This document shows, in pieces, positions 1 through 64,000 of a stretch of 64,000 bases of DNA. Source of the stretch: Chiloscyllium plagiosum (taxonomy: Eukaryota). Under the pieces are notes generated by a model. The model saw only the letters and a list, made by a program, of their open reading frames with translations, did not search any database and was not told the DNA's origin. The number at the start of each line of letters is the position of its first letter. Positions within the stretch are counted from its first letter, which is position 1. The translations under genes and the position numbers were made by a program. Location of the stretch: positions 2,890,148 through 2,954,147 of the forward strand of contig NC_057733.1 of assembly GCF_004010195.1 (NCBI RefSeq). Direction: 5' to 3'.

Positions 1-402
1 GACCTGCTGAGCTTTTCCAGCCTTTTCTGTTTTTGTTTCTGATTTCTAGCATCCACAGTTCTTTCAGTTTTTGTAAAGGATTTTTAATCACCCTACCAAC
101 CTGTCATGCTACCTTCAGGGATCTGTGGACATTCACCCTTACTTCCTATACACCTCTCAGTACTCTCTCATTAACTAAGGCAAAGAAATCCCCAACAATT
201 AATCTCCCAAATGTCTCATTTCACTCTTCTCCAGATTAAATTCTGTTTGCCACTGCCCCAGCCACTGACCAGTTCATTGAATCTTCCTGCCATATCCACT
301 CCCCTCTTCACTGTCACACATCAAACTTCTTGATCATAGCTCTTGCATTTAAGTCCAAATTGTTATTTATACTAGAAAGAGCAAAGGACCTAATGCTGAA
401 TA

Positions 403-2265
403 TTGTGGCTGACAAAGGAAGTCAGGAAATGTATTAAAGAAAAAGAGAGATCCTATAAAGTGGTCAAGAGCACTGGGAAATCAGAAGATTGGGAAGGCTA
501 CAAAAACAAACAGAGGATAACAAAGAGAGAAATAAGGAAGGAGAGGATCAAATATGAAGGTAGGCTAGCCAGTAATATTAGAAATAATAGTAAAAGTTTC
601 TTTCAGTACATAAGAAATAAACGACAGGCAAGAGTAGACATTGGGCCACTTCAAACTGATGCTGGAAGGCTAGTGATGGGAGATAAGGAAATAGCCGGAG
701 AACTTAATAAGTACTTTGCGTCAGTCTTCACAGTGGAAGACATGAGTAATATCCCAACAATTAAAGGGAGTCAGGGGGCTGAGTTGAGAATGGTTGCCAT
801 TACAAAAGAGATAATGATAGAAAAGCTAAAAGGTCTTAAAACTGACAAATCTCCTGGCCCCGATAGGCTACATCCTAGAGTTCTGAGGGAGGTGGCTGAG
901 GAAATAGCGGAGGCGTTGGTTGAGATCTTTCAAAAGTCACTGGAGTCAGGGAAAGTCCCGGATGATTGGGGTTACAACAGCAGTCTTCAATTGTTCAAGA
1001 AAGGATCAACACAAAAGATGGAAAATTATAGGCCAATTAGCCTAACCTCGGTTGTTGGTAAAATTCTAGAATCCATCATTAAGGATGAGGTTTCTAAATT
1101 CTTGGAAGAGCAGGGTTGGATTAGAATAAGTCAACATGGAGTTAGTAAGGGGAGGTCGTGCCTGACAAACCTGTTAGAATTCTTTGAAGAGGTGACAGGT
1201 AGGTTAGACCAGGGAAACCCAGTGGATGTGGTCTATCTAGACTTCCAAAAGGCACCTTTGATAAGGTGCCACACAGGAGGCTGCTGAGTAAGGTGAGGGG
1301 CCATGATGTTCGAGGTAAGCTACTGGCATTGATTGAGGATTGGCTGTCTGACAGATGGCAGAGAGTTGGGACAAAAGGTTCTTTTTCGGAATGGCAGCCG
1401 GGGACAAGCGATGTCCCACAGGGTTCAGTGTTGGGGCCGCAGCTGTTCACGTTATATATTAATGATCTGGATGAAGGGACTGGGGGCATTCTAGCGAAGT
1501 TTGCCGATGATACGAAGATAGGTGGAGAGGCAGGTAGTACTGAGGAAGTGGGGAGGCTGCAGAAGGATCTAGACAGTTTGGGAGAGTGGTCCAGGAAATG
1601 GCTGATGAANNNNNNNNNNNNNNNNNNNNNNNNNNNNNNNNNNNNNNNNNNNNNNNNNNNNNNNNNNNNNNNNNNNNNNNNNNNNNNNNNNNNNNNNNNN
1701 NNNNNNNNNNNNNNNNNNNNNNNNNNNNNNNNNNNNNNNNNNNNNNNNNNNNNNNNNNNNNNNNNNNNNNNNNNNNNNNNNNNNNNNNNNNNNNNNNNNN
1801 NNNNNNNNNNNNNNNNNNNNNNNNNNNNNNNNNNNNNNNNNNNNNNNNNNNNNNNNNNNNNNNNNNNNNNNNNNNNNNNNNNNNNNNNNNNNNNNNNNNN
1901 NNNNNNNNNNNNNNNNNNNNNNNNNNNNNNNNNNNNNNNNNNNNNNNNNNNNNNNNNNNNNNNNNNNNNNNNNNNNNNGCCTTAGAATTAGAGGGGGTAA
2001 ATTCAGAACAGAAATGCGGAGACATTTCTTCAGCCAGAGAGTGGTGGGCCTGTGGAATTCATTGCCGCAGAGTGCAGTGGAGGCCGGGACGCTCAATGTC
2101 TTCAAGGCAGAGATTGATAAATTCTTGATGTCACAAGGAATTAAGGGCTACAGGGAGAATGCAGGTAAGTGGAGTTGAAACACCCATCAGCCATGATTAA
2201 ATGGCGGAGTGAACTCGATGGGCCGAATGGCCTTACTTCCACTCCTATGTCTTATGGTCTTATGG
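403..2265 (+). mobile_element. 5'-truncated CR1-type LINE (ORF2 RT), spans an N gap
   Basis: [30 protein letters not shown] and KFADDTK motifs; frameshift near 1260; tandem TCTTATGG tail. Confidence 0.93.
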
Positions 2266-2267
2266 AC

Positions 2268-2676
2268 AGTTGAGGATTCTGAGTTTGTACTTGATGGAGT
2301 TTAGGGGGATGAGGGAGGATCTCACTGAAACTTATAGAATACTGAGGGGCCAGGATAGAGTAGGTGTAGAGAAGATGTTTCGACTAGGAGAAGAGACTAG
2401 CACCCATGAGTACAGCCTCAGGATGAAGCGATGACCCTTTAGAAATGAGATTAGGAGACATTTCTTCAGCCAGAGTGTGGTTAATCTGTGGAACTCATTG
2501 CTGTAGAAGACTGTTCAGACAAAGCCTAAGACAGAGATGGAAAGGCTCTTGATTAGTAAGTGTTATGAGGAGAAGGCAGGAGAATGGGGTTGAGAAACCT
2601 ATCAGCCTGATCGAATGGTGGAGCAAATTCAAATATGGCTGAATGGCCTAATTTCTGCTCCTATATCTTATGGTCT
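2268..2676 (+). mobile_element. Older CR1 3' fragment
   Basis: Diverged copy of the same 3' end (ttcttcagccagag...atcttatggtct). Confidence 0.75.
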
Positions 2677-2763
2677 AAAATATAAAACGGAAAGGACATG
2701 GAGAGCATGTAGGACCAGGGGGGACAGAGCTGGAACCAACTTGGTAAGTGAGTGAAGCCCTAC

Positions 2764-2850
2764 CTTGTACTCGTAGCATCAGCTGTCCAAATTCGTTGGC
2801 TCCTCCATTGTGAAAGGTAAGTTTGAATGTTGTAGAACCTATCCATCCTC
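2764..2850 (-). CDS. WBP2/WBP2NL-like protein, coding exon 4 (GWIGSTTFKLTFHNGGANEFGQLMLRVQ-)
   Basis: Acceptor ctttctcttccaaag, donor G|GTAGGG, 87 nt, phase 1 to 1. Matches WBP2 [28 protein letters not shown]. No downstream exons were seen in the window. Confidence 0.9.
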
Positions 2851-3272
2851 CTTTGGAAGAGAAAGAGGATTAGAATAGAGTGAAAAAAACAAGAATTCAT
2901 CACACATTTTCTGATTTGCTCAGACTAAGTTCTAAGCTAGTGTTTCCCAATCTTTTTCCCTATTTTAATGCTTCAGACTTCACATGACCCTAGGTTAAGC
3001 TTTGAGGAGGATGTGTTAATTCCAGGTCTTGTTTTGAGCAGGGGGAAGAGGCGGTGGTGATGAGCAAGGTCCATTCCCCTTCCAATCACCCCTGCCTCCT
3101 CCTACCCATTTTACATCTCCTTCACCTCCCATCCTTTTTCTCCAACCTTCATTTTCCTTAACTTCACCTTCCCCATTTTCCCCCTCCTCCATCTCCCTGT
3201 CCTTCAACCCATCCCCTCCATTATCAGTCTCTACTCCCCTCACCATTCATCCTTGACTTCTTAAAATCTAAG

Positions 3273-4103
3273 GAGAAAGTGTGGTCTGCAGATGCTGGAG
3301 ATCAGAGCTGGAAATGTGTTGCTGGAAAAGCGCAGGTCAGGCAGCATCCAGGGAACAGGAGAATCGACGTTTCGGGCATAAGCCCTTCTTCAGGAATGAG
3401 GAAAGTTTGTCCAGCAGGCTAAGATAAAAGGTAGGGAGGAGGGACTTGGGGGAGGGGCGTCGGAAATGTGATAGGTGGAAAGAGGTCAAGGTGAGGGTGA
3501 TAGGTACCTTGACACCGTCCTGTCCCCCTTAGTCCAAGAACTCCCCACCTGCGTCCGGGACACCACCCATGCCCTCCACCTGCTCCATGATTTTCGCTTC
3601 CCCGGTCCCCAACGCCTTATTTTCACCATGGACAGCCAGTCCCTGTACACCTCCATCCCCCATCACGAAGGACTCAAAGCCCTCCGCTTCTTCCTTTCCC
3701 GCCATACCGACCAGTACCCTTCCACTGACACCCTCCTTCGACTGACTGAACTGGTCCTCACCCTGAACAACTTCTCTTTCCAATCCTCCCACTTCCTCCA
3801 AAACGAAAGGAGTAGCCATGGGCACCCACATGGGCCCCAGCTATGCCTGCCTCTTCGTAGAATATNGTTCTTGGACTAAGGGGGACAGGACGGTGTCAAG
3901 GTATGCGGAGATGAGTTCGGTGGGTCTTTCCACCTATCACATTTCCGACGCCCCTCCCCCAAGTCCCTCCTCCCTACCTTTTATCTTAGCCTGCTGGACA
4001 AACTTTCCTCATTCCTGAAGAAGGGCTTATGCCCGAAACGTCGATTCTCCTGTTCCCTGGATGCTGCCTGACCTGCTGCGCTTTTCCAGCAACACATTTC
4101 CAG
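3273..4103. mobile_element. Rearranged Penelope-like element with inverted terminal segments and a 16-bp TSD
   Basis: PLE RT fragment (IFTMD.QSLYTSIPH...LVLTLNNFSF...MGTHMGPSYACLF). Inverted ~175-bp ends. Flanking direct repeat CTTCTTAAAATCTAAG at 3257-3272 and 4104-4119. Confidence 0.88.
4011..4047 (+). ncRNA. Minimal hammerhead ribozyme motif (Penelope-associated); mirror copy at 3361-3397 on the minus strand
   Basis: CTGAAGA-A-GGGC-TTAT-GCCC-GAAA-CGTC: HHR core, 4-bp stem II, palindromic ACGT in place of helix III, GUC cleavage triplet. Confidence 0.7.
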
Positions 4104-5164
4104 CTTCTTAAAATCTAAGCCAATACAAAATGTTCTCTACAATGTAGAAAAGAAGCCTTACGTTCAGGATAGGCCCAAATGTTGCAATAGCTCAGAAATC
4201 ATCTCACTGCATCCTTCACCCTCAGATTATTACCTCAACACTACTCTCTCGTTGCATATCAAATACCTCATATCCATCAAGTCAACATATTCAGAATTTC
4301 CACTATATCCTCAACTGCTCCCTACACCCCCCACTCTTCAATCTTATTCACGCAGCTTTTCAACATACCCCTCACTTCCCTGACATCTCTCATTCCTACC
4401 CTCCCAGCACATCCCAATTCCACCCCACTTACCAACTTTCTCATCAGTTTGTTTTATCTTTCCAACTGTCTAGGTTCCATTAACACTATCTGATCAGCAT
4501 CTGCCCCTTGGTAACTTACCCCCAGTTTGATGAAAAGGCTTTACAAGTTTTGAACCCTTCATATTTACCAATCAATGTTAAAATCTTATTTCAACAGGAT
4601 GAATTCTTTTTTAAGTCATTCATAGATGTGAGTGTTGCTAGTTGGGCCAGCATTTGTCACCCTAGCTGTCTCCTTGAACCACTGCAGTACACATGCTGTA
4701 GGAAGACCTACAAATTCAGGATTTTGACCCAGTGACACTGATAGACCTACAACATATTTCCTAGTTAGGATTGTGTGTGGCAGGTGGGTGAGATCCAATG
4801 TATCTGCTGCCCTTGACCTTCTTAGATGTGGTGGTCATGGGTTTGGAAGGTGCTGTGTAAGGCACCTTGGTGAATTTCTGCATTGCATCTTGTAGATAGT
4901 ACACACCACAGCTAATGAGTGGTGGAAGGAAGTCAGGAAATTAGCTACTTGCCTCAAGATTCCTTGCCTCTAGCGTGCTTGTGAAGCCACAGCACACATG
5001 ACTAAAATAAAACAAGAACTGCAGATGCTGGAAGTTTGGAACAAAAACAGAATTTGCTAGAGAGAAAAGGTGTTACTGAATTCAAAATTTTAACCCTGCT
5101 TTCTCTCCAGAGATGCTGCTAGACCTGCAGAGTTTCTCATTACGTTTCTGCTTCTGTATATGAC

Positions 5165-5640
5165 TAGTCCAGTTCAGTGCTAAACATTGTGCAATCATCA
5201 GTGAACATCCCCACTTCTGACTCTATGATGGAGGGAAGGTCATTGGTGAAGCAGCTGAAAATGGTTGGGATTGGGACACTGCGCAGAGGAAGTCCTGCAA
5301 CAATGTCTTGGAGCTGAGATGACTGACCTCCAACAATGACCACCATCTTCCTTTGTGCTAGTTATAGTTACAAACTGTGCACTGTTTTCCCCAGTTCTCA
5401 TTGATTTCAGTTTTGTTGGAGCTCTTTGATGTGACACTCTGTCAAATACGGCTTTGATATCCGAGACCGTCACTTTCACCTCCCCTCTGAAATTCTGCTC
5501 TTTTTCCCATATTTGGACCAAGGCTATAATGGGGTCAGAGGTTGAGTGACCCCAGCAGAACCCAAACTGGGAGTCAGCTAACAGATTATTGCTGAGTAAG
5601 TGCTGCTTGATAGCACTGATGATGACACCTCCCATCACTT
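5165..5640 (-). mobile_element. Degenerate CR1/L2-group LINE RT fragment
   Basis: LLADSQFGF...DIKAVFDRV and NDLPSII...MFTDDCT remnants. Confidence 0.75.
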
Positions 5641-5899
5641 ACAATGGTTACAATATTTACCTCTGGAAATATGATGGATTGAATTTTCAGGCCTTTTGGA
5701 GTCAGTAAACAGAGGCTGGGTTGGGGTGGGTGGCTGGGTGAGAATATCAGCTTCAGGAAATAACAATGATTTTGAGTGACACAGTTTAAGTCTTGGTAAT
5801 GTTGTTCACCCCACAAAATACTTAAGGAAGTAATTTATGGCTCTCAGCAAAAATATATCCCTCTAACAGAGGGATAAACCAACCATGCCTAACCTTAAG

Positions 5900-8810
5900 T
5901 TAAGGAAAGCATAAAGTTGAAAGAAAAAGCATATAAGGAGGCAAAAATCAGTAACAGCCCTGAAAACTGGGATAAATTCAGAATCCAGTAAAGGAGGACT
6001 GAAGAGAGAAAATAAACCACAAGGTCAAACTTGTAAGGAATATAAGAACTGACAATAAGTCATAGTCATTAGAGATGTACAGCATGGAAACAGACCCTTT
6101 GATCCAACTCGTCCATGATGACCAAATATCCTAAATTAATCTAATCCCACCTGCCAGCACTTGGCTCATATCCCTCAAAACCCTTTCTATTCATATACCC
6201 TTCCATATGCCTTTTAATGTTGTAATTGTACCAACCTCCACAACTTCCTTTGGCACTTCATTCCATACATGCACCTCACCTCTGCATGAAAAAGTTGCCC
6301 CTTAGGTCCCTTTTAAATCCATCTCCCCCACCCCCTGCAAACCAATGCCCTCCAGTTCTTGGCTCCCTATTCACGCCCCTCATGATTTTATACATCTCTA
6401 TAAGGTCACCCCTTAGCTCTGACACTCCGGGAGCTTTTTAAAATATATAAAAAGGAAGATAGAGATCAAATTGAACACAGGCCCCTTAGACAAAGAATCT
6501 GGAGAGATTCCTAGTTATGAGAAACAAGGAAATGGCAGAACAGCTAAATGGATATTTTGCATTAGTCTTTACCGTGGAAAATATTTCAAACATTCCATTA
6601 ATACTAAAGAACACAGGAGGAATTAATACCATTACTATCGCTTGAGAAGTAGTATCAGACGAACTAATGGATCTAAAGGTAGATAAATCCCCTGGCCTTG
6701 ATGACCTGCATCCTATTCTAGTAGCTACAGAGATAGTGGAAGCATTGGTTGTAATTTTTAAAAATCTTTGATTCTATAGAAGTACCGAAGGATTGAAAAA
6801 CTGCCAATGTGATATTCTTATTCGGAAATGGAGGGAGGTTAAAAAGCAGATAATTATAGGCTAATTAGCCTCGCGTCTATTGTTTGGAAAATGTTTGAAT
6901 CAATAATTAAGGAAGTGATAGCAAAACATTTAGAAAATCGTAATTAATCAAAGGTCAGCATGGCTTCATGAAAGGAAAATAGTGTCTCATTAATTTACAA
7001 GTTTTTCAAGGAAGTATCAACTAGAGTGGATAGAGGGGAACCGATTAAATGTATTGTATTTGATCTTCCAGAAGGTGTTTGACAAAGTTCCTCACAAAGG
7101 TTTAAGTCATAAGAGCCTATGGAGACAGTATATTTGCATAGATAGAGATTTGGGCAATGGGCAGGCGAAACATCAAATGGAGATAAGGGATTTTATTTTC
7201 AGGTTGGCAACTCTAAGCAATGAGATTCCACAGGAATCAGTGCTGGGATTGCAATTGTTTATGACATGTACAAATGACTTGGAGGAAGGAAGTGAATGTA
7301 TTTTGACCACATTTGTAGATGAGACAAGAATAGGTCGAAAGGCAAGTGAAAAACGGTACAAATAGTTTACAGAAACATTGACAGGTTAAGTCAGTGGGCA
7401 AGAGTTGGCAAATGGAGTATAATTTGGAAAATGTGAAGTTGTTCATTTTGGAAGCAGTATTATTTAAATAAAAGAAACTAACAAAGTTGCAATACTAGGA
7501 CTTGGAGGTAGTTGCACACAAAACACAAAGCTGGCACACAGTTGCAGCAGGAAGGCTAATGGAATGATGGCCCTTGTTTCAAAGGAGTTTGGAAAACAAG
7601 AGTAGGGAAGTCTTACTGATAAAGTACAGACTTGAGACAGCCCAGGGAATTCCTTGTGAACTCCACCTGTAAACCTCTCTTGGTTTGTTCCAGAGATCAT
7701 ACCTTTGGTAGTATGGAATTTAAAAAAACTCTTACAGACCGTTTAATTTAATTTTAATTAGCCCCTTAATTTACTAATAGCATCACTGTTACAACATAAC
7801 ACTGATACCTATAAGCCAAGCTAACTGGATTCTAATAACCCAGGAGAGTAGGACATTGCTCGTCCTTCAAGAGCCCTGGCAGGTTACGCTGTTGTACTAT
7901 CACAAACAGGTTACCTTTATACACAAGTTTACAAAGGCTGTACTGTCACAAACACAAAAAGTTAACAAAAGAACTGCATGTTCTGAACTGGACAGATAAA
8001 AGTGAAGGAAAATAATTCGGGAGAGAAGTTAATTGATACTGAGTTTTGTTTTGAGGTCAGAATCAAACACTGCTATTAATTTTACAAAGGAATAACCGTG
8101 AATATTATCACTCGATGTCCTGCTTATACAGATTCACTGATGTTAAGGCAAATGTTCTTAATTGTCTTACCCTCCCTGCCTGTCTATTTTCTAGTGTGCA
8201 GCAAATGTGTTCTATAATTCAAAATTACATTTTAGTCTAACTGTTTAAGGATAAGTTTTAAGGCTATAAACTTTCTCATTACTGCAACTGGTCAAGATGC
8301 TGATGAAACCAGATTTGGAGTACTATGAGCAGTTTTGGTCCCCTTGTTTAAGGAAAGATATAATTTCATTGGAGACAATTCAGAAACGGAGCACTAGGAG
8401 ATTGTACTCTGAGCAAAGGCTAAACAGGTTGGGTCTCTAAACACTAGAGTGTAGAAGAATGAGAACATTAAAAATGTAGGATTCTTAGGGGGAATTCACA
8501 GGGTAAATTCTCAGAGGATGTTTTCCCTTATCACCAGAGGGCATAGATTCAGTGTAAAGGAACACCAATTTAAGATTGAGACAAGTAAAAATAAATCTTC
8601 TCTGAGAGCTGAGTGCCTCTGGAACTCCTTTCTACAGAAAGCTATGGGAGTAGGGCCCTTGTGTTTTTTAAGATTGAGGAAGATAGATTCTTGATCAGTA
8701 GGGAAAACAGGGGTTATGGGGAAAGAGTAGGAAAGTGGACATAATGAATGTTAGATCAACCATGATCCTATTGAACGGAGAAGCAGGCTTGAGAGACTAA
8801 ACGGTCTTAT
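5900..8810 (+). mobile_element. Old degenerate CR1 ORF2 with nested insertions (minus-strand CR1 3' end at ~6058-6430; unrelated insert at ~7640-8290)
   Basis: Decayed KSPG, FQKVFDKVPH and PQESVLG motifs with many stops. Confidence 0.75.
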
Positions 8811-9681
8811 GAGGCAGGTAGACAATTTGCCTCTTTAAGAACCTTGCTAAAGATACATTTACAACTGCAACAGGTATTTCCCAACCAATCACCAGTTTCT
8901 TCAATGCAGCAGGGACAGATCACATGCCTGCAAGTAAGCCAGTGCTCTGAGGAGGCCCTTTCTGCATTCTGAATACCCCCAAAGGCTGCCCTGTAGAGGA
9001 ATTCCCTATTCACAGTGCTGGTCTGGTTGCTTTTTGTCTTTGTTAATTAGGTCTTTTAAAATTCTGTTGCTGATAGGACAATCTCATGTTGAAATGCCCT
9101 CTCAGTTACTTACATTTAGTCAAGTCTTCCTCTGAAGCCCAATGCCCTTTGATTGATGCTACAGTTAACATCCTATGTATCTTCCTTAAGCAGACAGGGA
9201 ACCTGTCTCATGCCCCATGTTAAAACAAGTGAAAATTTTAAATTTTAGTTAGGTTTGTCTCCAGAGGCCAATTCTGATCAGGGAAGAAAAAGATACACTC
9301 CTTTTACCCAGCTCCCTCTCTAGAAAAATCTACAAATTGCCTCATTTCCCCTCACAGGCTTTATCTTCATTCCCTAAGTCCAAGAGGTTCGTAGAGGAGA
9401 GTACTGCCCAACAGCACAAGATGCCTAAATCACTGATCCACAATGTCAATTGTATATTAATTATGTCTAATTGCATACAATTAGTGTACATAAACTAGAT
9501 AGTCACATGATCCTGTAAAAAGAAATCTCTATGTTGGGTTAGGACCTATATACTTTTGTTTTAAAGTTAACTTGTTTTGGACATTTTATAATACATCTCC
9601 AAAGAAGGTGGGAATTGGCCATGAATTTTCTGGTCCAGAGTTACTACCTCTACATCACAAGAACCACAAGGTTTTTCACTG

Positions 9682-10850
9682 TCAACGGGGGTGGTACCAG
9701 GGGACTGGAGAGTGGTGAATGTTGTGCCCCTGTTCAAAAAAGGGAATAGGGATAACCCCGGGAATTACAGGCCAGTTAGTCTTACTTTGGTGGTAGGCAA
9801 AGTAATGGAAAGGGTACTGAGGGATAGGATTTATGAGTATCTGGAAAGCCACTGCTTGATTAGGGACAGCCAGCACAGATTTGTGAAGGGTAGGTCTTGC
9901 CTTACCAGTCTTACTGAATTCTTTGAGGAGGTGACCAAGCATGTGGATGAGGGTATAGCAGTGGATGTAATGTACATGTATCTTAGTAAGGCATTTGATA
10001 AGGTTCCCCATGGTAGGCTTATGTGGAAAGTCAGGAGGCATGGGATAGAGGGAAATTTGGCCAGTTGGATAGAAAACTGGCTAACCGGTCGAAGTTAGAG
10101 AGTGGTAGTAGATGGTAAATATTCAGCCTGGAGCCCAGTTACAAGTGGAGTTCCGCAGGGATCAGTTCTGGGTCCTCTGCTGTTTGTTTGTAATTTTTAT
10201 TAATGACTTGGATGAGGGAGTCGAAGGGTGGGTCAGTAAATTTGCAGACAATACGAAGATTGGTGGAGTTGTGGATAGTGAGAAGGGCTGTTGTCGGCTG
10301 CAAATTAGCAGAGGGATTGAATTCAAGAGTCGTGAGGTGATGTTGCAGCTGTACAGGACCTTGGTAAGGCCACATTTGGAGTAGTGTGTGCAGTTCTGGT
10401 CGCCTCACGTTAGGAAAGATGTGGAAGCTTTAGAGAGGGTGCAGAGAATATTTACCAGGATGTTGCCTGGAATGGAGAATAGGTCGTACGAGGATAGGTT
10501 GAGAGTGCTAGGCCTCTTCTCATTGGAACGACGAAGGATGAGAGGTGACTTGATAGAGGTTTATAAGATGATCAGGGGAATAGATAGAGTAGACCGTCAG
10601 AGACTTTTTCTCCGGGTACAACAGAGTGTTACAAGGGGACATTTAATTTAAGGTTAAGGGTGGAAGGTATAGGGGGGATGTCAGGGGTAGGTTCTTTACC
10701 CAGAGTGTGGTGGGGGCATTGAATGCGCTGCCTGTGGGAGTGGCAGAGTCAGAATCATTGGTGACCTTTAAGCGGCAGCTAGGACAAATGTTCGGCACAA
10801 CATCGTGGGCCGAAGGGCCTGTTCTGTGCTGTATTGTTCTGTGTTCTATG
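9682..10850 (+). mobile_element. Young 5'-truncated CR1 LINE
   Basis: PGDWRVVNVVPLFKKG...[23 protein letters not shown]; TTCTGTG/TTCTATG tail. Near-identical to 26420-27476. Confidence 0.93.
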
Positions 10851-11814
10851 TTAAGAGCCATATGTTTGTAATGTGAAATTCTGAAAATAAATAGAAAAAT
10901 GTAGAGATTGCTTCAGCTCTGTCCTTCATCACTGGCTTTCTGGAAAGAATGGCGCGTGAACTGCCTGGAGTGTAGCAAGCATCCATCTCCTTGTCAACTC
11001 CACTTACAACTCGGAGATCATCTGTCGGTCAAAGATGACCCTCAGCTTTTCTTCTCCAAATTATTCGATCCCTACACCCACAGACACCTCACCTCCAACA
11101 ATAAGGAGAACTTGTGGATTTATTTATCACTGAGGGTGCTGAAAAATCAGCTCAGCTCTTTCCTGCCAAAGACATCTCCCTCATAAGGCTTCCTTTTGCC
11201 CCAGACTTGAACAGTCAACCTCCTCTAGACTTCTTGCGCCTGTGTTCCAAAAGGGGAAGCTGCTTCTTTAACCTTCAATTTCTGCACTTTTGGGGAATTT
11301 CAAGACATATCATGTGTCCCAAATGATCAGCCTTGCAGCAAGTGTCTCAACCACATTTTGAGGGTTCTGAGATCAAAGTGCAGCTTGATTCACCACAAGA
11401 TATATGGTGGCTGAATATTTCAGGAAGTGGTTGCCCCATGACTAGAAAAATTTCAGAATTACAAGTGGTGGCCTCCTGGAAGGCTTGAAAAAGGCAAGTA
11501 GAACAGGATTCCCTGGAAGTACTGAATTTTCAAACCAATACAGTATTGACCAATATTAAATACTGTTGAGAACGATGACACTTCGAAGGATCCTAGAATG
11601 ATGAGACTAAAGACTGGACAGGGCATACTATAAAGCTGTCAGAATTCCAATAATAAATGAGGATTTGATAATCAGATGAATAGAAGCAATGCTGTTGCCA
11701 TCAGGTGGCAACAGTATGAGGTGGCGTCAACAGCACAGCATGGTGACTCAGTGGTTAGTAAGCTCACAGTGCAAGGGACAGGGGTGGGATTCCAGCCTTG
11801 GGTGGATGCAATCT

Positions 11815-12175
11815 TATAGAATATAGAGTCCCTACAGTGCCGAAAGAGGTCACTTGGCCCATCAAGTCCACACCATCCCTCCGAAGAGCATCTCACCCAG
11901 ACCCAGACCTTAATCCTATCTCCATAAGCCTGCTTTTACTATCAATAATCCACCTAACCTGCACATTACTATACACTATGGATAATTTGGCATGGCCAAT
12001 CTACCTAACCTGCACATCTTTTCACTGAGGGAGGAAGTAGAAGCACGTGGTGGAAGCCCACACCAACATGGAGAGAACAATGCAAACTCCACACAGACAG
12101 TCACCCAAGGCTGGAATCCCACCCCTGTCCCTTGCACTGTGAGCATTACTAACCACTGAGTCACCATGCTGTGCT
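11815..12175 (-). mobile_element. tRNA-derived SINE (HE1-like)
   Basis: A/B-box-like head TGGTGACTCAGTGGTTAG...GGATTCCAGCC, body tgtgtggagtttgca, CR1-like tail. Confidence 0.8.
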
Positions 12176-12454
12176 GTTGACGCCACCTCATACTGTTGCC
12201 ACCTGATGGCAGAGTAAAAGACATCATGGAAAAGGTGCAGAACATTCTACAGATGAAGAGCCAAAAGTCATGTAATATGTCAGAACCAACAACTGAGGAG
12301 GGGTGATTTTAAGAAGGAATGTAAAAAGCAAGACTCCAAATTTCTTCACCCAACAAAGCAATTCTATCATCAGCTGTTAATCATTACCCATTTCTGCCTT
12401 TACTTGCTGGAACACATATTGAAGGAGACTGGAACATTCCTTATTCCCACTTAC

Positions 12455-12593
12455 CATTTGGCTCTGCTTCAACTTGCCCTTTGATATAGCCTGGCCTAAG
12501 CTTTGGCCGCTTGATCTTACAATCTTTTATCAGGGAAAATGGCATAGTGAAGGATCTTAGCGCCTTTTTGAGATCTTTTGACAAAAAGACAAC
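12455..12593 (-). CDS. WBP2/WBP2NL-like protein, coding exon 3 (VVFLSKDLKKALRSFTMPFSLIKDCKIKRPKLRPGYIKGQVEAEPN-G)
   Basis: Acceptor ttcccag, donor G|GTAAGT, 139 nt, phase 0 to 1. Matches WBP2 VIFLSK...SFMMPFYLMKDCEIKQP...YIKGTVKAE. Confidence 0.9.
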
Positions 12594-12764
12594 CTGGGAA
12601 GCACAGAAAACAAAGAGATTCATACCAGAGAATAAGTGAAACAAGTACATCCAGTTATATCTGTATATCCCTGTCACTGCTGGATGCATAGGGTAATTTA
12701 GCATAGTGTATGTTAGTCCTGGGGGTAACTAAGGACTATAGAATTGGAGGAGATACATTGTCAT

Positions 12765-13780
12765 TGTATAATACTGTAGTACAGTACTGGTGGGGATGGG
12801 TCTGTCACTATATAACACTGGGGTACAGTACTGATGGGGATGGGTCTGTCACTGTATAACACTGGGGTACAGTCTTGGTGAACAGAAGTCATTTAATGAA
12901 TACATGAGGTGACTGTGAATATTGGAATTTGGAATATTGTCTACAGTTTTGGTTGCCACACTTCCAGAAAGATTTGGAGGCTTTGGAGAGGGTACAGAAA
13001 TGGTTTACCAAGATGTTGCTTGGTTTGAAAGGTATTAGCTATGAGGAGAGATTGGACAAACTTAGTTTGTTTTCACTTGAACGTCGATGGATGAGGGCAA
13101 ACTGAAAGAAGCTTACAAAATTATGAAAGGGATGGATAGAATGGATAGTTGGAGTCTTTCCCCAGGGTAGAAATGTCAATTACTAGGGGACATAGGTTTA
13201 AGATAGAGGGGGTTAAGTTTAAAGGAGATGAGAGAGACCAGTATTTTGCACAGTGGTAAGTGCGCTGCCAGAAGAAGTGGTGGAGACAGTTACAATAGCA
13301 ATGTTTAAGAGGCATCTTGACTCACATGGGAATTGGTAGTAAAAAGGGATACAGACAATGTAGATGTAAAAGATTTTTAGTTTAGAAAGACATCATGCAT
13401 TAGTGCAGTCTTGGTGGGTCAAAGGGCCTGTTCCTGTGCTGTACTGTTCTTTGTTGTTCTTTGATACAATATTGGTGGAGAAACATCTGTCACTGTATAA
13501 CACTGGGGTACAGTACTGGTGGGGACGGGTCTGTCGCTGTATAACACTGGGGTACAGTACTAGTGGGGACATTTCTGGCACTGTATAACACTGGGGTACA
13601 GTACTGATGAGGATAGGTCTGTCAGTGTATAACACTGGGGTACAGTACTGGTGGGGACAGGTCTGTCACTGTATAACACTGGGGTACAGTACTAGTGGGG
13701 ACATTTCTGGCACTGTATAACACTGGGGTACAGTACTGGTGAGGATAGGTCTGTCAGTATACAATGCTGGGGTACAGAAC
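12765..13780. repeat. 44-bp minisatellite (TCTGTCACTGTATAACACTGGGGTACAGTACTGGTGGGGACGGG), interrupted by a CR1 3' fragment at ~12920-13460
   Basis: About 2.5 units at 12765-12880 and about 7 units at 13470-13780, with 44-bp spacing (e.g. 13486 and 13530). Confidence 0.9.
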
Positions 13781-15249
13781 TGCTTGAAACACTTGGGGAA
13801 ACTGTAAATAAAATTTACCAAATTTACTGAATGATCTCCAAAGGAGAAGAAATTACCAATAAAGTTCCACTTTCTGCAGCTTTTACTTAAACACCAAACA
13901 GTACCAAAACAAATTTCACATGAAACAGATAAACAACATCTCAAATTTAAAAGATAACATTTCATACAAAAATAGATACAAAATCACAAGAATGTGCGGG
14001 GTGTGATGCACAATGAGGCATTACGTAGATATGCAGTTTCATTATATGCTGTCTTTGTCCATGCCAGGTAGTCAGGAGTTCAATCAGTCAATAGCCTTTA
14101 TTTGTGAATTTTAATGGGTATGATTATCATCTGCGAGATACCTCTCTATTAACCATCTTCTCTCTCTCTCTCAGTTCACAACAATCTTGATGGTGTAGCT
14201 TTCCAGATCCTTTTCAGCTGACATCCCGATTCAGAGTTTGGCCACTCTGGGGAAACTGCTCAGTTAGTTAGCATCTCCGAGCTGTCTTGTAGCTTTTAGG
14301 GTTTTAGACCTTGGCTAGTTTGCACAGTATTTCCAAGTGTTCTTGTCTTTTCTCTGCCAAATAGAAAAACTGACCCCTTGCTGAGTTAGTTGTATTTTTT
14401 TCTTCACGAATTCTCGGCGTCCCTCTTTCTGTCTATATCTACTTTCTGTTTGTGTCTGCATCTCAATCTTTACCCTCCATCACCACTGCCTGTTAGTTTC
14501 TACTGTAGTGTAAAAGATTAAGTCTGACTGTGTAATATGCTAATGAAAGACAGTATACATCATCCCAGGAAGTGTTGTGATATTTCATTAATTTGATCTC
14601 TTTTGCAGCCTCGTGGCAACATGAAACAATCGTAAAATGTTTTCTAATTCAGGAATAAATGAAGGGCTTGTGCCCAAATGTTGATTCTCCTGCTTCTCGG
14701 ATGCTGCCTGACCTGCTGATCTTTTCCAGTGCCACACATTTTGACTCATCAGACTCTGTAAATACTCAGTGAGTGGATAAGTATTTATTGCCTGTCCTTA
14801 AGTGCCTCTTGAACTGTGTATCATGCTCAGGCCATTTTTAAGGGCAGTTAAGGGTCAACCACATTGCTGTAGATCTGGAGTCACATGTAGGCCAGACCAG
14901 GTAGGAATAGCAATTTTCTTCCAGAAAGGACGTCACTGAACCAGCAACCAACCAACAATCATTAAATGGTTTCCCTGAGGGTTGCTTTTGATTCTAGATA
15001 TTTACTAATTTAAATTTCATGGAAATTAAACCCATACTTCTAGACCATTATCTTGAAATTCTGGATTATTAGCACAGTCATATTACCGTTATGTCAGCAC
15101 CTCCCTTCAATTGTTGTCTACGCATATGATATCCTAGTCAGGCAAGAGTTTGTTGAACAAAAAAGTACTGGAAATAATTAAATATTTAATGCCTTTTTCA
15201 ATAAGTACAGGCCAGCCAGTGACACGCACATCCCACAAATCTATAAATA

Positions 15250-17890
15250 AAATCTCCTCTGAACCCTTTCCAAAGCTTCCACATCCTTCCTATAATGCGG
15301 TGACCAGAACTGCATGCAATACTCCAAGTGCAACCGCACCAGAGTTTTGCAGCATGACCTCATTGTTCTGAAACGCGATCCCCCTACTAATAAAAGCTAA
15401 CACACTCTATGCCATCTTAACAGCCCTATCAACCTGGGTGCCAATTTTAAGTAATCTAAAGTACATGAACACTGAGATATCTCTGCTCATCTACACTACG
15501 AAGGATCTTACCATTTGCCCAGTATTCTGCATTCCTGTTACTCCTTCCAAAATGAATCACCTCACACTTTTTTGCATTAAACTCCATTTGCCACTTCTCA
15601 GCCCAGCTCTGCAGTTTATCTATGTCCTTCTGAAACCTACAACATTCTTCTGCACTACCCCCAACTGTACCAACCTTACTGTTGTCCACAAATTTATTAG
15701 TCCATCCTTCTATGCCTCATACAGGTCATTTATAAAAATGACAAACAGCAGTGGACCCAAAACAGATCCTTGTGGTACACCACTGGTAATTGAACTCCAC
15801 GTTGAAATCTTTCCTATCAACCACCGCTCGCTGTCTTCTTTCAGCTAGCCAATTTCTGATCCAAACCGCTAAATCATCCTCAATCCCATGCCTCCACATT
15901 TTGTGCAGTAGCCTACCATGGGGAACCTTATCAAAAGCCTTACTGAAATCCATATCCACATCAACGGCTTTACCCTCATTCACCTGTTTGATCACCTTCT
16001 CAAAGGACTCAATAAGACTTGAGGCAATACCTTCACAAAACCATATTGACTATCTCTAACCAATTTATTCCTATCGAGATGATCATAAATCCTATTTCTT
16101 ATAACCTTTTCCAACACTTTACTCACAACCAAAGTACGGCTCACTGGTCTGTCATTTCCAGGGTTGTCTCTACTCCCCTTCTTGAACAAGAGAACAACAT
16201 TTGCTATCCTCCAGTCTTCTGGCACCATTCCTGTAGGTAATGATGACATAAAGATCACAGCCATAGGCTCTGCAATCTCCTCCCTGGCTTCCCAGAGAAT
16301 CCTGGGTTAAATACTATCCAGCCCAGGGAATTTATCTATTTTCACGTTTTCCTGAATTGCTAACACCTCCTTCTTGTGAACCTTAATCCCATCTAGTCTA
16401 GTAGCCTGTTTCTCAGTATTCTCCTCGACAACATTGTCTTTTTCCAGTGTGAATACTGATGAAAATATTCATTTAGCGCTTCCCCTATCTCCTTTGACTC
16501 CATGCACAACTTCCCACTACTGTCCTTGATCGGCATCTCCAAATCTAGAATAAGATTAGGGCCAGTGTTGGACTGGGGTGTACAAAGTTAAAAATCACAC
16601 AACACCAGGTTATAGTCACAACCATCTGATGAAGGAGCAGCGCTCCAAAAGCTAGTGCTCCCAATTAAACCTGTTCGACTATAACCTGGGTGGTGGGTGA
16701 TTTTAAATCTTATTCTAGTCATTCTTTTACCCCTTATATACCTAGAGACATCTTTAGGGTTTTCCCTGATCCTACCTGCGAACAACCTCTCATGTCCCCT
16801 CCTCGCTCATCTTAGCTTTCCCTTTGGGTCTTTCCTGGCTACCTTGTAACTCTCAATTGCCCCAACTGAATCTTCACATCTCATCCTAACTCTTCTTCCT
16901 CTTGACAAGTGTCGGAGAAATTTGCCCAATAGGTTAAAGATCACAAAACACCATTCGAAGTGAAATTGACAAAACAGTTTATTGCGAGCGATATCGCTGG
17001 AAGAGAAATTGACTAGGCTGACACAGAACTGACCGTCTGTACAGGTAGATCAGAATTTCTCTTCCCAGAGCGGAGGATGAGACTAGTTTTATAGCAATGC
17101 TGCACAATGACACTGATTAGGAAATGGGAAACTACAATATATCTAGAAATGGAGTAATCTAGTTACAAGGATGCTAATTGGAAAACAAATATCGGATGAA
17201 TGTCCTGTTCCTTCATACAATGCAATATCCTGACAGTGACAACGGTTCCATTCCTCTTCACAGGTAGGTGTTAATGTCTCTTCTGAAGTGTTGAGGTGCT
17301 TCCATTGTCCTGTGGTACCTCTCTGTCTGACCTGCTCTTTGTGTGGCTTTGGTATTCCTGGGTTGTGAAACTGCCCTTAGGGCTTTGAGATATCTGTGGT
17401 GCTCTGTCATGTCCATGGCAGCTTAAAGCGTATTCCCTTGTATGCGTGCTGTCTGATTCAGCTTGTGAACTGCTCGGGAATTCTGGGTGTTCTGGTACAA
17501 TTTGGCCAATTTTGCTTTTGTGGGCCCATCATGGATTAGCAAATATTTTCCCACAACAAGTGATTTAATTTCCTTAGTAAACCACGGCTCCTGCGCTCGA
17601 CAACTTCCTCCTGCGCTCAACAACTTCCTCCCTGTCTCAGACATACATACTTATCAAGGACAGGCACTAACTGTTCCTTGAATAAGCTCCACATCCTCTG
17701 CAGTTTCCTTCCCCATCCTATGCATCCTAATTCTTGCCTAATTGCATCGTAATTACCCTTCCCCAGCTGTAGCACTTGCCATCTGTTTCATTGCTAAAGT
17801 AAACATAACTGAAATGTGGTCACTATCACCAAAGTGCTCACCTACCTCCAAATTTAACACCCAGTACCAAATCTAATGTGGCTTTGCCCC
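15250..17890 (-). mobile_element. CR1 LINE ORF2 fragment with nested insertions
   Basis: [17 protein letters not shown] and KWQMEFNAKKCEVIHFG on the minus strand. Interrupted at ~16540-16710 and 16910-17555. Confidence 0.9.
16910..17555 (-). mobile_element. Solo LTR (646 bp) with 5-bp TSD ACAAG
   Basis: TG...CA termini with imperfect inverted ends. ACAAG at 16905-16909 and 17556-17560. Minus-strand TATAAAA (~17090) upstream of AATAAA (16983-16978). Confidence 0.85.
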
Positions 17891-18079
17891 TTGTGGTTCA
17901 GCAAGAGGTCAGCAAGCAAAATTATGTTGAATTTGGCATGACGGACATCAAAATTGCAAAAGAACTGATTCAGTGGAGTGTGTTAAGTTGAAAAACAGAA
18001 AGCTAATTGACCAAAAAATCCTGGAGGGAGAAAGTGTTTGCATTAACCACTCCAGCTAACTGTCATTGGTATGGCAAGA

Positions 18080-19095
18080 ATCACAGGAACAAAACTTGTC
18101 CCACCAAGTTCAGTAACCTAGATCTCTGGTCCACCCTCTGCAACTGGATCCTCAACTTCCTGACTCACAGGTCGCAATCAGTGAGAATAGACAACAGCAC
18201 CGGTGCCCTGCAAGGCTGGGTACTCAGCACCTTAATGTACTCCCTGTACACTCAGGACGAAATTTGGCCACACAGTCCCAACTCCATCTACAAGTTTGCA
18301 GATGATACCACCATTGTAGGCTGGATCTCAAACAATGGCGAGACAGATACAGTAAACAGACAGAGTGCTTGGCATTGTGGTGTAAAAATAATAATCTCTC
18401 CCTCAATGTCAGCAAAACTAAAGAGCTGGTCATTGACTTCAGGAAACAAGGTGGAGGGCACGCTCTTATCTACATCAATGGAGCTGAGGTGGAGCTGGTC
18501 GAAAGCATCAAGTTCCCAGGAGTGCCAATCACCAACATCAGTCCTGGATCATCCACATTAATGTGATGGTCAGGAAGGCACAACATACCTCTACTTGCTC
18601 AGGAGATGAAGGAAATTCAGCACCTCCATACCTTTACCAACCTTTAGAGATGCACTATAGAAAGTATTCGTTCCACGTGCATCACGGTTTGGTATGGCAA
18701 CATTCTGCCCAAGACATTAAGAAACTAAAAGTTATGAACATAGCATCTGTCCAATACACAAGCCAACCTTCCAGCCATTGACTCCATCTACATTTCTTGC
18801 TGTCTCGGAAGGACAGCCAAACATCATCAAAGACCCCTCCCAACCTAGTTATAATCTCTTCCAATCACTTCCATCAGGCAGAAAATACAAAAGCTTAAAC
18901 ACATGTACCAATAGGTTTGAGGACCGGTTATTTCCCGCTGTTATTAGACTACTGAATGGAACTCTCAAATTTCAAATCGAATGTTGATCTTACCTTTTGT
19001 GCACCTTCTCTTCAGCCATAATATTGTATTCCTTCCCCTTCTCTATCAGCCTATGAACTTTGTATGATATGGTCTGCCTGTACTGCATAAACTGT
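18080..19095 (+). mobile_element. Rex1/Babar-like LINE RT 3' fragment
   Basis: TLCNWILNFLT..., GALQGWVLS, SIYKFADDTTIVG and WCKNNNLSLNVSKTKELVIDFRK. Confidence 0.8.
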
Positions 19096-19099
19096 GTAT

Positions 19100-20964
19100 C
19101 ACAGCAAGGTCAAATCTAAAGGAAAGCCAGCAAAACATGGCAAGATCCACGAATAGAAGACATAAATGTGGAAATGTCTTTTTGTTTTGGCAAGTCCAAG
19201 GAACCAAGCAGAAGCTACTGTGATGCTAATGACCATATAGATAGAAAGAAGACATTCTTTAAGTTCGGCACAGAGGCAGCAGTTTCAGTTCTTTCTGATA
19301 CCGAAGATAAGTTGAAGAAAATATACTTGAACATAAGTTCCTTCAACCATCATGCTTTTAAATTGTGTGGACGGGGCTATAGAACTCAGGCCATATGTCA
19401 ACTGAATCGAACTTTTTACAACATAGAGAGAAAAATCTTAAAACCATACATTTTATCTTAACCCAGAGTTATTCACTCCAAACCAGGAAAACCTGTACTG
19501 ATTTACCTCTGACTTGCAGAGTTGAAGAACTGAAAGACCAAGAAAATCAGACTTAAACTTCAGAATGGAACTTCTAAGGCTATTCACAGGACTAGAAAAC
19601 CTAAAGATAGCATATCATACACTAATATTTGTTTTTGGCAACTACCCTCTGATGAAGAGTCTAAATTGCTCACAGCCTTCATTACAGTGTTTGGGAGGTT
19701 TTCTTGCAATCACATCAGACCAAGGATTTTCTAGAGAACAATACCAAATATCAAGACCCACTGGAAGGAGTCATATGTCACATGGATGATGCCCTGATCG
19801 ATAGATCCTTTGAGACAGAATATAACACCAGAGTGAATGCCTATAGAAAACAGGACTTACAACAACCAACACATGCAACTGTTATGCTCATGTCCTGGAT
19901 GGATTAGTGTCACAGTAAATTCACAGAAGGCAAGAGTGGTTTGAGGATTTCCAGCTCGTTGCAAAATTACTGAGCTCTAGAAATTCATGACAGGATAAAC
20001 TTAGAGATAAAGATTCTGCCCAACCAAGCTGTCATCAACAAGCCACACCAGCACTTACGACAAGACAATATATCATCCAGGAAGGAAGCACAATAGAGAT
20101 TTTGTTTGGAGAAATTTTAACTCACTATGGCCCAGAGCTACCTACTGTCATTGCTGTAGATGCATCTTATGCAGGACTGGGATCTGCACTCTTTCAGATA
20201 CAGTTGAATGGACAGCATAGACCAGTTTATTATACACGCTATCCAGTGGGAGACAGAACAGAGACATGCAATAATAGATAATGAAGCATTCACTGCTATG
20301 TGGACTTGTGAAAAATTTGCAGATTATCTTCTTGGTCTTCAAGACAGAGTAAGACCACAAACTCTTAGAAACCTTCAAATTCAAAGGAGTTATGGGAAAA
20401 AGGCCACCACAACTACACCAATTCAGACCAGAATGATAAGTCTTAATGCAAAGACAGAGTTGGTCGAGGAAAACTGACAATAGACGATGCTTTGACTTGT
20501 GTCCTGTGGAAAGATATTGTTTAAATGAAAAGGTGAAAACCTTTAATAATAACCACAACTCTACCAGCAAACAAAATCAAAGATGCACAAAAAAATGTCA
20601 CTGTGTACTATTTTAAAAGATGGGCAGCATGTATGCCACACAATCTCCTCCAAATGAGCTGAGAACATTTTTGGGTAGATTAGTGAAACCATCATAGTCA
20701 ATATGCCTGTAAAAAAGAAACTGAAGCTACAGACTTGAAGAGAAGGTGTAATACAATAGATGGAATGATAAATGTGCATGTGAATTAGTGTAAGGGGTTA
20801 GGTCTGGCTGTGAGATATGCATGATCACAGGAAGTGGTGCAACACCACATGATCTTTCTTTCCATTGCAGCCCTGTAACAAGATGAAGCCACAGTAAAAT
20901 TTATTTTTCAATAAAGTTAATGTTTTCCTTACCACCGCTGCACAACAGGATCAAGTACATTACA
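19100..20964 (+). mobile_element. Decayed Ty3/Gypsy pol remnant with 3' LTR (20747-20964)
   Basis: Protease-like FKFGTEAAVSV, RT LEGVICHMDD, RNase H VDASYAGLG...WTCEKFADYLLG. Polypurine tract GAAGAGAAGG, then TGTAAT...ATTACA termini. Confidence 0.8.
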
Positions 20965-21701
20965 TCCGCAGCTCTCCGTTGTGTCTGATGACATGGTGTC
21001 CGTGTCTTAACTTTGTTTCTGTTGGTACTGCCTTCATGTCAAATGTTGCCAGCTCATTTGATTGGTATTTCTTAATATCCAGAAAAGTTAAACATACTCA
21101 AAAGCAATTACAAACATTTTAATTAAATTTCAATTTTTCTCACTAGGTTAAACTTCATCCCTCCTTATCCCACCAATTTTCCACGTGAAACATTATTGTT
21201 GTTGAGGAATAAATTACCCAGTGGAGGTGCCGGTGTTGGACTGGCTGGACAAAGTTAAATATCACAACACTAGGATATAGTCCAACAGATTTATTTGAAG
21301 ATACTGCACTAGCTTTATTCCAAGTCAAGTACCACACAGGTTAGATACAATAGAATGAAACCTTCCCTTTTATTGTCTTGTTAAATGTTTGTGGGTTTAG
21401 TAAAGATCGTACGTTGATCATCTTCTTTTGCACTTCCATTAAACACTCTGTGAAGAAGGAAGATTTACTTTGTATCTAGTCTGTACTGTAAGCAGTTAGT
21501 ATCAAGGTAAAGAACAGTTTCATGTCATTATTCTTGACTGGTCATGAACTCTGGTGAATGAAATAAACTCTTCTATTATAATTTTATTGCTGTAAAGTGG
21601 TGACTGCTGTTGATGTATATGAAGCTCAGAGCCTGTGTGTTTATTTAATGTAAAAATGGACAGGACCTCTTCGCAGGTGTGGAAGATGCAAAATTACTTA
21701 C

Positions 21702-21810
21702 TTGATGTGGCATCAGATAAACAGTTCCCTTCCTCGAGCCTTTGAAAGCCTCCAATGTGACATTCCTGTCAACGAATGACAGCTTCACATAATCACAAAA
21801 CATCAGAAAG
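21702..21810 (-). CDS. WBP2/WBP2NL-like protein, coding exon 2 (FLMFCDYVKLSFVDRNVTLEAFKGSRKGTVYLMPHQ)
   Basis: Acceptor ttcttatgcttgcag, donor CAA|GTAAGT, 109 nt. Aligns by eye with WBP2 SILMSYDHVELTF...EAFKGTKKGTVYLTPYR. Confidence 0.9.
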
Positions 21811-22298
21811 CTGCAAGCATAAGAAACAGGAACATAATGTTACGCCAATACAAGTATGGTTTTCTACCTCCTGTGACCAATGAGATCACCCTAGGTAGCT
21901 TTGTCTCCAGGAAAGTTTAAAGGATAGCTTCACAGTAAACCTCTCCACTATCTTATTCAGGTTTACAGCCTAAACAGTGAATACTGTGTGGCTTATGGAT
22001 TACCTGATATCCACACAAGTACCTTCTGGCAGAGATTATTAGAAAGCAACCGGGAATGATTGAGGAGTCTACAATGAGAGGGCAGAGGTATTACATTTTT
22101 GATTTGGGACAAAGTTTAGGAAAATAATTTCATTTTCATGCATTTGGTTTCAATTATGGAGGCAGGATAGTTATGATGTAGTTGAAGTAAAGGAGGGGTA
22201 AAGGGATATAAGAGTAGGATATGAATATGGAATTTGAATTACTTCTCATTCAGAATGAATGACTATACTGGCAGCTTGGGTTAAACAGCTTTGTGTTG

Positions 22299-22525
22299 TG
22301 TAGTGACTAGAATAAGGTTGGCCAGGTGGATCTCATTGAATAAGAGTTCCTGATTGGCCCAAGTTAACAGCCCCAATCAGGCAGTCCTGGCTAACAGATA
22401 TAAACAGGATTCTCAGGAATCCTGTTCACTCTAAGGACCAGTTCTGAGCTAGGTGGCTAGAGTCCATGTATTGTGCTTGTGTAAATAAAGGGTGATGGGA
22501 TATTGGCTTCTGTGGGGCTTATTTC
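22299..22525 (+). mobile_element. Probable short solo LTR
   Basis: TG...CA ends with internal TATAAA and AATAAA; boundaries approximate. Confidence 0.45.
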
Positions 22526-22769
22526 AGTTGCAATTATATATTAGATTAGCTAAGTGGCCAGAAGGTAGTGAATTCAAATTCTACTCCAGGGTATTAACCA
22601 TGTAATCCAGACTGACAGTTCAGTGCTGTATTGGGAAACAGCACTATTGGAGGTGTCATCTTGTAGATGAAATACTGGACAAAGCCTGATATGGTTTGTC
22701 AATAGAATACAAACGACCCCCTTCTTCAAAAATAAAGGAGTTATAAAAACAAAGGAAGATTCTGAGTAA

Positions 22770-25700
22770 TCCAAGATGGAGGACAGGAAAAATTGTGGTT
22801 CTAAGAGCGGCTCCTTTTCTTTTGAAGTATTTTCAGAGTTGGAGCTGATTTTCTTGAATTCAAGGAATAATCATTACTGTTTTATAAGCTGTTGCATTGT
22901 TTTGGGAGAATAAAATAAAAACAACAGCACTTTTAAAAAGGAGGAAGCGAGAACAAAAGCAGAGACCACATGGGAAGTGATTCAAATGAGAAAGAAACCT
23001 ACACTGCTGCCTGACCCAGCAATGAATCTGCACAGATACTGCCTCTGCTGTTTGAGCACAATTATCTCTGGGCATCGGATTGTGTCTAAGAAAATAAAAA
23101 CAGCAAAATTCATAGCTGTCTTTGGAGAAACCTGTGTAGGAGGACTTACAACAGGGGAGATGCTAAGTGTAACCTCACTTTTTAAAAAATCTACAATAGT
23201 GTGTAGAGTGGTTTTTTTTATTATATGTTTTACTAAGATCTGTCTTGCTTCAATTTTAAAAATATAAAACATAGGTAATAAGTTAGCCTGGAGCAATGTG
23301 TTTTAGAGCGGTACGACTGCTACTTTCTGCATCTGTAGTTTAAGGTGCAAAGATAGCCTTTAGTAGAGTGATATGCGCATCTTGTCAGATGTGGGAGATT
23401 ACAGACAGCTTCCTGCATGAAGTATGTTTGGTTGCAAGTCCTACTGGAGAAGCATGGATCAGTTGGAGCGGCAATTAGAGGCAATAAAGAATTTACAGGA
23501 GCTGGGGGTATGATGGAGGGCAGTTATAGGAAGGGTGAAAAGCCACAGATACAGTCAGATAGATGGGTTACCTCCAGGAAAGGTAAGAGAGGGAGGCAGG
23601 TTATGCACGAGACTCCCATGCGATCCCCATCTCAAGCAAATATGCTGTTTTGGAAAATGTAGGGGTGAGGGACTGTCAGGGGAATGTAGTGTGAATGGAT
23701 GGCAGTTATAGGAAGGGAGAAAAGTTGCAGATACAGTCACATAGATGGGTTAACTCCAGGAAAAGTAAGAGAGGTAGGCAGCCAGTGCAGGAGTCTTCTG
23801 TGGCTATCCCAATTTCAAACAAGTATGCTGATTTGGAAAATGTAGGGGGCGATGGATTCTCAGGGGAATGTAGCGCAAACAGCCAAGAATCTGGTATCAA
23901 GACTGGCTCTAATGCAACGAGGGTATGTTGGGTTTCAAGAAATCAATTGTGTCGGGGACTCTCTAGTCTGAGGCACAGATAAGACATTTCTGTGGCCAGC
24001 AGCGAAAAATCAGAATGGTGTGTTACCTCCCTAGTGCCAGGATCAAGGATGTCTGAGAGGGTGCAGAATGTCCTCAAGGGGGAGAGGGCCCAGCAGGAGG
24101 TCATTGTACACATTGGAACCAATGACACAGGAAGGGAAAAGGATGAGATTCTGAAGGAAGAATAGAGAGAGTTAGGCAGGAATTTAAAAAGGAGGTCTTC
24201 AGGAGTACTAATATCTGGATTACTCTCAGTGCTGCGAGCTAGTGAGGGCAGGAATAGGAGGAAAGAGCAGATAAATGCATGGCTGAGGAGCTGGCGTATT
24301 GGAGAAGGATTCATATTTTTGGATCATTGGAATCTCTTCTGGGGTAGAAGTGACCTGTACAAGAAGGACTTATTGCACCTGAATTGAAGAGGACTAATAT
24401 ACTAGCAGGGAGATTTGCGAGAGTTGCTCGGAAGGATTTAAACTATTAAGGTGGCGGGTGGGACCCAGGGAGATAGTGAGGAAAGAGATCAATCTGAGAC
24501 TGGCACAGTTGAGAAAAGAAGCAAGTCAGTCAGGGAAAGCAGGGACAAAGCAGAGAACAAGGTAGGACTGATCAATTAAACTGCATTTATTTCAGTGCAA
24601 GAGGCCTGACAGGGAAAGCAGATGAACTCAGGGCATGGTTAGGAATATGGAACTGGGACATTGTAGCAATTTCAGAAATGGGGCTCAGGAATGGACTGAC
24701 AGCTTAATGTTCCAGGACACACATGCTGTAGGAAGGATAGAAAGTGGGGGGGGGGGGGCAAGAGAGGAGGGTGTGGTGTTTTTGATAAGAGATAGCATTA
24801 CAGCTGTACTGAAGGAGGATATTCCTGGAAATGCATCCAGGGAAGTTATTTGGGTGGAACTGAGAAATAAGAAAGGGATGATCACCTTATTGGGATTGTA
24901 TTATAGACCCCCTAATAGTCAGCATGAAATTAACAAACAAATTTGTAAGGAGATCTCCGTTATCTGTCAGAGTAATAGGGTGATTATGGTAGGGGATTTT
25001 AACTTTCTAAACATAGACTGGGACTACCATAGTGTTAAAGGTTTAGATGTAGAGGAAAGTTTCAAGTGTGTACAAGAACGTTTTCTGATTCACAGCAGAG
25101 AGCGGCGAGAGCTGGGCGGAAGTGAAGTTGGAGCGCAGAGCTGGTCGGGGAGGTAAGTGATTGATATTTGAGTGGGTGTGTTCTACGGTGTGTCACGGTG
25201 CCACGTGACAGTGAGGCAAGGAATAGGGAGAGAGTGCAGTTGAACACGTGGCTGCAAGGATGGTGTAGGAGGGAGGGTTTCAGGTATTTGGACAATTGGA
25301 CTNNNNNNNNNNNNNNNNNNNNNNNNNNNNNNNNNNNNNNNNNNNNNNNNNNNNNNNNNNNNNNNNNNNNNNNNNNNNNNNNNNNNNNNNNNNNNNNNNN
25401 NNNNNNNNNNNNNNNNNNNNNNNNNNNNNNNNNNNNNNNNNNNNNNNNNNNNNNNNNNNNNNNNNNNNNNNNNNNNNNNNNNNNNNNNNNNNNNNNNNNN
25501 NNNNNNNNNNNNNNNNNNNNNNNNNNNNNNNNNNNNNNNNNNNNNNNNNNNNNNNNNNNNNNNNNNNNNNNNNNNNNNNNNNNNNNNNNNNNNNNNNNNN
25601 NNNNNNNNNNNNNNNNNNNNNNNNNNNNNNNNNNNNNNNNNNNNNNNNNNNNNNNNNNNNNNNNNNNNNNNNNNNNNNNNNNNNNNNNNNNNNTCTGCTT

Positions 25701-28700
25701 TTGGAGGTAGTATGGGCTGAAGTCAGAAATAGGAAAGGTGCAGTCACCTTGTTGGGTGTTTACTATAGGCCCCCCAATAGCAGCAGAGATGTGGAGAAAC
25801 AGATTGGGAAACAGATTTTGGAAAGGTGCAGAAGCCACAGGGTAGTAGTCATGGGCGATTTCAACTTCCCAAATATTGATTGGAAGCTCTTTAGATCAAG
25901 TAGATTGGATGGGGCGTTGTTTGTGCAGTGTGTCCAGGAAGCTTTTCTAACTCAATATGTAGATTGTCCGACCAGAGGGGAGGCCATATTGGATTTGGTA
26001 CTTGGTAATGAACCGGGACAAGTGATGGGCTTGTTAGTAGGTGAGCATTTTGGTGATGGTGACCACAATTCTGTGACTTTCACCTTGGTTATGGAGAGAG
26101 ATAGGTGCATGCAACAGGGTAGGCTCTACAATTGGGGGAAGGGTAAATACGATGCTGTAAGACAGGATCTGAGGAGCATAAGTTGGGAGCATAGGCTGTC
26201 AGGGAAGGATGTCGTGGAAATGTGGAACTTTTTCAAGGAACAGACATGACATGTCCTTGATATGTATGTACCTGTCAGGCAGGAAAGAGATGGTCGTATG
26301 AGGGAACCTTGGTTGACGAGGGAGGTTGAATGTCTTGTAAAGAGGAAGAAGGAGGCTTACATAAGGTTGAGGAAACAAGGTTCAGACAGAGCATTGGAGG
26401 GGTACAGGATAGCCAGAAGGGACAGCCAGCACGGATTTGTGAAGGGTAGGTCTTGCCTTACCAGTCTTACTGAATTCTTTGAGGAGGTGACCAAGCATGT
26501 GGATGAGGGTAGAGCAGTGGATGTAATGTACATGTATTTTAGTAAGGCATTTGATAAGGTTCCCCATGGTAGGCTTATGCGGAAAGTCAGGAGGCATGGG
26601 ATAGAGGGAAATTTGGCCAATTGGATAGAAAACTGGCTAACCGGTCGAAGTCAGAGAGTGGTGGTAGATGGTAAATATTCAGCCTGGAGCCCAGTTACAA
26701 GTGGAGTTCCGCAGGGATCAGTTCTGGGTCCTCTGCTGTTTGTAATTTTTATTAATGACTTGGATGAGGGAGTCGAAGTGTGGGTCAGTAAATCTGCAGA
26801 TGATACGAAGATTGGTGGAGTTGTGGATAGTGAGGAGGGCTGTTGTCGGCTGCAAAGAGACTTAGATATGATGCAGAGCTAGACTGAGGAGTGGCAGATG
26901 GAGTTCAACCCTGCCAAGTGTGAGAGTCGTGAAGTGATGTTGCAGCTGTACAGGACCTTGGTTAGGCCACATTTGGAGTAGTGTGTGCAGTTCTGGTCGC
27001 CTCACTTTAGGAAAGATGTGGAAGCTTTGGAGAGGGTGCAGAGAAGATTTACCAGGATGTTGCCTGGAATGGAGAATAGGTCGTACGAGGATAGGTTGAG
27101 AGTGCTAGGCCTTTTCTCGTTGGAACGGCGAAGGATGAGGGGTGACTTGGTAGAGGTTTATAAGATGATCAGAGGAATAGATAGAGTAGACAGTCAGAGA
27201 CTTTTTCTCCGGGTACAACAGAGTGTTACAAGGGGACATAAATTTAAGGTGAAGAGTGGAAGGTATAGGGGGGATGTCAGGGGTGGGTTCTTTACCCAGA
27301 GAGTGGTAGGGGCATGGAATGCACTGCCTGTGGGAGTGGCAGAGTCAGAATCATTGGTGACCTTTAAATGGCAATTGGATAGGTACATGGATGGGTGCTT
27401 AAGCTCGGACAAATGTTCGGCACAACATCGTGGGCCGAAGGGCCTGTTCTGTGCTGTATTGTTCTGTGTTCTATGTACCTACTAGAGAAGGTACAAATCT
27501 TGACCTACTCTTGGGAAATAAGGCAGAGCAGGTGACTGAGGTGTGGGGGGGCACTTTGGAGCCAGCGACCATAATTCTATTAGTTTTAAAAAGTGATGGA
27601 TAAGGATAGACCAAATTTAAAAGTTGAAGTTCTAAATTGGAGGAAGGCTAATTTTGTTGGGAATAAGGCAAAAAATCTCAAAAGCTGATTGGGGGCAGAC
27701 GTTTGCAGGTAAAGGGATGGCTGGAAAATGGGAAACCTTCAGAAATGAGATAACGAGAGTCGACAGACAGTATATTCCTGTTGGGGTGAAAGGCTGGTAG
27801 GTATAGGGAATGCTGGATGACTAAAGAAATTGAGGGTTTGGTTAAGAAGTTTGGTTAAGAAAAAGAAGGAAGCATATGTCAGATATAGACAGGATAGATC
27901 GAGTGAATTCTTAAGAGTATAAAGGCAGTATACCTAAGAGGGAAATTAGGAGGGCAAAAAGGGGACATGAGATAGCTTTGGCAATTAGAGTTAAGGAGAA
28001 ACCAAAGGGTTTTACAAATACATTAAGAACAAAAGGGTAACTACGGAGCAAACAGGGCCCCTCAAAGATCAGCAAGCTGGCCTTTGTGTGGAGCCTTAGG
28101 AGATGGGGGAGATACTAAATGAGTATGTTGCATCATTGTTTGCTGTGGAAAAGAACATGGAAGATATAAAATGGAGGGAAATAAATGGTGACATCTTGAA
28201 AAATGTCCAGAATATAGAGGAGCAATTGCTGGATTTCTTGAAACACATTAAAGTGGATAAATCCCCAGGACCTGATTGGGTGTACCCTAGATCTCTGTGG
28301 AAAGCTAGGGAAGTGATTGCTGGGCCTCTTACTGAGATATTTGTATCATTGATAGTTACAGACAAGGTGCCAGAAGACTGGAGGTTGGCTAACGTGGTGC
28401 CACTATTTAAGAAAGGTGATAAGGACAAGCCAGGGAACTATAGGCCAGTGAGCCTGATGTCAGTGGTGGGCAAGATGTTGGAGGGAATCGTGAGTGACAG
28501 AATGTACATGTATTTGGAAAGGTAAGGACTGATTAGGGATAGTCAACATGGTAAAAACAATGACTGCAGATGCTGGAAACCAGATTCTGGATTAGTGGTG
28601 CTGGAAGAGCACAGCGGTTCACGCAACATGGCTTTGTGCGTGGGAAATCATGTCTCACAAACTTGATTCAGTTTTCTGAAGAAATAACAAAGAGGACTGA

Positions 28701-29870
28701 TAAGAGCAGGGTGGGGACGTGACCTATATGAATTTCAGTAAGGCATTCGACAAGATTCCCCATGGGAGACTGGTTAGCAAGGTTAGATCTCATGAAATAC
28801 AGGGAGAACTAGCCATTTGGATACAGAACTGGCTCAAAGGTAGAAGACAGAGGGTGGTGGTGGAGGGTTGTTTTTCAGACTAGAGGCCTGTGACCAGTGA
28901 AGTGTCACAAGGATTGTTGCTAGGTCCACTATTTTTCGTCATTTATATAAGTAATTTGGATGTGAGCATAACCGATATAGTTAGTAAGATTTGCAGATGA
29001 CACCAAAATTGGAGGTGTAGTGGACGGTGAAGAAGGTTACCTAATGATTACAACAGGATTGTAATCAGATGAGCCAATGGCTGAAGAGTGTGAGATGGAG
29101 TTTAATTCTGAATAAATGCAAGGTGCTGCATTTTGGGAAAGCAAATCAGAGCAGGACTTATACACTTAATGGTAAGGTCCTAGGGAGTGTTGCTGAACAA
29201 CGAGACCTTGGAGTGCAGGTTCATAGCTCCTTTAAAAATAGAGTCACAGGTAGACAGGATAGTGAAGAAAGTGTTTGGTATGCTTTCCTTTATTGGTCAG
29301 AGTATTATGTACAGGAGTTGGGAGGACATGAGTTGGGAGGTTGTACAGGACATTGGTTAGGCCACTTTTGGGATATCGCGTGCAATTCCGGTCTCCTTCC
29401 TATCGGAAAGATGTTGTGAAACTTGAAAGGGTTCAGAAAAGATTTACAAGGATGTTGCCAGGGTTGGAGGATTTGAGCTATAGGGAGTGGTTGAATAGGC
29501 TGAGGCTGCTTTCCCTGGAACATCAGAGGCTGAGGGGTGACGTTATAGAGTTTTATAAAACCATGAGGGGCATGGATAGGATAAATAGACAAAGTCTCCT
29601 CCCTGGGGCAGGGGAGTCCAGGATTAGAGGGTGAGAGGGGAAAGATATTAAAGAAACCTAAGGGGCAACTATTCCACGCAGAGGGTGGTGCGTGTATGGA
29701 ATGAGCTGCCAGAGGAAGTGATGGAGGCTGGTACAATTGCAACATTTAAAAGACATCTGGATGGATATATTAATAGGAAGGGTTTGGAGGGATATGGGCT
29801 GGGTGGTGTCAAATTGGACCAAATTAATTTAGGATATCTGGTCAGCATGGATGAATTGGACAGACGAGTC
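22770..29870 (+). mobile_element. Near full-length degraded CR1 (5' UTR, ORF1 esterase, ORF2 EN+RT) with a nested younger CR1 at ~25093-27476
   Basis: ORF1 SGNH-like VHIGTND...INAWLRSW; APE endonuclease YYRPPN/GDFNF; RT motifs. The host ORF2 resumes at ~27477. Confidence 0.9.
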
Positions 29871-29871
29871 T

Positions 29872-30690
29872 GTTTCCAGATTTCTGGATCAGTGGTGCTG
29901 GAAGAGCACAGCAGTTCAGGCAGCATCCGAGGAGCTTCAAAATCGAAGTTTCGGGCAAAAGCCCTTCATCAGGAATAAAGGCAGCGAGCCTGAAGCGTGG
30001 AGAGATAAGATAGAGGAGGGTGGGGTGGGGAGAGAGCAGCACAGAGCACAACAGGCCAGTGGGGGAGGAGATGAAGGCGATAGGTCAGGGAGGAGAGGGT
30101 GGAGTGGATAGGTGGAAAAGGAGCTAGGCAGGTCGGACAAGTCCGGACAAGACAAGGGACAGTGCTGAGCTGGAGGTTTGAAACTAGGATGAGGTGGGGG
30201 AAGGGGAAAATGAGGAAGCTGTTGAAGTCCACATTGATGCCCTGGGGTTGAAGTGTTCCGAGGCGGAAGATGAGGCGTTCTTCCTCCAGGCGTCTGGTGG
30301 TGAGGGAGCGGCGGTGAAGGAGGCCCAGGACCTCCATGTCCTCGGCAGAGTGGGAGGGGGTGTTGAAATGTTGTCCGGAAACCCTGCACTGCCCGGTTCT
30401 ACCTCCCTCCCAAGATCCACAAGCCTGACCACCCTGGCCGACCCATTCTCTCAGCATGCTCCTGCCCCACTGAACTCATCTCTACCTACCTCGACACTGT
30501 CCTATCCCCCCTAGTCCAGGAACTCCCCACATACGTTCGAGGCGGATGATTTGGTTTATGCGAAGGTTTGTAGAGTGGAAGGTGAGCACCAGGGGCGTTC
30601 TGTCCTTGTTACGGTTGAAGGGGTGGGGTCTGAGGGCGGAGGTGCGGGATGTGGACGAGATGCGTTGGAGATGCGATGAGTCTGTTTCCA
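29872..30690 (-). mobile_element. Penelope-like element fragment (GIY-YIG endonuclease C-terminus plus terminal repeat with HHR motif)
   Basis: HFNTPSHS...RRLEEERLIFRLGTLQPQGIN. CTGATGA..GAAA motif at 29941-29976. Confidence 0.85.
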
Positions 30691-31099
30691 TGCTGGTCAT
30701 CTCTACAACTCCACGACTCTTAACTGTGAATGCTGTAAATCAGAAACAAAAACAGAAGTTGCTGGTAAAGTTCAGCAGGTCTGGCAGCATTTGTGAAGAG
30801 AAATCTGAGTTAACGTTTCAGGTCCAGTGACCCTTCCTCAGAACTGATGTTAGCTCATGAAATGTTGGTTTGTATGCACAAGATAGAGTGGGGAGGAGGT
30901 AAAGAATAAGTTGGCATAGAGCCCAAAGAGAGAGAAGAACAGTTGGACAGACAAGGAGTGGATAATGATCTGTCTAGGAAGCAGTGCCAACAACATCATC
31001 AATATATCAGAGAAAGAGTTGTGGGTGAGGGCCAGAATAGGACTGGAACAAGGAATGTTCCACGTACTCCACAAAGAGACAGGCATAACTGGGGCCCAT

Positions 31100-32550
31100 G
31101 AACTCACCCTGAAAATGGCAGATATGGGGAACGATTATTTTGCTTCAGTATTCACAGCAGAAAAGGAGGGTCGCTTGCTGGAAGATCCATGGAAATTAGC
31201 ACAGGATCAAAGATAAGGTCTAAATACAATTAGCTTAGAGTCATCAAAGTGGGGAAATTAATGGAACGGAAGAGAGTGACAAATCTTCAGGACCTGACGG
31301 TTTCGATCCACAGGTTAGGTGGTAGGAAAGCATATTATCTTTCAGTTTCTTGGATTCAGTTCTACCTCTAGATTGGAAATTTGCTCATTGGCTCCTCTCT
31401 TTAAGGTTGACAGAGGGAACCCATGGAACTCCAGACCAGTTAGCCTAAGATCTGCAATGGAAATTATTGATGTCTAAAATCAAGAATAAGGTAACATATT
31501 TTCAAGGTGATCAGGAAGAGTCCGCATGGATTCTTGAAGGGTATGTCATGCCTGATAAAAGGAGGTGATGTTGGTTATGGACTTCCAGAAGGTTTCTGAT
31601 AAAGTCCTAGACAAGAGAAATTATTGATACAGATAGGAAATTTATTAAGTGGAGGAAAGTTGGAATAATAGATAAGTACTCAAATTAGTCAGATGTGACT
31701 AGTGGTGTCATGTTATTCACAATGTCACAATGACCCAGAAAAGGCATAACAAGTCAAATATATAAATTTGTTGCAGCATGTGCAGTTGGATTTAATATAA
31801 GTATGTGTGGGGTTATCTATTTCCGATCAAAAAAGAATAGAATACTTTTTTATTAGAAGGCATTTATTAGAATATAGTTAATGTCCAATGAGATTTGGGG
31901 TTCAGGTACACAGCTCTTTAAAATGCCATGAACAAGAGTAGAAAATAGTAAAGAAAACTAATGAATGCTGGCCTTCATATCTAAATGGCTGGGGTATAAA
32001 GATGCAGATGTTAATCTGAATTTGTACAAAAACTCTAGTTAGACCCCATTCGAGTAACGTGAGCAGATCTGAGTAGCATCCGTTAGGAAGGATGTTTTGG
32101 TCATAAAGGGAGTTCAAGGTTTACAAGGATGATATCTTGACTTCAAAGTTTAGGTTGTGAGGAGTGAATAGACAAATTGGGCCGTTATTGTCTAGAATTT
32201 AGAATGTTAACAGGATATTAACAGGGAAGAGTACAGTAGATAAAGATAAACTATTTCCACTGGTTGAAGCTTATAAAACAGGGGGCAGAGTCTAAGAATT
32301 AGAGTCAGGCCATTCAGGAGACATGTTAGAAAGTACATGCAAAGAATGATGGAGGTTTGGAAATCTCTTCCTCAAAAATTGATCGTTGCTAGTTCAACTG
32401 TTAAATTTAAATCTAAGACAATTTTTTTTTAAGCAGGAGTATCGAGAGATATGGGACCATGGTAGGCATATGGAATTAGGCTACAGATCAATTGTGATCT
32501 TATTGAAGGACAAAACAGGTTTATAGGGCTGAATGGTCAACTCCAGTTCC
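31100..32550 (+). mobile_element. Highly decayed CR1 ORF2
   Basis: Residual KSSGPD, DFQKVSDKV and LYKTLVRPH segments. Confidence 0.65.
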
Positions 32551-33539
32551 TACCAGAAACATAACAGGCATACAAATAGTGTGACAATGACAGCAGATCA
32601 AAGATTTTTCAGTGAATAACTTATCTATTCACTCCCCAAAATATGGAGAAAGTGAGGACTACAGATGCTGAAGATCAGAGTCGAAGAGTGTGGTACTGAA
32701 AAAGCATAGCCGGTCAGGCAGCATCCAAGGAGCAGGATAATAGATGTTTCGAGCATAAGTCCTTCATCAGGAAATTCCATCTCCAAAATGTGTCCACCAT
32801 TTACAAAGCACAAGGCAGGAGTATGATTGAATATTTTCGATTTGTCTGGTTGGGTGCAGCTCCAACAATACTCAAGGGGTTCACAACATCCAAGCAGAGC
32901 AGCCCAGTTGATCACCATCCCATCCACAGTGATACACAGAGACAGCACAGCATACCATCTTGAAGGACAAGATACATCGTTATACCACCACCTACATATT
33001 CTCCTCCAAGCCACACACCATCTTAATGTGGAACAATATACTAATGTCGCAATATGAAAATCTTGGAATTTCCTCCCTAACACCACCGTTCACCCCTTGC
33101 AGTTGAAGGAGGCAGCCTACCACAAACTTTGCAAGATAAATCAGAGGTTATGTAATAAATGATCTCCTTGCCAATGAAGCCCACATCACAACAACAAAAA
33201 TGTTGAGTGCAGCTTATCATGTCAAGAGCAGAAAGACAAGTTCTTTAATCCACTCTCCAACGTATTCTGTGTTATAATCACACATAGCGGAAGATATGTT
33301 AATTGGCATGAAGAACTTCACACCAACACTAATTAAAGGGATCATAAACTACCTATACATTTGCTGGTGGATTAATTCCTCTAGATGTTCATGCAATTTT
33401 CCTGTATTTCATTGTCTGAATAGTATAGAAGAGTGGTCCAACTGATGCTAGAATACTTATTCATTTAAAATCTTGTGCTGAATAAAGTTGCTTGCACTCG
33501 TCGGTATCTGCTTGACCTTCTTCTGGGAATTGAGCATAA

Positions 33540-33830
33540 CTGGGGCATGAAAGAAGGCATGCAAAGCATGCAAACTGCTGGAAAATGGAGGGAGAAAAGA
33601 GCTCTTGGTAGGAGGCCTTATCCACATTGGGTATTCAGAGAGCAGTTCTCTTACCTCAACTTTAACAGGAGACAACATTTGAGATATTATAATTTTACAA
33701 CAGAACTAAAATCTGTCATCTGCTGCTGCAGCCATAACGGCAGCCACAAAGCACAACAACGGCAGCATTGATGGGGGAATATCATGATGACCATGGCTCC
33801 TAACTCATATGATACAGAATCGTACGATAA
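33540..33830 (+). mobile_element. Possible PIF/Harbinger transposase N-terminal remnant
   Basis: RRPYPHWVFREQFSYLNF..RQHLRYYNFT resembles HARBI1-like transposase N-termini; short and degenerate. Confidence 0.45.
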
Positions 33831-33939
33831 TTAGAATACAGGGGCCAATTCAGGGATCATTATGACTATGCTAACTCTGTAGAATAGCAACTCAGCTAGT
33901 CCCACGTTTTTTCACTTGCCATTATCCACCGATTCCAGT

Positions 33940-34900
33940 TTTGCTAGGGTTCCTTGATCACGGTATCGAATGTGGCACTAATGTGAAGAATTGTTGCTCT
34001 CACCTTACCTCTGGAATTCAGCTCTTTCATCCATGTTGAGTTATTTAATTCTCCACCACAATTTACAACTAGATGTAGCTGAGCTGCAGAGCTTAGATAT
34101 GATCTGCTGTCTATCACTTGCTGTTTACCATGCAAGTAGTCCAGTTCGGTGGCTTCATCAGGTTAACACCTCATTTTTAGGTATGCCTGAAGCTGCTCTT
34201 GGCATGCCCTCCTGCATTCTGCATTGAACCAGGGTTGATCCCTGATTTGATTGCAATAGTTGAGTGGGGATATGCCAGGCTATGAGGTTGCACATTGCGA
34301 GTTGCTAGATCTATTTGAAGTCGGTGCTACTTAGCACAGTGATAATCATAGAATCAACACAGATGGACAGCATTCTCAATGTGAAAGCAGAGCTTTGTCT
34401 CCTAAAAGACTGTGTAGTGATCACTTTTACCATTTACTGTCATTGACAGACGCATCTGCAACCAATAGATTGGTAAGGGTGAGGTCAAGTATGTTTTTCC
34501 TCACTGTTGGTTCCATCACCAGCTGCTGCAGACCTAGTCTAGCAGCTATGTTCTTTTAGGACCCAACCAGCTCCATCAGTAGTGTTGCGGCTGCCACTCT
34601 TGGTGGTGGACATTGAAATCCCACACCCAGAATAATTTTGTGTCCTTGCCAACCTTGGTGCTTCCAAGTGTTGTTCAACATGGAGGCGCACTGATTCATC
34701 AACTGAGGGAGGACAGTATGTAATAATCAGCAGGAAGTTTCCTTGATCACACTTAACCTGAAGTCATAAGACTTCATGGAGTCCACAGTCAATGTTGAGG
34801 ACTCCCAAGGAAACTGCCTTCCAACGGTATGCCACTGTCCTGCTAGAGTGATGGTGATGACAGTGTCTGTAAGGTATGATTCCCTGTTTCTACCATTGAC
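33940..34900 (-). mobile_element. Decayed L2/CR1-group LINE fragment
   Basis: Similar to the 5165-5640 family (LHISATFD; endonuclease GDFNVHHQEW remnant). Confidence 0.6.
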
Positions 34901-36132
34901 CTAGGCAAGGCAAAAGATAATGCCATATGGTCCATCCAGTTCCATTTCTTTGTTGAGACTTTGTAGTGATTGATACAACTGGCTTGCGAGACTATTTCAG
35001 AGGGCAGTTGAAAGTAATCACATTGCTGTAGATCTGGAGTCACATGTCAATCAGACCAGGTGAGATGGCAGATTTCCTTCCCTTAAGGATAGTAGTAAGC
35101 CAGATGAGTTTTACAAAAATCAACAATGGTTTTATGGTCATTAGTAGATTCTTAATTTCAGATTTTTAAAATTGCATTCAAATTCCACCATCTGCTTTGG
35201 CTGGATTTGAACCCAAATCATTATTGGAGTTTCTGAATTAATAGTCTAGCGCCAGTGTTCCCAAAGTGGCTGAAACAGTGTCATGTACAACTCCATGATG
35301 ACATTCTGATAGTCAATGCACTGACCAATAAAGGCAAGCATTCCAAATGCTTTCTTCACCATTAGTCCAGCTGTTTAATTCTAAATTTATTAACTAAATT
35401 CAAATTACACCATCTGTAGCAGTGGGATTCAAACCCCTCCTCCGAGTATAGCAGCCAGTTCTGCTGGATTATTAGTCCAATGTCACCACTAACCATGACA
35501 GTGTGTGGTATCTCTTCCATCCTCAATTAAATATTTGTCTTATGCTAGGTCTTACTGTTCAATGTATTCCACAAGTGAGTGGGCACACTATTCACTTAGC
35601 AATTCAGTTTGCTAGTGACACACAACTCAAAAGTGCAGTAAACAGGTGGGGAAATTGTAACAGGCTTCAGGGTGAGGACACAGACTGTTGTGACAGGCAT
35701 CCCTCTGACAGGAGTGCGGTTGCCAATGTGAGAAGACTGTGTTATTTTCGGTCATGTTGATTAACAGATGGACATTAGCCAGGGCACTGGGAAGACCACC
35801 CAGCGCGTTTTGTTATTTTGTTTTCTGGGGGAAGGAGGAACCGAGCAACACCAGGATCTTAACGTTTAAACGGAAACCGAATAAATGTCTGAAGGGAGAG
35901 AAGTGGCAGAGGGTTGGCAAAACCGCGGGACGTTTTCAACCGCTACGATGGGCCGAATAGCCTCACCCTGGGACTGTGTCGTTCTATATAATTGATAAAT
36001 ACAATCAGATTCGATCATAAATAACCGTTAATATAAATGCAGCTATTTTGTGTAACCGACAAGAGTACATCAGGTTAAAACTCCGAGCCGAGGGTCTGCA
36101 GCCGGAGCCGGGTTTGCTGTCCCTGCCGTTAC

Positions 36133-36170
36133 CTCTGGTTACCGGGCTCCCCCGGTCTGTTGACCGCCAT
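36133..36170 (-). CDS. WBP2/WBP2NL-like GRAM-domain protein, coding exon 1 (MAVNRPGEPGNQ-S)
   Basis: ATG at 36170 in a CpG-rich patch. Donor AG|GTAACG at 36132. The 38 nt end in phase 2 and join exon 2 to make Ser. The MAVN start resembles WBP2 (MALN) and WBP2NL (MAVN). Confidence 0.75.
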
Positions 36171-36174
36171 CTCT

Positions 36175-36270
36175 CCGCCGGACTGAGGGACAGAAACATC
36201 GAGAAACCGGTCGGCCCCGCCCCCTTTTACGGGGACACGCCCCCTCTCCGCCTCTTAAAGGGACACGCAC
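36175..36270 (-). promoter_or_regulatory. CpG-rich promoter of the WBP2-like gene with a GC box
   Basis: Local CpG enrichment. Sp1-type GGGGCGGGGC on the minus strand at ~36214-36223, just upstream of the ATG. Confidence 0.55.
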
Positions 36271-36339
36271 CAGCCCCCAGGCTCCACCTCACCCTACCTC
36301 ACAAACACCTCAACAAGGCAATGACCTATAACACAGGCC

Positions 36340-36760
36340 CAGATCAGAGCGGTGCTGGAAAAGCGCAGCAGGTCAGGCAGCATCTGAGGAGCAGGAGAAT
36401 GGACATTTCGGGGAAAAGCCCTTCATCAGGAATTGAGGCAGGGAGCCTGCAGGGTGGAGAGATAAATGAGGGGGGGGAAGAAAGTAGCTTAGAGTACAAT
36501 AGATGAATGGGGGTGCGGATGGAGGTGACAGGTCAGAGAGGAGGGTGGGGGGAGGTAGCAAAGAGTACAATGGGTGGATGGGGGTGCGGATGGAGGTGAT
36601 AGGTCAGGGAGGAGAGGGTGGCGTGGATAGGTGGGAAGGAAGATAGGCAGGTAGGACAGGTCATGGGGACAGTGCTGAGCTGGAAGGCTGGAACTGGGAG
36701 GGGAAAATGAGGAAACTGGTGAAATCCACATTGATGCCCTGGGGTTGAAGTGTTCTGAGA
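36340..36760 (-). mobile_element. Penelope-like terminal fragment immediately upstream of the WBP2-like promoter
   Basis: Same terminal repeat as 29872-30260. HHR-like CTGATGAAGGGCTTTTCCCCGAAATGTC at ~36402-36430. Confidence 0.8.
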
Positions 36761-39016
36761 CACGGGCGTCAACGAGCGCACAACCTGATTCAAGATGTAT
36801 AAAAAGTTTGACGAGTCTCACCAGTTCAAAGCGCAGATGCTTTCACATTTTGCACTCTTTTGATGTTACTGAATATTTCCCATGTTAACTACATAATTTG
36901 TTAGGCTTCCCTTCAACGTCATGTCAAAGTGTGAAAATTTCAACCACTGAACATCAACTCCAAATTCACTAGTGGGATAGAACTCCTGATCCTATAACCA
37001 CCCTGGGGCTAATTCTTACTTCCTACTTGACTCTATGAGCCAAGAGCTAGAGGAATTGATGATCTCCAAAGTCATTACGAGAACTTTCTAACGCCAACCC
37101 AGGTGTTTCAACTCTTGGTAGATAAGCAGGAGGCTGGAAGAACACAACAAACAAGGCAGCATCAGGAGGTGGAGAAGTGGACATTCCCGAAACATTGACT
37201 TCTCCACCTCCTGATGCTGCCTGGCTTTTTTTGTTCCTCCTGCTAGTCTACTTTGGATTCCAGCATCTGCAGTTTTTATTTTGTGTCTAAATAAGTTTCG
37301 AGTTTTAGAACAGTTCCTTCTCCAGGTTGCAAGAAATTTACAGTTCATTTTAAAGAACAGGGATAAGGTATATCTTTCTGCCTTATGTCTTATTCATTCT
37401 CAGGAGGTGGATATCATTGGCATTGTCAGCATTTAATGTCCACCTTCCCCTGTCCTGAGAAAGCATAGTGTGAGATATTACCAGCTGGTTTATAATGCTA
37501 CTATAGAAGCCAGTTGAGTCAAGCACATTAGTAAAGACACTGAAGTAATATAAGAATGGCAGATTTCGTTTCCAAGACCACATTAAATAAACAATTGGGT
37601 TTTACAAGAATCTAAAAGCTCCATAATCACTTTTACTGACACGAGCTTTAAAATTCTTTAATTTTTACCTGAATTCCAATTTTTAAACTCCTACACTGGG
37701 ATTTGACCTCAATCACTGGTTACTAACCTGTATTACTTTGGCACTGCAATTTGCTTTTTTTTTAATTGACTGGGCAGAATTAATCTCACTTTTTCATTTC
37801 TTTCCTAGCACAAGCCATTTTGAAGTGGAGGATACTAAACTTCCCCATAATTTTGCAGCAACAAAGCCAGAAAATAACTTAGATTTAGAGAAACATTTAC
37901 ACTTTATTCCAACAATTTTATGAGACCAGTTATTACCTTTCCAAATGTTCTGACAAAGATGTCACCAGTGAATATGGTGGCTGGGCAGAAGCAACAGCAA
38001 GACAAACTATGAAGTGAAAATTAAATTCAACTTCCCTCCTCTAGAGAGTGAGCTGCTGTGAAGCAGGGAATACCTTTGGTCACTAACACTGAAGAGGTTG
38101 CAATTCCACCGCACTGGAATAAAGAATTATTAGCATCCAGTCTCAGAAACAACTTGTTAAACAATTAGCACCGTTTTCTGTGGGATAAATTTTGGCTGTT
38201 TGAAATTTGACATGCTTGTGTTTGTTCTGATGACAGCAAGATGAGAAGCTTCAGCAATCAGTCAGCAATAATTCTATTTACATCATGCCCTTTCCAACTT
38301 CAAGGTTTCTGAAAGCACTTTTGCATGTGTCACAGGTGACGTTAGAAAGCTTGCAGCCAATTTATGGACATGCTCCCACGAACAGTAATCAGATAATGAC
38401 CAGATAATTTGCTCTTACATTATTGATCTTAGATTATATTGAATAAAAAATTACAATTCTTCAGCTTGAAAGGATTTCTCAGAGTACAAAGCACAAATAG
38501 AATAGAGAAACTGAAACATTATTTTAAACATTGGACTAGGAAACTGTTGATGCCAAATAACAATAGGTAGGAGAGATAACTCAATTCAGATGTCCACTTA
38601 ACTCTCCAGAACTCACTGGGAAATATCAGGTGATCAGCTGTGGCACCCTGACACCGAATACCTTGTTGATTCTCATCTAGACTGTAGACATAGCCACTTG
38701 GATGAGATAGTGGAGAACATACAACCCCTATAGTTGTGGTCTAGTGTGGGTCAGCACCTTCAAGAGATGAGAACAAAGAGAGAAATTGCTAGCTATACAG
38801 TAACCAGAAATGTTGTGGAGGTGCTGGTGGTGGCCTGGGATGGACAAAGTCAAAAATCATACTTCACCAGGTTATAGTCCAACAGGTTTATTTGAAATCA
38901 CAAGCTTTTGGAGCAATGCTCCTTCATCAGCTCCAAAAGCTTGTGATTCCAAATAAACTTGTTGGACAGTACCCAATAACACAAAGGGGAGCACTCACTC
39001 AACACTGAGCTTGAGT

Positions 39017-39022
39017 TTTATT
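39017..39022 (-). terminator. ATP5PD: ATP5PD polyadenylation signal AATAAA
   Basis: tttatt on the plus strand, ~55 nt past the stop codon. Confidence 0.7.
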
Positions 39023-39077
39023 TTACAAGATATAGTTACAGCTGCAGACAGCACAAACAGTGGGGAGCAGGGGACAT

Positions 39078-39209
39078 TTACAGTTCACTGATGGGCTTGT
39101 GCGGCCAGAAGGGATACTTTTCCTTGTCCAGTTTAGTTTCAGGGAAAGCATCATTCAGATCCTCAATGGTCATCTGGTCAAATGGAATCATGCTTTTGAA
39201 TTTCGTCAA
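39078..39209 (-). CDS. ATP5PD: ATP synthase peripheral stalk subunit d, last coding exon (LTKFKSMIPFDQMTIEDLNDAFPETKLDKEKYPFWPHKPISEL*)
   Basis: Acceptor gttttccag, TAA at 39080-39078. Near-identical to the known subunit d C-terminus. The five coding exons sum to 486 nt = 161 aa + stop. Confidence 0.97.
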   Translation of the reverse strand: MTKFKSMIPFDQMTIEDLNDAFPETKLDKEKYPFWPHKPISEL

Positions 39210-39579
39210 CTGGAAAACAGCAAGTGAAAAGAACAAATGAGAGAAACGCACATGATCCAGCAAACTGATAACCAAAACGTTTATTCTCCGGCAAGTTACA
39301 CACATTTTGTCCCTCATTCCTCACTCCCCCAGATAAACTTCTTCAGAGAGACCACCAAATAACCCACTCGGTAGCCTCAGTGCTCCTTAACATTGGAGTT
39401 GCACTGTGACTACTTTCTATTTTGTCCAAAGGCATACAATGGTAAAAACAGGATCTGAAACGAGGATTGACTTTGCTGCTGACACTTAGTCTATAATCCA
39501 ATCAAACCTGGTTATGTTCACCAGGAGCTGGGGGAGGGAAAAGAGAGTGGGGTAGTAGTACCCAACAGAATGAAAAGGG

Positions 39580-40310
39580 CCGAAGTTTGACTGCAGACAT
39601 GTCACGTTTTGGTACAACAAACAGGGGTGGGACTTATACAAGTAATGGGCCTTGGGGTCGTGTTGTATAACAGAGGAATCTCCAGGTTCAGGTACATAAG
39701 TTTGAAGTTTACGTCACATTTAAATAGGGTGGCTTGCCTTCATTGCCCAGTCTTTTCAGCATAGGAGGTGGAAATCATATTGAGGTTGTACAGGACATTG
39801 ATGAGGCCTCCTCTGGAGTACTGTGTCCAGTTCTGGTCACCCAGTTATAGAAAGGATATTAAGAGGTATCAGAAGAGATTTACCAGGATATTTCTGCATA
39901 TGGAAGTTGAGTTATAAAGAAAGCTGGGTTTTTTTTCACTGAACGCAGGAGGTTGAGGGGTGACTTTATAGAGGTTTATACAATCATGAGGGGTATAGAT
40001 AAGGTTAATGGAAGGTTTCCTTTCCCTAGGATGAGGGGTTTCAAGACTAGGGGACACATTTTTAAGGTGAGAGGAGAGAGATTTAAAAGACATGAAGGGC
40101 AAACTTTTTGCAGAGGTGGTTGCGTGTGGAATGAACTTCCTGAAGAACTACTGGATGTGGGCACAATTACAATGTTTAAAAGAAATCTAGATAAGTACAT
40201 GAATAGGAAAGGTCTGGAGGGATATGACCAGGAGCAGGTACATGGATGAGTTTGATTATGTTCGGCATGGACTGGTTGGACCAAAGGTCTATTCAGTGCT
40301 GTGTGACTAT
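39580..40310 (+). mobile_element. CR1 3' fragment in an ATP5PD intron
   Basis: RGDFIEVYTIMRGIDKV...KTRGHIFKVRGERFK. Confidence 0.85.
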
Positions 40311-42175
40311 GTCTCAGAAGTAGAATTTTTCCTAAATAATCCAGTTCCACATAAGGTAGAATCAGATAGGAGTTCACACCATCCAGGGACCCCGGTGGAA
40401 AAATGATTTAGAACAATTAAGTGGGGACATGGATCAGTAATTGCAGTAAAGTGCCCAAACCTCAGTAGCCCATGGGCATTCATGTAATGATGGCCAGAGC
40501 CACAACTCATCACAGCACAACCTATGTGTGAGGGGCCTTATGAAAATTAAGTTAAGCACCGATGGTCGATGCCAATCTCATCTAAAATATAATTATGCAG
40601 AGGGTTAAAAAAATAAGTAGCCGAACAGAAAAAGTCTGATGACCAGAAATGACATAATTATAGTACTTTTAACAACATGTAGTAAAATGCAAATGATTCT
40701 CAGTCACATCACATGGTGAAATAATCAATTTCATGTGCAGTTTCTTGGTTTACCTTCTATTACCATCAATCCTGTGAACCAATATCTCTGTATCAAATCA
40801 CCAAAATGACAACAGCATGAAGTCCACATTAACAACAGAAACATGACCTTGCAAGATTATGCAAGTCAAGGATTGCTTTGCAAACTATTTCCAATGTGAC
40901 CCGGATAACTCTCCCTGCTTCTTAAGGGCAATTAGAGTTGGGTAACAATGTCTGAACTTGCTAGTGACACCCACCCATACATTAAAAAAAACTTTTGAAA
41001 TGAACCTGACCCCAGATATGAGAAAAACAAAACCCTCTTAAAGCAGCAAAACATTTACATTATCAAAGTTGGCTTATATAGATGTAAGTCTTGAGTTTTT
41101 CAAGTACGAACAGCTTGAAGAGGTATATTCTGTCCTGGTATTTTTTATGGCGAGGTTGAAACAGATATATTGAGTGGTCTGCTCAAAGTCAATAAAGTAA
41201 ACCGCTCAGGAGGCCTTAGTTTTTTTTTAAAAAACGGATTGGAAAAATAGAAGTAGCCTGAATGGGTAGGGTCAAGCTCCCAGAGAACCAGGATGTAAGT
41301 TTTAGCTTTCAGTAGCTGTTGGGTTGTGAAAGCTGCTACATCTCTCTTCTTTTGCTACAGCTAAAAGTTTGGGTTTTCTTCCTGCTGCCTGAATTGCATG
41401 AAACATAATCAATGTTACTGAATTTGCCTTTGCCACAGTTGTGCTTTTGGGATGTTATTGTGTTGGAACAGTTAATTAGTAGTTTATTATTTTAAATATT
41501 TCTATAGAGTTACAGTGACTTTTATTTTGTCTGTATTTTAACTGTAGTGTATGAATTAAGCTTGTTTTGCTTCAAGACTGATGGCTTGACCACTCAAATT
41601 GCATCCAGAATGCAAAGTCTGGCACTTGCCTTTAAGATAAGAAAATAAAATTAAAGGCTAGACTATCTCCTTGACACGTTTTGAAGGGGTTTGGACTGGT
41701 CCATAACATTTGCAAAATGTACTTTTATATGCTCATGTAGATTTCAGGCAAACACTCCATATTGTCCAGTGACTGACTAATGATGTTCCTCTCTCCTCAG
41801 AGGCACTATAACCAATGGTATGGGTAGGTGGTGGCCATTGGACACCTGGACAGCAAAGTCGAGAGTAGACCAAGCCAGGGGTGGTGCACAGCAGCAGCTG
41901 CTGCGGAGAACAGAATGTATCAGAGACCATGGCTAGCTGGAATTTGTTGCCTTCTTCCCACAACTGGGGTCTGAGCAGGAGTCCAAAGCCCAGGGGTGGC
42001 TTTTAGATAGGTCTCTTCATCAATAATAGGATGTCAGATAATAGTAGCAGATTTTAGAGAATGTGGCTGAGTGACTGCTGTGTCGGACCGAGCTGGGAAA
42101 AAAATTTGAAGGGATTCTGTGATTCAAAAGTTAAATTCTGTCAAATAGTGGTTATTTCTTCTCCCAGTGCAGTAC

Positions 42176-42238
42176 CTCTTTCTCGTATTTGGAAATCCGA
42201 TCCTTAGAAGCCTGAATGTAGGACTTAGCACTCTTGTC
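42176..42238 (-). CDS. ATP5PD: ATP synthase subunit d, coding exon 4 (DKSAKSYIQASKDRISKYEKE)
   Basis: Acceptor ttattcaacag, donor GAG|GTACTG, 63 nt, phase 0. Confidence 0.93.
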
Positions 42239-42349
42239 CTGTTGAATAAAAAGAAACCATTAACTGAATATAGACCCGGAATCTGATGAGTTGATTTGTC
42301 TGTACAACATGATCAGCTTGTGTGCATACACGAAGGGCCTGCTACTCAC

Positions 42350-42421
42350 AGCTTCTTGCTCCTGGGCATTGATCTTCTCCACTTGGGTGTCAATGGGTTC
42401 TGGAATCGTCACAGCATTATA
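42350..42421 (-). CDS. ATP5PD: ATP synthase subunit d, coding exon 3 (YNAVTIPEPIDTQVEKINAQEQEA)
   Basis: Acceptor ctgaaatag, donor GCT|GTGAGT, 72 nt, phase 0. Confidence 0.93.
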
Positions 42422-43149
42422 CTATTTCAGAGCATAAGAATAGAGGGATAAGAGAGAGAAATTAAAATATCAATCTAAATACTTTCTGCAACTCTCTTGA
42501 CAGTTTTATTTCACCCCTAAACAGATTACCTGAATTACAAGAGGTGATGATGTTGTGGTAATAGTACTGGATTAGAAACCCACCAATGGAATTTGCATTA
42601 AATTAATAACTTTTGTCCAGTGGTGACCATCAATAGCTGTTGCAATATGCATCTGGTTCACCAACATCCTCCAGGGAAGGAAATCTATCATCCATATCTG
42701 GTCTGGCCTAAGGTGACTGCAGGCTAACAATTATGACATAACCACCATCTGAAGTGGTCTAGCTCATCACCAGTTCAAAGACTAAAGGACTGAAGTTGGA
42801 TAGGTGAAGTAGCATCAACTTAGGTGTCAGAAATTAAAACAGCAAACTCAGCCCTAATGACCCTGCAAAATCCTCCATATCAATATCTGGAGACTACTGC
42901 AAAATTGGAGAAGATATGCCACAGACTAGTCAAGCAACAGCTTGAATCATAGAATCATGGCTTAAAGATTCCAAACACCTTTCCATTATCTACCAGTAGG
43001 ACAGACTCAGTGGTAGTGGCACAGTCGTATAGCCAGGAGGGGGTGGCCTTGAGAGTTGTCAACATTGACTCTGGAGCCCATAAAGCCTCATGATATAAAG
43101 TAAAATATGGGCAACAAAATTTCCTGTTGATTATCACTGACTGCCCCCT

Positions 43150-43620
43150 AAGGCCAGTACAGTTTTGGTCACCTTGTTATAGGAAGGATGTTATTAAACT
43201 GGATAGAGTGCAGAAGAATTTTACAAGGATGATGCCTGGACTCAGTGGTCCAGGGAGTAATAGGGAGAGGTTGGACAAGCTAAGACATTTTTTTCTTAGA
43301 GGGTAGGAGACTGAGGGATGACCTTATAGAGGTTTATACGATCATGACAGACATGGATAGGGTGAATACGCTCAGTCTTTTTCCCTTGGGAAAAATTGAG
43401 GACTAGAGGGCATCAGTTTAAGGTTAGAGGCGAAAGAATAAAAAGGAACCTGAGGGGGCAATTATTTTGCACAGAAGGTGGTATGCACATGGTATGCTCG
43501 ACCAGCAGGAGTGGCTGAGGCAGGTACATTATCAACATTTAAAAGGAATTTGGATAAATACATAGATAGAAAACGATTAGAAGGACAGGGACCAAGCGCA
43601 GGGAAGTGGGATAAGCGAGG
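43150..43620 (+). mobile_element. CR1 3' fragment in an ATP5PD intron
   Basis: Typical CR1 ORF2 C-terminal and 3' sequence. Confidence 0.8.
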
Positions 43621-43716
43621 TCATGTTGAAAGAAGATACACAAATGCCATCTTTTGGGTTTTCCTGCCTGTTGAAAGTCCCTCCACACCAAAACAGGTGT
43701 GGCGCTGTTCCATCAC

Positions 43717-43813
43717 CTTCTTTTCAAACTCGTCCACCATACCAGCCTTCATAACCACTTTCCGGTAATAGACCCAGTCAATCGATGGAGGTTTCTCAGA
43801 AAGCGACGTCAAC
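43717..43813 (-). CDS. ATP5PD: ATP synthase subunit d, coding exon 2 (LTSLSEKPPSIDWVYYRKVVMKAGMVDEFEKK)
   Basis: Acceptor cccacag, donor AAG|GTGATG, 97 nt. Contains the PPxIDWxYY motif. Confidence 0.96.
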
Positions 43814-44439
43814 CTGTGGGGAAGCGGAAACAGTCAGCAGGCTATGACCTACAATTAAATACAGATTTTAAAAAGGCATGTTCACCAGGAGAAGGTCTAT
43901 TATTTTGAGAGAATTTTGTACTCAACAGTATGGATCATCAACCTAAAATCTGACCTTTGTTTAGAACAAAGAAAATTTACAGCCCAGGAACAGACCCTTC
44001 GGCCCTCCAAGTCTGAGCCGATCCAAATGTACTGTCTAAAACTGTCGGTCAATTCCTAAGCATTTGTATCCCTCTGCTCCCCACCTACTCATGCATGTGT
44101 CCAGATGGATCTAAAATGAATCCACCGTGCCTGCCTCTACCACGTCTGCTGGCAACGCGTTCCAAACGCCCACCACCCTCTGTGTGAAGTACTTGCTGCG
44201 TGTAAACCCCTTAAACATGCCACTTCTCACTTTGAAAGCATGACCTCTCGTTATTGACCTCTCGTTTCTCTTCCTCTGACTCTAGGGGCTGAAATGCCTA
44301 CCCCTATTTCTTCTTTTCTTATGGACACAGTCTCAATCACCTGCCCTGCAAGCAATGCCAAGAGAGCCTTAATGTGCATCTACACCCTTCTTGTCCCAAT
44401 CCTGGCAGTGTTACATGGAGACAGCATCATGAGAGCTTT

Positions 44440-44830
44440 ACTTGCAACTTTGAAAGAGTAAAGGGAGGCACCTGTACAGTGTCTAACCCCATACAGTCCC
44501 TGTACTGGGAGTATTTGATGCAGACAGTTCAGATGAAACTTTAATTGTGGTTTCACAGGATAGAGGCAAATTTACCCTGTACCTAACATTGGAGTGTCCC
44601 TTTTTTGGAAGTGTTTGATCGGGACAGTTTGGAGGGAGCTTTACCCTGTATGTAACCCCATGTCTTGAGTGTATTTGATGAGGACAATTTCAAGGAAGTT
44701 TTACTTTCAGTTTAAAAGAGTAGAGCTAGTTTTACTCCGTATCTAGCCCTGTGACATAACTGTCCTGAGTGTTCATGGAGACAGTGTAGAGGTGGCTTTA
44801 TGGAGTATCTAATCCTGTGCTGTCAGGAAC
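44440..44830. repeat. Degenerate ~65-70 bp tandem repeat (TTTACTCTGTATCTAACCCC...GTGTTTGATGGGGACAGTGTAGAGGGAGC)
   Basis: Recurring diverged units: gtatttgatg...gacag...ctttac...taaccc. Confidence 0.6.
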
Positions 44831-45283
44831 AGTTGACAGGAGAGATAAGAGGGAGCTCGCTTCTGCCTTTCTAGCAAAATTATAAATCAAAATAGTTATG
44901 TGGGAATTCAGAAGAAATTTCTTTACGGAGTGAGCAGTAAAAACATGGCACTCATCACAATAGAGATCAACTGAGGCGCATGCTATACATATATTTAAGG
45001 GAAGCTAGATCTGAGGGAGAAGAGGAAAAAAGAGAAAAAAAAAGAGTCATGCTGATAGAGCTGGGTGAGGAAGGTTAGGAAGAGGCTCAGGAGGAGCAAT
45101 AACAGCAGCATGAACTGGCTCAGGTGAATTGCTCGTTGCTTGAAGTAGGAAATGTTTCATCTTCAACACCGCTTACATTCAGAGTGAGAAATTATGAAGC
45201 GTCTTTGTTGGCAAATCAGATTTACAACAGATGACATTTTTGTTCCAAAAAATGCTTGTGAACAGAGGTAAGGAGACACTGAC

Positions 45284-45405
45284 CTGCTAGACAGAGCATC
45301 GCTTCGAGTTTTCAGTGCATTAAACATAGCTCTCTGGTTAGGTGGAACACGTTCACCAAATGCCAACCAATCAACAGCTTTCATGGCAACTCGCCGACCA
45401 GACAT
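45284..45405 (-). CDS. ATP5PD: ATP synthase subunit d, coding exon 1 (MSGRRVAMKAVDWLAFGERVPPNQRAMFNALKTRSDALSS-R)
   Basis: ATG at 45405, preceded by acceptor ttctag (exon edge at 45414). Donor AG|GTCAGT. 122 coding nt. Confidence 0.96.
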
Positions 45406-45797
45406 TTTTGCAGTCTAGAAAAGCAGATATTAGAGAGACTGAGATTAGGAACACTCTATTCTGCATTCTGTTCTATTACCCGGATGTACTTATATAAGAT
45501 ATGATTTGTCTGGATAACACACAAAACAATACTTTTCACTGTACATCATGTAAAATAATAAATCAAATCAGTCAGCGTGTTGAAAGATCCTCCACAATTA
45601 TATATCTGTCACAAGTACTGTCACACAAGCTTGATTTACAGCTGCTTTTCAAGATGTTTGAAGCATCATCTTTTGTTTTCTTTCTCCCACGTACCAAACT
45701 ATATCTCTAAAATCTGGAACAAAACCCTACCCTACAACTGTCAAATATCATAAAATCCTCCTGGTTCATGTACCCTTGAGGCAAAGAAATGTGCCAT

Positions 45798-45946
45798 GAG
45801 ATGGAAATGTACAGGAATTCCTGAAGAAGGGCTAATGCCCGAAACGTCGATTCTCCTGTTCCCTAGATGCTGCCTGACCTGCTGCGCTTTTCCAGCAACA
45901 CATTTCCATCTCTGATCTCCAGCATCTGCAGACCTCACTTTCTCCT
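45798..45946 (+). mobile_element. Short Penelope-end insertion with an intact HHR motif and a 16-bp TSD
   Basis: CAAAGAAATGTGCCAT at 45782-45797 and 45947-45962. CTGAAGA-A-GGGC-TAAT-GCCC-GAAA-CGTC at 45821-45848. Confidence 0.85.
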
Positions 45947-46414
45947 CAAAGAAATGTGCCATCCTTACCAAGTCTAGCCTATGTATGACTGCAGATTCAC
46001 AGCAATGTATTTGACTCAACTTGCACCAGGACAAGTAGATATGGGCAATAAAGACCCACAGCAGACAATTTTTTTAAAAAAACTACAGAGCCAGAGATAC
46101 TGGGAATGATACCAACAAGAGCAATAGAACTCAAAAACTTCAAAACCTGTGTTTAAATTTAAAAAGCGTCATCATCAGCACACACATCTGGTATCCTGAC
46201 TTGAAACAATACATTTTACATGACTGGGGCAATTGTACAGGAAATGTATTGTATAACTCTACTATTTATCCGATCACATAACTCAAATTTCATTCCCTTC
46301 CCATTCCTTAAGTGTCCTTTTCACTTATTCGTTGCTTCTCACCCTACCGCCTACACCCACCCCACTGAAAATCATTGTTCTTGTTGTATACAACTCTCTC
46401 CAAATTGGAAATAA

Positions 46415-46890
46415 AGTCATCAAGCAATGACACAGACCCATTGCTCCAATTTGTCCAGGCTGACTAGGTTTCCCAAACCAAAGTAGTCTCCCTTGCCTGG
46501 GTTTGGCCCATATCCCTCTAAACTTTTCTTATTCATGTATCTGTCCAAATGTCTTTTAAACGTTGTAACTGTACTGCATCTACCACTTCTTCTGGCACTT
46601 CATTCCAAATACCATGCTCTTTGTGGAAAAAGTTGCCCCTCAGGTCCCTTTTAAATCTTTCTCCTCTCACCTTCAAACGGTGTCCTCTAGTTTTGAACAC
46701 CCCACCCAAGGGGAAATACCTTTGTTATTCACCTTACGTATGCTCATGATTTTATAAACCTCTCGAAGGTCACCCTTCAGCTTCCAACACTCCAGGGGAA
46801 AAAAAAAGTCCTAGCCTCTTGTTATAACTCAAACCTTTCACGCCCAGTAACATCCGTGCAAATCTTTACAAATTTAATAATATGCTTCCT
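46415..46890 (-). mobile_element. CR1 3' fragment
   Basis: Reverse-complement CR1 3' end (aagttgcccctcaggtcc...ttttataaacctct). Confidence 0.8.
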
Positions 46891-47160
46891 ACTTTACACC
46901 TTTGAAAAATATTCTGCATTTCGGTTAATAGTAGGGACCCTTTTCCCCACATGATATGCACTCACTGAAACTATCTCGCTATCTACGCTGAGGCTTTATG
47001 GGCTCCTTACAGATTACAATCTCACTTAGCCTTGCATTGTCAGCAAACCTGGACAGTTTGTCTAAGCCATGATACGGAAAAGGTTGCCCTCAACACTTGG
47101 TCTCCATCCCTCGGTCCCCCTTCTCACCTACCCCCCTGAAGCAGCCCCACAGCGACTCAC

Positions 47161-47200
47161 TCCTCAATCCGACAAGGACAGCAAAATGGCGAGACGGAAA
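47161..47200 (-). other. ATP5PD: Putative non-coding first exon (5' UTR) of ATP5PD
   Basis: Minus-strand donor GA|GTGAGT at 47160-47155 and a YY1-type GCCATTTT inside the exon. The first coding exon has an upstream acceptor, so a UTR exon is required. The 5' edge is approximate. Confidence 0.7.
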
Positions 47201-47269
47201 CGGAATTACGTCACTGCGACCCCTGGGTAGGCGGAGGTTTGACCCGACACTTCCGGAAATGGCGGCTTG
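47180..47269. promoter_or_regulatory. Bidirectional CpG promoter shared by ATP5PD and KCTD2
   Basis: YY1-like AAAATGGCG (47183-47191) and AAATGGCGGC (~47257-47266). CRE-like TTACGTCA (47206-47213). Overlapping inverted ETS/GABP cores in ACTTCCGGAAAT (47249-47260). Confidence 0.8.
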
Positions 47270-47470
47270 ATGGCGGAGCTGCAGAACGCGGGGCCTCCGG
47301 GCGGTAATGGCGCCAGCGCTCCCGGCTCCGGGGACAAAGCCGCCAACAAATGGGTTCGTCTGAACGTGGGAGGGACGTACTTCGTCAGCACCAAGCAAAC
47401 CCTGTGCAGGGATCCCAAATCCTTCCTGTGCCGCCTGTGCCAGGAGGACCCAGACCTGGACTCGGACAAG
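47270..47470 (+). CDS. KCTD2: BTB/POZ domain protein KCTD2, exon 1
   Basis: MAELQ...[40 protein letters not shown], donor AAG|GTAATG. The six exons total 654 nt = 217 aa + stop. The MAELQ start, the SRM* end and adjacency to ATP5PD favour KCTD2 over KCTD5/17. Confidence 0.95.
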
Positions 47471-48064
47471 GTAATGGCGGTCTCCATGGTGACCCCCCCC
47501 CAACCCCACTGCATTGTCTCCATGGTGATCGGTGGGCAAGCCCCTCTGGACTGGGGTCAGTTTACATGAGAGCCCCATCCACACACTGTGTGTACTCAGG
47601 ACCAGGTGCCACCCTGACTTGTTTGTGTGGCTCTGTGTTTTACTAGATCCAGCACCGTCCTCCCCACTCCTGGTCATCTTGCCAGCAGCAACACATTCTC
47701 TCACCAACTATCTCTGCCCGTGTTTGAACATGGGAACATTTCCTTAGCAGCAATTTCCTCAGGATAACCTGATGGGAGTAAGCACTGACTGGCAGGAAGG
47801 GTGACTACATTCTTGATCATTATCAGATCTTAGTGAAAGATCACCAACAAAAGCCAAAGGGTTCGCAGTCCTCATCCTCATCAACTGTCCCCAATCCCAC
47901 TCAGGTTTTCACCAAACACTGTCATAATTGAAGTTATGCTGTTTGTATGGAAGAAATACGAAATCAAAACATTCTCAGTACATTCAAAGTCTGATTTTGC
48001 ATTGTGTATGATCAATTTGTATTACACTTTATTTTATGTTTTGCTTTTTCTCTATATTTTACAG

Positions 48065-48173
48065 GATGAAACCGGTGCCTACCTAATTGACAGAGACCCA
48101 AGTTACTTTGGGCCGATCCTCAACTACCTGCGACATGGCAAACTGATCATTAACAAGGATTTAGCAGAGGAGG
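48065..48173 (+). CDS. KCTD2: KCTD2 exon 2 ([37 protein letters not shown])
   Basis: Acceptor ttttacag, donor G|GTGAGA, 109 nt. Confidence 0.97.
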
Positions 48174-48257
48174 GTGAGAATTGAAACCTGCTGAAATATA
48201 ACTTAGCATACTGATTGACATTAACATATTGCCAAGGATATTCACTGGACATCATAC

Positions 48258-49120
48258 TTTTTTTTTCCTCAAACTTATACATTATTTATTAAACAAATGT
48301 ATAAATATGCTCAATAACATTTCAAGTTGGACACTTGAGAAAGTACAATACAATTAAAAATCTTCTATACAGCATGTGACAGTCTGAATTGCCTCAGTCC
48401 AAGTTCAATTACACTTGAAGTTTATAATAAATATTCCTTGACAAAGATGCAATGCACGGATTTTACACAATTTTCAATCCTTTAGTTTACTATGGAAGGT
48501 GGACTTTAGACAGTTCTTTTCTCCATTAACTCTTTATGCACTTGTGTCAAGCTTCAGTACATTCCTCAGTTTACAATCTTGGACCTTGTAATGTGCCAGT
48601 CTGCAACATTTAGTTGTGAATGATCTTCTAATGGATAGAGCCAATGTGTTTCAGAAAATTAATAAGTGTAATTCACAAAGTTGATGTCCTCCAGCAGAAT
48701 TTAATGTTTGGCTCTGTGTGCATCCCTGGAACAGCCCATAGCGTGCAGAGTCCTCAGCCACAGTGTTTCTCAAATTGGACCTTGACGATTGCATCTCTCT
48801 CCCGACACCTTCTCTGCAAAGGAACATCCAAAGGAAATGAACGACTGTCTCTTCCTCACCATTGCCTCTCTGGGTAGAGAGAGTGAAACTCCAGGCGTGT
48901 AGGGAAGGATCTGGCAGGGACAGCATTTCTCACCAGATGCCAAGTTATATTTTGGCATTTGTTTAAAACTTTATGCAATGCTCCTCAGGGAACGATATGA
49001 CAGGACCAGTCATCTCCTTTTCAGGCAGAGCATTACAGACATTCTTTGCAGACCACGATATCATAGCTTTGTGGTCAAATATGTTTTACTGCATACAACT
49101 TTCAAGAAGGGACAGCTACA
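48258..49120 (-). mobile_element. L1/Tx1-like LINE 3' fragment with poly(A) tail
   Basis: Poly-T at 48258-48266 next to tttatt. Minus-strand zf-RVT-like EETVVHFLW...YGLF remnants. Confidence 0.6.
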
Positions 49121-49349
49121 TGTTTGAACTGCGAGGTGACAAGTCGCCAGGTGCTGATGGATTTCATCCAAAGGTCTTAAATCTCATTAGATTCAGAGAA
49201 GGTTTCATTAGATTATAAAATGGCTAATTTATCTCCTTTATTCAAAAAGGGAGGGAGGCAGTAGACAGGAAATTATGGGCAAGTTAGCTTAATGTTTGAC
49301 ATAGGCAAAATGTCAGAAGCTATTACTAAAGATGTTATAATAGGGCACT

Positions 49350-49755
49350 TAGAGCCATTGAGATATACAGCACGGAAACGTACACTTCAGTCCAACTTGT
49401 CCATGTTCACCAGATATCCTAAACTGATCTAGCCCTATTTGCGAGCACTTGGCTCATATCCCTCTAAATCTTTCCTATTTATAAACTCATCCAGATACCT
49501 TTTAAATGTTGTAATCACCCTTCTCCTCCACTTCCTCTGGCAGCTCATTCCAACATGAACCACTCTCTGTGTGAAAAAGTTGCCCCTTAGGTCCTTTTTA
49601 AATCTTTCCCATTTCACCCTAAACCTATGCCCTCTAATTTTGGGCTCCCCCAGCCCAGGGAAATTACCTTGTCCATTTACCCTATCCATGCCCCTCATGA
49701 CCTTATAAACCTCTATAAGGTCACCCCTCAGCCTCCGACGCTCCAGGGAAAACAG
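49350..49755 (-). mobile_element. CR1 3' fragment
   Basis: MRGMDRVN...KIRGHRFRVKWERFKKDLRGNFFTQRVV. Confidence 0.85.
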
Positions 49756-51021
49756 CGCGTTGATTTTGAGGAATGATTAATATGTGTCCAGTTCTCAAAG
49801 AGATTGGATTGCATCATGAGAGATCACCAGTCTAGGATTTTATTTACTGATTAGACCAAGACTGTGTTGCACAAGTATAATAGAAAAAGCAAGTGTTCTG
49901 AAAATGGTATTCTAAACACAACATCTGTTGCCATTTGTCTTACATATTTATCTAAAATATGTACATGATTTGAACAATTGTGTAAAATTCTTTATCCTAA
50001 CGCACAAGGCAAATGATCTAGATTGAGGTATCATTATTGCTTGCTCATTGAAAGCGGTGGTTTCACTGTTGAAGTTTGGAGCTTGATTTGGGTTTCTGGT
50101 TTCCTCATGTTGGTAGGGCTGATGGTACTTTGCGTAAATTGCTGCAGAGGATGATGTGGAATAGCTAAAGTGTTAATGATATGAGCTGTGATGTACAGGT
50201 AGATGTCAAGAAGCTGCAGCAAATGAAGAGCTAAACGTTGCAGCTGAGTGCAGAGGCGCATTTCAATATGCGAATGACTCACACTTTGCTTTGTTTTTCA
50301 GAGGATATATGATTTTCCTGCACATTCCCGACTCCACATCTTTTTCTCTCTTCGCGAGTAACGAATACTTAGAGGACAAAACACACTTTCCACTGTGGTT
50401 TTGTATCCATTTTAAATTCTGTTCCATCCTTTGTGCATTTTTGTTTGATGGTGTGGATTTTAGAAACTGAGTAAAACCATATCAGGTTAGAGAGTTTCTG
50501 AAGAAAGTCAAAGGCATGCTGACGAGTCTTAAACATTGTGAGGCCTTCAAATGTCAGTTATGGTCAGTACCTGCACTGACTGAGATTATTGTGACGATCC
50601 TGCCTTCTAGCCCCTTGCTAGTGACTATCAGTTTAAACTTCACCATCAGCCATTCTCAAATGAGAGAGCAGCCCTATGGTCCTCTGAGAGTATGGTGACT
50701 TTACTTATGTTTAGTGCAGTGATTCATTATAGAGGTGGGTTGACCATTACATTGATTAGCATTAAGTGTTAAGACATACCCTGCACTATTGTCTATTTGT
50801 TCACTCAATTAGACTGCCAAAACTGGGTTTAAACAGCTTGGATCGAAAGGTATAAAAGATGATCTGTACCTACTCTCCTCCCATAGGTCAATTTTTTCCC
50901 AAGCATAATACTTGAATTAAAAAGCTGAGTCACAGTTGAGTGAGTAAACTGGTCAGCTATTCTGCTCATAAGACAGTGAAAGGTGAAGGCCACACTTTGA
51001 CATAGCAGATAGGTTTCATTC

Positions 51022-51595
51022 AGGCACTGTGGCTCATTGGTTAGCGCTACTGCCTCACAGCGCCAGGGACCCGGGTTCAATTCTAGCGTCAGATGACTGT
51101 CTGTGTGCTGATTGCACATTCTCTCCATGTCTGTGCGGGTTTCCTTCAGGTGCCATGGTTTCCTCCCACAATCCAAAGCTGTGCGTGTTGGGTGAATCAG
51201 CCATGGTAAATTTCCCATAGTTGAAAATGTGTTGCTGGAAAAGCGCAGCAGGTCAGGCAGCATCCAGGGAACAGGAGAATCGACATTTTGGGCATAAGCC
51301 CTTCTTCCTGAAGAAGGGCTTATGCCCGAAATGTCGATTCTCCTGTTCCCTGGATGCTGCCTGATCTGCTGCGCTTTTCCAGCAACACATTTTCAGCTCT
51401 GATCTCCAGCATCTGCAGACCTCACTTTCTCCTCAAAAATTTCCCATAGTGTCCAGGGATGTACAGGTTGGGTGGATTAGCAATTGGAAATGCAGGGTTA
51501 CAGGGAAAGGGAAGTGGGTTGGTCAGGTGGGATGTTCTTCGGAGGGTTGGTGTGTACTTGATGGGCTAAATGGCTTGTTTCCATACTGTAGGGAT
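51022..51595 (+). mobile_element. HE1-like tRNA SINE with a nested palindromic Penelope-end insertion (51222-51436)
   Basis: A/B-box head GGCACTGTGGCTCATTGGTTAGC...GGTTCAATTC. 14-bp TSD AAATTTCCCATAGT at 51208-51221 and 51437-51450. Confidence 0.88.
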
Positions 51596-51984
51596 TTTAT
51601 CAAAAACAAATTACAATTTATTATATATTTCCTCCCTTCCCTGAACAAAACATGATCCTGGTTAAAACTGTACCAATGGATGCTGCCCAATAATCTTATG
51701 TTAAGTGTACATTTTGAATAGCCCAAAGCCATACAAAGCAGAGACCCAGGTTTCATTTGGATGCTGTATCAGTTCATCTCCAATTAGGTGGTGTTCCTAC
51801 ATTTGCCCTGTGTTATAGTGAAAAACATTACAGGTACTGAGTGAAATTGGACAAGGTGTAAGTTTGGCTGTAGGAAACTGGATGGGTTAGATATTGAGTA
51901 TTTTGTTTGGACATGCCCTTTGTACTTGTATGGTACTATGTTGCCATTCACTTGTTAAATTGTCTGAATGTTCATGGTGCAATA

Positions 51985-52290
51985 GATTCTATTACCTACA
52001 GTGTGGAAACAGGCCCTTCGGCCCAACAAGTCCACACCGACCTTCTGAATGGAAACCCACACCCCTATATTTACCCCTGACTAATCCACCTAACACTACG
52101 GGCAATTTAGCATGGCCAATTCACCTAACCTGCACATCTTTGGACTGTGGGAGGAAACCAGAGCACCCAAATGAAACCCACACAGACACGGGGAGAATGT
52201 GCAAACTCCACACAGACAGTTGCCTGTGGTGGGAATTGAACCCAGGTCCCTGGTGCTGTGAGGCAGCAGTGCTAACCGCTGAGCCACCAA
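51985..52290 (-). mobile_element. HE1-like tRNA SINE
   Basis: Reverse complement of the SINE head and body. Confidence 0.85.
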
Positions 52291-52413
52291 GCTCATGAAA
52301 ACTGCCTTGTTGGTCAAATTTTAAGCTTGAGGCAATGTTTGAGCTTCTGACACTACTGCTGATGGAGTCAAGCCCTGGCTGAGTGCTTTCTAATCTGTAC
52401 TTTATTTTTCCAG

Positions 52414-52505
52414 GGGTCCTGGAGGAGGCAGAGTTTTATAACATTGCGTTACTCGTTCGGCTGGTCAAAGAACGCATTAGGGACCTGGAGAATAGGACTT
52501 CACAG
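52414..52505 (+). CDS. KCTD2: KCTD2 exon 3 ([30 protein letters not shown])
   Basis: Acceptor tttttccag, donor CAG|GTGAGA, 92 nt. Confidence 0.97.
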
Positions 52506-52909
52506 GTGAGAACCTACCCTTGGATTAACCATTTGGTAATTTATTTTACTGGAAACGAGATCGCTCCAACTCAGGTTTCTGACATCTCTCTGAAACCAGT
52601 CTATGTTTATGTACAAAAGCAGAGTGCGAACATGGGGATCATCAAAGTGTGTTGCACACATTACAGGACCCTGGACAGTGAAGTGAAGTTGGGAATGGAA
52701 ATTTCAAAAGTAATTTATCTAATTTTTTTTTAATTGGCAGTGTCCTTAGGTGTTTGGCACAAAATGTATAGTCGGCGTGTTTGGTGATCTTTCAGAGACT
52801 GTTTAGGTTGCACCAATGAAAAAACAAACTCTCCAATGTATAATCCCTGACCAGATTCACCAGAAGCTGGCACTTCTAACCAGTAGGCCAAAGGAGACAT
52901 AAGCTTGCC

Positions 52910-53640
52910 AACACGTGGCAAATGCAGTTTAATTTTGATAAATGCGAGATGTTGAATTTTGATAAGCCAAAATCAATGGTAGAGTCCTGGGTTGTGTTGT
53001 CAAATGGAGAGATCTAGAGGTTCAGATAAATAGTTCCTTGAAAGTGGCACACCTGACTTCATTGGTCAGAACATTGAGTAAAGGAGTTGGGACATCTTGT
53101 TGAGGCCACTTTTGGAGTATTACATACAATTCTGTTCGCCCTGCCATAGGAAGGATTTTATTAAACTGGAAAGAGTGCAGAAAAGATCTAAAAGGTTGTT
53201 AACGAGACTGGAAGGTTTGGGTTATAACGAGAGGCTGGCTAGGCTGGGACTTTTTTCCCTGGAGTATACGAGGCTGATGATCTTACAGAGGTTTATAAAA
53301 TCATGAAAGGCATACATAAGGTCTTTTCTCTCGAGTAGGAGAGTCTAAAACTAGAGGGCATAGGTTGAAGGTGAGGGGGAAAAGATTTAAAAGGGACCTG
53401 GGAATCAGTGTTTCCAGAGAGCGGTACGTATATGGAATGAACTGCCAGAGGAAGTGTTAGAGGTGGGTACAATTACAACATTTAAAAGACATTTGTGCAG
53501 GTACGTGAATAGGAAAGGTTTAGAGTGATTTGGGCCAACCGCGGGCAAATGGGACTAATTTAGTTTATGAAACTAGATCGACATGGATGAGTTGGACGAA
53601 AGGGTCTGTTTCCATGTTAGGTGACTCTATGACTCTGTAA
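52910..53640 (+). mobile_element. CR1 3' fragment
   Basis: RPLLEYYIQFCSP...KLERVQKR; GACTCTAT tail. Confidence 0.8.
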
Positions 53641-54700
53641 CCAGAAAGATAGATCCACCATCTCTCAGTTGGAGTGGAAAAATTTCCCACATTTCCAGAT
53701 ATCCAAGTCACCAAGTCCCAGAGGACCACAGGATTATTCTCTCATGAGAGAGATGACCCGTGGTGAATTTAACCTGAGGGTCATCATGCCTCAGGACAGT
53801 TTGAAAAGGCGAGGCCTTCATGAATACCTCAGCTGATGTAGAAACAGTATTAGCTAGAAATGGACACAGCTGAATGCTATATGTGCGGTGAGAAGATACA
53901 TTTGATCAAGGGTCCTTGAAGTTCAGTTCAATGGATCAGAGAGAAGCTAACCATTGATTTGGAACAAAGAAAGATGGTTATGATTATTGGAGGTCAATCA
54001 CTTTAGAAATTCTGATGCTTCACTTCTTACCTGAGCAGATTTAGAACATAGAACATAGAACATAGAAGAATACAGCGCAGTATGGAACAAAGAAAGATGG
54101 TTATGATTATTGGAGGTCAATCACTTTAGAAATTCTGATGCTTCACTTCTTACCTGAGCAGATTTATCTCCCTTCCCTCTATCCCCTGTTCTCTCATGGC
54201 TGTTTCTGAATGATGCTGCAGTGTTCAGTTTCATTTGGAATTCGCCAGATAACCAAGCAGACCATGCCTGCATGCAGCAAGACTTGGGAATCATTCTGAC
54301 TTGGTGTGATTGGTAGGAGCAACAGCCATAATGCTTTTGAATTTATACAGCACCATTAATGTCTGAAAACTCCTCAAGATGCTTCACAGAAATGTTATCA
54401 AATAAAGTTTGTCATGGAGCAATGGATAACTGAAGATTTGGTCACATGGACTGCAGTGGTTCAAGAAAGCATCTCACCATCACTACCTCAAGAGGCAGCT
54501 AGGGATGGACAATAAATGCTGGTCCAGCCAGCAATACCTTAAATGAAATTTTTTTAAAAAAAAGGAAAACTTTAAGGTTTGCCTTAGCAGAAGAAAAGAA
54601 AAGGAAGAAAAGGGTTTGTTTCTTTTTTGCCTTTGACTGCTTTATGAATGAATAAAGATCGCTATGCTAGTATTTCTAATTATCGCTGTTTGCTCCATAG

Positions 54701-54805
<105 letters not shown>

Positions 54806-55579
54806 TAATTATCAGTTATTATTAAATGGGATCTACGGTTTTGACAAGGTTGAAACCATCAATGGGCACTGCACTGCAACTGTACTTGCAAGTATACTTT
54901 GAACACTGAGGGGAGCTGTTATTGAGGTGTAAGGATTTTAAAAGCAACAGTTTGACCTAAACAGTAAAAAGTGGAAAATGACACAACCCGAAGTAGGGCT
55001 AACAATAATCCAGTTTAATCTCAAAAGATAAACAGAATGGAGTGGCAGAAAGGGGAGGGAATATATGCAACAGAATGCTAGGTATGTGATGCAAGGTGGA
55101 CAGTAAGCAAATTTCAGTGGAAGTGAAGTCAATTTTTTTGGTCAGGAGTGCAGTTGAGGGTTGTGTTAGGCAGAATGTTGCTGAGTTTGTTTGAAATATC
55201 AGGGAGGACTGCTTCTGTGGTGCTTTATCCTTCTACATTTCAACGATGGCTAGGGTAGGAATTTTTATGTCATCCTGTAGACCTTTTGAAACAATGTTTG
55301 TATAAACATTTGAATGATGTTTTGCACTCAGTTTACCAGTATGTGGAGAGGATGACTGTGTTGCAATGCAGATCTACTATATAATATTAACTTGCAGGTG
55401 TGTTTCTGAGGAATTCTTCCAAGCTATTTTTAGCAAAGAGGATCTGTTTAGTAAAAGCTCCATTGCCCAACCTGGTTCTCATGGAGGATTTGGGGCTGGG
55501 GGGGGTCAGTGGTGGTGGTACAGCATAACACATTTATATTTCTTAATCATTGGGTTGTGTGACATGTTTTTTTTGGTTG

Positions 55580-55897
55580 ATTAGATTAGATTCCCTTCAG
55601 TATGGAACCAGGCCTTTTTCGGCCCAACTAGTCCACACCGACCCTCCGAAAAGTAACCCACCCAGACCAATTCCCCTACATTTGCCCCTGACTAATGTAC
55701 CTAACACGATGGGTAATTTAGCATGGTCAATTCATCAATTCACCTGCAATTCTTTGGATTGTGGGAGGAAACCGGAGCACTCGGAGAAAACCCACACAAA
55801 CGTGCAAACTCTGCACAGACATTCGCCCAAGGCTGGAATCAAACCCAGATCACTGGCACTGTGAGGCAGCAGTGCTATCCACTGAGCCATGGTGCCA
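55580..55897 (-). mobile_element. HE1-like tRNA SINE
   Basis: Same family as 51985-52290. Confidence 0.85.
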
Positions 55898-56187
55898 CCC
55901 CACATTTATAACAATATTTAGCAGAATTTCTAAGCAATTCTAAAGACTTAAATTGGTCATTTGAGTAATGAGTAAGAGGCTTTTAGAAGTGCCAGGAAGC
56001 AGATCTAACTAATTAAACTATTTTCCTGCTATTTAAGTTAAAAAGAGCGATCTAGACAGAGACAAGCTCGGCTCCAATTCCTGATCACATTCCATGCTGT
56101 ACATCTCTATGACTCTAAGTGGGTGGGGCTCAGGACTGCACTAAGTTGAGTATAACTCGCACTGATATTGTGTTTACCCCTGGTTTC

Positions 56188-56525
56188 TTAGAATCCCTGC
56201 AGTGTGGAAACAGACCTTTCGGCCCAACAGTTTACACTAACTCTTCGAAGAGCATAGAATAGCACACCTATCCTATCCGTGTAACTCTGCATTTCCCATA
56301 GCTAATGCACCTAACCTACACAGCCCTAAACACTATCGATAATTTAGCATGACCAATCCACCTAACTTGCACTTCTTTGGACTGTGGGAGGAAACCGGAG
56401 CACTCGGCAGAAACCCGTGCAGATACGGGGAGAACGTGCAAACTGCACACACAGTCACCTGAGGGTGGAATCGAACCTGAGTCCCTGGTGCTGTGAGGCA
56501 ATAGGGCTAACCACTGAGCCACCAT
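56188..56525 (-). mobile_element. HE1-like tRNA SINE
   Basis: Same family as 51985-52290. Confidence 0.85.
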
Positions 56526-56799
56526 TCTGATCTGGTCTGAATAGAATTCATAGGCATGTGAAGTCACATGAACATACAAGTTAGCAGCAGGAGAAGGCCT
56601 TTTGGCACCTCAAGCATCAGGTCAGAAGCAGGTTGCCTTTCAATGTGGGATTCCTCTCCCAGTTAATTTGTTGGGCAGGTTTTTTTTGGGAGAGTGAGGA
56701 GCTTGATTGGTTGGTGTTCAACTCACTCAGTACCAAGGTTCATAAAAATCTCCCAGTCCCATCTGCACATTCTTGCCCTGTCCTCCTCTTTCCTGTGCC

Positions 56800-57400
56800 C
56801 CCTTTTGCATGTGCAGTGCTCACACGCTCTCCCTGTCTTACATGAATGTACCTTCTCATGCACATGTATGCACACACATTCCCTCATAGGCATGTGTATG
56901 TGTGCTCCTTCCATTATATGATCACCCATATGAGTGCTGTCACTCATGCATGCATCAATGTACACATTCTCCCTTTCATGCACATCTGCAAACTACCCAC
57001 CCAACCCCCATTGGCATTCAATTTTTCCTGTGCATGTAGGACTATTGCTGGCAACATTCCCAGTGTGCACCCCATGTAGGCTCATTTGATGAACTTTGTA
57101 TGTGTGTACAGATTACACATGGTTAGGATGGGGAGACTGCATGTTTAGATCTTTCCCTCATGTGCACACTGTACCAAGCTTTCACTCATATTCACCCATT
57201 CTCTCAGGTGCACACACATACTCTCACCCTGTATTGCATGTGTGCACAGCCTTCTGCAGGGATGAGACATGCACAAACCTTCCCTTTGTGTGCCCACATT
57301 GACATGCATACATGCATGTGCACACACAGGCCCTTCCTCACAGTGCAGGTATACAAGCATGCATAGGTACTTCCTATGCATGTGCATATGGGCGCAGGTC
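56800..57400. repeat. Degenerate CA/TG (CATGCACA-like) low-complexity tract
   Basis: Dense catg/caca/tgtg words give spurious His/Cys/Met-rich ORFs on both strands. Confidence 0.7.
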
Positions 57401-57789
57401 TGAACCGGCCATCTGCAGTGGCCAAAGAAGCCACTCAGTTCAAGGGCAATTAGGGATATGCAACTAGTGCTAGCTTGGCTGATATATCCATGACAGAGTA
57501 AAGAATAGAAGAGATATTCCCTGTCTGGTCTGAGAGTTAAGATTAACGTTTCATAGTTCCTGCTGAATCTCCAAGCCAGTGGCGGCCCAATCAGCACTCT
57601 GCTCATGCTGTATAAATTCGTGTTCCTCTTTTCAAGTCTGAGTCTTGTGTTCTATTCCTATGAATGCAAAACAAAACATTTTGATTTTTCTCCTTTTAGC
57701 AGTGTTTAACTTATGTACTACTAAGAATTGTTTTTAAAGACGAACCCTACAAAGACAACTTATCTTGGTTCTTTAACTTTTGAGGCAGC

Positions 57790-58535
57790 TACATAGTCAT
57801 AGAGATATACAGTACGGAAACAGACCCTTTGGTTCAACTCATCCATGCCAACCAGATATCCCTATATAAATCTAGTCCCATTTGCCAGCATTTGGCCCAT
57901 ATCCCTCTAAACCTTTCCTGTTCATATACCCAGGAGCCTTTTAAATGTTGTAATTATACCAGCCTCCACCACTCCGCTGGCAGCTCATTCCATACCCACA
58001 CCACACTCTGCACGAAAAGGTTGCCCCTTGGTCCCTTTCATATCTTTCCCCTCTCACCTTAAACCTGTGTCCTCTGGTTTTGGAATCCCCCACTCCAGGG
58101 AAAAGACCTTGCCTGCTTACACTATCCATGCCCTTCATGATTTTATGAACCTCTATAAAGTCCCTCCATTTCCGACGCTCCAGGGAAAATAGCCCGAACT
58201 ATTCAACCTCTCCCTGTAACTCCAACCCTGCCAACATCATCTCAGATGAACTCCGATGTTCAGAGGTATTTGAAATCAAACAGCAGAGGCAGTAGCTGTG
58301 AAGGCTCACTGCTGGGTCACACAACAGTGCAGGTGTCTTTCTTGTTTGATTCACTGACCATGTGACCCTTGTCTCCTTTTGATCTTTTTTCCCCCCAAAG
58401 TTCCAAAACAATGCAACAGCTTATAAAACAGTGATTACTGCTCCTGGAATTTGGGGAAATCCTACACTGAAAATACCTCAAAAAAAGGAGCAGCTCTTAC
58501 AGCCATAATTATTTCCTGTCCTCCATCTTAGATTA
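57790..58535 (-). mobile_element. Internally deleted CR1: 5' UTR segment joined to the 3' end
   Basis: 58535-58245 matches the CR1 5' UTR at 22770-23090; 58240-57790 is the ORF2 C-terminus and tail, in the same orientation. Confidence 0.7.
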
Positions 58536-58669
58536 GCGAGAGATCTCTCCAAATGTTTGCAGTATCTCATTAATGGAGAAAATGTCTGTGCAGCAGGAGG
58601 CATGTGTAATTATACTTGGTGCACTAATAAATGTATTACACGTAATTTAAATTCCATGTTCTTTCACAG

Positions 58670-58795
58670 CTCATTAGCATTGGATCCTCCTATAACTATG
58701 GCAATGAAGATCAGGCTGAATTCCTTTGTGTTGTCTCCAGGGAGCTAAATAACTCGACTAATGGAATTGTCATAGAGCCCAGTGAAAAAGCCAAG
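58670..58795 (+). CDS. KCTD2: KCTD2 exon 5 ([42 protein letters not shown])
   Basis: Acceptor ctttcacag, donor AAG|GTACTG, 126 nt. Confidence 0.97.
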
Positions 58796-59091
58796 GTACT
58801 GCTCTGCCATCCATTCACCTCTAGTTCTCTCTCACACTCTCGCTGCCACAAGACATGCCGACCTCATGCTGGCAAGTTACGACAGTTTGAGATATTCTTT
58901 GCATTTTGTTGTTACTGGTTAGAATGTGGAACGTGCTAAAGTGGAGAAGGTCGGACAGCTGGACAGAAGGGATGGGGGATACTTGACATGGTGGGGTTGA
59001 GATCTACCAACTTGGGTTTGCTTGACCAAATTTTCCCACCCCTTTAAAACCTCTAATGAACTTATCTCCCGATATTATTTTCTGGAAACAG

Positions 59092-59121
59092 ATTCTGCAA
59101 GAGCGAGGCTCAAGAATGTGA
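59092..59121 (+). CDS. KCTD2: KCTD2 exon 6 (ILQERGSRM*)
   Basis: Acceptor ggaaacag. Conserved KCTD2/5 C-terminus, TGA at 59119-59121. Confidence 0.95.
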   Translation: MLQERGSRM

Positions 59122-59809
59122 CTTACTGAATCGGAATTGCTGTTTCAATTCTGAACCTTGAGGAGGAAGCCTCCACTAGTTGGGGGCATCAAACCTTTGC
59201 CACACTCAGACACCGGCCTCTTGATGTTTTGGTTCACATGGGCCTCCTTGATCAGTGGGCTCATTTTACTGAAGAACTCAACCTCTCTGCCTTTCGCTTG
59301 AAGCCTGTGAGAGGCTTACAGCACTACTCAAGAATTAAAGCTGCCAAATCTCCCCATGTTTTTTTTTGTTGTTGCGTGATAAGTATATATTCAACCAATG
59401 CATTTAATTGCCTTTAACGGACCTGTGGTGTTGCTCATTCCTTGGCGACTAGAAAGCAGAGCCAGTGTATCATTGTATCTGCTTTGTGAGAATTCCTTTC
59501 TGTTCTTCCTATGGATCATTGTGTGCATGGATTTCACTCAGTGACTTTTGAGGGGAGGTGAATGATGCAGTATAACAATTGAGTAAACAATTATGTGAAA
59601 TTCCACAATTCTTGTCAATCTTGTTCCTCTTTCATCGCTGTACTTTTATGACATGATGATGGGATGATTAAACCACACAGTATTGTCATTGAAGTGTGCT
59701 GCATTTATAGATCTTTTGAACTCTGACAATTTGAAATGTTCAACTCATGTGACATACAGTTCTAGGTTACGTCCTTCAAAATGTAGGTTGTGTTGAAGTT
59801 AGTTGAAAC

Positions 59810-60335
59810 TCTACGACACTGGTATAGTAATGGTGGGGAAAGGTCTCTGTATAACACCTGTACAGAATGAGGACAGATCTGTCAGTGTACAACACTGGGG
59901 TACTGTACTGGTTGGGTCAGGTCTATCACTATAACAATACAGTACTGATGGATACAGGTACAATACCATTGGGTTCAGGTCTGTCAGTGAACAGGTACAG
60001 TAGTTTTCTCATTATATAACATGGGGTAGTACTAGTAGCTAGAGGTCGATTGCTGGATAATACCCCATGGAACCCCTGGTGGGGACAGTTCTCACTATAT
60101 TGCACAAACATGGTACTAGTGGGTGAAGTTCAGTCATGAAATAACATTGGGGTCAGGTCATACTGTACAATGTGGGGACAGTACTAAGTGGTACAGGCCT
60201 GTCTCTCTCTGTCACAATTGATTTTAGGTCACTGAACAACACCAAGGTTGCATATAGGTGGGCACAGTTGTTCACTGTATAATGGGTAAAGATAGGTCAT
60301 TGTATAATCCAGATACAGTACTACTGGGCAAAGCT
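59810..60335. repeat. Degenerate copies of the 44-bp minisatellite downstream of the KCTD2 stop codon
   Basis: Recurring ctgtcagtgtacaacactggggtactgtactgg-type units. Confidence 0.7.
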
Positions 60336-61182
60336 CTGTGTCTTTCTACAGTTCTGTCTGCAAGATGCACTGCGGCAACTTGTCAAGCTTCCTTCAATAG
60401 GCACGTTCCAAACAAGTCTTCTACCAGCTCAGAAGGACAAGAGCAGCAGGTGCATGGGAGCTCCTCAAAGCCATGCACCATCCTAACTTGGAACTATATT
60501 GCTGTTCATTCACTGTCTATAGGTCAAACACCCATTCCTAATGGCACTGCGGCAATTCAAGAAATCTGTTTCTCACACCACCTTCAGAGCAATAAACGCT
60601 GGCCTTCCAGCATGTCACTGACTGCAATCAGGGCTTTTGGGAAGTTCTACATTTTGAAGTTGTTCTGATGTGTTTTTAAAGGGAGTATTAAATGCATATT
60701 ATTTGAAGTCTTGAAAACACCAAGGTAAGATCCCTCCCTGCTTTGTGTATAAGATAAGACATGGTTCAAACAATGTAGCAAAATGGCACTCATTCAAGTC
60801 AGATAGTGATCAAGAAAAAACATTTTTGTTCTTTCTTCCTATTATTTCTGAATTTGCTGGGCAGTTTCCTGCCTCTGCTAGTCAGAGCACTATGCATAAA
60901 TCAAAAATTGGACTCAGTTGTCTCTATGGTAACATTTTTCTCTGCCCTTTAACTTTGATGCATGGTGCTAAGCCCAGCTACAACACCCATCTTTCCTAGT
61001 ACCACTTATTGCTAATTAAGTGCTGAAACCAGCACTTTTGGTATATGTCTCAGCTATTGACAGTGATCCTGCTATCCTATGGGCTTGCAATTCCTCTCTA
61101 TTGTGTTTGAATAAGTCAAGAAACCCTTTGAGTTTTAAATTAAAAATTGTCAACAAAAATGACATGATATCTACAATTTACT

Positions 61183-61188
61183 TTTATT
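61183..61188 (-). terminator. Polyadenylation signal AATAAA for the microprotein gene
   Basis: tttatt on the plus strand, ~200 nt downstream of the stop codon. Confidence 0.55.
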
Positions 61189-61391
61189 ACAAACATATAT
61201 ACATCCTTAAAATTGTTGTGTAACTTTAACCTTCATTCATTCTTTTAAAGAGCATTTCAGAAGCATTGTGTATCGTACAAACATTCATCCTGGTTTTGTT
61301 CAGTCTGAGTGTCATGCTTGAGCACCATGCCTGGTTGCAGAGCACTACAATTGGCTACTCAAGTGGGGAAGTTCATTCCTGTTTCCCAAGT

Positions 61392-61524
61392 TCATCGTGG
61401 TCTTTTCTTCTCGTCCAATTCCTGCAGTTGTTTTTCTCTCCGTTCCAGGATCACCTGCAGCTTTTCATTATATTTGTCACGTTCCTTAGCACGAATCTCT
61501 TCAATATCTGGGAAGAAACTGTGC
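61392..61524 (-). CDS. Unrecognised 75-aa microprotein, exon 2 (HSFFPDIEEIRAKERDKYNEKLQVILERREKQLQELDEKKRPR*)
   Basis: Acceptor gttgaacag, phase-compatible with exon 1. Charged helical sequence ending in TGA at 61394-61392. AATAAA at 61188-61183. Confidence 0.75.
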
Positions 61525-62874
61525 CTGTTCAACACACACAACAATGCCAGGTAGTGCAAGTCATGACGAGCTACTTCACAACTTTATGCCTGACACATTC
61601 CTCATTGCCCTCAGGACATTAAAACTAAATCACAGCTGGCATATGCCTCAAACTACATGTGGGCTCAGACCATGCAGGGGCCACAGCTTTCACCCTGACA
61701 TGTTTAAAAAATACCTAACTGCCTTAAGTACAACACAGCACTTTGCAAGAGTCCAGAAGTTACTAAATTTAATTAAATGTGTCAGAGGTCACTGGTGCGA
61801 TTTGAACTGATTACCGCTGAATATTAGTGTTGGTCGTCATTACCTCAGCAAGTCACTTTCAACAAAATTATGATTTGGAGATGCTGGTGTTGGACTGGGG
61901 TGTACAAAGTTAAAAATCACACCACACCAGGTTATAGTCCAACAGATTTAATTGGAAGCACTAGCTTTCGGAGCGACGCTCCTTCTGGGGGGAGGGGGCA
62001 CCACCAGTCTCTGGGCAAGGAAGGTGGGGTGGGGAATATCACCACGGGGAGAGGAGGGGAACACCTCAGTTGCTCGGGAGGAGGATAGGAAAGGGCGGGA
62101 AGGAGTGAGCACTCCAGTCCCCGTGGGTGNNNNNNNNNNNNNNNNNNNNNNNNNNNNNNNNNNNNNNNNNNNNNNNNNNNNNNNNNNNNNNNNNNNNNNN
62201 NNNNNNNNNNNNNNNNNNNNNNNNNNNNNNNNNNNNNNNNNNNNNNNNNNNNNNNNNNNNNNNNNNNNNNNNNNNNNNNNNNNNNNNNNNNNNNNNNNNN
62301 NNNNNNNNNNNNNNNNNNNNNNNNNNNNNNNNNNNNNNNNNNNNNNNNNNNNNNNNNNNNNNNNNNNNNNNNNNNNNNNNNNNNNNNNNNNNNNNNNNNN
62401 NNNNNNNNNNNNNNNNNNNNNNNNNNNNNNNNNNNNNNNNNNNNNNNNNNNNNNNNNNNNNNNNNNNNNNNNNNNNNNNNNNNNNNNNNNNNNNNNNNNN
62501 NNNNNNNNNNNNNNNNNNNNNNNNNNNNNNNNNNNNNNNNNNNNNNNNNNNNNNNNNNNNNNNNNNNNNNNNNNNNNNNNNNNNNNNNNNNNNNNNNNNN
62601 NNNNNNNNNNNNNNNNNNNNNNNNNNNNNNNNNNNNNNNNNNNNNNNNNNNNNNNNNNNNNNNNNNNNNNNNNNNNNNNNNNNNNNNNNNNNNNNNNNNN
62701 NNNNNNNNNNNNNNNNNNNNNNNNNNNNNNNNNNNNNNNNNNNNNNNNGGGACACCCCGGGTCTCCGGGGGGGTTGGCCAAGAAGGGGTCACTCCTATTT
62801 CTCTAAAGTGGTGGTGGGGAGGGAGAACACCCCAGCCCCGGGTTGGGGTGGACACCCCCCGGCCGCTGCCTGAC

Positions 62875-62969
62875 CTGTACAGAAAGGCGGACACCATCCC
62901 GACACCGACCGCCGCAAACAGCAGCGGCTTCCCCCATCGCTTCCGCACCGACAACTGGCTCTGCCTCAT
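62875..62969 (-). CDS. Unrecognised 75-aa single-TM microprotein, exon 1 (MRQSQLSVRKRWGKPLLFAAVGVGMVSAFLY-R)
   Basis: GCC-ATG in a CpG island, donor AG|GTCAGG, 95 nt, phase 2. Basic N-terminus followed by a ~17-aa hydrophobic segment. Confidence 0.75.
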
Positions 62970-62974
62970 GGCCA

Positions 62975-63035
62975 CGCCGTACTTCCGGTGAGGCCGGAAA
63001 CAGCTCCGTCCACGGCAGCGCGCGTGCGCAGGCCC
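62975..63035 (-). promoter_or_regulatory. Promoter of the microprotein gene with ETS/GABP and NRF1 motifs
   Basis: CCGGAAGT on the minus strand at 62988-62981 and a second CCGGAA core at ~62994-62999. TGCGCACGCGCG on the minus strand at 63030-63019 fits the NRF1 consensus YGCGCAYGCGCR. Confidence 0.7.
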
Positions 63036-63239
63036 CGGGGTCACCAGGGAGAGGGGTCACCAGGGAGAGGGGTCAAGTGTCAGAGCATCAGCTCAGTGAA
63101 CTTTTCAAAACTCTGAAGGACAAAATCCTGCTCTTCGAGGATAAAATTCTGTTTAATTGGAACTGTTCAGCGGGCTGACACGTGGTGGAATCACAGGATA
63201 TTAAATTGGGAATTATCAACATGTGAGTGTAGTAACCAT

Positions 63240-64000
63240 CACTAAGGAGAAGGCGCTGGGAAGCTGGAAGGTCCGAAGGTGGATAAATAATCTGGACTAC
63301 ATCCTAGAGTTCAAACAGAAATAGTTGAGATTGCAGAGGCATTTGGTAATGACCCTTCAGAAAAAACTGGGAGTGCCCCAGATGACTTGGAAATGGCTGA
63401 TGTAACACCCTGTTTAAGGAGGGCAGAAGGGAGGCAGAATACAGAAAATCATCAACCGTTTATCCTGATCTTGGTTGTTCGTAAGATTTTAGAGCCCATT
63501 ATTAAAGATGAGATTGGTGGAGAAGTTAGAATTGCATGTTAAAATAGAGCTGAGTCAGCATAGCTTTGTCATGGGGAGGTTATGTCTGACAAATTTGTTA
63601 GACCTCCTTCGGGGGTAATGAGCAAGTTAGACAAAGGAGAGCCAATGGATGTCATCTGCTTGGATTTCAGGAATGCCTTTGACAAGGTACTGCACAGGAA
63701 ACTGCTAAACAAGATAAGAGCCCTTATTGGGGACAAGGTACTGGCATAAATGGAGATTTGACTGACTGGCAGAGGGCAGAGAGTAGGGGAAAAAAAGGAG
63801 TCTTTTACAGGATGGCAGCCTGTGATAAGTGGAGTTCTGCAGGGGTTAGTGTTGGGACCACAATGATTCACATTCTACATTAACAACCTGGGTGAAGGAA
63901 CTGAGGGCATTGTTGCTACATTTGCAGATGACACAAAGATAGGTTGAGGGACAGGCAGTGTTGAGGAAGTGGGAAGGTTGCGGAAAGACTTGGAGAGGCT
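63240..64000 (+). mobile_element. CR1 ORF2 RT fragment (runs off the window)
   Basis: DVICLDFRNAFDKV...QGLVLGP...FADDTK. Confidence 0.85.

Follow-up and report, generated by a model that had tools for sequence, protein, structure and literature searches.

We find, on the minus strand of a 64-kb window (the whole 64,000-nucleotide stretch analysed here, positions 2890148-2954147 of contig C24 in the genome searched), a two-exon gene encoding a predicted single-pass membrane microprotein of 75 residues. That the gene is real is virtually certain. It is ordinary in kind, and its product appears to belong to a new, unnamed and apparently unstudied vertebrate microprotein family. The protein is probably mitochondrial, a location suggested by its basic N-terminus, its short and moderately hydrophobic helix, its charged helical tail, its language-model (Atlas) neighbours and the NRF1 and ETS sites upstream of the gene.

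With respect to gene structure, a sequence-only reading of the window had proposed a hidden gene with this exon arrangement, and all of the coordinates that it claimed hold on the minus strand when checked in the window sequence (Table 1), the exons of 95 and 133 nt giving 75 codons plus the stop. Exon 2 and a teleost orthologue, each searched against the genome, find one place only, which is this locus, and the gene is single-copy in this genome. The intron contains an N gap of 619 nt (62130-62748); it also contains a high-copy repeat at about 61870-61985, where thousands of reads and contigs pile up.

Table 1. Features of the microprotein locus and its neighbours; positions are those of the window unless a locus beyond it is named.
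Feature	Position	Strand	Remark
Coding part of exon 1	62875..62969	-	95 nt; basic N-terminus and membrane helix
GCC-ATG start	62969	-	
Predicted single transmembrane helix, codons 15-31	62877..62927	-	17 residues, mean Kyte-Doolittle 1.91
GT-AG intron, 1,350 nt, phase 2, splitting Arg32	61525..62874	-	GT donor at 62874, AG acceptor ending at 61525
Coding part of exon 2, 133 nt with stop	61392..61524	-	conserved RH-x-FF-x-D turn, charged helical tail
TGA stop	ending 61392	-	
3' UTR, end approximate	61171..61391	-	from read depth and contig end
AATAAA polyadenylation signal	61183..61188	-	12 nt before the end of the X11 contig (61171)
ETS/GABP-type site, 12 nt before ATG	62981..62988	-	one of two matches in the window
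NRF1 consensus site	63019..63030	-	sole strict match in the 64-kb window
CpG-rich promoter and first exon	62749..63150	.	low end runs into the N gap
ATP5PD (ATP synthase subunit d) exons	39099..45399	-	PF05873 on three exons
KCTD2-like BTB gene	47243..58936 (ORF bounds, approximate)	+	BTB_2 on two exons; later exons by motif
MRPL58/ICT1-like RF-1-domain exons	L002:5093-9337, beyond window	-	GGQ motif, RF-1 Pfam match
CDR2L-like exon	L004, beyond window	-	no informative Pfam match

Four of the 24 listed runs (X20, X6, X2 and X11) were aligned to positions 60800-63300. In X20, which is raw poly(A) single-cell RNA with the same species label and of which about 2% was read, two reads with two different starts join the exons across the 1,350 nt, with GT-AG ends and a shorter arm of 51 letters; the same joint is carried, at depth 197, by a contig of X6, a run from a related organism. 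RNA reads thus span the exon junction that had been predicted. No exon joint was seen in X2 or X11 over this interval, and the X2 contig continues into the intron. Outside the intronic repeat, X20 depth is up to 135 over exon 2 and the 3' UTR and up to 7 over exon 1; it reaches the bin 62984-63067, is 0 in the next bin (63068-63151) and drops away below about 61136-61219. First mates of this run lie almost wholly on the plus strand, which fits minus-strand RNA. The transcript is spliced and expressed, with a polyadenylation signal at its end. Read-through from MRPL58 is an unlikely source of this RNA, given a CpG promoter at the gene itself and zero X20 depth in the bin 63068-63151. It had also been cautioned that the N gap could hide another exon; since the joint skips the entire gap and the product is ungapped against its homologues, this concern is removed for the main isoform, and a minor isoform with an extra exon may exist.

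Seven of the 40 substitutions listed (of 102) fall in the coding exons: four are synonymous, two give A19V and E62D, and one, at the end of the frame, brings the stop forward by a codon. Among the 12 indels listed (of 17) none lies in the coding exons and nine lie in the 3' UTR. Within the 3' UTR, a C/T difference at 61206 (61 of 152 X20 reads) is probably an allele. A fish contig, L028, has a first coding exon of 95 nt, and the intron after it interrupts this arginine codon likewise in phase 2. Nucleotide identity with this contig is 44, 55 and 29 of 73 codons at the first, second and third codon positions, a different codon encodes 23 of the 35 conserved residues, dN is 0.37, and dS is saturated and could not be computed. 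The saturated synonymous sites and the shared intron phase bear out the earlier proposal of a coding gene by conservation at codon level and, judged from these comparisons, the product is under protein-coding constraint. The lack of a RefSeq-style accession among the family members listed would suit a non-coding transcript with an incidental ORF, a reading that is hardly credible in view of protein-level conservation, the state of the synonymous sites, the common intron phase and the distribution of indels between coding exons and 3' UTR. The supplement of a fish mitochondrial proteome (PMC9330239), which may not list peptides, held no match.

The protein belongs to a set of vertebrate homologues. 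A HMMER search with exon 2 gave nine matches, one of the matched clusters consisting of 76-aa hypothetical proteins of two sturgeons, and a profile search of 1,223 candidates recovered 105 proteins, each with E ≤ 1.7e-9 and with no further match up to E = 10. Word-based homologue searches returned no candidate with exon 2 and, with the sturgeon protein alone, its own cluster only. Thirty-nine of the 40 species-named matches are teleosts and the remaining one is the turtle Caretta caretta, whose cluster holds two more turtles; medaka and cyprinid orthologues were found, and examples of the orthologues are KAK1163899.1 (Acipenser oxyrinchus), TKS89478.1 (Collichthys lucidus) and CAM2101920.1 (Caretta caretta). 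A Logan gene call, P0112, has a turtle-like exon 2 and is possibly from another tetrapod. One further locus, L029, was rejected: it matches by chance within an ORF of 349 aa on a contig of bacterial type.

In an alignment of 60 full-length members, from which exon-2-only gene calls and most long extensions were left out, 11 columns are invariant, and the window protein keeps ten of them, the exception being position 19, where it has Ala in place of the Gly of its orthologues. On the 60-member profile it scores 100 bits, and it aligns without gaps to all 60 members at 40-59% identity, and the coding part of exon 1 is 61% identical to the sturgeon protein. Given this gapless similarity, and the same intron in the one locus seen, we take the fish and turtle hypothetical proteins to be orthologues. 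A tree of 24 rows (23 of the 60 members plus the window protein) sets the teleosts apart from the sturgeons, the turtle and the window protein, with the turtle and the window protein forming long branches. No mammal, bird or amphibian is among the named matches; this absence is weak evidence, as the search needs shared 5-residue words, many matches are unnamed and no RefSeq-style accessions are found among the members listed. The last point also indicates that annotation of the family seems patchy.

Names given to family members by automatic annotation include 'PET117 cytochrome c oxidase chaperone' (one UniRef entry), 'septum formation initiator' and 'ribosomal protein L5e'. They are unreliable, since unrelated names coexist and the PET117-named entry has no Pfam match. 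The description of the gene as possibly unannotated holds in part and is overstated: orthologues from at least 40 species are entered in GenBank as hypothetical proteins, which carry no reliable name, family or function. No description of the family was found in the literature searched, and smORF catalogues could list the gene.

We observe no Pfam match for either exon alone, for the 60 full-length members (best E 0.017) or in 12 further scans. Furthermore, each of the known microproteins considered as a candidate was rejected for lack of a match and has its own locus elsewhere in this genome: PIGBOS1 (PF23670) on C36, SMIM4/UQCC5 (PF15114) on C18, UQCC3 (PF15141) on C49, PET117 (PF15786) on C9, SMIM20/MITRAC7 (PF15061) on C1, PET100 (PF09803) on C8 and BRAWNIN/UQCC6 (PF14990) on C19. 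Genome searches for these seven genes did not match the present gene, which is therefore none of them, in agreement with the sequence-only reading, which could not match it to PET100, PIGBOS1 or UQCC5/6. The PET100 exon on C8 looks intact; an additional PET100 match on C6 (L031, C6:43977017-43977202) is broken and intronless, with two stops, like a processed pseudogene.

When the known mitochondrial proteins, partly as single exons, were compared with the family profile using 1,000 architecture-preserving shuffles, none showed significant homology. The best score is 5.6 bits for PET117 (reached by 97 of 1,000 shuffles), followed by 3.0 bits for SMIM20 (44 of 1,000), 0.7 bits for PIGBOS1 (159 of 1,000) and -1.9 bits for SMIM4, exon 1 only (865 of 1,000), and the matched exons of PET100, BRAWNIN/UQCC6 and UQCC3 score below 0 bits. 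For PIGBOS1, a pairwise score of 33 with only the tail aligned is reached by 112 of 2,000 segment shuffles.

The likeness to these proteins is one of architecture. SMIM4/UQCC5 (UPF0640; fly Sloth1) has a similar size, basic N-terminus, one helix and charged tail, but no sequence similarity. PET100, BRAWNIN/UQCC6 and UQCC3 are alike as members of the broad class of small single-pass respiratory-chain assembly factors. The helix of SMIM20/MITRAC7 has a similar L-F-G ... A-A-F spacing, a resemblance that concerns the helix only and is not significant. PET117 likewise has about 80 aa and two coding exons, and in it too a His and a charged helical tail come after the N-terminal helix, but its helix starts at residue 7 after one basic residue, whereas here it starts at residue 15 after five. 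A published account places PET117 in the matrix and links it to COX15 (PMC11011759). The gene could in principle be a very distant paralogue of PET117 or SMIM20/MITRAC7 acting in complex IV assembly, a proposal that overlaps with our preferred explanation and adds common ancestry. The PET117-named UniRef entry, the place of PET117 among the Atlas neighbours (0.87) and the alignment of the helix with that of SMIM20 (17 columns, 41% identity, probability 14-16%) speak for it. Nevertheless, we judge this ancestry improbable, considering that the named entry lacks any Pfam match and other members carry unrelated names, that the PET117 profile probability is 0.4%, that intron positions relative to the helix differ between PET117 and the family, and that PET117 and SMIM20 have their own loci.

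The anatomy proposed from the window alone, namely a basic N-terminus, a hydrophobic helix of about 17 aa and a charged helical tail, is borne out by the features of the 60 members and by a model of the sturgeon orthologue. Ahead of the helix the members carry a median of five K/R, and 57 of 60 have no D/E there; an uncharged 17-residue stretch follows K-P in 55 of 60. Mean Kyte-Doolittle hydrophobicity over the 17 helix residues is 1.91 in the window protein and 1.3-2.1 across the family, similar to the 1.5-2.1 of PIGBOS1, SMIM4, SMIM20 and PET117 of this genome. Across the 60 members, the periodicity of conservation in the tail is strongest at 100 degrees per residue, which corresponds to one helix face. 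The sturgeon model has helices at 8-30, 32-35 and 37-71 (pLDDT 79), whose relative placement is not fixed at a pTM of 0.38, and a homodimer prediction scored 0.01, giving no evidence either way. PDB searches gave no specific match by sequence, and by fold they yielded generic long helices only (Z up to 5.6).

The protein has the size and layout of the class, with fewer than 100 aa, one short predicted membrane helix and a basic N-flank, and its Atlas neighbours are leads to this class rather than evidence of homology. The nearest clusters consist of small eukaryotic proteins. The top neighbour of the sturgeon protein is an oomycete cluster (0.92) with UPF0640 on 20% of its members, a family that only one of the ten best family matches shares; it is followed by green algal and mucoromycete clusters (0.89) with no family and then by PET117 (0.87), UQCC3, DUF4748, COX6C and MITRAC7 at 0.83-0.87, scores below 0.9 being leads only. 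Five of the six Pfam families shown are inner-membrane respiratory-chain proteins. With exon 2 the best score is 0.77, which is uninformative.

A basic N-flank with one helix also fits outer-membrane and ER proteins. The microprotein might be a single-pass protein of the ER or secretory pathway: a type II signal anchor, cytosolic at its basic end, could regulate or complete a different membrane complex. The positive-inside rule would produce this pattern of residues as well, and no homology ties the protein to mitochondria. The helix is, however, short and only moderately hydrophobic, and none of the Atlas families shown is ER or secretory, and we regard this placement as unlikely.

The promoter had been described as of mitochondrial type, and the predicted NRF1 and ETS sites are indeed present within CpG-rich windows spanning 62701-63150 (GC 0.62-0.66, O/E 0.65-0.81). 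When the 200 nt upstream were simulated 20,000 times with a first-order Markov model, a strict NRF1 site never occurred and an ETS site occurred in 0.9%, both sites thus being above chance. NRF-1 and GABP are given as the main regulators of nuclear mitochondrial genes, driving most nuclear OXPHOS genes (PMC7596099). As evidence for location the promoter is nevertheless weak. Among four known mitochondrial microprotein genes of this genome (300 nt each), an NRF1-like site was not found in the promoters of SMIM4 and PET117, and an ETS site was found in none. The one fish orthologue promoter examined (L028) also has no NRF1-like site and only a loose ETS-like match. The NRF1 motif therefore neither defines such genes nor is conserved with this one.

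Both flanking regions of the microprotein gene hold mitochondrial genes. Along the contig the order is ATP5PD (-), KCTD2-like (+), microprotein (-), MRPL58-like (-) and CDR2L-like (-), where the BTB gene, convergent with the microprotein gene, is presumably KCTD2 and the exon on L004 presumably belongs to CDR2L. The MRPL58-like gene lies directly upstream on the same strand; it was missed by an RF-1 family search of the genome and found by motif and Pfam, and its last exon, which was not found, may lie in an N gap (L002:2726-3225). A tRNA-Arg(TCG) gene (L002:2466-2539) lies between the MRPL58-like gene and the microprotein promoter, and a GC-rich tandem repeat of about 1.6 kb with frames open for more than 500 codons (L003:2675-4296) lies between the MRPL58-like and CDR2L-like genes. 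On the 3-kb fish contig L028 no neighbour gene was recognisable. The microprotein gene had been described as clustered with ATP5PD, which is overstated, because its immediate neighbours are the KCTD2-like and MRPL58-like genes and ATP5PD is about 16 kb away, beyond KCTD2. Relative to the human order, which we take to be CDR2L, MRPL58, ATP5PD, KCTD2, the ATP5PD/KCTD2 pair seems inverted with respect to MRPL58, with the microprotein gene at the junction, so that an inversion breakpoint would fall at this gene. ICT1/MRPL58, ATP5H and KCTD2 are placed near each other at 17q25.1 in a published report (PMC4031637).

The MRPL58-like and ATP5PD neighbours bear on a reading in which the protein is mitochondrial and has another role, either in the outer membrane like PIGBOS1 or in the inner membrane, where it would assist the mitoribosome or ATP synthase and not complexes III or IV. 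In line with this, PIGBOS1 is also a small single-pass protein of similar size with a basic N-flank and charged tail, and a weak 30-column alignment with it covers the N-terminus and helix (probability 3.8%). However, its score on the family profile is reached by 159 of 1,000 shuffles, and gene neighbourhood in vertebrates rarely implies shared function, and we consider such a role somewhat unlikely.

We see about an even chance that the microprotein lies in the inner mitochondrial membrane and serves a respiratory-chain complex, either as an assembly factor or as an accessory subunit; that this complex may be III or IV is a guess by analogy. As a mechanism, we propose that the basic, acid-free N-terminus would direct import without cleavage and stay on the matrix side, and that the 17-residue helix would span the membrane, its conserved K-P-x-L-F and G-L-A-x-A-F positions packing on a helix of the partner. 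The RH-x-FF-x-D turn would then sit at the membrane surface, and the 35-residue tail could project into the intermembrane space and bind the partner along its one conserved face, helix and tail face together stabilising an assembly intermediate. A comparable topology, in the inner membrane with N-in, C-out and the C-terminus in the intermembrane space, is described for SMIM4 and C12orf73 (PMC8719881, PMC9681215). Conserved microproteins, SMIM4 and C12orf73/BRAWNIN among them, have repeatedly proved necessary for respiratory-chain assembly (PMC8719881, PMC9681215).

The present family has been kept across the fish-tetrapod divide, with neither a Pfam family nor a reliable name. We tentatively raise the possibility, itself doubtful, that it is an ancestral jawed-vertebrate OXPHOS subunit or assembly factor, strongly constrained in fishes and turtles, that in mammals was lost at the inversion breakpoint beside MRPL58 or survives unrecognised. 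The family raises the question whether the gene was lost in mammals or is hidden there in a transcript annotated as non-coding. If the possibility is true, most vertebrates would assemble their respiratory chain with a component that is missing from the mammal-derived parts list.
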